Source: Treponema sp. (lineage in GTDB: Bacteria; Spirochaetota; Spirochaetia; Treponematales; Treponemataceae). From it: 39,067 bases of DNA. Made by a program: the position numbers and the translations under genes. Shown in pieces: positions 1 through 39,067 of the stretch; the first letter of the stretch is position 1, and each line of letters opens with the position of its first letter. The stretch is from assembly GCA_017622055.1 (NCBI GenBank), contig JAGARY010000371.1:1-39067 (forward strand), read 5' to 3'. Below the pieces are notes generated by a model. It ran no database searches. It saw nothing but the letters and a program-made list of their open reading frames with translations, and was not told the DNA's origin.

Positions 1-53
1 CTCATATGTTTCAAATTTGTATTTTTCATTGCGAGACGTTAACCCCATTTCTT

Positions 54-138
54 GTCATTGCGAGGAGCGAAGCGACGTGGCAATCCTGTGTATGCACGTT
101 TTTTCACTAGATTGCTTCGACTGAAGTCTCGCAATGAC
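54..138. repeat. GTCATTGCGAG-type palindromic intergenic repeat (REP/RPE-like), complete copy
   Basis: GTCATTGCGAGGAGCGAAGCGACGTGGCAATC...AGATTGCTTCGACTGAAGTCTCGCAATGAC; ends are inverted; related copies at 4300, 19591, 20997 and 35049. Confidence 0.85.
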
Positions 139-279
139 TGATATAGGAAAAAAATCCCTATATATATAATTCCCTCAAAAGTGAAAATTTATGCAACTTG
201 ATGAGAAAAAAATGAAAAAATTTGATTTTTTTTGTCGAAGTCTAAAATGAGCAAGACCCCAAATGCATAGAAGGTGGTG

Positions 280-476
280 TTTTTGGCAGCGCCCGAGATT
301 GAGCACCACCGAAGGTGCCGACCTAGGGAGCGACGGCTGAAAGCCGGCAGAATGCTCCGGTGGAGCATTTTGAGCGAGTCTCCGAGCAGCTGTGCTGCGA
401 AGGCATGCGGAGCATGGGACGGTGAGCGGCAGCGAAGTGCGAAACCGAGGTAACCTAATCCGCTGCGCCCAAAAAA
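280..476. repeat. GC-rich multi-hairpin element immediately 3' of metK (MITE-like or structured RNA)
   Basis: Abrupt GC-rich stretch with imperfect inverted ends (TTTTTGGCAGCG...CGCTGCGCCCAAAAAA) and internal hairpins GCACC-accgaa-GGTGC, CGGCT-gaa-AGCCG, AATGCTCC-ggt-GGAGCATT, GCAGC-tgt-GCTGC. Confidence 0.55.
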
Positions 477-1700
477 TTATTTTACAGCTGCTTTTAAGTC
501 TTCAACTTTGTCGCATTTTTCCCAAGGGAATTCGGCACGGCCAAAGTGTCCGTAGCTTGCTGTTTTTTGGTAAATTGGCTGTTTAAGATTTAATGTTTTT
601 ACAATTCCTGCTGGTGTACAATCAAAAACTTTGTTTACTGCGGCGCTGATTTTTGCAGAATCCACTTTTTCTGTGCCGAATGTGTCTACAAAAATAGAAA
701 CTGGGTATGGAACTCCAATTGCATAAGCTAATTGAACTTCAGCACGGTCTGCCAATTCTGCGGCAACGATATTTTTTGCAATGTAGCGAGCCATGTAAGC
801 AGCACTTCTGTCTACTTTTGAAGGGTCTTTTCCACTGAATGCGCCACCACCATGACGTCCCATTCCGCCGTATGTATCTACAATGATTTTGCGTCCAGTT
901 AAACCAGAGTCGCCGTTTGGTCCACCAATTTCAAATTTTCCAGTTGGATTTACGTAGATTTTTGTGTTTGAATCTAAAAGTCCTGTTGGTTCTAAAACTG
1001 GATTAATGATTTGTTCAATTACAGTTTTGCGAATTTCTTCTTGTGAAACTTCTGGGTCGTGTTGATGGCTAATTACAACTGCATCAATTCTAACTGGTTT
1101 GTGGCCTTCGTATTCAATTGTAACTTGGCTTTTTGCGTCTGGACGAAGCCAAGAGATTTTTTTTGACTTTCTTAATTCTGTTGCTTTGAGCAAAAGTTGG
1201 TGTGAATACATTACAGGAGCTGGCATTAATTCTGGAGTTTCGTTACAAGCAAAACCAAACATCATTCCTTGGTCTCCAGCACCTTGTTGTCCTTCGTATT
1301 CGTCCAAACCTTTTCCTACAACACCTTGGTTAATATCGCTTGATTGTGCGTGAAGTTTGTTTACAAATTCACATGTGTTTCCGTTGAATAAAAGAGCGTC
1401 ATCATCATAACCAATTTGGCAAATAACTTTGCGAGCAATTTCTTCTGCTTCTTTTGCAATAATTGCCGCATTTTTGTCTTGTTCTTCTTTGGAACCTGTT
1501 TGGAATCCAATTTCTCCACCACACAAAGCAAAATTTGTTGTTGTAAATGTTTCACAAGCAACGTGGCATTCTGGGTCTAATTGTAAACATCTGTCTAAGA
1601 TAGCATCTGAAATTTGATCACAAACTTTGTCTGGATGTCCTTCCCCAACAGATTCTGATGTAAATAAATAGTGATTTTTGTTAGATAAGATAGCACTCAT
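477..1700 (-). CDS. metK: S-adenosylmethionine synthetase
   Basis: [33 protein letters not shown] and GGGAFSGKD motifs; start moved to ATG 1700, 7 nt after AGGAG. Confidence 0.98.
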
Positions 1701-1707
1701 TTTGAGT

Positions 1708-1821
1708 CTCCTATTTAGCAAGATTTTTGAGGATTTGATTCCCTTGCAAAACTTTTTTTCTGCAACGCAGCCTTTATAAAAGTTTTGATTTCGCCCTGCA
1801 ATTTGGATAAATCGGCGAAAT
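1708..1821 (-). promoter_or_regulatory. SAM-II-type riboswitch with long L3 loop
   Basis: Minus strand ATTTCGCC-GATTTA-TCC-AAA-TTGCA-G-GGCGAAAT, then about 66 nt, then TTGCTAAATAGGAG (RBS); has the SAM-II core (GAUUU, UUGC, GCUAAA) and lies directly upstream of metK. Confidence 0.8.
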
Positions 1822-1947
1822 TTGTTTTGTATTTTGTTTGAAATTTATTATGTTGATAATATACAGAGTATTGACATAAAAATCAACTCTTGCAATTTAT
1901 AGTGATTTGCTATATTTTATCTATACTATTTTTATTGGAGATTAGTA

Positions 1948-2268
1948 ATGTCATTAAAGAAATCATTTTCAAAAGATAAGACAAAATGTACAGTTACATT
2001 TACAGTAGAACCAGAAGCAGCACAAGGTGCAAAAACAGTAAACATTGCTGGTGATTTTAACAGTTGGAGTAGCACAGACACTCCTTTGAAAAAAGGAAAA
2101 GATGGTTCTTTTTCTGTAAAAATTGAATTAGAAACAAACAAAGAATATCAATTTAGATATTTACTTGACGGTTGCCGTTGGGAAAATGACTGGAAAGCAG
2201 ACAAATATATTCCAGCTCCATACAGCAACGCAGACAACTCTGTTGTTTGTACTTCAAAAAACAAATAA
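1948..2268 (+). CDS. Isoamylase early-set / CBM48-like glycogen-binding small protein
   Basis: VNIAGDFNSW, YQFRYLLDG-W-ND and DNSVV pattern; GGAG RBS. Confidence 0.85.
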   Translation: MSLKKSFSKDKTKCTVTFTVEPEAAQGAKTVNIAGDFNSWSSTDTPLKKGKDGSFSVKIELETNKEYQFRYLLDGCRWENDWKADKYIPAPYSNADNSVVCTSKNK

Positions 2269-2297
2269 TTTTTAATTTTTTTTATAAAAGATTTTTC

Positions 2298-2342
2298 AAA
2301 GCCGTTGAGAATAAAAGATTTTGTTCTTGATGGCTTTATTTA
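2298..2342 (+). terminator. Probable intrinsic terminator
   Basis: AAAGCCGTTGAGAATAAAA / TTTGTTCTTGATGGCTTT stem followed by a T-rich tract. Confidence 0.55.
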
Positions 2343-2425
2343 TTTTAAAATTAGTAAATCGTTTTACAACTGTATTATCAACAAAAATACTTTCAAAAAA
2401 ATCAAATATATCCGATACTAGAAGA

Positions 2426-3544
2426 ATGTTAAAACGCTTGAAAATAATTATTTGTGTTATATTTTTTGTTTTTACAATTCCTGTTTTTTGTACAACTATG
2501 AGCGCTGCTCAAGCTAAAGTTTACAGAGAAAATTTTGTTTCTATGGCTAAACAAAAAGTCGGCTCTCCTTATGTTTATGGTGCTGTAGGACCAGATACTT
2601 TTGACTGTTCAGGTTTAATTTATTTTTGTGCCAGAGAAGCTGCCAATAAACAACTTCCACGAACTGCAAAAGCTCTTTATAGTTATTGTCGCATTGTAAA
2701 AGATTCAAACCGTGAAGTTGGAGATTTGTTGTTTTTTAAAACTACAGCAAGCGGAAATGTTTCTCATGTAGGAATTTATATTGGAAATAATCAATTTATT
2801 TCGGCAATTAGTGATGGTCCTAACACAGGTGTTATTATTTCTTCCTTACAACAAGATTATTGGAAAGGAAAATATATTGGTGCTGGGCAATTTTTGCCTT
2901 CTGGAAAATCTGGTTTTGAAGATGAAGAAGACATAATAGAAGAAATTGCTGTTTTAGATTCAAACAGTCCTGATAGAACAAGTTCTTCTAGCGGAAAATC
3001 TGGAAACTTTAAAGGAAGTAGTTTTTATAATTCAAACGCTGCTTGGAAAGATTCTATTGTTTTTGATGGTTCTGTTAGTGCCAGTTGGTCTTTTATTTCG
3101 CCAAAAAGATTTTTATTTATGTTTAGAGGAATTGATTCTTCATTTAATGCTAGAATTACAAAATGGCCTTTAGAACCAGGTTTAGGATTTGGTTTTAAAT
3201 GGAGTGCAGGAACTGATGTTTTTCAATTTCCAATTTTATTGAGTTTTACTCTTAATGATTTTGTAAGATTTTATGCAGGTCCTGTTTTTACTGCTGGAAA
3301 TGCAAAAATGGTAGATACTGATAAAGATATTTCTGCTTCCATTTTTCCTGGAATTATTGGAGTTTCTTTTTCTACGCCTACCATTGATGCGGGAAAAGTA
3401 AAATTGCAATTTGTGCAAGACATAAATTATTCTGTATTTAATAACACAGGCGGCGGTGCTCTTTCTTTTTTGGAATCTATTTCAGCTGGACTTGTTTTTC
3501 ATACAGGAATTAGAGTTCTTCTTCCTTTGAATGCATTTTTTTAG
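2426..3544 (+). CDS. NlpC/P60 (C40) peptidase with C-terminal beta-rich domain
   Basis: Signal peptide; GSPYVYGAVGPDTFDCSGL, GDLLFF and SHVGIY motifs; acidic/Ser linker; amphipathic strands; start adjusted to ATG 2426. Confidence 0.88.
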   Translation: MLKRLKIIICVIFFVFTIPVFCTTMSAAQAKVYRENFVSMAKQKVGSPYVYGAVGPDTFDCSGLIYFCAREAANKQLPRTAKALYSYCRIVKDSNREVGDLLFFKTTASGNVSHVGIYIGNNQFISAISDGPNTGVIISSLQQDYWKGKYIGAGQFLPSGKSGFEDEEDIIEEIAVLDSNSPDRTSSSSGKSGNFKGSSFYNSNAAWKDSIVFDGSVSASWSFISPKRFLFMFRGIDSSFNARITKWPLEPGLGFGFKWSAGTDVFQFPILLSFTLNDFVRFYAGPVFTAGNAKMVDTDKDISASIFPGIIGVSFSTPTIDAGKVKLQFVQDINYSVFNNTGGGALSFLESISAGLVFHTGIRVLLPLNAFF

Positions 3545-3556
3545 TAGATTATTAAT

Positions 3557-4234
3557 ATGAAAAAAAATAGATTTTTCAAATTTTTATTTTTTACTTTTTC
3601 TTTTTTGATTTGTTGTGGTTTTTCTAGTTGTAAAGTATTTCTTTCTTTAACACAAAACCAAAATGGGGATGTAAATGTTGAATTTTCGGGCATTCCGGAA
3701 GAAGCATTTATTAATACAATTAAATCTTTTTTGGCAACTGATTCTGAATCTACAACAAACAAAAATCTAATTATTGATACTACTCAAATAAAATCTTTTT
3801 TGGTTAATTCCGAATTTACAAATGTGGAAGTTTCTAATCAAATTGGTGCGAATGTTGATATAAAAATGACAATCCCAAAAGATAAAACATTCATTTTTGA
3901 TTCAAAATTAGTTTTTTCTAATAATTCTGAGTCAAATTCAAGTTTTGGAATTGAACTTTCTCCTGCAACTTTACAAACTTTTTATGCCAACGCCGACGAA
4001 CAAATTATTAGCATTTTAGACATTTTGATTTCCCCTGCTTTCTACGGTGAAGAAATTTCCGAAGAAGAATATATAGAAACAATTGCTTCGTTGTATGGAA
4101 ATGATGTTGCCGCTGAAATGAACAAAAGCGAAATCTACATCACTTTAAAAAACAAAAGCGGCAAGACTCTTAAAAAATCTTTACCGCTTAAAACTTTGCT
4201 AACATTAAAGCAAGCTATAAAAATTGGATGGTAG
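3557..4234 (+). CDS. Hypothetical lipoprotein
   Basis: Basic N-terminus, hydrophobic stretch and FSSC lipobox; 12 nt after the NlpC/P60 gene. Confidence 0.7.
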   Translation: MKKNRFFKFLFFTFSFLICCGFSSCKVFLSLTQNQNGDVNVEFSGIPEEAFINTIKSFLATDSESTTNKNLIIDTTQIKSFLVNSEFTNVEVSNQIGANVDIKMTIPKDKTFIFDSKLVFSNNSESNSSFGIELSPATLQTFYANADEQIISILDILISPAFYGEEISEEEYIETIASLYGNDVAAEMNKSEIYITLKNKSGKTLKKSLPLKTLLTLKQAIKIGW

Positions 4235-4299
4235 CCATAACTTGCCCCGAAAAGTGATTCTCGCATTAAATACAAAAATGACACTCTATACAATCTTTT

Positions 4300-4390
4300 T
4301 GTCACTGCGAGCGAAGCGTGGCAGTCCAATTTACAAAAATCACTTTTTCAATGGATTGCCACGGCGTCCTTTGGACTCCTCGCAATGACA
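4300..4390. repeat. GTCA(T/C)TGCGAG palindromic repeat between convergent genes
   Basis: TGTCACTGCGAGCGAAGCGTGGCAGTCCA...TGGATTGCCACGG...CTCGCAATGACA. Confidence 0.85.
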
Positions 4391-4401
4391 TCAATTCTGA
4401 A

Positions 4402-5910
4402 TTATTCCAAACTGCTTCTGTCCAATTTATCAAAGCCGTCTGTAAGTTTTTTGGCAATTTCTTTAAGTTTTGCCAAATCGCCTTTTCTTGCGCCTTCAAT
4501 GTTCATTGGCATAACTGGATCGTGCAAACTCATGCGGAGTAAAATCCAACCTTGAACATCTTCGCCTTTGAAAGTTAAACGAATTCCTTCGTAAGATTGT
4601 GGCATTTGATAACCAGCATCTGTAGCACGTTTTTTGAATTCTTCCAAAACTTTTGTACCGTAAGATTTAAAATCATCATCATTAATCTTAAATCTGTATT
4701 CGCCTTCTTCTACCAAAGGAGGAAGTTTTTCAATTAAGCTATCAAGTTTTTTACCTTCTTTTGCTGCCTGAGCTAAAGCAATTACAAGTTTTACAGCAAG
4801 GAACGCACCATCATCCAAGAAATAATTATCTTTTAATGCTCCGTGACCACTTGTTTCCATTGCCAAAGGACTAACTTGACCTTTTGCATTAAGTTCTTTT
4901 TGTTTGTTGATTACGTTCTTATAACCACGCATGTAGCAAAGGTGTTTTAAGCCCAAAACGTCTTCCAAGAAATAAGTTAATCTGTCTGAAGTTACAGAGT
5001 CTGTAATAATTGTACTTCCTGGATATTCTGGAGCCAAAATTGCAGCAATCATAGCGATAATAGAATCGCGGTTTACTTCGCTTCCGTCAGATAAAACAGC
5101 ACTCATTCTGTCTACGTCTGTATCAAAAATCAAACCTAAATCTGCTTTATTGTTCAAAACTGCATTTCTAATTGCTTCCATTGCAGCTTTGTTTTCTGGG
5201 TTTGGAATATGATTTGGGAACATTCCATCTGGTTCAAGGAATTGGCTTCCTGTTGTATCTGCACCAAGTGGTTTTAAGATTTTGTCTACAAAGAATCCGC
5301 TGGCACCGTTTCCGCTGTCTACAACAATGTGAAGACCTTCCAAAGGCAATTTTCCGCTTGGAGTTTGGTCTGCCAAAGCATCAGCAATTTTCTTTTTAAG
5401 ATATTCTGCGTAAACACTTAATAAATCATATTTTTCAATGTAAGCATTGTCGTTTACAGGATTCAACAAAGAAGCAAGTTTTAAGATTTCTGTAATGTCG
5501 TCGTGTTCAAGTCCGCCATCTTTATCAAAAAACTTAATTCCGTTTCTGTTAAAAGGAAGATGGCTTGCTGTAATCATTGCAGAACCTTGGAATGCTGTGT
5601 CTGCAAAAACAATAGACATAAACATTGCTGGAGTTGTTGCCATTCCACAATCAACAACTTTTGCACCTGCACTTACCATTCCGGCAATTAATCCGTCTGC
5701 CAAAGCTGGCCCAGAAACTCTAGAGTCGCGACCAACACCAATTGTCAATGCAGTTGCATCGCAATCAAGTTTTTTTGCCAACCAACTAACGTAAGCACAA
5801 CCAATTTGTTTTACAATATCAGGAGTTAAATTTACGTTTTCTCCTTCCACACCTTCTATAGCAACGCCACGAACGTCACTTCCGTTTTGCAATTTCAATA
5901 ATTCACTCAT
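4402..5910 (-). CDS. Phosphomannomutase/phosphoglucomutase (alpha-D-phosphohexomutase)
   Basis: GSDVRG, TASH phosphoserine loop, DTDVDR metal loop and METSGH; start likely ATG 5910. Confidence 0.93.
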   Translation of the reverse strand: MSELLKLQNGSDVRGVAIEGVEGENVNLTPDIVKQIGCAYVSWLAKKLDCDATALTIGVGRDSRVSGPALADGLIAGMVSAGAKVVDCGMATTPAMFMSIVFADTAFQGSAMITASHLPFNRNGIKFFDKDGGLEHDDITEILKLASLLNPVNDNAYIEKYDLLSVYAEYLKKKIADALADQTPSGKLPLEGLHIVVDSGNGASGFFVDKILKPLGADTTGSQFLEPDGMFPNHIPNPENKAAMEAIRNAVLNNKADLGLIFDTDVDRMSAVLSDGSEVNRDSIIAMIAAILAPEYPGSTIITDSVTSDRLTYFLEDVLGLKHLCYMRGYKNVINKQKELNAKGQVSPLAMETSGHGALKDNYFLDDGAFLAVKLVIALAQAAKEGKKLDSLIEKLPPLVEEGEYRFKINDDDFKSYGTKVLEEFKKRATDAGYQMPQSYEGIRLTFKGEDVQGWILLRMSLHDPVMPMNIEGARKGDLAKLKEIAKKLTDGFDKLDRSSLE

Positions 5911-6027
5911 AATTTTATTATAATACATTTTCTATTAACTGTCATTGAGAGATTTTGCTTAAAACATTCCATATTTCGTTTTTTACCACGGATAGAATAA
6001 TTCTTTACAAAGTGATATTCTATCATC

Positions 6028-6822
6028 ATGAAAATTTCGGAAGTGATTCAAAAATCTAGAAAAATCGTAATTAAAATTGGTTCAAATACTCTTGCAAAAG
6101 AAGATGGAACTCAAAACACAGAATTTATGCAAAATTTTGCTCGTCAATGTAGCAATTTAATTAAACAAGGCAAACAGATTGTTTTGGTTTCTTCTGGAGC
6201 ACAAGTTGCGGGAGTTTCTACAACAAAAGAATGGGCGCGCAAAAAAGATGTTCATTATCGTCAGGCTCTTTGTTCAATTGGGCAAGTTGAATTAATGCAT
6301 CAGTGGCGAAAAGCTTTTGCTATGGAAAATCTTCACATTGGGCAACTTTTACTTACAAAAGACGATTTTGAAAACGAACATCGCTCGCTAAACATTAGAA
6401 ATACACTTTTTACACTTGTTGATGAAGGCGTTGTTCCAATTATTAACGAAAATGATAGCGTTAGTTTTGACGAAATTAAAATTGGAGATAACGACAATCT
6501 TTCGGCATTAACAGCAATTCTTTGGAGTGCCGATTTATTGATTTTGTTCACCGACGAAAACGGAATTTACACAGATAATCCAAAAACAAACAAAGACGCA
6601 AAATTAATTGAAGTTGTTGAATCTATTCCTGAACTTAGAAAATCAATTAAAATTGGCGAAACAAATGCTTTTGGAACTGGCGGAATTGAAACAAAAATTC
6701 AAGCAGCCGAAAAAACAACAGTTTACGGAATCCCAATGATTTTGGCAAACGGAAGAGTTGAAAATTCCCTTGAAGATTTAACAAAAGATTCTGCAAAAGG
6801 CACATTATTTTTGGGTGAATAG
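6028..6822 (+). CDS. proB: Glutamate 5-kinase (no PUA domain)
   Basis: VIKIGSN, VSSGA, PIINEND, GDNDNLSA and GTGGIETK motifs; 264 aa. Confidence 0.95.
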   Translation: MKISEVIQKSRKIVIKIGSNTLAKEDGTQNTEFMQNFARQCSNLIKQGKQIVLVSSGAQVAGVSTTKEWARKKDVHYRQALCSIGQVELMHQWRKAFAMENLHIGQLLLTKDDFENEHRSLNIRNTLFTLVDEGVVPIINENDSVSFDEIKIGDNDNLSALTAILWSADLLILFTDENGIYTDNPKTNKDAKLIEVVESIPELRKSIKIGETNAFGTGGIETKIQAAEKTTVYGIPMILANGRVENSLEDLTKDSAKGTLFLGE

Positions 6823-6844
6823 TCTATAACACGGAGGCATTTAT

Positions 6845-7642
6845 ATGGATATTAATACAAAAATTTCCTGCATTGGAACTGGCGCAATGGGCGGTGCAAT
6901 TATTGGTGCACTGGCAAAAAAATATAAAAATATTTCTGTTACAGACAAAAACGCTGCCTTTGGAAAATCTTTTGCAGAAAAAAACAATTGTACTTTTGTA
7001 GAAAAAAATGCAGATGTAATTAAAGATTCAAAATACATTTTTATTGCAGTAAAACCACAATTTTTAGATGAAGTTTTTGCAGAAATTTCTTCATCAATTA
7101 CAGAAAATCAAGTTGTAATTTCTATGGCAGCCGGCGTAAAAATTGAAAAATTAAATAATTTTGCTCCAAAAGCCAGATTCATTCGCATAATGCCAAATGT
7201 TTGTGCTTCAATTCAAGAATCAATGATTTCTGTTTGTTGCAATTCAAATATTAAAGCGGAAGAATTAAACCAAGCTAAAGAACTTTTAAGTGAATGTGGT
7301 ATTGTAGAAGAAGTTCCAGAAAAGTTAATGGATTGTGTAACAGCCGTTAGTGGTTCAGGACCCGCTTTTGTGTTTATGTTCATAGAAGCAATTGCCGACG
7401 CTGCAGTTCGTTGTGGAATGCCAAGACAACAAGCTTACACTTATGCAGCACAAACAGTAAAAGGTTCAGCTGAACTTGTTTTGCAAACTAAAAAACATCC
7501 AGCCGAATTAAAAGATATGGTTTGTTCACCAGCAGGCACAACAATTGAAGGCGTTTCTGTTTTAGAAGAAAACGGATTCCGCAACGCAGTTATAAAAGCA
7601 ATCTGTGCTGCAAACCAAAAATCAATTGATTTAGGAAAATAG
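6845..7642 (+). CDS. proC: Pyrroline-5-carboxylate reductase
   Basis: IGTGAMG, AVKPQ, RIMPN, SGSGPA and VCSPAGTTI motifs. Confidence 0.96.
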   Translation: MDINTKISCIGTGAMGGAIIGALAKKYKNISVTDKNAAFGKSFAEKNNCTFVEKNADVIKDSKYIFIAVKPQFLDEVFAEISSSITENQVVISMAAGVKIEKLNNFAPKARFIRIMPNVCASIQESMISVCCNSNIKAEELNQAKELLSECGIVEEVPEKLMDCVTAVSGSGPAFVFMFIEAIADAAVRCGMPRQQAYTYAAQTVKGSAELVLQTKKHPAELKDMVCSPAGTTIEGVSVLEENGFRNAVIKAICAANQKSIDLGK

Positions 7643-7649
7643 AATCAAT

Positions 7650-8852
7650 CTATTCTGCACGAACTGTTCCTTTGTCTATTGTTTGATTATCGCTTTCCAA
7701 AATGCGAATGCAAGGTTCAGTTCGTTCCATAATCAATGGGAAATGTTCAGGAACTAACAACATTGTTTCACCATCAGTTTCCATAATGATTGGTTTATCG
7801 TAATAAATCTTAATTTTTTCGGCAGTATGAAGAGTTGCCAAATCTGGACCAAAAGAACCATCAACAAAGTGATGATTTTCAAGCATCAACTTTAACAAAC
7901 CTAATTTTGGAGTTACACAAACGTTATGATGATTTGGGAAAATCACATGACCGCCACCGTAAACTCTGTATCCAGACGCACCAACAGTAAACATTTCTAT
8001 TGGAGTTGTAATTTCTTCTGTCTTATTACCATCTTTATCATAAAGTTCAAAACGTCCAGTTCCTGGTGGGAAAGTTGGATCATACAAAAGTCCACTTAAA
8101 GGAACACAAAGGTGATAAAAGTTTCCAGGAAGTCGTTTTTTAATAAAATCAGTTAAATACGCAACATAAGCATCAATACCAATACTTGTAATATTAAATG
8201 CAAACCATGGAGTATCTTTTATTCTTTCGTCATATTTATCAGAGAATTTTCGTGGATCTTTTCCGTAAGCTTTAATCTGTTCTTCTGTAGGATTTCCTTC
8301 GTAATAAACTTTTACCGCTTTTGCATTTGCAAAATGAAGTGGACCTTCAAGCAATTCAATAGTTTCTTCCAAAGAATGACCGTCTGTTCCGTCGTTTCCT
8401 GTTCCAAGTGGCAAACGTAAAATTGTAATTTTGTTCATTACAACGTCTCGTTTTGTTTCAGATTCATAAGCTGCTTTTATAAGGGCTGTTTGAACTTCCT
8501 GACAAGTTCCATCACCACCAGCAGTAACCAAAAGACAAACAATATCATCATCAAGAGCTGCATATTCTGCAATTACAGCATCTGTTAATTCACGGGCATG
8601 ATTTGCATATTTTGTTCTGTAAATTTTTGATTCAACTGACTGAGTAACAGTTGGTTTAGATAAATTTCTTAAAACTGCATCTGCTAAAATATTCTTTAAT
8701 TTTGTTGATTTTTTTCTGTGAGTAAAACAACCTGCAGTTTTATTTGCAATAACTGTAATTACAACCTTCTTGTTTTCCCATAATTTATTTTTAGATACCA
8801 AACAAGAAATAGCTTCAGCAACATAAGCTGGTGATAATAAATTTTCTTTCAT
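7650..8852 (-). CDS. Diacylglycerol/lipid kinase family protein
   Basis: AGGDGT, LPLGTGND and ETDGE motifs; start uncertain (8852 or 8870). Confidence 0.8.
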   Translation of the reverse strand: MKENLLSPAYVAEAISCLVSKNKLWENKKVVITVIANKTAGCFTHRKKSTKLKNILADAVLRNLSKPTVTQSVESKIYRTKYANHARELTDAVIAEYAALDDDIVCLLVTAGGDGTCQEVQTALIKAAYESETKRDVVMNKITILRLPLGTGNDGTDGHSLEETIELLEGPLHFANAKAVKVYYEGNPTEEQIKAYGKDPRKFSDKYDERIKDTPWFAFNITSIGIDAYVAYLTDFIKKRLPGNFYHLCVPLSGLLYDPTFPPGTGRFELYDKDGNKTEEITTPIEMFTVGASGYRVYGGGHVIFPNHHNVCVTPKLGLLKLMLENHHFVDGSFGPDLATLHTAEKIKIYYDKPIIMETDGETMLLVPEHFPLIMERTEPCIRILESDNQTIDKGTVRAE

Positions 8853-8961
8853 TTTAAAACTATACGACATAAATAATAAAATTGTCAATAAAAAATGCTG
8901 GCATACAAAACATTTACACAATAATGTTGAAAACAAAAGAAAAAAAGATTATTTTAACTCT

Positions 8962-9879
8962 ATGCATTTAAAAGATTTTGAACAGATAAAAGATAAAATC
9001 AATACACAATATTTATTTGGAAGTGATAGTTCTTTAGCTAATTTGTATTTGTTAAAAGATGTTTTAAATATTTTATGTTACCAAAAAAATGATATTTTAT
9101 TCCGCCAATACGATTTTACTGATAATATAAAAGGCTTTGCATTCCCAATTTCATTAAATCCTGATTTTACAATTGAAGAAGTTTTTGAACATTTTTTTAA
9201 AGAAATTAACAAAAATTCAGATGAAAATATTCATTTTTGCTATTTTACAGAAGAACAAAAGGCACTTTTTGATAAATTTTTGCAAAAAAAAGGGCACTCT
9301 GTTGAATGGAACTCAAAACGCGAAGACAGCGACTATTTGTATTTACAATCAGATTTAGCAGATTTACCTGGTTCAGAATATCAAAAAAAGCGAAATCACG
9401 TATCAAAATTCATCAAAAAACACGAAAAAGAATATTCATTTACATATTTTGATGCTTCAACAATCACACCTAAAATAAAAGAAGATTTTGTAAAAGTTAC
9501 AAAAAAATGGTTATGTGAATTTTCTGGAAATATTGATAATACAGTGGCAAATGAAAGCAAATCTATGGAATTTGCAGTAAATCATCTGTCCTCTTTTGAT
9601 TTTTTTGGTGGAATTTTATACATAAAAGAAAAACCAAGAGCAATCACTTTGGCAAGCAAAATCTCTGAAAAAGTAATAGATATCCACTTTGAAAAATGTC
9701 TTTCTGAAGCAGCAAAAGACGGTGGCTACGCAATGATAAACAATCTTTTTGCCAAAGAATGTAAAAAATTTAAATATATAAATCGGGAAGAAGATTTAGG
9801 AATTGAAGGATTACGAAAAGCAAAACTTTCTTATAAACCAGAAATCATTTTAGATAAATATTATGGAAAGTTGATTTGA
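8962..9879 (+). CDS. DUF2156 / phosphatidylglycerol lysyltransferase-like GNAT protein
   Basis: DYLY..DLADLPG..YQKKRNH, IHFEK and INREEDLGIEGLRKAKLSYKP signature. Confidence 0.88.
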   Translation: MHLKDFEQIKDKINTQYLFGSDSSLANLYLLKDVLNILCYQKNDILFRQYDFTDNIKGFAFPISLNPDFTIEEVFEHFFKEINKNSDENIHFCYFTEEQKALFDKFLQKKGHSVEWNSKREDSDYLYLQSDLADLPGSEYQKKRNHVSKFIKKHEKEYSFTYFDASTITPKIKEDFVKVTKKWLCEFSGNIDNTVANESKSMEFAVNHLSSFDFFGGILYIKEKPRAITLASKISEKVIDIHFEKCLSEAAKDGGYAMINNLFAKECKKFKYINREEDLGIEGLRKAKLSYKPEIILDKYYGKLI

Positions 9880-9909
9880 TAAAAAAATGACAAAATTTGC
9901 AAATTTTCT

Positions 9910-10239
9910 TTAAATTTTATCTAAAAAATCATCAATTTGTGAATTTACATCCGCTAAAATGTTCTTTTTTAATTGTTCTGCCAATTCTGTTTTTGTTGGC
10001 TTTTTTATATTAGAATTTGATTTTTCATCTTTATGTTCTTCAAAAAGCGTAATAGGCGGAACGTCTAATCCTTCCGCAATTTTTTCTATGGTAGAAAGTT
10101 TTGGAATATTTCTGTAAGTTTCCATCAAACCAATATAACTTGTAGAAGTGTTACTATATGCCGCAAGTCTTTCTTGAGAAATCCCCTTTTCTTTTCTAAT
10201 TCGTTTAATATTTTCAATTACAGTTTTTTCCAAACTCAT
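9910..10239 (-). CDS. XRE-family helix-turn-helix regulator
   Basis: NIKRIRKEKGISQERLA...YIGLMET...PKLSTIEKIAEGLDV. Confidence 0.92.
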   Translation of the reverse strand: MSLEKTVIENIKRIRKEKGISQERLAAYSNTSTSYIGLMETYRNIPKLSTIEKIAEGLDVPPITLFEEHKDEKSNSNIKKPTKTELAEQLKKNILADVNSQIDDFLDKI

Positions 10240-10357
10240 ACATATATATTATGATATATTTTTTCTTGTAAATGTTTGCGTATCTGATATAATTTTTATA
10301 CTAAAGTTAATACATTTCTAAAAAAAATTGAATTTTTTTTAAATTATTATTCAAACG

Positions 10358-10388
10358 GTCATTAAATGACACAGTCAACATTTATACT
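10358..10388 (+). promoter_or_regulatory. Putative operator GTCATTAAATGACACAGT plus -10 box TATACT (copy 1)
   Basis: Identical 18-mer at 13888; core GTCAT-TAA-ATGAC is an inverted repeat; TATACT lies 7 nt downstream. Confidence 0.65.
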
Positions 10389-10442
10389 ATTTTGATGCAA
10401 ATGATACTAAGGTATCGTCAATCTGATTTTTTGGAGGAATTT

Positions 10443-11693
10443 ATGGCTAATATTTATTCTACTAGCGGCGGTGCATTAAACTATTTAAGAATGATTTCTG
10501 AAAATCTAGAAAACAATCATTTTACCATTTCAAATAGTAAAAATGTTATGTTTGCACTCAATTACTTAAATAGATTTTTTGGCACAACAACAGAAGAAAC
10601 TGTAATTCTTACAGGATTATTATCAACAAAATTTAATTCCGACTTTGATTTTGTAACAATCGCTGATATAGCAAAAAACTTTAATACAACTCCTTTTAGA
10701 ATATTAGAATTCTCTGAAGAAATTGAATCTTTAATAGACAAAAACTTAATCAGATTTCATCAAACAGAACCTACAAATATTAAAGTATATGTAATAAACG
10801 ACAATGTTCTTCAAGCAATTAATAAAAATAATTCTTCTAGAATAACAACAAAATCCGAAATTCAAAAACCTACATCTATGAGATTTATTGAACCTAATAA
10901 AATTAAAGAAACAAAACTTTTTTATTCATCAGAAATTGAAAATGAAATTACTAGATTGGAAGAATCTTTATCTGAAAAAAATTTTATGGAAATTCAAAAT
11001 CGGCTTGAAGAAAAAGGAATGGCAAAAGGAATTACAATTATGCTTCATGGATATTCGGGAACTGGAAAAACAGAAACCGTTTATCAAATTGCTAGAAAAA
11101 CAAACAGACCAATTTTATACGCAGATTTTGGATCTATTATTAGTAAATGGAGTGGAGAAACAGAACAAAACATTTCTGCACTTTTTAAGGAATACAAAGC
11201 CATCTACACTGCATTTACAGAAGAAGATAAAAATGTACCAATACTATTAATTAACGAAGCAGATACATTATTTGGAAAAAGAAGTACTTCCCCAGAAACT
11301 GGATTTTTAATTGCACACAACACACTTCAAAATTTGTTGCTAGATCTTATGGACAGTTTTGACGGAATTATGATTATTACCACAAATATTGCAGAAAATT
11401 TTGACCAAGCATTTGAACGAAGATTTCTGTTCAAAATAAAATTTGAAAAGCCAAATGAAGAAATGCGAAAACTTATGTGGAAATCTAAAATATCTGGAAT
11501 TTCGGAGGAATCTGCTGGAAAATTCGCAAAAAAATACGATTTTTCTGGTGGTCAAATCCAAAATATCGTCAAAAAAATCACTTTAAACGAAATCCTTTCG
11601 GGCCACAAAAACAACGACGACGAAATAGACGACCTCTGCAAAACCGAAAAACTCAACAAACAAGAAAACCACCACATTGGCTTTGGCGGGTAA
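10443..11693 (+). CDS. AAA+ ATPase with N-terminal winged-helix-like region
   Basis: Walker A GYSGTGKT, SKWSGETE pore loop, variant Walker B LLINEAD, TTN sensor 1, DQAFERRF Arg finger, C-terminal IGF; GGAGG RBS before ATG 10443. Confidence 0.92.
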   Translation: MANIYSTSGGALNYLRMISENLENNHFTISNSKNVMFALNYLNRFFGTTTEETVILTGLLSTKFNSDFDFVTIADIAKNFNTTPFRILEFSEEIESLIDKNLIRFHQTEPTNIKVYVINDNVLQAINKNNSSRITTKSEIQKPTSMRFIEPNKIKETKLFYSSEIENEITRLEESLSEKNFMEIQNRLEEKGMAKGITIMLHGYSGTGKTETVYQIARKTNRPILYADFGSIISKWSGETEQNISALFKEYKAIYTAFTEEDKNVPILLINEADTLFGKRSTSPETGFLIAHNTLQNLLLDLMDSFDGIMIITTNIAENFDQAFERRFLFKIKFEKPNEEMRKLMWKSKISGISEESAGKFAKKYDFSGGQIQNIVKKITLNEILSGHKNNDDEIDDLCKTEKLNKQENHHIGFGG

Positions 11694-11804
11694 AAACTTG
11701 CGGATTTGATATAGTGTGATATACTAGGAAAGATATAAAAATGGATTCTACTATCAAAAAAGTTTGATAGAGAAAATAAATGCTATACGAGGAGATATAG
11801 AAAC

Positions 11805-12458
11805 ATGAAATGTACATGTGGAAATGAACTATTAGAAGGTTCAAAATTTTGTAACAACTGTGGGGAGCCAGTTAGAATTAATTGCCCAAACTGCGGAACA
11901 TATTTGCTAGAAAATTCAAAGTTTTGTCATATTTGTGGTGCAGATCTTGAAGAAACTTATGAATTTATTGATAAAGAAACTGGTGCGAAATTTAAATCAA
12001 ATATTTCACCAGATGTAATTAATAATTGTGCAAGTGAAATTTCAACTGGGTTTGATTTTGAAGAATGGTGTGATAATCATATAACAGATATTAATACACG
12101 AAAATTTTTAATGTCAGCGAAAAATAAGGTAGTTTGGATTGGTGATAAAGCCATTCAAATAGGAAAATTTTTATGGTCTATTGTATTGAGATTCCAAGAA
12201 ACATTCAAAGGAGTTATTTCCGCTGCTGTTGTAGGCTTTATTTTTGCACAAATTCCAATTTTAGGAGTTATTTTAGGACCTTTAGTTTTTGCAGTTTTGG
12301 GAACAGCTTGGGGCGTAAAAGGTCTTGCTCAAGATGCAGTAAAAAGCTTGTCTCCTGAAACTAGAGAAAAAATTGAAAGTACAATGCAATCAACTTTTGA
12401 CAAATTAGGATTATCAATTTCAAATAAAGCTGCTCTAGCAATTGAAGCTAACCTGTAA
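11805..12458 (+). CDS. Double zinc-ribbon protein with C-terminal membrane helices
   Basis: CTC..CNNC..CPNC..CHIC; hydrophobic VISAAVVGFIFAQIPILGVILGPLVFAVLG; GAGGAG RBS. Confidence 0.8.
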   Translation: MKCTCGNELLEGSKFCNNCGEPVRINCPNCGTYLLENSKFCHICGADLEETYEFIDKETGAKFKSNISPDVINNCASEISTGFDFEEWCDNHITDINTRKFLMSAKNKVVWIGDKAIQIGKFLWSIVLRFQETFKGVISAAVVGFIFAQIPILGVILGPLVFAVLGTAWGVKGLAQDAVKSLSPETREKIESTMQSTFDKLGLSISNKAALAIEANL

Positions 12459-12469
12459 ATTATACAAAT

Positions 12470-12515
12470 TATGATATACCAAATAGGATTATAAAAAAAT
12501 ATTTGGTATATCATA
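12470..12515. repeat. Perfect 16-bp inverted repeat with 14-nt spacer
   Basis: TATGATATACCAAATA (12470-12485) / TATTTGGTATATCATA (12500-12515). Confidence 0.85.
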
Positions 12516-12531
12516 CAAAAAAGGAGATAAT

Positions 12532-13593
12532 ATGAATAATAATGATTATAATCCAAAAAGACCTATAAAACAAATTGGAAAAGATGCTGACACGTTGAAA
12601 GATGGCAAAAGGGAAGCAGGACTTTATTTGACTATAGGAGGAACTACAGCTCTATGGTTATTAATATCATCTTTAGGAAAAACTTGGTGGTTCTTAATTT
12701 GGCTAGGGGCTAATCCTATTCATATTGCAAATCCCGCATTATTTGGATCTGCAATAGGGATTATTTGTATTGCAACATTATTCACAATAACACGAGTTAT
12801 TTTCTGCCAAAGAAGTATTATCCGCGGACTTGAAAACTATTCTCCTCAGGGTCGTGAGGAATATGCAAGAATTATATTCGGTCAGATTGTTTATTTGATT
12901 AGTAGATTGGATTTACAGGAACAAGAACAATATAGAAATTATCTATTAACACGATTACATAAAATGCTTGGTTTCGATAAAGAAGAAGCTAACAAAATTT
13001 TAGATAATTTTTTTAATAAAAAAATTGAAGAATTAATAGTTGAAATTGAAAAAAAACCTTCAGAAGAATTAGATAGAGATTCTGTTATACTTTTAAAAAT
13101 GAATTCTGTGAAGGAGCTTAATGATATAAAAAATGAAATAATTGGTACAGATAAAAAAACAAAAATAAAAGTAGATAAAATTTTAAAAGAAATAAATCAA
13201 ATTTATCTAAAAGGAATAAAAATAGAAGATATTAATCTCAGTTCAAAAACTCAAGGTTTGAAACTATTATATGTTTTAAAATTATTAACTGATCAATCAG
13301 ATATGTTTGAAGATGCGTCTGAAATAAAAAGAAATTATCTTTATAGTTTAGACATAAAAGATGATTCAATCTCGAAAGAACTTTGTGAGAAAAAACGAGT
13401 AAGAGATTATGAAATAAAATTATATTTAAAAATGCTAACTGTTCCTAATGAGAATAAAGACTTGATATTAAAAGAAGTTAAAGAAGAATTAACTAATGTA
13501 GCAAATCAATATCAAATAAATAAAGAATCTAAAAAAAATAATAATAAACGATATATCGCTAAAACAATAGATAAGCTTAAGAAAATGATTTAA
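12532..13593 (+). CDS. Hypothetical membrane protein with helical (possibly TerB-like) C-terminal region
   Basis: AAGGAG RBS; hydrophobic segments at about aa 30-92; charged helical remainder; the TerB resemblance is a weak inference. Confidence 0.7.
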   Translation: MNNNDYNPKRPIKQIGKDADTLKDGKREAGLYLTIGGTTALWLLISSLGKTWWFLIWLGANPIHIANPALFGSAIGIICIATLFTITRVIFCQRSIIRGLENYSPQGREEYARIIFGQIVYLISRLDLQEQEQYRNYLLTRLHKMLGFDKEEANKILDNFFNKKIEELIVEIEKKPSEELDRDSVILLKMNSVKELNDIKNEIIGTDKKTKIKVDKILKEINQIYLKGIKIEDINLSSKTQGLKLLYVLKLLTDQSDMFEDASEIKRNYLYSLDIKDDSISKELCEKKRVRDYEIKLYLKMLTVPNENKDLILKEVKEELTNVANQYQINKESKKNNNKRYIAKTIDKLKKMI

Positions 13594-13614
13594 CAAAAAG
13601 GAACACCTAAATCC

Positions 13615-13851
13615 ATGCCAAACTACTATTGTGTATATTGCGGAGCTAAATACTCCGCAATCAATTTACTAACATTAAATCTTTGTCCTAGAAATCCAGA
13701 AAATCCTAGGGGAAATCACAAACTCTACGAAGGAAGCGAAAAACCACACTATTTTTGCAAATATTGTGGTGCTAAATATCCTACAATTGGAATGATGACT
13801 CTAAACTTGTGCCACAAAAGTCCGTTGGGAAGACATTCACCAGCTTTATAA
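13615..13851 (+). CDS. Small tandem CCCH zinc-binding protein
   Basis: Two repeats of CxYCGAKY-x6-TLNLC-x7/10-H. Confidence 0.8.
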   Translation: MPNYYCVYCGAKYSAINLLTLNLCPRNPENPRGNHKLYEGSEKPHYFCKYCGAKYPTIGMMTLNLCHKSPLGRHSPAL

Positions 13852-13887
13852 AAAAACTTTAAAAAATTTTAAAATTTTTTTCAAAAT

Positions 13888-13919
13888 GTCATTAAATGAC
13901 ACAGTGTGTGTTGTATATT
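13888..13919 (+). promoter_or_regulatory. Putative operator GTCATTAAATGACACAGT plus -10 box TATATT (copy 2)
   Basis: Exact 18-bp match to 10358-10375; TATATT lies 8 nt downstream. Confidence 0.65.
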
Positions 13920-13947
13920 ATTTTCACAAAAATTTACGGAGGTTTTT

Positions 13948-14436
13948 ATGGAAATTAAACAATTTGTTTCTTTTGAAGAAGCTCAAGCATTCGCAAAAGA
14001 AAATAACAAAAAAGTGTATGTGTTCAAAAAAATCCTTTCGGAAAAAGATGAATGGAATAAGCAAGAAGAAGCTACAGGTCCTTTTGATTTAGGGTTTATT
14101 ACAAATCCTAAAAACGGCCGAGTCAAGGGCTTGAACGAAGTGTCCCTTGACCGGACGTATTACTTAAAAGATTATTCTTTGGGTAAGGCACTTTTGTTAG
14201 AAGATTACAAAAAACAAAAAAAAGTTCTTGAAGAAGCCTATGCGTCCCATGTAATTAATTCAAGACAGTATTGGGCCAAGAAAAAACAAATGGAATACAT
14301 CATCAATGCTGCAGAAAAATTAAATCATGATGTTGTAATTATTCCAGACGAAGGCTTTGCAAAATCTGTAAATCGTTATTCTATGAGTATTACTTTCCGT
14401 AATTACCCATTGTATGTAATTGGTGTTGAAATTTAA
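13948..14436 (+). CDS. Hypothetical protein, paralog A
   Basis: GGAGG RBS before ATG 13948; N- and C-termini similar to the next ORF. Confidence 0.8.
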   Translation: MEIKQFVSFEEAQAFAKENNKKVYVFKKILSEKDEWNKQEEATGPFDLGFITNPKNGRVKGLNEVSLDRTYYLKDYSLGKALLLEDYKKQKKVLEEAYASHVINSRQYWAKKKQMEYIINAAEKLNHDVVIIPDEGFAKSVNRYSMSITFRNYPLYVIGVEI

Positions 14437-14489
14437 GTTTTATTATCGTCACATCTTAATTTTAACAAACAAATAATTCGGAGGAAAAC

Positions 14490-15137
14490 ATGGATATTAA
14501 ACAATTTGGTTCTTTTGAAGAAGCTAAAATTTTTGCAAAAAATAATAACAAAGAAGTTCGTCTTTTCTTAAAAAAAGATGGAGAATCTAACTGGATTCCA
14601 GGTATGACTATGTCAAATCCTATTGATTTAAGAGAATTTTACAATACACATTGGACTTACACAAATTTCCCTGGTTATGATTATGAAAAACCTATTTCTT
14701 ATAATCTTGACACTACAAAAGAATTTAGTAAATTGCATAAAAACACTTTTGAAATTCCAGAAAAAAAATGTTGTAAATGTTGTACATTAAAAAAATTCAT
14801 CTCTACTTACAATAAAAAATTAAAAGAATTTCAAGAAAATCAATTTACGCTAAAATTTCCAGATGATTATGCTTCAATTCCAAAGGGTTTGCCTATTGAA
14901 GAAGTTTTAAAACTTATTCAAAAAAAATCAAAAATAAGAAAAGAACATGATAAAATGCTCGAAAAACAACTCACTCCTCCATTTCTTTCAGATATGGAAT
15001 ATGTTATCAAAGTTGCACAGGAAAATAATGATGATATTGTAATTATGGAAGATAATTGTATGTGGTCTGAAAAAAGATATCACATGACTTATCAATTCTT
15101 TAATTTCACTTTAGCAATTGGAGTAGAAAATAACTAA
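14490..15137 (+). CDS. Hypothetical protein, paralog B
   Basis: GGAGG RBS; MDIKQFGSFEEAKIFAKNNNK versus MEIKQFVSFEEAQAFAKENNK in paralog A. Confidence 0.8.
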   Translation: MDIKQFGSFEEAKIFAKNNNKEVRLFLKKDGESNWIPGMTMSNPIDLREFYNTHWTYTNFPGYDYEKPISYNLDTTKEFSKLHKNTFEIPEKKCCKCCTLKKFISTYNKKLKEFQENQFTLKFPDDYASIPKGLPIEEVLKLIQKKSKIRKEHDKMLEKQLTPPFLSDMEYVIKVAQENNDDIVIMEDNCMWSEKRYHMTYQFFNFTLAIGVENN

Positions 15138-15142
15138 CAAAA

Positions 15143-15161
15143 GGGGCAACTAGTTTGCCCC
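15143..15161. other. Short GC hairpin between paralog B and the ankyrin gene
   Basis: GGGGCAA-ctagt-TTGCCCC; no U-tract on +; short U-run on the minus strand. Confidence 0.45.
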
Positions 15162-15175
15162 AACAAGAGGAAAAA

Positions 15176-16345
15176 ATGAAAGAATCTGATTTTAAAGAAA
15201 TGCTTGATATTTTAATTTATGCTACTGAAAAAGAAAATGTAGAAATAATTAAAGCTCTTTTAAAAGACTTTGATAATTTTACAAATGAAGAAAAAGGTTT
15301 GCTTTTACATGTATTATCATTTTCTCTAACCGATGCAAATTACGAATTTGTTTCAAAAATAATTTTTGAATATTTTCCTATGGATTATTCTGATGAATAT
15401 GGAAATCTTCTTCACTATGCATGTGCTAGTAAAAGCCTTAAAATGGTAAAATATCTTGTTGAAAATGGATTTGATATAAATCAGACTAATTCTTTTGAAA
15501 ACACTCCATTTTTAATAGCATGTACTGATTCTTCTACCGCTGTTTTAAGATATTTAGTTGAAAAAGGAACTGATATTTTTGCAAAAAATATTAATGGTAG
15601 AGGTGCTCTTCATTTCTGTGTAAAAGGGTCTAATATTGAAAACCTAACATATCTTCTTTCTTTAGGATTAGATATTGAAGCTCGTGATAATGATGGTTTT
15701 ACACCATATCTTATTGCAATTTCGTATCAAGAAGATGTAGAAAATGCTTCTAAAATTCTTGAACTATTAAAAGAAGCTGGTGCAGATTTTAACGCAAGAG
15801 ATAATGAAGGAAATACAGATTTGCATCTGACTATGAAAAGAAAATCTGGCATTATTACAGCCTGCCATTTAACTAGAAGAAAAAATAAACTTTTTGCTCC
15901 AAATAACAACGATGAAACTTGTTTAGACCTTGCTTTGGCTCTTTCTGATGATGAAGATTTAATTAATATAACTTTGCAAGACTTAAAAATCTATTTAATC
16001 AAACGGGCGGCTCAAAATCCAAATCCAGCTGCGTTTAAAGCATTATGTATTTCAGGAATAAATCCAAACTGGAATAACCACCATGAAATAACAAGCTTAA
16101 TGTTGACAGCAAAAAATAACACAAATCCTGACATTATTTCTTCGTTAATTCATGAATTCAACTGTAGCACAAACGCAGTTGATATTTATAATAGAAATTT
16201 TTTGCACTATGCGGCTGTAAATAAAGACAAAACTATCTATTATAAATTTTTAGATGAATATAAACATCTGTGTGTAAAAGATGAAGATGGATATACTCCA
16301 CAACATTATTTAGAGCATCCAGAAGATTTTATTCATTTAGTTTAG
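15176..16345 (+). CDS. Ankyrin-repeat protein
   Basis: Repeats GNLLHYAC..VKYLVENGFDIN, TPFLIAC..YLVEKGTDI, GALHFC..GLDIEARDNDGFTP, GADFNARDNEGNTDLH; GAGG RBS. Confidence 0.92.
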   Translation: MKESDFKEMLDILIYATEKENVEIIKALLKDFDNFTNEEKGLLLHVLSFSLTDANYEFVSKIIFEYFPMDYSDEYGNLLHYACASKSLKMVKYLVENGFDINQTNSFENTPFLIACTDSSTAVLRYLVEKGTDIFAKNINGRGALHFCVKGSNIENLTYLLSLGLDIEARDNDGFTPYLIAISYQEDVENASKILELLKEAGADFNARDNEGNTDLHLTMKRKSGIITACHLTRRKNKLFAPNNNDETCLDLALALSDDEDLINITLQDLKIYLIKRAAQNPNPAAFKALCISGINPNWNNHHEITSLMLTAKNNTNPDIISSLIHEFNCSTNAVDIYNRNFLHYAAVNKDKTIYYKFLDEYKHLCVKDEDGYTPQHYLEHPEDFIHLV

Positions 16346-16384
16346 CTATAGAAAAGTTAGCTTATTTTGAAAACTTGAGGTTTT

Positions 16385-17092
16385 ATGGACAATTTTAATT
16401 CAAAAATGGACAAAAAGATTAATGATTTTGTAATAAAAAATCACTTAACTCCAGATGAAAACAAATTTTCTGCAATTACTGATGGACTTGTTCATCCTAA
16501 AACATATTTTGCCAGTAAATATAAAATCTTATGGATTTTAAAAGAACCTTACGATGAAATTGAAATAAGTGAAGAAGGCGGAATTCCTTGTGGCGGCGGT
16601 TGGTCTGCTGCAGGAAATCTTGCCAATTATGATAAAATTTCTGAAAATTACGCAAATAAAACTTATAATCGCATTGCAAATACAACTTATTGTATCTTAA
16701 ACAATCTAAAAAGATTTGAATCTAAAATTTCTGAAGAAGATGCATACAAAATGTTTCTTTCTATTGGAATTATGAATGTTAGCAAAATGCCAAATCTTAC
16801 TTTGTCAGATAATTCGTATATTCAAAAACAATATGAAATTTGGAAACCAATTCTACTTGAACAAATTCAACTTTACAATCCAGACATTTTGATTTTTGGA
16901 AATACCTTTAGTTGCTTTAGAAAAGATATTTTTACAAATGAAGAAATTACTAAACAACAAGTAATAGATCAGCGGGCTTTTTTACGAAACAAAAAATTAT
17001 ACTTAAATTGGTATCATCCATGCTATTTTGCAATGTCTGATTCAGATTACATAAATCCCTTGCTGGATGATATCAATTCTAATTTACTGTAA
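16385..17092 (+). CDS. Hypothetical protein, probable uracil-DNA-glycosylase-like fold
   Basis: KILWILKEP (motif-A position), MNVSKMP, EQIQLYNPDILIFG and WYHP (motif-B position). Confidence 0.6.
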   Translation: MDNFNSKMDKKINDFVIKNHLTPDENKFSAITDGLVHPKTYFASKYKILWILKEPYDEIEISEEGGIPCGGGWSAAGNLANYDKISENYANKTYNRIANTTYCILNNLKRFESKISEEDAYKMFLSIGIMNVSKMPNLTLSDNSYIQKQYEIWKPILLEQIQLYNPDILIFGNTFSCFRKDIFTNEEITKQQVIDQRAFLRNKKLYLNWYHPCYFAMSDSDYINPLLDDINSNLL

Positions 17093-17093
17093 T

Positions 17094-17996
17094 TTAATTT
17101 ATAAAGAACAACGAGAAGAACATATACACACTTCCTGCCAACATAAAAATGTTTCCTACAACGTGCATATATTTGATTTTTCTTAATGAATAGAAAACTA
17201 ATCCTACTAAGTAGAAAACTCCAGACAAAATCAACATTTTAAAACTTTGTGGAGTTAAAACTTCATACAAAGTTTTACAAACAGCTAATCCCGACCATCC
17301 TACTACAAAATAGAAAATAATATTTAATTTTTCAAATTTTGTTCCAAAAACTGCATAAATTACGGCACCAATAATAGATAATCCCCAAACAATTCCAAAT
17401 AACACCCAACCAGTTACATCTTGAATTTTTGTTAAAGTGTACACTGTGTAAGCAAAACCAATAATCAAAAATGATGCAACGTGTGAAAGTCGCTTAAAAA
17501 CTTCTTTTGCTGTTATATTTGTAAGTGCGTGATGCAAAACAGAAAACAAATACATCAAAATCATTGAACTTCCAACTAAAGCATACATTACAGTTGTTAA
17601 AGTTACAAAAGATTCTGCTTTTTCAATTGCTATAGATTCCAAAATTGCTGTAGCGGCAATAAATAATCCAAAACCAAACCCTTGAACAATTGCACTAAAA
17701 ATTTCTTCACCAATTGTAAATTTTCTTAATTTTGAATTAAGTTCAAAAAACTCTTTTTCTTTTTGAATTTTTTGTTCTGCTTTTTTCTTTGCACGTTCTG
17801 TTTTTGCATAGTTTGAAGCAGCATATTTTGCTTTTAATCTTTCTGGATCTTTTGCATATTGAATATTTATTTCTTGAACAGATTTTTCATAGTCATCTTT
17901 TAATTGTGCAATTCTTAATTTTTTCTTCTGTTTTAAAGAAACTAATGTAGATTTTCTAACTGCTTTTGAAGCAATTTCATCTTCTCTTTTTGACAT
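17094..17996 (-). CDS. Hemolysin III (PAQR) family membrane protein with charged N-terminal extension
   Basis: GEEIFS, MYLFSVLHH, F..LSH..SFLIIG..YT and YMHVVG; about 7 TM helices. Confidence 0.85.
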   Translation of the reverse strand: MSKREDEIASKAVRKSTLVSLKQKKKLRIAQLKDDYEKSVQEINIQYAKDPERLKAKYAASNYAKTERAKKKAEQKIQKEKEFFELNSKLRKFTIGEEIFSAIVQGFGFGLFIAATAILESIAIEKAESFVTLTTVMYALVGSSMILMYLFSVLHHALTNITAKEVFKRLSHVASFLIIGFAYTVYTLTKIQDVTGWVLFGIVWGLSIIGAVIYAVFGTKFEKLNIIFYFVVGWSGLAVCKTLYEVLTPQSFKMLILSGVFYLVGLVFYSLRKIKYMHVVGNIFMLAGSVYMFFSLFFIN

Positions 17997-18017
17997 TTTC
18001 TCACCTCAAGAATTAAT

Positions 18018-18818
18018 TTATTTATTTTTTCGTCTAAAAATTTCATATAACAACACACCAGTTGCCACAGAAACATTCAAACTATCAATTTTTCCGCATG
18101 TAGGAATTGAAACAATTGTATCGCATTGTTTTTCTAATAATTGAGAAATTCCTTGCCCTTCACTTCCCATAATCAAAACAGTTTTTTCTGCAAAGTCAAT
18201 TTTTCCGCAAGTTTCTCCGCCTGCATCTGCCCCGTAAACCCAAAATCCCGATTCTTTTAATTTTTCTACAGTTCGTACCAAATTATTTACAATTGCCACT
18301 GGAACCCAAGCCGAAGCTCCTGCGCTACTTCTTGCAATTACATCATTATTTTCAATGTCGTTAGAACTTTTATGCTCTGGAATTACAACAAGAGAAACCC
18401 CAAATTGATCACAACTACGAATAATTGCACCAACATTATGAGGATCTGTAATTTTATCTAATACAACAACTGTAATTGATTTTTTTTCAGATAAGAATGA
18501 TTGTTCTGCTTGTTTTAGCCAAGAATCAAATTCAACATAATTTGCAGATGAATTTTCTTTATTTTGAACATCTTTTTGCAAGACAATTCCACGATGATCT
18601 TGCAAAGCTGCAGGTAAATCCTTTACTAAATCATCAAGTTTTGAATTTTCAACTTGAACAGAACTTACCCCAGCCTCTTTTGCAGTTGCCAAAATCTTTT
18701 TTACCCTTGGTCCAACTTTGCTATAAAAAAGTTTTACATTTTGAGGATTTTTTTTAGATTTTTGAATGGCATTTACGCTTTCTTCAATTGCGTGAAACCC
18801 TGTAACAACTGCTTGCAT
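18018..18818 (-). CDS. rlmB: 23S rRNA (Gm2251) 2'-O-methyltransferase, SpoU/TrmH family
   Basis: LDKITDPHNVGAIIRS, GSEGQG and SLNVSVATGVLLYE motifs. Confidence 0.9.
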   Translation of the reverse strand: MQAVVTGFHAIEESVNAIQKSKKNPQNVKLFYSKVGPRVKKILATAKEAGVSSVQVENSKLDDLVKDLPAALQDHRGIVLQKDVQNKENSSANYVEFDSWLKQAEQSFLSEKKSITVVVLDKITDPHNVGAIIRSCDQFGVSLVVIPEHKSSNDIENNDVIARSSAGASAWVPVAIVNNLVRTVEKLKESGFWVYGADAGGETCGKIDFAEKTVLIMGSEGQGISQLLEKQCDTIVSIPTCGKIDSLNVSVATGVLLYEIFRRKNK

Positions 18819-18840
18819 AGTAAAAAGATTCCTTATTTAC

Positions 18841-19335
18841 CTATTTACCACAACATTTTTTGTATTTTTTTCCACTTCCGCAAGGACATGGATCGTTTCT
18901 TCCAACTTTTTCACCAACGCGAGTAACTGTAGTAGGAATTACGTTTCCTGCAACATATTTCCATTCGCCATCAATTTGTTTGAACAAAGAAATTTCGTGG
19001 TGAAGATTGTGAATATTATGAAGTGTGTAATCTGCTTGGAATTCAACAATTGCTTCATCATCTTTTTCGCCTTTTTCTGTGCGCAAGATTTTTAAGCCAT
19101 TCCATTGAGCTTCTTTACTCCAATCTTCAGTTGCTTTTCTGTCAATTTCTGCAATTCCATCACCTTCGCTACAAGAATTAATGATAAAATCGATTTCTTG
19201 TTTTTCGTAAGATGAATAACGAGCACGCATTAATGCTTCTGCACTTGGTGCTTTTACACTACCTTTAATAATTGGTTCACAACATTCGCTATAAGATTTT
19301 CCCGAACCACAAGGACACATTTTATTTTCACTCAT
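18841..19335 (-). CDS. YchJ family protein with SEC-C motifs
   Basis: [23 protein letters not shown] and [18 protein letters not shown]. Confidence 0.92.
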
Positions 19336-19590
19336 AACTTTCAGTATATCAAAATTAATGCAAAATTGGAAGAGTCTGACTTTTTATGATTTTTTACCAT
19401 AGAGATTTATTCAATTTATTCATAGATTAATATTTTTCTTTTTGAACTTTCACTTGTAATATTTATTTAGTCTAAAACTCAAATTACAAACGGTGTTCAA
19501 CTTCATACCCAAGTATGACACTGTATAGATTGCCACATGTTCTGCTTCATGTCATTACAAACAAAATCTCTGCCATTGCCGAGATAACTC

Positions 19591-19619
19591 TGTCATTGCG
19601 AGCGAAGCGAAGCAATCTA
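19591..19619 (+). repeat. GTCATTGCGAG repeat, half copy
   Basis: TGTCATTGCGAGCGAAGCGAAGCAATCTA, the exact reverse complement of 35049-35077. Confidence 0.85.
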
Positions 19620-19723
19620 CGAGGACACGAAGTGAAACTTGATAAGCACACAGAAGCGTGCCCTAACCAGACACATTTGAGTTTATGACTAACAGATATT
19701 TTTCTAGAGAGGAATATTTTTCT

Positions 19724-20896
19724 ATGGATAATTTTACATTTTATAGCCCAACAAAATTTGCGTTTGGAAAAGGAACAGAAAGTCAAGCTGGTTCATTGGT
19801 AAAAGAATTTGGTGGAAGCAAAGTTTTGCTTCATTTTGGTGGTGGTTCAGTTGTAAAATCTGGACTTTTGGACAGAGTAAAAAATTCTTTAAAAGATGCT
19901 GGAATTAGTTTTGTGGAACTTGGTGGAGTTCAGCCAAATCCAAGAGATGATAAAGTTTACGAAGGAATTGAACTTTGTAAAAAAGAAGGTGTAGATTTTA
20001 TTTTGGCTGTTGGTGGCGGTTCGGCAATTGATAGTGCAAAAGCAATTGCAATGGGCGTTTGCTACGATGGCGATTTCTGGGATTTTTATTCGGGAAAAGC
20101 GCAAGCGGCTAAAGCGGTGCCTGTGGGAACTGTGCTTACGATTGCGGCTGCTGGAAGTGAAGGTTCTGGAGATTCTGTTATTACAAAAATTGATGGAATG
20201 CTAAAACGCGGTGCTGGTGCAGAATGTATTCGTCCAAAATTTTCTATATTAAATCCTGAATTAACTCAAACTTTGCCTGCATATCAAACTGCGTGTGGAA
20301 TTACTGATATTATGGCTCACGTTTTTGAACGTTATTTTACAAACACAAAAAATGTAGAAACTACAGACCGACTTTGCGAAGCAGTTCTTTTGAGTATGAT
20401 TAACGAAGCTCCAAAAGTAATTAAAAATCCTAATGATTATGAAGCTAGAGCAAATATTATGTGGGCTGGAATGGTTGCTCATAACAATATTGTTGGTGTT
20501 GGACGCAGCCAAGATTGGAACAGTCACGGAATTGAACACGAACTTTCTGCTTTGTACGATTGTGCTCACGGTGCAGGTCTTTCTGTAATTATGCCAAACT
20601 GGATGAAGTTTGTAATGAATCACGACATTATGAGATTCTGCCAAATGGCAACAAGAATTTGGGGCTGCAAAATGGACTTTAGTAATCCAGAAAAAACAGC
20701 TATGGAAGGAATTGAAGCTTTTAGAACTTTCCTTACAAGTATTGGAATGCCTTCTACAATTACAGAACTTGGCGGAAAAGAAAGCGACATTCCAACTTTG
20801 GTAAAAACCTTTGGACTTCCAGAAGGTGGAAAAACAGGCGGTTTTGTTCAACTTTCTAGCGAAGATGTTGCTGCTATTTATAAAATGGCATTGTAG
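19724..20896 (+). CDS. Iron-containing alcohol dehydrogenase (butanol dehydrogenase/YqhD-like)
   Basis: GGVQPNP, AVGGGSAIDSAK, AAAGSE, H-x3-H and HGAGL; start ATG 19724 after GAGG. Confidence 0.93.
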   Translation: MDNFTFYSPTKFAFGKGTESQAGSLVKEFGGSKVLLHFGGGSVVKSGLLDRVKNSLKDAGISFVELGGVQPNPRDDKVYEGIELCKKEGVDFILAVGGGSAIDSAKAIAMGVCYDGDFWDFYSGKAQAAKAVPVGTVLTIAAAGSEGSGDSVITKIDGMLKRGAGAECIRPKFSILNPELTQTLPAYQTACGITDIMAHVFERYFTNTKNVETTDRLCEAVLLSMINEAPKVIKNPNDYEARANIMWAGMVAHNNIVGVGRSQDWNSHGIEHELSALYDCAHGAGLSVIMPNWMKFVMNHDIMRFCQMATRIWGCKMDFSNPEKTAMEGIEAFRTFLTSIGMPSTITELGGKESDIPTLVKTFGLPEGGKTGGFVQLSSEDVAAIYKMAL

Positions 20897-20996
20897 AGAT
20901 AATTTAGAATTAAGAATGGTAAGTACGCGAAGTGTACGACTCATTGTGAGGAGCAAAGGCACTGTTTACCGCCATTGCGTGAGTATGCGACATTCT

Positions 20997-21079
20997 CGTC
21001 ATTGCGAGGAGTGAAGCGACGAAGCAATCCAGAAAACATATGCACTGGACTGCCACGACCTAAAGGTCTCGCAGTGACG
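20997..21079. repeat. GTCATTGCGAG palindromic repeat, complete copy
   Basis: CGTCATTGCGAGGAGTGAAGCGACGAAGCAATCCA...TGGACTGCCACGACCTAAAGGTCTCGCAGTGACG; decayed partial copies near 20941 and 20971. Confidence 0.85.
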
Positions 21080-21144
21080 GGCCTAACATAGAAAATCCGT
21101 TAAAAAACAAGCCGTTAGGATTGTTTTAGGATTTACACAAAATT

Positions 21145-21263
21145 GGCTCGACCCGATTTATCGGGGCGTTGCGGGGTATCCCCGCTAGAAGGGGTAGCGG
21201 AAAAGACCGGAGCCAGATTTTTTCTGGCGAGGACTTTGGAGCGAGGGGAAGGCTTTCCCCTCC
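21145..21263. repeat. GC-rich multi-hairpin intergenic element
   Basis: CCCGAT-tt-ATCGGG, GCGGGG-tat-CCCCGC, GCCAGA-tttt-TCTGGC and GAGGGGAA-ggct-TTCCCCTC. Confidence 0.6.
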
Positions 21264-21283
21264 TAAAAAAAACGAGGTATAAA

Positions 21284-22279
21284 ATGAAAGCGTTGTTTAT
21301 TGGTGGAACTGGGACTATTTCTATGGCAATTACAAAAAAATTGCTTGCGGAAGGTCATGAAGTTTATTTATTGAACCGTGGAAATAGAAATGCAGATTTA
21401 CAGGGGAATGTTCATTTTTTGAATGTTGATGTAAACGACGAAAAAGCGGTTTTGGAAAAAATTGATGGTTTGCAATTTGATGTTGTTGCAGAATTTATTG
21501 CTTTTGTTCCGTCCCAACTTGAACGAGATTACAGACTTTTTAAGGGACGCACAAAACAGTTTATTTTTATTAGTTCGGCTTCGGCATATCAAAAACCGGT
21601 TGGAAATTATGTAATTAGCGAAAAAACTCCTCTTGCAAATCCTTATTGGGAATATTCACGCAACAAAATTGCTTGTGAAGATTATTTGTACAAACTTTAC
21701 CGCGACGAACAGTTTCCAATAACAATTGTTAGACCAAGTCACACTTACGACGAACGCTCGGTTCCACTTGGTGTTCACGGCGACAAAGGAAGTTTCCAAG
21801 TTATAAAAAGAATTCAAGAAGGAAAACCTGTAATTATTCACGGAGACGGAACAAGTCTTTGGACATTAACTCACAATTCTGATTTTGCAAAAGGGTTTGT
21901 TGGTTTGATGGGAAACATTCACGCAATTGGTGAAGCTATTCAAATTATGTCTGACGAAAGTGTAACTTGGAATCAGATTTACGAATGTATTGCACAGTCT
22001 TTGGGCGTAGAATTAAAAGCAGTTTACGCTCCTTCAACTTATCTTTCAAAACACAGCAATTATGATTTTACAGGAAGTTTGATTGGCGACAAAGCAAATT
22101 CTGTTGTTTTTGATTGCAGCAAATTAAAAGCCCTAGTTCCAGATTTTGTTGCCACAAAACGAGTTGATCAGGGAATAAAAGAAACTGTAGATTATGTTTT
22201 ATCTCATCCAGAATGCCAAATTGAAGACAAAGAATTTGACGCTTGGTGTGATAAGATTTGTAAAGAATTGGGAGAATAA
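21284..22279 (+). CDS. NAD-dependent epimerase/dehydratase (extended SDR)
   Basis: GGTGTIS, FISSASAY, YSRNK and IVRPSHTY; GAGG RBS before ATG 21284. Confidence 0.9.
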   Translation: MKALFIGGTGTISMAITKKLLAEGHEVYLLNRGNRNADLQGNVHFLNVDVNDEKAVLEKIDGLQFDVVAEFIAFVPSQLERDYRLFKGRTKQFIFISSASAYQKPVGNYVISEKTPLANPYWEYSRNKIACEDYLYKLYRDEQFPITIVRPSHTYDERSVPLGVHGDKGSFQVIKRIQEGKPVIIHGDGTSLWTLTHNSDFAKGFVGLMGNIHAIGEAIQIMSDESVTWNQIYECIAQSLGVELKAVYAPSTYLSKHSNYDFTGSLIGDKANSVVFDCSKLKALVPDFVATKRVDQGIKETVDYVLSHPECQIEDKEFDAWCDKICKELGE

Positions 22280-22280
22280 T

Positions 22281-23027
22281 ATGGTAGATGTAAAAGGAAA
22301 ATGGGCTTTTATTACGGGAGCCGCAAGAGGAATTGGTTATTTAACTGCAAAATTTATGGCAGAACGTGGTTGTAATTTAATTTTGCACAGCCGCGACGCA
22401 AATCACACAAAAAAAGTTTATGACGAAGTTTGTGCAATGGGCGTAAAAGCTTTTTGTGTTAGTGCAGAACTTTCAGATTTAGACGCCGTTAAAAAGATGT
22501 TAGAAGAAATTGACTCTTTTGGTGTTGAAGTTGATATTGTTTTGAATAACGCAGGTATGCAAATTGCTTACAGAACAGATTATTTTGCAACTCCAGTTGA
22601 AGATTACACAGAAAGTTTTAAAATCAACACAGTTGCACCAGCTATGATTTGTTATCACTTCTTGCCAAAAATGATTAAAAAAGGGTTTGGTCGCATTTTG
22701 AATACAACAAGTGGAATTCGTTTGGAACCAGAACAAGCTGGATATTCAGCAAGTAAAGCCGCTTTAGACAAAATTACAATCGATTTGGGTTCAAAAATTA
22801 ACGGAACAGACGTTATGATAAATTTAACAGATCCAGGTTGGTGTAGAACAGATTTAGGCGGACCAAACGCTCCAAACAGTCCAGAAAGTGCCATTCCAGG
22901 AATTGTTGTTGGTGCCTTTGTAGACGACAAACTTTCGGGACGTTATTTGGGAGCACCTAACTTTACAGGAATGACTTTGGAAGAAGCTGTAAAAAAAGCA
23001 GAAGCAGAATTCAAAGCTCCTTACTAA
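22281..23027 (+). CDS. Short-chain dehydrogenase/reductase
   Basis: TGAARGIG, NNAG, YSASK and PGWCRTD; starts 1 nt after the previous stop. Confidence 0.93.
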   Translation: MVDVKGKWAFITGAARGIGYLTAKFMAERGCNLILHSRDANHTKKVYDEVCAMGVKAFCVSAELSDLDAVKKMLEEIDSFGVEVDIVLNNAGMQIAYRTDYFATPVEDYTESFKINTVAPAMICYHFLPKMIKKGFGRILNTTSGIRLEPEQAGYSASKAALDKITIDLGSKINGTDVMINLTDPGWCRTDLGGPNAPNSPESAIPGIVVGAFVDDKLSGRYLGAPNFTGMTLEEAVKKAEAEFKAPY

Positions 23028-23037
23028 GATAAAACCC

Positions 23038-23082
23038 TTATAAAAATCATGAGATAAAATTCTTTTCTTGTGATTTTTATAA
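23038..23082. terminator. AT-rich stem-loop after the SDR gene
   Basis: TTATAAAAATCATGAGA / TCTTGTGATTTTTATAA. Confidence 0.45.
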
Positions 23083-23103
23083 TCTCGTTGTAAAATTGTA
23101 GAT

Positions 23104-24936
23104 ATGGTTAGCATAAGTAGAGCAAACAGAGTTCATAGACCAGAGAGAGTTTTAGCATACATTTCAGACGAATCTTTTAAGATTACGAATTCTCTCTATA
23201 ATGGATTTTGTCCCGAAGAATTGCTGCCATATCTATATTCTTTTGGAACTTATGACGGTATTGGAACTTATCGTTTATCGCCTGAATTGGCAAAAGAAAA
23301 AGGCTTCAATTCTGTTGTTGGCTTGGAATTTAGGCCAAATGATCCAAAAGTAAAAATCCCAGAAAATCTAGATAAAATCACAATTCCAGAAAACGATTAT
23401 CTTTTAGTTCGTTGTGTTTATGATGATGATTTTGATTATTCATTAATTTCCGAAGCAGTTAATTTAACACTTTCAAAACATCCCACAATTAGTGACAATT
23501 ACAAATTTTTGGAAAAACCTGTTGCTGTTCCTGTTTACGTTTTAAAAGATCAAATTTTAGTTTTGCATCCAATAGAAATTATAAATCAAAAAACAGTTAT
23601 TAACGAAAATTCTTATTCCGAAGTTTCAAAAGAAGATTTATTTGATTACGCCCAAAAAGATTTTATTACTCATTATTACAATTGGACTTACATGAACCAA
23701 AAACTTTCTAGTTTTGGCAAAAATGGTGTTACAGATTATTGTTTTGTTCACTTTAATGTAAAAGATTTTAATATGATTAATGAACTTTTTAATCATCAGA
23801 CTGGAAACAATCACCTTTGTGCAATCACCGAACGCATTGAAGAATGCAAAGATTGGATATATTTTGGCGCTAGATGTGATAACGACAATTTTGCATTAAT
23901 GATAAAAGATATGCCAGATGATGAAATTATAAAAAAACTGACTGATTTTTTTGAACCAATTTCATATCTAAAAAATAATCCTTCTTACAGAATTTATTAT
24001 AAATGTGGCGTTGTAACAATGATGAATTGTTTAAATTCTGGTCGTCGGGTTTCTGATTATGCAAAAATTGCTCAATCTTTGTGCAAAAAAAATAATCTAA
24101 CAGAAATAATGTTTTATACAAACGAAATGCATGATAAAGTCATGTATTCAAAACAAATTAAAGCATATTTAGACACTGCATTAGAAAACGAAGAATTTTT
24201 TATTTATTTACAGCCAAAAATCAATGTGGAAACAAATTCTCTTGATGGTGCTGAAGCTCTTGTTAGATGGAATTTTAAAACTAAAGAAATTCTTTCGCCT
24301 GCAAAATTCATTCCTTATTTTGAAACAGATGATTCCATTTCTAAAATAGACTCTTTTGTTTTAAAAACTGTTTGTAAAAAACTTCAGGAATGGAAAAAAC
24401 AAAATCTGGCTCTTTATCCAATTTCTGTAAATCTTTCTAGAAAACAAATTGAAAAAGTAAATATTGTTGACCACTTGCGAGAAATTGTTGATTCTTATGA
24501 AGTTGATCATTCTTTAATTGATTTTGAACTTACAGAAAGTGCCACAATTGATAACACAGAAACTATTCAGGATATTTTGGAAAAACTTAAAGCCTTAGGA
24601 TTCAAAATTTCTATGGATGATTTTGGAACAGGTTATTCATCATTCAGTCTTTTAAAAGATATTCCTTTTGACACATTAAAAATTGATAAAAGTTTTATTG
24701 ATAACATCGCTTCTACTTCAACAGAACAAGCACAAGTTTGCAAAGACAACATTATCATTAAACACATAATTTCAATGTCCAATGAACTTGGTTATAAATG
24801 CATTGCCGAAGGTGCAGAAACAAAAAACCAAGTTGAAAGATTAAAACAAATGGGTTGCAAAGTTATCCAAGGATTTTATTTTAGTAAACCAATTCCTTTG
24901 GAAGAATTTGAAAACAAATATTTGGGAAGAAAGTAG
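23104..24936 (+). CDS. EAL phosphodiesterase with degenerate GGDEF and N-terminal effector-binding-like domain
   Basis: QPK, EALVRW, ISVNLS, ELTES, DDFGTGYSS, KIDKSF, EGAE and QGFY; GGDEF position reads CDNDNF. Confidence 0.92.
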   Translation: MVSISRANRVHRPERVLAYISDESFKITNSLYNGFCPEELLPYLYSFGTYDGIGTYRLSPELAKEKGFNSVVGLEFRPNDPKVKIPENLDKITIPENDYLLVRCVYDDDFDYSLISEAVNLTLSKHPTISDNYKFLEKPVAVPVYVLKDQILVLHPIEIINQKTVINENSYSEVSKEDLFDYAQKDFITHYYNWTYMNQKLSSFGKNGVTDYCFVHFNVKDFNMINELFNHQTGNNHLCAITERIEECKDWIYFGARCDNDNFALMIKDMPDDEIIKKLTDFFEPISYLKNNPSYRIYYKCGVVTMMNCLNSGRRVSDYAKIAQSLCKKNNLTEIMFYTNEMHDKVMYSKQIKAYLDTALENEEFFIYLQPKINVETNSLDGAEALVRWNFKTKEILSPAKFIPYFETDDSISKIDSFVLKTVCKKLQEWKKQNLALYPISVNLSRKQIEKVNIVDHLREIVDSYEVDHSLIDFELTESATIDNTETIQDILEKLKALGFKISMDDFGTGYSSFSLLKDIPFDTLKIDKSFIDNIASTSTEQAQVCKDNIIIKHIISMSNELGYKCIAEGAETKNQVERLKQMGCKVIQGFYFSKPIPLEEFENKYLGRK

Positions 24937-24952
24937 ATTTTTCGGTTATATT

Positions 24953-25798
24953 TCAAAAAAACTTTTTTACTTCATCCAATTTTTTCAACGCAATGCGACG
25001 GCCTTCTTCATAGACACGTTGCAATTCATCTGGATTATTTTCTGTGCGACTAATTCCAAGTTCAGTTTCTGGGCAAATTACTAACGCTTCACCAGATTTT
25101 TCTTTTTCAAATGCGTAGGCTTTTTCTTCATTGTAAACATTGTGTCTATTCGCCATTGCTTCCACAATTTTGGGATATTTTTTAAGCAAAATCTTCATAA
25201 GCCAAATTGTTTTGTTTTCGCTTTTTACAAAATCTCGTGGCTGAGTTAAAATCACAATATTTTTTGAATAACCTAAATCTTCAAAAAGTTTTAACGGAAT
25301 AGAACTTGTCATTCCTCCATCCAAAAGTTTGTATCCATCAATTTCAACAACTTTAGAAACTAAAGGCATACTTGCACTTGCACGCATCCAAGTTAAATCA
25401 TTATCATCGCAAGTTTTTAGTTCTTTGCAAATTGGTTTGCCAGTTTCACAATCAGAAGCAACAACATAAAATTCCATAGGATTTTCGGCATAAGTTTTGT
25501 AATCATACAAATCAAGTTTTTTAGGAAGTTCACTATAACAAAAATCTGCCCCGTAAAGATCACCAGTTTTAATTAACGACCAAACCGAACAATATCTTTT
25601 ATCTTTGCAAAAACGTTTGTTATATCTAATGGCACGGCCAATTTGCTTAGATTTTAGATTACATCCAAATGTGGCTCCAGCAGAAACACCAATTGCACCG
25701 TCAAAATTGATATTGTTTTCCATAAAAACATCAATTACACCGGCGGTAAACATTCCACGCATTGCACCGCCTTCCATTACCAAACCAAATTTTCCCAT
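24953..25798 (-). CDS. Patatin-like phospholipase
   Basis: EGGAMRG, GVSAG, ASASMP and DGG motifs. Confidence 0.93.
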   Translation of the reverse strand: MGKFGLVMEGGAMRGMFTAGVIDVFMENNINFDGAIGVSAGATFGCNLKSKQIGRAIRYNKRFCKDKRYCSVWSLIKTGDLYGADFCYSELPKKLDLYDYKTYAENPMEFYVVASDCETGKPICKELKTCDDNDLTWMRASASMPLVSKVVEIDGYKLLDGGMTSSIPLKLFEDLGYSKNIVILTQPRDFVKSENKTIWLMKILLKKYPKIVEAMANRHNVYNEEKAYAFEKEKSGEALVICPETELGISRTENNPDELQRVYEEGRRIALKKLDEVKKFF

Positions 25799-25857
25799 AA
25801 GAACTGCCTTCCGATTGTTTTTATCTTTAATAGTTTTGATTGCTCTGGTTGCTCTTA

Positions 25858-27426
25858 TTAAAATCCATTTGCAACTCTTTCGTAATCATAACCATTATCG
25901 CAAGTTAACGCAGATTTTTCTACAGAAAAATAAACAACGCCGTGCTTTCCAACAGTTAAATCAAATTTATCTTTGTTTTCAAGAACTTGTGTTTTTACAA
26001 ATGGTTTTGCGGCATCTTTTATAAGTTGAATTTGTTCCAACGAAGGATTTGCTGGTTCACCCATATCGTGCCAAACTTTTAATGGATTACAAGTGTCTTC
26101 ACAAACAGACTTTGTATAAACACAATAGCGTCCTTTTTCTAAAGGCAATTTAATTTCAAAATCAAGTTTGTCTTTTTTTGTTTCTGATGTAAGATTCCAA
26201 GCAACACCTTTGTATTCACCATCGCAAGTTTTTACAATCACAAGATTTTTATCTTTGTAAACGCATTCCGATTCTTTTTCTTTTAGATATTTAAAGAATT
26301 TGAATGTCCAGAAAGTTGGTTTTTCAATTCCACCATTTGCCAAAAGTCCAAATCCGCCATGGAAAGGAGTAAATGGAACACCTCTTTCTTCAAAAACATC
26401 ACCAAATGTCCAATAAGAATAAGAAGTAACAAGGTCTCCAATTTCTGCCAAAGTTCCTGCAATGTAAGCCGCATTTTGGTTTGTATCATGCAAAGGACAA
26501 TTTGGAATATATGATGTGTTAAATTCTGTAATGTGGAAAGGCAAATCTTTAAATTCATCATAAGAATTAATGATTTTTCTACAATCAACCAAAGTTTGAA
26601 TTGTTTCATCAAATTTTGTTAATTTTGCGTATCCGTAATGACCAACATCTTCTGGAAATTCAGTTGTGTAATGATGTCTTGTAATAAAATCTAACGGCGG
26701 ATGTGTTTGACTACAGAAGTCTAAAAATCCTTTCATCCATTTTTCATCTGCTCCGCCACAAATTGCAGGCCCACCAACTTTAAAGTTTTCATTAACTTCT
26801 TTTACCGCTTTTGAAGTTTCTGTATAAAGCTTAAAATATTCTGGCATATCTGCATCTTTCCAGAAACTTGTAAGATTTGGTTCGTTCCAAACTTCAACTG
26901 GCCAAGTTAAAACTTCTTCTCCATAACGTTCCAACAAATGGCTCAAAGTTGCTTTTACCAAATCTGTCCACAATTTGTAATCTTTTGGGGGAGTAACGTT
27001 TCCTTTCCAATAAAAAACACATTGTTTTCCACTAGCAATTTTTTTTGGCATAAATCCAAGTTCAATAAAAGGACGAATATTCAAAGAAAGGTAATCATCA
27101 ATTACTCTATCAAGATATGTAAAATTATATTCTACAATTGTTTTTCCATTTTCTTTAATAAAAGCCAAATATTCGTCGTAAGAATCAAATTCTGGAATAT
27201 CTTTAATTTCTGATTTATCAATAAATTCCTGATAAATTGCCATATCATCGCAAAAAAGTCCGTGACCACGAATAAATTTAAATCCAATTTCGTCTTGAAC
27301 TAATTTTAACTGTCCGTAATATTCTTTGTGCAAAGCAAGGCCCATACGTCCTGTTCCAACACAAAAATCTACATTGTTATTAAAAAATACTTTTTCGTTT
27401 CCGTTAATTTCAATTTTCTTACTCAT
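25858..27426 (-). CDS. Glycoside hydrolase family 39 beta-xylosidase
   Basis: CVGTGRMGLAL, IRGHGL, YNFTYLD, WNEP (acid/base), ITEFN (nucleophile) and YWTFGDVFEE; start likely ATG 27426. Confidence 0.93.
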   Translation of the reverse strand: MSKKIEINGNEKVFFNNNVDFCVGTGRMGLALHKEYYGQLKLVQDEIGFKFIRGHGLFCDDMAIYQEFIDKSEIKDIPEFDSYDEYLAFIKENGKTIVEYNFTYLDRVIDDYLSLNIRPFIELGFMPKKIASGKQCVFYWKGNVTPPKDYKLWTDLVKATLSHLLERYGEEVLTWPVEVWNEPNLTSFWKDADMPEYFKLYTETSKAVKEVNENFKVGGPAICGGADEKWMKGFLDFCSQTHPPLDFITRHHYTTEFPEDVGHYGYAKLTKFDETIQTLVDCRKIINSYDEFKDLPFHITEFNTSYIPNCPLHDTNQNAAYIAGTLAEIGDLVTSYSYWTFGDVFEERGVPFTPFHGGFGLLANGGIEKPTFWTFKFFKYLKEKESECVYKDKNLVIVKTCDGEYKGVAWNLTSETKKDKLDFEIKLPLEKGRYCVYTKSVCEDTCNPLKVWHDMGEPANPSLEQIQLIKDAAKPFVKTQVLENKDKFDLTVGKHGVVYFSVEKSALTCDNGYDYERVANGF

Positions 27427-27500
27427 AAGTTCAGTATAAATCATTTTGAAATTTGTACAATATAATTTTCTAAGGGATTTTTTGTATTTTTTGATTTTTA

Positions 27501-27518
27501 TTGTTAAACGTTTTACAA
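27501..27518. promoter_or_regulatory. LacI-family-like operator in the GH39/esterase divergent region
   Basis: TTGTTAAACGTTTTACAA, a near-perfect palindrome centred on CG. Confidence 0.6.
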
Positions 27519-27571
27519 AACCCCACTTCTGATTTATCATAAAATAAAGAACTTATAAGGAAATTAATATT

Positions 27572-29014
27572 ATGTTTAGAATTACAAATACAGAACAAGG
27601 TTTGGTAGAAGGATTACCTGCCGCAGACCCAAGAATTACAGTTTTTAAAGGAATTCCTTTTGCAGCCCCACCAGTTGGAAATTTGCGTTGGGCACCTCCA
27701 CAAGAACCAGCAAAATGGGATGGGGTTCGTCAATGTTTTAAATATTTGGCTGCTCCTGTTCAGCCAGGGCCAGAGGAAAATCCAAGAGAAGATGATGTTT
27801 ACGCAAAAGAATGGAGCGTAGACACTTCTTTGCAATTAAACGAAGATTGTCTTTATTTGAACATTTGGACTCCTGCAAAAAAAACAGATGAAAAACTTCC
27901 TGTTTACTTTTGGATTTACGGAGGCGGTTGGCAAGTTGGTCATGCTTCAGAAATGGAATTTGACGGTGAACGAATTGCTCGCCGCGGAATTGTTGTTGTT
28001 ACAATAAATTATCGTGTAAATCTTTTTGGATTCACTTGTCACCCAGAAATCACCTCTGAATATCCAGAGGCTCCTGCAAACTTTGGACTTTTGGACCAAC
28101 ACAAAGCTCTAACTTGGGTTTACAAAAACATTAGCAACTTTGGTGGAGATCCCGAACAAATTACAATTGGCGGACAATCTGCTGGTGGCGGAAGCGTAAT
28201 TAATCAACTTGCTTACAAAAAAAACAAACCAATGATTAAACATGCAGTTGTAGAAAGCGGTATGTTTATAAATCCATTTATGATAATGTTCCCTTCTAGA
28301 AGTCTTGCTGATGCAGAAAAAATTGGTCAGGAATTTTTTGAATTTTGTGGCGTAAAAAATATAAAAGAAGCTAGAGAACTTTCCACAGAATTCCTTTTTA
28401 AAAAATGGGATGAATGGGGCGGTTTTCCAAAATCTGCAATGACTTGGGGACCTGTAAATGACGGTTCTTTCATTTGTTTTAATTTCTTTGACGCTGTAGA
28501 AAAAGGATTAATTGAAGTTCCACCACTTTTAACTGGCTACACACCAGATGAATTCAACTTTGGACCAATTGGAGCAGATAAATCTGAAGAAATTAACACA
28601 GTTGAACTTGCTTTAAGAAAATTAACAAATGCTTTGGAAAAAAACGGAAACAAAAATAAAAACTTCCTTTACCGTTTTGACGTTCCAATTCCTGGTTGGG
28701 ATAATCCTGGAAGATTCCATTCTGTTGATTTGTGGTTCTTCTTTGAAACTTTGGCAAAATGTTGGCGTCCCTTTAAAGGCTTCCATTATGATGTTTCTCG
28801 CCAAATGTGCAACTATTTGTGCAATTTTATAAAAACTGGGGATGTAAACGGCCTAGACTCTTACAACTGTTTTGCATGCAGCAAAGAATCTGACTGGGAA
28901 ACACTTCCAAAATGGGAACCTTTTTCTACATCAAAAAACAACTTTATGATTTTTGAAAAAGAATGCCACCAAGAAGAATTCCCCGCATCAGAAAAAATCA
29001 AAAAATATTTGTAA
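27572..29014 (+). CDS. Type-B carboxylesterase
   Basis: FKGIPFAAPPVGNLRW, EDCLYLNIW, YGGG, GQSAG (Ser), DEF (Glu) and FHSVD (His). Confidence 0.93.
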   Translation: MFRITNTEQGLVEGLPAADPRITVFKGIPFAAPPVGNLRWAPPQEPAKWDGVRQCFKYLAAPVQPGPEENPREDDVYAKEWSVDTSLQLNEDCLYLNIWTPAKKTDEKLPVYFWIYGGGWQVGHASEMEFDGERIARRGIVVVTINYRVNLFGFTCHPEITSEYPEAPANFGLLDQHKALTWVYKNISNFGGDPEQITIGGQSAGGGSVINQLAYKKNKPMIKHAVVESGMFINPFMIMFPSRSLADAEKIGQEFFEFCGVKNIKEARELSTEFLFKKWDEWGGFPKSAMTWGPVNDGSFICFNFFDAVEKGLIEVPPLLTGYTPDEFNFGPIGADKSEEINTVELALRKLTNALEKNGNKNKNFLYRFDVPIPGWDNPGRFHSVDLWFFFETLAKCWRPFKGFHYDVSRQMCNYLCNFIKTGDVNGLDSYNCFACSKESDWETLPKWEPFSTSKNNFMIFEKECHQEEFPASEKIKKYL

Positions 29015-29024
29015 TACTACATTT

Positions 29025-29068
29025 TGTCATTGTCATCTTCATAAAGATTGGCAATGACATTTTTTTTT
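29025..29068 (+). terminator. Intrinsic terminator between convergent genes
   Basis: TGTCATTGTCATCTT / AAGATTGGCAATGACA followed by a long T-run. Confidence 0.7.
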
Positions 29069-29088
29069 GCACTCATACAATTCTGCAA

Positions 29089-29652
29089 TTATGGAAATCT
29101 CAATCCAACAACAACATGTAATCCTAAGGCTCCAAATATATTTTCTTGTTTTCCATAACCTTCATAAATATTGGAATATCCAGAAGTAACAAAGCCAATA
29201 CCTGCTCCACCAAAAAACCATTTTCTATCTTTTCTACTTAAAACTAAATCTAAACTTCCAAAATAATAGAAATTACAATAACCTCCCAACATTGTAAAAA
29301 CACCAGGATTATTATTAAAAACTAATTCCATTGTCAATTTATCGAATTTTGCAACGGAAAATTCAAACACAATAGGAACACCAAATGAAAAACTATTTTC
29401 CATCATACCAACACAAACACCAGTCATAAAGTGAAAAGGAATTTCTGTATTTTTTGTTCCAAACTCCCACATACAATTTGTTAGTGCACCAAAAGTAAAA
29501 CCTATTGTATTTTTTTCAGAATCTGAAATATCAAAACAGTTTTCATAATGAGTTAATTTTACTCCAAATAAAGCCTCATTTTGAATTACAATAGAACCAA
29601 AACAAAAATTACAAAGTAAAAATCCTACAATAAAAATAAATCTCTTTTTCAT
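29089..29652 (-). CDS. Exported small beta-barrel-like protein, copy 2
   Basis: Signal peptide; Gly/aromatic amphipathic strands; ends GLHVVVGLRFP; paralog of 30958-31545. Confidence 0.75.
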   Translation of the reverse strand: MKKRFIFIVGFLLCNFCFGSIVIQNEALFGVKLTHYENCFDISDSEKNTIGFTFGALTNCMWEFGTKNTEIPFHFMTGVCVGMMENSFSFGVPIVFEFSVAKFDKLTMELVFNNNPGVFTMLGGYCNFYYFGSLDLVLSRKDRKWFFGGAGIGFVTSGYSNIYEGYGKQENIFGALGLHVVVGLRFP

Positions 29653-29673
29653 AAGAACTCCCTAATCTGCACG

Positions 29674-30930
29674 CTATTTATTATTGCCTTCTAATTTTTC
29701 AAAATATTCTTCAGGTATAATTTTTTCACATTCAAAAAATTGATTTTCCAAAACATCATAATAAAAAATCTCTGCCTTTTGTGTATTCCAATCAGTTTTA
29801 TTAATAAAATAAATTCTATTATCTCTTACTTCTATTTTTCTATAAAACAAAGAATTTCTTTTAACTAATGATTCATTTTCTAATGTTTCCAAATTTATCT
29901 TTTGAATTTCAAAATAACCGTATAATGTGTGCAAAGCTATGTAATAATCATTTTGTACTTTCACAAAATCTACCAAACAATCATCGAAATTCTCCAATAC
30001 AAATTCTCTTTGTGTTTTGTCTTTTTTATCTATAACAACTAAACTATCTGAATACTTCCAAGAATCATCAATCCTTTTTCTTCTACTTTTATTACAAACT
30101 ATAAAATCTGAATCTATATATTCAAAATCATAAAAATCTTCATTAATCCAACCTTTGTAATCATCGTATGTGTTGGAATCTCCAATACAATCAAAAACAA
30201 GATAATCCTTTATTTCTGTATCTGTAGCAAAATCATAAGAACAAATTCTTTCAAACTTTTTTCTGTTTTCTTCATTTTCAAAACGCTCTAGATACCAACA
30301 AACACCGTTAGAATCAACAAAAACATCTACACTATAGGCATCTTTCACACTTAATTTTTTTGTTTTAGTTATAGATTTTGAATTCACATCAAAGTACAGT
30401 AATAAATTTTTTTTGAATCCTTCACAAAAAATGATTTTGTAGTCTTTTCCCTGTTGATAGTTTATATTACCAAAATTATCATATACTTCATCTTTAAATA
30501 TTTCCTTTGAATTTAAAACTGTTTCTTCAACGGTATTTTTATTGTTTTGCATACTAAAAATACTTTTGTTTTCTTTACCAAAATAACCAAATCCTAAACC
30601 TCCAATATATTCTAAATTACCATTTTCATTCTTAAACTGAATCAACAAATCTCCAGAAGTATCATCTTTTGGTGAATAAACATAATCAAATACTGTATCT
30701 GTTTCCCAATCGTAAATAAAATAATAACTACCCAAAGTTTTAGTAATAGCTCTAGAATTAAAATTCAAATTTGCATCAAATCTAAAAATAAAAGGATTAT
30801 TTAACGAATCAAAAGATTTATATTCCACTTTACTTAATCTTTCTGAATAATCTTTTTCTGGAACGTAATATCCACAAGAAACAAAACAACTCAACACTAA
30901 AACACAAATTAAATAACAAAATTTTTTCAT
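29674..30930 (-). CDS. Lipoprotein, beta-rich (propeller-like), copy 2
   Basis: FVSC lipobox; paralog of 31564-32793. Confidence 0.75.
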   Translation of the reverse strand: MKKFCYLICVLVLSCFVSCGYYVPEKDYSERLSKVEYKSFDSLNNPFIFRFDANLNFNSRAITKTLGSYYFIYDWETDTVFDYVYSPKDDTSGDLLIQFKNENGNLEYIGGLGFGYFGKENKSIFSMQNNKNTVEETVLNSKEIFKDEVYDNFGNINYQQGKDYKIIFCEGFKKNLLLYFDVNSKSITKTKKLSVKDAYSVDVFVDSNGVCWYLERFENEENRKKFERICSYDFATDTEIKDYLVFDCIGDSNTYDDYKGWINEDFYDFEYIDSDFIVCNKSRRKRIDDSWKYSDSLVVIDKKDKTQREFVLENFDDCLVDFVKVQNDYYIALHTLYGYFEIQKINLETLENESLVKRNSLFYRKIEVRDNRIYFINKTDWNTQKAEIFYYDVLENQFFECEKIIPEEYFEKLEGNNK

Positions 30931-30957
30931 ATCATCTCCAATATCTTTTTTTAACTC

Positions 30958-31545
30958 TTACCAAGTAGGAAATCTAACACCAACAAAAACATGAAGTCCT
31001 ATAAAAGCTCCAATATATATATTATTTCCGTATCCTTCATATTGTGCAGCACTAAAAGTTCCCTCCGAACTAATTCCCACTCCACCATAAAACCACTTTC
31101 TATCTTTTCTACCAAAAGTCACATCAATACTCGGACTATAGAAAAAATATTCCCCTCCTTTTATTCCAAAACCTATTCCCAAGTTTGGATTCACTTGTAA
31201 TTCAATCATTGTTTTTTCAAATTTTACCAATGTAAATTCAAAAACCATTGGAAAAGTCATTGAAAAAAATCCATGACGCGAAAATCCTAACTCAATTCCT
31301 GTCATAAAATGAAATGGTGTTTCCGTATTTTTTGAATTAAATTCCCACATTAAACTCCCATTCAACGAAGCCAATTCCATTATAAAATCACAAGAAAATT
31401 CTTTTGGATTATCAACTCTAAAACAATCTTCATCGTATCTAATATCATAACCTAAAGGAATTATTCCATTTTGAACTACAATTCCTGCAAAACAAAAATT
31501 ACTCAATAAGCATAAACTCAAAACTATTAATATTTTCTTTTTCAT
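30958..31545 (-). CDS. Exported small beta-barrel-like protein, copy 1
   Basis: Signal peptide NFCFA; MWEF..KNTE.PFHFMTG and RKDRKWF; ends GLHVFVGVRFPTW. Confidence 0.75.
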   Translation of the reverse strand: MKKKILIVLSLCLLSNFCFAGIVVQNGIIPLGYDIRYDEDCFRVDNPKEFSCDFIMELASLNGSLMWEFNSKNTETPFHFMTGIELGFSRHGFFSMTFPMVFEFTLVKFEKTMIELQVNPNLGIGFGIKGGEYFFYSPSIDVTFGRKDRKWFYGGVGISSEGTFSAAQYEGYGNNIYIGAFIGLHVFVGVRFPTW

Positions 31546-31563
31546 CTCAACTCCTGTGTTGTT

Positions 31564-32793
31564 TTATTCCACACTTTTCAAAACATCATCCAAAACAAAA
31601 CCTTCCATTTCCTTAAACTCATTATTCAAAACGTCATAATAAGCAATTCTTGTGTCTTCTTCATTAACATTTATAAAAAATACTTTTTCTTCTCTAAAAT
31701 GCATTCTATACAAATTTTCATTATTTTCATGCAAAAATTCCACACCATTCTTTTCTTGATTTAGCTTATAAATTTCCCGATTAGAATAATCATCTGTTTC
31801 CGAAAATAAATAATATTCATTTTTATATTCATATACTTTTTCAATTGATTTGTTTTCAAAATATATTTCATCGTACAAATAATCTTCATTATTTTTTTTA
31901 TTCATAATCAAATAGGAATATTTATTTAAGGTTTTATTATCTTTTCCATATTCTTTTTTTTCTATTATCAAAAACTGTTCATCTGAATAAGTTATTGAAT
32001 AAGAAAAATTATTTTCCCACGTTCCTCCAAATTCATCTTTTATGTATTTTCCTGTATTTTGTTCAAACTCAAAACAATTTTTCTTTAATTCATCAGTTTT
32101 ATAGTTATAATATCCAAAATAAGCATATTCTTTATTTTCTTCCTTAGTTTGTATTTCCACAAACCAAATAGTACCTGTAGCATCAATCCAGCAATCTGAA
32201 AAATAACCATCTTTTTTTATTATTTTTTCTTTAAAAACATCTTTTGTATTTACATCTATATAAGTAAATTTTATTTTATCTTCATCTTTAAAAATCAAAG
32301 CTAAAACATTACTCTCATCATCGCTAGAATTAATTACATCTCCACCATAATCAGAAAAATCTTCACGATTTAATCTTTCTATTTTATTCCCAGAAGAATT
32401 CATAAAATAGTATTTATCTTCAGAAGTTGTATAATCAGAAAACCAATTTATATACACATAATTACCATCATTAGTTTTTCTTTGTAGCAAGAAATAATTT
32501 AAATAGGAATTATCACTTGGTACATAAACAAAATCAAAAACAGATTCCGTTTCCCAATCATAAATTACATAATATGCCCCCCTTCTTCTTTCATAAACTC
32601 TTCCATTATCTTTTTCTGCTAAAAAATCTAAATAAGTATTCAATCTTAGAACAAAAGGTTTATTTAAATGATTAAAAGATTTATATTCTTGTTTTTCCAA
32701 AATTTTTGAATAATCTTTTTCTGGAACATAAACATGACAAGAAAAAAAACTCACTGAAAAAATCAAACAAAAACCAAAAAATAATTTTTTCAT
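31564..32793 (-). CDS. Lipoprotein, beta-rich (propeller-like), copy 1
   Basis: FFSC lipobox; YVPEKDYS, IYDWET and YYDVL shared with copy 2; GGAGG RBS. Confidence 0.75.
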   Translation of the reverse strand: MKKLFFGFCLIFSVSFFSCHVYVPEKDYSKILEKQEYKSFNHLNKPFVLRLNTYLDFLAEKDNGRVYERRRGAYYVIYDWETESVFDFVYVPSDNSYLNYFLLQRKTNDGNYVYINWFSDYTTSEDKYYFMNSSGNKIERLNREDFSDYGGDVINSSDDESNVLALIFKDEDKIKFTYIDVNTKDVFKEKIIKKDGYFSDCWIDATGTIWFVEIQTKEENKEYAYFGYYNYKTDELKKNCFEFEQNTGKYIKDEFGGTWENNFSYSITYSDEQFLIIEKKEYGKDNKTLNKYSYLIMNKKNNEDYLYDEIYFENKSIEKVYEYKNEYYLFSETDDYSNREIYKLNQEKNGVEFLHENNENLYRMHFREEKVFFINVNEEDTRIAYYDVLNNEFKEMEGFVLDDVLKSVE

Positions 32794-32850
32794 ATTTTAC
32801 CTCCATAACAAAGTATCTTTTTGAAATCACAAAAAATCAACCCCAAAAAC

Positions 32851-32912
32851 CTCTGTTAAATACGAAATAACCGCGGTTATTTTAAATTAACCACGGTTAT
32901 TTTTTTACAGAG
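32851..32912. promoter_or_regulatory. Tandem palindromes / long hairpin (terminator or operator pair)
   Basis: AAATAACCGCGGTTATTT (perfect 18-mer) and TAACCACGGTTA 20 bp later, framed by CTCTGT...ACAGAG. Confidence 0.5.
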
Positions 32913-32943
32913 TAATTAAATGAAAAAATTAATCAATTTTTTT

Positions 32944-33714
32944 CTATTCTTTAACTAATTGAAGCAAAATTGTTCCATCGCTTCCAAGCAAATTCATAGT
33001 GTTTCCATCTTGCGAATAGTTTGTAACATCCATCAAATCGCTTAAAAAGTCAGTTTCAATTTCAGAAGATTTTTCGTCTCCTGCTTTCAAAGTCATCACA
33101 CCTTCATCAATAGTAATTTCGTTTTTAGACTTATCAACATCATAAGATAAATTTACAATATTAATTCCAGTAGAACCAGACAAACTTCCATCGGCTGCAA
33201 AAATCAAATATGGTTTGTTTTCAACATTACTAATATCTTCCAAACTTGTTCCATTGTACAAAGCTTGAACAACCCATTTTTCACCATTTTGCAATTGATA
33301 CTTCAACACCGAATTTTCACTAGAATTCTGTAATGTTAAATATCTAACATCATTTTCGTCATTAACACTAAACGAATCTATTCCCGAAAGAGTAGCAAGA
33401 TATTCACTTTCAAAAGCCATAACTTCAGGAGTTCCGGCCATTTTTGTTGTTACAATTTCCGAAACAGTTTCAATCTTGTCATTAGACAAATCGATTGATG
33501 CATAAAAATTGTTTGCTCCAGTATTTCCACTAATTTTTATTTGATTTTCTGTTTCAAAATGAACAGTCAAAGTTGAATCAGTAATTTGTTGAGCAATTCC
33601 ATCTTTTTCATAAGAAACAAGTTTCCAAGTTCCTTCCACCATTTTCTCTTCTTCTGTACACCCAAAGAGAAAAACACAGGCCAATAGACCTAAATAAATT
33701 TTTAAATGTTTCAT
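32944..33714 (-). CDS. Lipoprotein with two META (HslJ-like) domains
   Basis: LFGC lipobox; GTWKLVS..ISGNTGANNF..TTKMAG..E and second repeat LSGSTGIN..MTLKAG..E; start ATG 33714. Confidence 0.85.
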   Translation of the reverse strand: MKHLKIYLGLLACVFLFGCTEEEKMVEGTWKLVSYEKDGIAQQITDSTLTVHFETENQIKISGNTGANNFYASIDLSNDKIETVSEIVTTKMAGTPEVMAFESEYLATLSGIDSFSVNDENDVRYLTLQNSSENSVLKYQLQNGEKWVVQALYNGTSLEDISNVENKPYLIFAADGSLSGSTGINIVNLSYDVDKSKNEITIDEGVMTLKAGDEKSSEIETDFLSDLMDVTNYSQDGNTMNLLGSDGTILLQLVKE

Positions 33715-33940
33715 AGCGTTACCACCTTTAGAAAAAAGATACAATTGCATTCAAAAAAAGGAAAGAAAATTTTATTTATTTGGGCGGATTTTATGGTCTA
33801 TGTTCCTTTTACAACAAAAACAGACTTTCCACATTTTTCTTTTTTTTCTACAAGAATTTTCTTATTGACAACAGCATAAAACTATCCGATAATAATGACA
33901 TAAATAAAAAAAATGTCAAAATAAATTTTGGGGGTTTTCT

Positions 33941-35011
33941 ATGAAAAAAACATTACTTATCTTATCTGCATGTTTATGCTTCTTTACTTCTTGCCAAAAA
34001 AAACAAGAATTAAAACCAGTTAACATCAAACCAATCACAATCGAACAAGACGGTTGTACTATTGTTTCTGACCCACGTCTAGAATTATTGTTAATTGCTT
34101 CAAATTTGGCAGGATTCTATCCTATAGGAAATACAAATTCAGATTATGTATCCACAATCCATACATTTTTTAAAAACCATAAAGAGCATGCATTAATTAA
34201 ACAAATCAAAAAAATCACAAAAAAATACACATATTACATTGACTATTTAATGATTTTTAACTGCATTTCAGAAGATTTTACTACAATTTCAGAAGAAACT
34301 CTTCATAATTCAGCAAAAAATTATTGGAAAAAACACAAAGATCAATTCCTTAAAAATTTTAATAGCTTTGCACATGAAACAAATTTTGCAAAATTCTACT
34401 TAGCTTATGAACATGCCTTAAAAGCTCCCTTGTTCCATGCTGAAGATTATTTCAATACAAATCCAACAATTATCCCAAATATAAATTCTATTTTAACCAA
34501 AAATAACAATCAAAAACAAATTATCTATTCCTCTAATTTAGCTTTCAGTAATTTCCCAACAACAATACCTAACACCTTGATTTTGGAAAATAAACCAAAC
34601 AAGGAAAATCCTTTTACAAAATTTTTCCTTTTCTCAAATTTATTATACAATTCAATTTTCAAATCTATTGAAGAAAATTGGGAACAATTAAAAGAACCTA
34701 TTACTACTTTTTTTAAAACTCTTTACGAACAAAATAAAATTACATTAAAAATTGAAGACACAAACACTATTTTGTCGTGTTCTGATATTATGTCATTTTA
34801 TCTAACCTATCATTTTACAGCAAAAGATTTTCCTGAAGAAATTAATACAGAAATCTATGAATTTCTTAAAAAACAATACTTATATGATTTTTACACAATT
34901 TTTAAACCAATTTTCCAAGAATATGAACAAAATCCAGAAAAATACGCAAATTTTGAAGAATTTTTTAACAATTACCTTGTAAACGAAATTATAAACATTA
35001 GTTTGAATTAA
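33941..35011 (+). CDS. Lipoprotein, DUF4932-like N-terminal region
   Basis: FTSC lipobox; DPRLELL, F..HKEH and FAHETNFAKFY pattern. Confidence 0.65.
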   Translation: MKKTLLILSACLCFFTSCQKKQELKPVNIKPITIEQDGCTIVSDPRLELLLIASNLAGFYPIGNTNSDYVSTIHTFFKNHKEHALIKQIKKITKKYTYYIDYLMIFNCISEDFTTISEETLHNSAKNYWKKHKDQFLKNFNSFAHETNFAKFYLAYEHALKAPLFHAEDYFNTNPTIIPNINSILTKNNNQKQIIYSSNLAFSNFPTTIPNTLILENKPNKENPFTKFFLFSNLLYNSIFKSIEENWEQLKEPITTFFKTLYEQNKITLKIEDTNTILSCSDIMSFYLTYHFTAKDFPEEINTEIYEFLKKQYLYDFYTIFKPIFQEYEQNPEKYANFEEFFNNYLVNEIINISLN

Positions 35012-35048
35012 TTGTCTTAGCAACCCGTAGGCGAAGCATTCTTTTTTC

Positions 35049-35077
35049 TAGATTGCTTCGCTTCGCTCGCAATGACA
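35049..35077 (-). repeat. GTCATTGCGAG repeat, half copy (decayed partner arm from about 35013)
   Basis: TAGATTGCTTCGCTTCGCTCGCAATGACA. Confidence 0.85.
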
Positions 35078-35090
35078 TTATTTTTTATTT

Positions 35091-35114
35091 TTATCGGACT
35101 CGACCCGATAATCT
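35091..35114 (+). repeat. Short palindromic repeat of a related class
   Basis: TTATCGG-actcgac-CCGATAA-TCT. Confidence 0.5.
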
Positions 35115-35141
35115 CACAAAACAACCTACGGAGAAACTTTT

Positions 35142-36776
35142 ATGAAAAAACGTCATCTATTTTGGATAATTCCTTCTTCATTAATTGCTTTTATTTTTTT
35201 ACTCTATGTTATTTTAAAATTGATTTCTGTCTTTCATCCTCTTTCTGAACCTTTTGTAAATAGAACAAAACACAAAACAACCCTAACAGAAAAAGAACTT
35301 AACAGAGATTTAGATTATATAAAACATTACATGTCAACTTGTTATGCAGGATATGATGATATGGTAGAAAAAGGATTTAATTTAGACTCTGCCATAGAAA
35401 ATATCTATAATAATACAAAAAAAGAAATGCACAATGGTGTTGTAGCATCTTCTGTATTAATTACAAACACAATAAATGAACTAATAGAAAAAAATCCTTT
35501 AATCGATAGTCATTTTTCCATTAATGGCTCAGGAAGATATCCTTATAAATTGTATTTTTCAGATTTATATTTTGAAGAAAAACAAACTACAACAGAAACA
35601 AAATATTTTTTAACAAAAATCCAACGAGAAGAAATAGATAAAGAAGAAAGCTTTTTAAAAAAGAAAATTCCTCTTACAGAACTTCCACTCAATTTAGAAT
35701 ATACCGGTTCTACACAAAATCTTTACAAATGGTTTGATGGAAACAAAATAATTTACAGATACGGTGTTTTTACAAATAAAGAAATACATTTTGCATATAT
35801 TAATTTAAATAATAACAAAGAAAAAATTCCTGTTTATTATTTTGATTGCCTTGAAGCTAGAACTAAAAATCAAAATTATAAAGAAACAAATAAAACTTTA
35901 TATTTGTCCTTGCAAAATTTTACTTTTGATAATGGAAGTGACGTTCATTATTTTTATGGACATAAAGAATTTCAAAATTTATTAGATATTGCAAAAGAAA
36001 AATCAAAAAATAAAGAAAATATCATATTAGATTTACGTTCAAATGGCGGTGGTGAACCAATTAGACTTTCTCTATTATTTGCAAATATTCTTTATGATAA
36101 CTATGATTTTGACACTTTAAATCAAATATTCTTATATGATGATGAAAATTCTAACGACGTCGTTTCTTCTACAATTGCAAAAGCAAGACTTCATTCTATA
36201 TTTTACGATATAAAAGATTTTTTCAAAAAGCTTAAATTTAGAAATAAAAAAGAAAAATTTGAATATGAAGAATATTCTGATTCTATTTATAAAAAACAAA
36301 ATAGAATCAGAAATAAACAAATTTTACCTCAATTATTTTTCCCTTCCAGAAAAATGATTACTGTTGAACCACAAACAGAAGACAAACCTCTTCCACCAAC
36401 AAATTTTTCTGGAACAATATACATTCTAACAGACCGTTATTCTGCTTCTTGTTCAGAATATACAATGGGAGTTGCCTATAAACTCGCAGAAAAATTAGAC
36501 TTTAATGTCGTGCATCTTGGAGAAAATTCAAATGGTGCAGTTTATTATGTAAATCCTAGATCATTTGTAACTCCATATTCTGGCTTATGGTTTTATATGC
36601 CTACAAAAAAGAAAGTCCCAAGAATCTTTGATCATCCAAGCTTCAAAGGAGAAGGCCTTGGTTGGCATCCTGAATACTGGGTTACAAAATACAACCTTGC
36701 AAACACACTCACAAATCTAATTGAAGACCCAGAACTTCCACAAATGCTTGTTGGCCTAGAAAAGAATCATTTGTAA
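35142..36776 (+). CDS. S41 family peptidase, membrane-anchored
   Basis: N-terminal TM helix; ILDLRSNGGG, ILTDRYSASCSE, GENSNG and GEGLGWHPE. Confidence 0.85.
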   Translation: MKKRHLFWIIPSSLIAFIFLLYVILKLISVFHPLSEPFVNRTKHKTTLTEKELNRDLDYIKHYMSTCYAGYDDMVEKGFNLDSAIENIYNNTKKEMHNGVVASSVLITNTINELIEKNPLIDSHFSINGSGRYPYKLYFSDLYFEEKQTTTETKYFLTKIQREEIDKEESFLKKKIPLTELPLNLEYTGSTQNLYKWFDGNKIIYRYGVFTNKEIHFAYINLNNNKEKIPVYYFDCLEARTKNQNYKETNKTLYLSLQNFTFDNGSDVHYFYGHKEFQNLLDIAKEKSKNKENIILDLRSNGGGEPIRLSLLFANILYDNYDFDTLNQIFLYDDENSNDVVSSTIAKARLHSIFYDIKDFFKKLKFRNKKEKFEYEEYSDSIYKKQNRIRNKQILPQLFFPSRKMITVEPQTEDKPLPPTNFSGTIYILTDRYSASCSEYTMGVAYKLAEKLDFNVVHLGENSNGAVYYVNPRSFVTPYSGLWFYMPTKKKVPRIFDHPSFKGEGLGWHPEYWVTKYNLANTLTNLIEDPELPQMLVGLEKNHL

Positions 36777-36785
36777 AAAATTCTA

Positions 36786-36814
36786 AGATTCCCGCATCAA
36801 GTGCGAGAATGACA
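36786..36814 (-). repeat. GTCAT-capped short palindromic repeat
   Basis: Minus strand TGTCATTCTCGCACTTGATGCGGGAATCT. Confidence 0.65.
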
Positions 36815-36833
36815 TTTTAAACTTTTTTCCCAT

Positions 36834-36866
36834 AAAAAAAGACCTTCCCGTCATCGGAAAGGTCTT
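36834..36866 (-). terminator. Intrinsic terminator downstream of ppdK (possibly bidirectional)
   Basis: AAGACCTTCCCG-tcat-CGGAAAGGTCTT preceded by an A7 run on +. Confidence 0.75.
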
Positions 36867-36901
36867 ATTTGTTTATCTGTTATTCTTGGGTTTTACATCT
36901 C

Positions 36902-36937
36902 TGTCATCCTCGTGCTTTACACGAGGACTAAGGATCT
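36902..36937 (+). repeat. GTCAT-capped short palindromic repeat
   Basis: TGTCATCCTCGTG-cttta-CACGAGGA...GGATCT. Confidence 0.55.
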
Positions 36938-36955
36938 GCCCCAAGAACCTTCTTT

Positions 36956-37070
36956 TATTTAGAAGCTTTAATAACAGCTTGAGCACGTCGCACGCAAAGC
37001 GTGCTTACCGAGTTTTGCTTTCGCAAAACTCGCACATACTATTTAGAAGCTTTAATAACAGCTTGAGCAC
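36956..37070. repeat. 31-bp direct repeat of the ppdK 3' end flanking a 53-bp double-hairpin insert
   Basis: TATTTAGAAGCTTTAATAACAGCTTGAGCAC at 36956-36986 and 37040-37070. Confidence 0.9.
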
Positions 37071-39067
37071 CAGCAAGACGAGCTAATGGTACGCGGAATG
37101 GTGAACATGAAACATAGTTCAAACCAATCTTGTAACACAAAGCGATAGAAGCTGGATCACCACCGTGTTCACCACAGATACCAAGGTGTAAATCAGCTTT
37201 AACTGAACGACCTTTAGCTTCTGCAATTTCCATCAATGCACCTGGACCATCTGGATCAAGTGTAGCAAATGGATCATCTTCGATGATTCTTCCATCAAGG
37301 TATGCTTCAATGAACTTACCATAGTCATCACGGCTGAAACCGAATGTTGTTTGTGAAAGGTCATTTGTACCGAATGAGAAGAAGTCTGCGAATTGAGCAA
37401 CTTTGTCAGCAATAAGAGCTGTTCTTGGGAATTCAACCATTGAACCAATTTCGAATTCAACTTTTGTTCCTAATTCAGCATTTACAGCAGCAATTTTAGC
37501 TTCAGCTTGAGCACGAATTACTTCAACTTCACGGTAAGAAACAACGTTAGGAATCATAATTTGAACTTTGTGAGCTACGCCTTCTTTATCAAGTTTAGCT
37601 GTTGCACGAGCAATAGCTTCAACTTGCATTTCATAAATTTCAGGATATGTAATAGCAAGACGACAACCACGGTGTCCAAGCATTGGGTTGTGTTCGTCTA
37701 AAGCAGAAACTTTAGCAACTAAAGCAGCTTTGTCCATACCAAGTTTGTTAGCAAGAGCTGTAGCAGCTTCATCACTTTCAGCTTGGATAAATTCGTTTAA
37801 TGGAGGGTCCAAAAGACGGATTGTTACTGGACGACCAGCCATTGTTTTGATGATTTCGTAGAAATCTTTTTCTTGCAATGGAAGGATTTTTGCCAAGTTT
37901 TCTTTACGAGCTTCTGTTGTTTCAGAAACAATCATTTTTTGGAAAGCTGTAAGTTTTGGTTCATCAAAGAACATGTGTTCTGTACGACAAAGACCAATAC
38001 CAGCAGCACCAAAACGGAATGCATCAGCAGCGTTCTGTGGTGTATCACCGTTAGCAAGAACGTCAAATCCTTTAACTGTTTTTCCAGATGGAGTTGTACG
38101 TGTTGAGTTATTTCTAACTTCGTCAGCCCAATTAAGGAATTCTTCAAGGTCACCAGAGATAGCAGCTGGTTTTACAGCAACTTGACCTTCGTATACTTTA
38201 CCTGCTCCACCATCAATTGTAAGGAATTCACCTTTTTTGTAGTCTTTTCCTTTTACAGTAATTGTGTCAGCATCTTTGAATACAACGTCTGAACATCCAC
38301 AAACACAAGGTGTTCCCATACCACGAGCAACAACAGCAGCGTGTGATGTACGTCCACCAGTAGATGTTAAGATACCTTGAGCAACAGCCATACCAGCAAT
38401 GTCATCTGGAGATGTTTCTTTACGAACTAAAAGAACTTTTTTACCTTCTTTTGCCCAAGCTTCAGCTTCGTCAGCTGTAAATACGATTTGACCACATCCA
38501 GCACCTGGAGAAGCGTTCAAACCAGCAGCAATTTCTGTTGCTTTTTTAACAGCAGCTGGATCCAATTGTGGAAGAAGTAATTGGTTCAATTGTTCTGGTT
38601 CAACACGAAGAAGAGCTTCTTCTTTTGTGATTAAACCTTCGTTTACTAAGTCAACTGCAATCTTAATAGCAGCAGCACCAGTACGTTTACCATTACGACA
38701 TTGGAGCATGAATAATTTACCTTCTTCAACAGTAAATTCCATATCTTGCATATCGCGATAGTGTTTTTCAAGTCTGTCACGAATTTGGCAAAGTTCGTCG
38801 TAAATAGCTTTATTTGTTTTTTCAAGTTCAGAAAGTTTTTGTGGAGTACGGATACCAGCAACAACGTCTTCACCTTGAGCGTTCATTAAGTATTCACCCA
38901 TGAAGATGTTTTCACCTGTTGAAGGATCACGAGAGAAACATACACCAGTACCAGAAGTGTCACCTTTGTTTCCGAATACCATAGCCATTACAGAAACAGC
39001 AGTACCTTTCAAAGCACCTTCTTTGATGTTGTTTAATTTACGATATTTGATAGCACGTGGGTTCATC
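37039..39067 (-). CDS. ppdK: Pyruvate, phosphate dikinase (5' end outside the window)
   Basis: AQGEDVVAG, QDMEFT, GGRTSHAAVVAR phospho-His loop, GIGLCRTEHMF, NPMLGHRGCR, FSFGTNDL and ICGEHGG. Confidence 0.98.
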   Translation of the reverse strand, partial: MNPRAIKYRKLNNIKEGALKGTAVSVMAMVFGNKGDTSGTGVCFSRDPSTGENIFMGEYLMNAQGEDVVAGIRTPQKLSELEKTNKAIYDELCQIRDRLEKHYRDMQDMEFTVEEGKLFMLQCRNGKRTGAAAIKIAVDLVNEGLITKEEALLRVEPEQLNQLLLPQLDPAAVKKATEIAAGLNASPGAGCGQIVFTADEAEAWAKEGKKVLLVRKETSPDDIAGMAVAQGILTSTGGRTSHAAVVARGMGTPCVCGCSDVVFKDADTITVKGKDYKKGEFLTIDGGAGKVYEGQVAVKPAAISGDLEEFLNWADEVRNNSTRTTPSGKTVKGFDVLANGDTPQNAADAFRFGAAGIGLCRTEHMFFDEPKLTAFQKMIVSETTEARKENLAKILPLQEKDFYEIIKTMAGRPVTIRLLDPPLNEFIQAESDEAATALANKLGMDKAALVAKVSALDEHNPMLGHRGCRLAITYPEIYEMQVEAIARATAKLDKEGVAHKVQIMIPNVVSYREVEVIRAQAEAKIAAVNAELGTKVEFEIGSMVEFPRTALIADKVAQFADFFSFGTNDLSQTTFGFSRDDYGKFIEAYLDGRIIEDDPFATLDPDGPGALMEIAEAKGRSVKADLHLGICGEHGGDPASIALCYKIGLNYVSCSPFRVPLARLAGAQAVIKASK

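Follow-up and report, generated by a model that had tools for sequence, protein, structure and literature searches.

Do nine neighbouring genes of a Treponema sp. genome form one dedicated defence system, or does their control belong to a regulon that reaches beyond the locus? The question is raised by positions 9910–17092 of the window, which is the whole stretch of 39,067 nucleotides that was analysed (assembly GCA_017622055.1, contig JAGARY010000371.1) and belongs to a 2.5-Mb metagenome-assembled genome (MAG), 82% complete. The initial annotation described eight co-oriented genes divergent from an XRE gene, with an identical 18-mer before two sub-operons; it read them as a defence or damage-response regulon matching no named system, or alternatively as a collection of independently acquired genes. 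The ORFs and their coordinates confirm this layout. The explanation that we prefer, with moderate confidence, is a dispersed regulon, in which box-led defence genes and the sub-operons of the island would answer to a WYL-domain activator encoded elsewhere, and the cargo would play the roles proposed below.

Organization of the Island and Its Occurrence in Relatives

The XRE/HTH_3 regulator gene (9910–10239, − strand; Pfam PF01381, E 1e-12) diverges from eight ORFs on the + strand. The first four encode a classic-clade AAA+ ATPase of 416 aa (10443–11693; Pfam PF00004, with support from fold comparison and from orthologs adjoining an ankyrin gene), a double Zn-ribbon protein with one predicted TM helix (11805–12458; Pfam DZR), a membrane protein outside known families (12532–13593), and a microprotein with two CxxC..C..H zinc-finger repeats (2xCCCH), read from the sequence (13615–13851). 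They are followed by paralog A (13948–14436; 162 aa, or 138 aa without the repeat that it carries), paralog B (14490–15137; 215 aa, outside known families), an ankyrin-repeat protein of 389 aa (15176–16345; Pfam Ank), and a protein with a UDG-superfamily fold (16385–17092). Pfam thus matched HTH_3, AAA, DZR, and Ank among the island ORFs, and gave no match for the membrane protein, both paralogs, and the last ORF. The GC content of the island genes (26–36% vs. 31.8% for the genome) reveals no compositional anomaly. Rfam had no match within positions 9000–20000, and a scan for sigma-70 promoters and terminators stayed at chance level.

The island as a whole matched no PADLOC or NCBIfam system. 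As a block it was not found in any of the genus genomes searched; its parts recur separately in relatives. The suspicion of independently acquired genes was therefore also right, since the block is not conserved, although one element of the gene neighbourhood, the ankyrin–AAA pairing, does recur. An empty site joining both flanks was not seen in any relative, and HlyIII, present in 8 of the fetched loci, has different neighbours there. The intact island is present in strains from other studies (X8 and X14). In run X11, the main cover ends near 12193 and no contig joins across, therefore we do not claim a loss of the right half. Contigs from RNA libraries (X15, X16) cover pieces of the AAA, paralog B, ankyrin, and UDG-fold genes and cannot show expression.

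The Operator Box and Its Distribution

The identical 18-mer stands at 10358–10375 (box 1) and 13888–13905 (box 2), both on the + strand. Its core is the palindrome GTCA-N5-TGAC (10358–10370 and 13888–13900), to which an extension of the right arm is added. The palindrome ends 12 nt before the −10-like hexamer TATACT (10383–10388) at box 1, and 13 nt before TATATT (13914–13919) at box 2. These two are the only exact copies of the 18-mer in the MAG, and the next matches carry three mismatches. The identity of the copies is modest evidence on its own because some 18-mer repeat also appeared when the bases of the region were shuffled (in 5 of 300 trials); it is the position and the palindromic structure that carry weight.

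GTCA-N5-TGAC occurs 13 times in the own genome, 10 times outside ORFs, and nine of these ten palindromes, including the two of the island, have a −10-like hexamer 11–14 nt downstream; nine control patterns of the same letters gave 0–3 such sites. The genes behind the other seven boxes encode YfbU, an RNase_T exonuclease, an HD/Cas3-like fragment, a sigma-70 factor, an AAA_21 fragment, and two unknowns. A genus-wide scan for the box combined with the −10 hexamer returned 66 sites in 42 of 201 genomes vs. 11 sites in 10 genomes for the control; the exact 13-mer alone was barely enriched (31 vs. 20 sites). The consensus of the box is CAGTGTCA-N5-TGACACTG, and in the metagenome loci the bases beyond the query lengthen the palindrome (C in 23, A in 26, and G in 29 of 38).

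Thirty box loci were fetched, and 18 of them, all from relatives, belong to the TGACA class; half of these 18 (9) have a restriction-modification (R-M) gene first or second downstream. In metagenomes, R-M, BrxA, or Cas12a genes hold such a position in 20 of 41 loci (17 recognised by Pfam and three as copies of scanned ORFs), or in 16 of 34 when seven loci identical to GTDB loci are left out. The background of R-M genes behind random promoters is taken as about 1%. Many box-led genes are not recognisable as defence genes (lipoprotein-like ORFs, FliM, unknowns).

A palindromic operator found at several promoters, at a fixed position before the −10 hexamer, is what is expected of a WYL-activated regulon. 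On the sequence evidence, the box likely places both sub-operons under one predicted inducible regulon, and the island, a patchwork made up of accessory genes from a gut Treponema-like spirochaete, is likely a co-induced set of defence or stress genes. The idea of a defence or damage regulon is upheld, more firmly than the initial annotation allowed, by the same box that precedes R-M, BREX, and Cas12a genes in relatives, but not in its local form: the regulon would be dispersed genus-wide.

The two upstream regions are 80% alike over 61 nt, as would be the case if the two 18-mers were a locally duplicated promoter fragment ahead of genes that share no defence role and serve general stress responses or protein quality control. 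The ankyrin–AAA pair that precedes a ClpP-like gene, with a degenerate Walker A motif, in three loci (L061, L062, L124) fits such a role, as does the lack of any whole-system match in PADLOC and NCBIfam. We regard this explanation as improbable: local copying may account for the identity of two copies but not for a motif that recurs with equal spacing, genome- and genus-wide, before R-M, BREX, and Cas12a genes.

Candidate Regulators of the Box

The regulator closest at hand is the XRE protein, and the island might be a self-contained system: this protein would bind the two boxes and control eight cooperating genes. In favour of this, the XRE gene runs divergently from box 1, the strains from other studies mentioned above carry the whole island, and XRE, CCCH, and AAA homologs co-occur in one further locus (L250). 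The box of that locus, however, is accompanied by two WYL genes, the block occurs in none of the genus genomes searched, and no XRE gene is listed beside any of the seven additional box sites of the own genome or the exact sites of relatives. An XRE paralog with 59% identity on contig C485 has no box nearby. As the box lacks an XRE neighbour at the other sites examined, the XRE protein is probably neither the binder of the box nor the regulator of the island, and we consider the self-contained system very improbable.

The shape of the box matches the operators of the WYL activators DdaA and SiwR, which suggests a binder of this kind. According to the preferred explanation, the activator would be a dimer with a WYL domain whose gene lies elsewhere. 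It would detect single-stranded nucleic acid produced when DNA is damaged or a phage infects the cell, occupy the box at −35/−26, and bring in RNA polymerase. The MAG encodes wHTH-WYL-WCX regulators on contigs C184 and C153, and the C184 gene is the best candidate there. Its product shows weak likeness to solved WYL proteins (E about 2e-3), and the PDB entries closest to it in sequence are, we presume, DriD structures. Among the genomes with a C184 ortholog, 14 of 20 bear the box vs. 27 of 180 without one, a comparison that is kin-confounded and partly circular. A WYL gene adjoins boxes in several loci (L075/L129, L121, L125, L201, L226, L250, L261) and 6 of the 11 loci with a box of the AAA/AGA-core class contain one. 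The box is absent beside the C184 gene in the own genome.

Alternatively, the same dispersed defence regulon could be governed not by a WYL activator but by a small, controller-like HTH_26 protein of the Cro/C1 type, or by a repressor, that binds the box. Eleven loci have a small HTH_26 gene beside the box, directly upstream in nine (L211, L212, L223, which is C148 of the own genome, L233, L260, L266, L279, L286, L289) and downstream in two (L258, L283); for seven of them (L258, L260, L266, L279, L283, L286, L289), the assignment was confirmed by Pfam in L258 and made by likeness in the rest. The MAG has HTH_26, but a search of it, at 82% completeness, did not find the WYL clade commonest next to TGACA-class boxes, which 109 of 200 relatives have. 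Moreover, WYL loci collected without bias show no enrichment of the box (2 of 30, and 5 of 40 vs. 1–6 in controls). Operators of controller proteins precede their own gene. The HTH_26 reading is weakened because the box usually comes after the HTH_26 gene, and because DdaA and SiwR, both WYL activators, are matched in the GWCA-N5-TGWC core and in the fixed spacing of 12–13 nt to the −10 hexamer. We therefore judge it unlikely, if the most serious of the alternatives, and retain a WYL activator in the preferred explanation.

The report on DdaA of Moraxellaceae (PMC12392091) describes a CGWCA-N5-TGWCG motif, placed about 50 bp ahead of the start site, that leads recA, uvr, and ssb, and control of R-M and CRISPR-Cas genes by DdaA. 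The box shares with that regulon the core palindrome, the dispersed sites, and the position before R-M and CRISPR-Cas genes. It differs in its outer bases, in the phylum, in a binder that is here inferred, and in its end 12–13 nt before the −10 hexamer, and it was not seen at lexA or at the 5′ fragment to which recA is reduced in the MAG. The DdaA regulon proper was rejected, as the outer bases differ and none of the nine sites in the own genome stands before recA or lexA. For SiwR, the palindrome is located in the interval from −35 to −10 (PMC10693628). The box resembles the operators of SiwR, PafBC, and DriD in this position and in the wHTH-WYL-WCX architecture of the candidate regulator; the motif is different, and the predicted targets are for the most part mobile defence cargo.

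Island Proteins and Their Predicted Roles

The AAA+ ATPase has a helical/winged N-domain and a C-terminal IGF, its fold resembles Vps4/FtsH/TRIP13, and it gave sub-threshold matches to the IetA and TRIP13 models. It shares the classic AAA+ clade with IetAS and CBASS TRIP13, but its partner would be an ankyrin protein, and protease, HORMA, and cyclase genes are absent from the island. IetAS was rejected on a score of 100.8 bits against a curated cut-off of 510 for the IetA family; no S8 protease gene was found among the island ORFs, and none was noted beside 10 orthologs, some of whose neighbours were scanned. Type III CBASS (TRIP13/HORMA) was rejected likewise, as PADLOC found no CD-NTase or HORMA genes among the nine ORFs.

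All 12 ankyrin hits in the genus have a full-length AAA+ ortholog next to them, across several gene contexts, and the neighbourhood suggests that the ankyrin protein is a likely partner of the ATPase, perhaps a substrate adaptor or sensor for a hexameric AAA+ unfoldase. In the island, the two genes are 4 kb apart, and two of three further ankyrin loci (L098, L099) have no AAA gene alongside. A locus search with a single ankyrin ortholog gave four loci, and generic ankyrins dominated the output of a profile search over 1.84 billion representatives. The prediction of an AAA–ankyrin complex (score 0.00) gave no answer and speaks neither for nor against the pairing. The box lies upstream of just 1 of 14 ankyrin genes of relatives. 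In L060, which has two WYL genes, the AAA, ankyrin, and UDG-fold genes each stand behind an ATCA-N5-TGAT box.

The AF2 model of the last ORF (pLDDT 81) adopts the alpha/beta fold of UDG proteins and retains the conserved motif positions, and the top rows of the VIA comparison are all UDG-superfamily, the best being 1l9g (Z 9.7, rmsd 4.4, 172 aligned); Foldseek E-values did not fall below 4.6e-3. The UDG-fold call of the initial annotation is borne out by the model, and membership of the superfamily is supported by fold, with no significant match of the alignment to PDB sequences or Pfam. Homologs occur in 12 of 200 genus genomes; of 14 homolog loci, 7 have a related box ahead of the gene. Like Brig1 and UDG-like anti-phage glycosylases (PMC11078745; 10.1101/2025.10.29.685425), the protein combines a divergent UDG fold with an accessory, defence-like setting, and it may excise damaged or phage-modified bases.

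The Zn-ribbon gene is narrowly distributed: at E ≤ 1e-12 no ortholog appeared among 200 genus genomes, and residues 50–217 have seven database relatives. No ortholog of paralog A was found in 200 genomes. Paralogs A and B are alike at both ends (51% and 45%, 47 aa each). Neither the membrane protein nor paralog B was matched by Pfam, PADLOC, NCBIfam, or PHROG, and the ESM Atlas gave no usable match for paralog A and the membrane protein. The membrane protein, the CCCH protein, and paralog B were compared against the own genome and the fetched loci; CCCH homologs of 42–53% lie in WYL-containing loci (L125, L249–L251). The genes for the Zn-ribbon protein, the membrane protein, and the paralogs probably joined recently as passengers.

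A Polymorphic In-Frame Repeat in Paralog A

Paralog A carries, in frame, 24 codons of a dispersed repeat of 72 nt together with a 3-nt ATT duplication (14087–14161, + strand). Like the palindromic core of the box, the repeat was absent from the initial annotation. It has about 80 copies in the genome and consists of two hairpins, one of them bulged. Eleven of 74 full copies lie within ORFs, all in a stop-free frame, and strains from four other studies lack the copy in paralog A, so that its presence is polymorphic.

Insertion of a multicopy element in frame into unrelated protein genes is a trait that the repeat shares with the Rickettsia palindromic elements (RPEs) of about 150 bp (PMC10969869), which are likewise short structured repeats; the empty allele was seen for paralog A only. 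The CGTC tetranucleotide near one end recalls CGTC-tagged REPs, which have 8–9 bp stems and 4–5 nt loops behind CGTC (PMC3733652). The two hairpins, the lack of terminal inverted repeats, the ATT duplication, and the strain polymorphism set the repeat apart from both. A MITE was rejected, as terminal inverted repeats are lacking and a longer form was not found, and a CGTC-tagged REP was rejected because the repeat has a longer, bulged hairpin and a second one; a transposase search that covered Y1 found no Y1 transposase in the 82%-complete MAG. No report of such a repeat in Treponema was found in the open-access literature searched. Repeats placed in frame within proteins are known chiefly from Rickettsia, and this one is still polymorphic.

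Conclusions

A broader proposal, which we put forward tentatively as possible rather than probable, is that gut treponemes possess a LexA-independent, WYL-activated immune regulon, whose 21-bp operator travels with mobile cassettes of R-M, BREX, and Cas12a genes. This operator could serve to recognise new defence genes, and the ankyrin–AAA+ pair and the UDG-fold family would be new anti-phage effectors. No paper on such a spirochaete regulon or on such an ankyrin–AAA+ pair was found in the open-access literature searched. If the proposal is true, the co-ordinated control of bacterial immunity would extend from Moraxellaceae (DdaA) to another phylum, the spirochaetes. It would also provide a motif-based way to nominate defence genes outside classical islands, with the ankyrin–AAA+ pair and the divergent UDG-fold family as the two candidates to which it points.

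Composition and conservation of the island

The gene island at window positions 9910..17092, in which an XRE gene on the minus strand diverges from eight plus-strand ORFs, is real and richer than the initial annotation stated, as it combines a likely defence operator with a patchwork of genes. All nine ORFs described there were found in the window, the contig of which belongs to a 2.5-Mb metagenome-assembled genome (MAG) that is 82% complete. The sequencing runs holding matching sequence are animal gut metagenomes, and the source organism was treated as a gut Treponema-like spirochaete. Structure models identify the AAA protein as a classic-clade AAA+ and give the last island ORF a UDG-superfamily fold. 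The claim that the island matches no named system was borne out: the IetA model scored 100.8 against the island AAA+, below the cut-off of 510, and PADLOC matched only single generic domains in the island, with no named defence system.

The proposal of an inducible defence or damage-response regulon held in part. A DNA search of 40 relatives matched the flanks, single genes and a 72-nt repeat but never the whole block, although separate parts do recur in relatives. Among 200 genus genomes, the Zn-ribbon gene had no ortholog and paralog A matched through its repeat alone. The island is a patchwork. At the species level it is stable, and single contigs of other studies (X8, X14) span it.

Several local features accompany these genes. 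An inverted repeat whose 14-bp arms match perfectly around an AT-rich spacer of 12 nt (12473-12512) lies between the Zn-ribbon and membrane genes, and beside it, in runs X9 and X14, other sequence replaces the 5' end of the membrane gene. A paralog of the island XRE (59% identical; G000:C485, L248:1861-2166) lies without a box near an uncharacterised 418-aa ORF of the same MAG. Positions 29089-32793 of the window, of low GC and strong skew, hold two tandem paralogous gene pairs (~190 aa plus a ~410-aa lipoprotein-like protein).

The 72-nt repeat of paralog A

The repeat (14087-14161, plus strand) carries two hairpins (z -5.2 as ssDNA); its target resembles TT(G/T)ATT, and ATT is duplicated. 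It gave 81 blastn rows (~80 copies) in its own genome, and 17 of 200 genomes of the genus also contain matches. Among 74 full copies, 63 lie outside ORFs, while long ORFs make up 82% of the genome; the other 11, in 10 genes, are all read in one of the repeat's two stop-free frames. Hosts include SufBD, a Mur ligase (in tandem, C182), MATE, PhoU-domain, GH3, GH5 and TPR proteins. Database homologs of paralog A (n = 23) measure 138 aa, four aligned homologs lack exactly the repeat's 24 residues, and contigs of four other studies show a gap of precisely 72 nt (3 bases ambiguous); its presence in paralog A is polymorphic. The element behaves like an RPE, a type of in-frame insertion (PMC10969869).

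A palindromic box upstream of defence genes

The identical 18-mer reported ahead of two sub-operons was confirmed at 10358 and 13888 and occurs nowhere else in the genome. Its core is the palindrome GTCA-N5-TGAC (the box), with -10-like hexamers 12 and 13 nt past the two copies. The palindrome occurs 13 times in the genome, 10 of them outside ORFs, and 9 sites have a -10-like hexamer 11-14 nt on, against 0-3 sites for nine control patterns, the spacing rule having been chosen after these sites had been seen. Apart from the two in the window, the boxes at these 9 sites lead genes that encode YfbU, a sigma-70 factor, an exonuclease, fragments of an HD/Cas3-like and an AAA_21 protein, and two unknown proteins.

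Across the genus, the combined box and -10 pattern gave 66 sites in 42 of 201 genomes (control, 11 sites), and the bare 13-mer was weakly enriched (31 versus 20). Genomic context was examined for 30 of these sites. An AAA/AGA core marks eleven, which lie mostly upstream of lipoprotein-like ORFs; an ortholog of the MAG's C184 WYL gene (wHTH-WYL-WCX) is present in six of these loci. The other 19 belong to a TGACA class, and in 9 of the 18 from other genomes HsdM, a C5 methyltransferase, GmrSD or a NOV_C nuclease is encoded first or second downstream. The window boxes are hybrids, with an AAA core and a TGACA tail.

A metagenome scan yielded 41 loci, three of them without a downstream ORF. Restriction-modification (R-M), BrxA or Cas12a genes stand first or second downstream in 20 (17 recognised by Pfam and three as copies of scanned ORFs, with 47 of 57 downstream ORFs scanned), or in 16 of 34 once seven loci identical to GTDB loci are removed, though further loci may share sources. 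Bases outside the query lengthen the palindrome in these loci to CAGTGTCA-N5-TGACACTG, which accounts for most of the 18-mer tail. In L264 the box lies 32 nt upstream of a Cas12a (Cpf1) gene, and in L260 it precedes brxA. In some metagenome loci (L257, L265, L271, L278, L280) a TAT-core variant precedes FliM/FliG-like and unknown genes, so box targets are not defence genes alone. The box is likely a genus-wide defence operator that marks the patchwork island.

Candidate box-binding proteins

According to PMC12392091, the WYL activator DdaA recognises CGWCA-N5-TGWCG and controls repair, R-M and CRISPR genes, and PMC10693628 places the palindrome of the WYL activator SiwR between -35 and -10. 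The box resembles these two in core and spacing, which favours a WYL protein over the rival candidate, a small Cro/C1-type HTH_26 protein. Several unrelated loci have a WYL gene next to a box. Boxes occur in 14 of 20 genomes with a C184 ortholog versus 27 of 180 without, and a second WYL clade in 24 of 32 TGACA-class genomes versus 85 of 168 others, both comparisons being confounded by kinship. Against a WYL protein, the box was not enriched in 70 WYL loci picked regardless of motif, the C184 gene has no adjoining box in its own genome, the second clade did not turn up in the 82% complete MAG, and small HTH_26 genes lie beside the box at 11 loci. On balance, a WYL protein is probably the binder, with moderate confidence. 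The local XRE is an unlikely regulator, since the box is widespread without it.

The ankyrin-AAA pair and the UDG-fold gene

Twelve full-length ankyrin orthologs were found in 11 of 200 genus genomes, and a ~415-aa AAA ortholog adjoins every one (one is truncated where its contig stops), in the order ankyrin-AAA in 11 and in several different gene contexts. Ankyrin-AAA is a conserved uncharacterised gene pair. Two of three further ankyrin loci have no AAA gene, and in the island the two genes are separated, each in a different box-led sub-operon. Of the 200 genomes, 12 encode UDG-fold homologs; RTCA-N5-TGAY lies upstream of the gene in 7 of 14 loci, which contain two near-identical kin pairs, and four other spacings in 0 of 14. 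In L060 the AAA, ankyrin and UDG-fold genes are each box-led, and WYL genes are present.

Other arrangements were also seen. In L061, L062 and L124 the pair has degenerate Walker A/B motifs and a ClpP-like gene after it; in the first two it lies near a parA-like/repA-like cassette, which suggests carriage on an integrated element. Proteins of 1000-1200 aa joining nSTAND3 and ankyrin lie within 10 kb of the pair in three genomes (L053/L117, L055, L116). Three genomes (L249-L251) share a conserved cluster in which one or two WYL genes accompany a CCCH protein, XRE and a 239-aa ORF, and two of the three have ATCA-N5-TGAT boxes; in L250 the CCCH and XRE genes lie together with a box, a pair of WYL genes and a longer AAA.

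Proposed mode of action

What the sequences show directly is the gene content, the box and its spacing, the genes behind it and the ankyrin-AAA linkage; the steps that follow are proposed. A WYL dimer would sense ssDNA and then bind the box, activating both sub-operons and the remaining box-led genes of the cell. The ankyrin protein may hand substrates to the AAA+ unfoldase, and the UDG-fold protein may take out damaged or phage-modified bases by analogy with Brig1-type enzymes, which excise phage-modified bases according to PMC11078745 and 10.1101/2025.10.29.685425.
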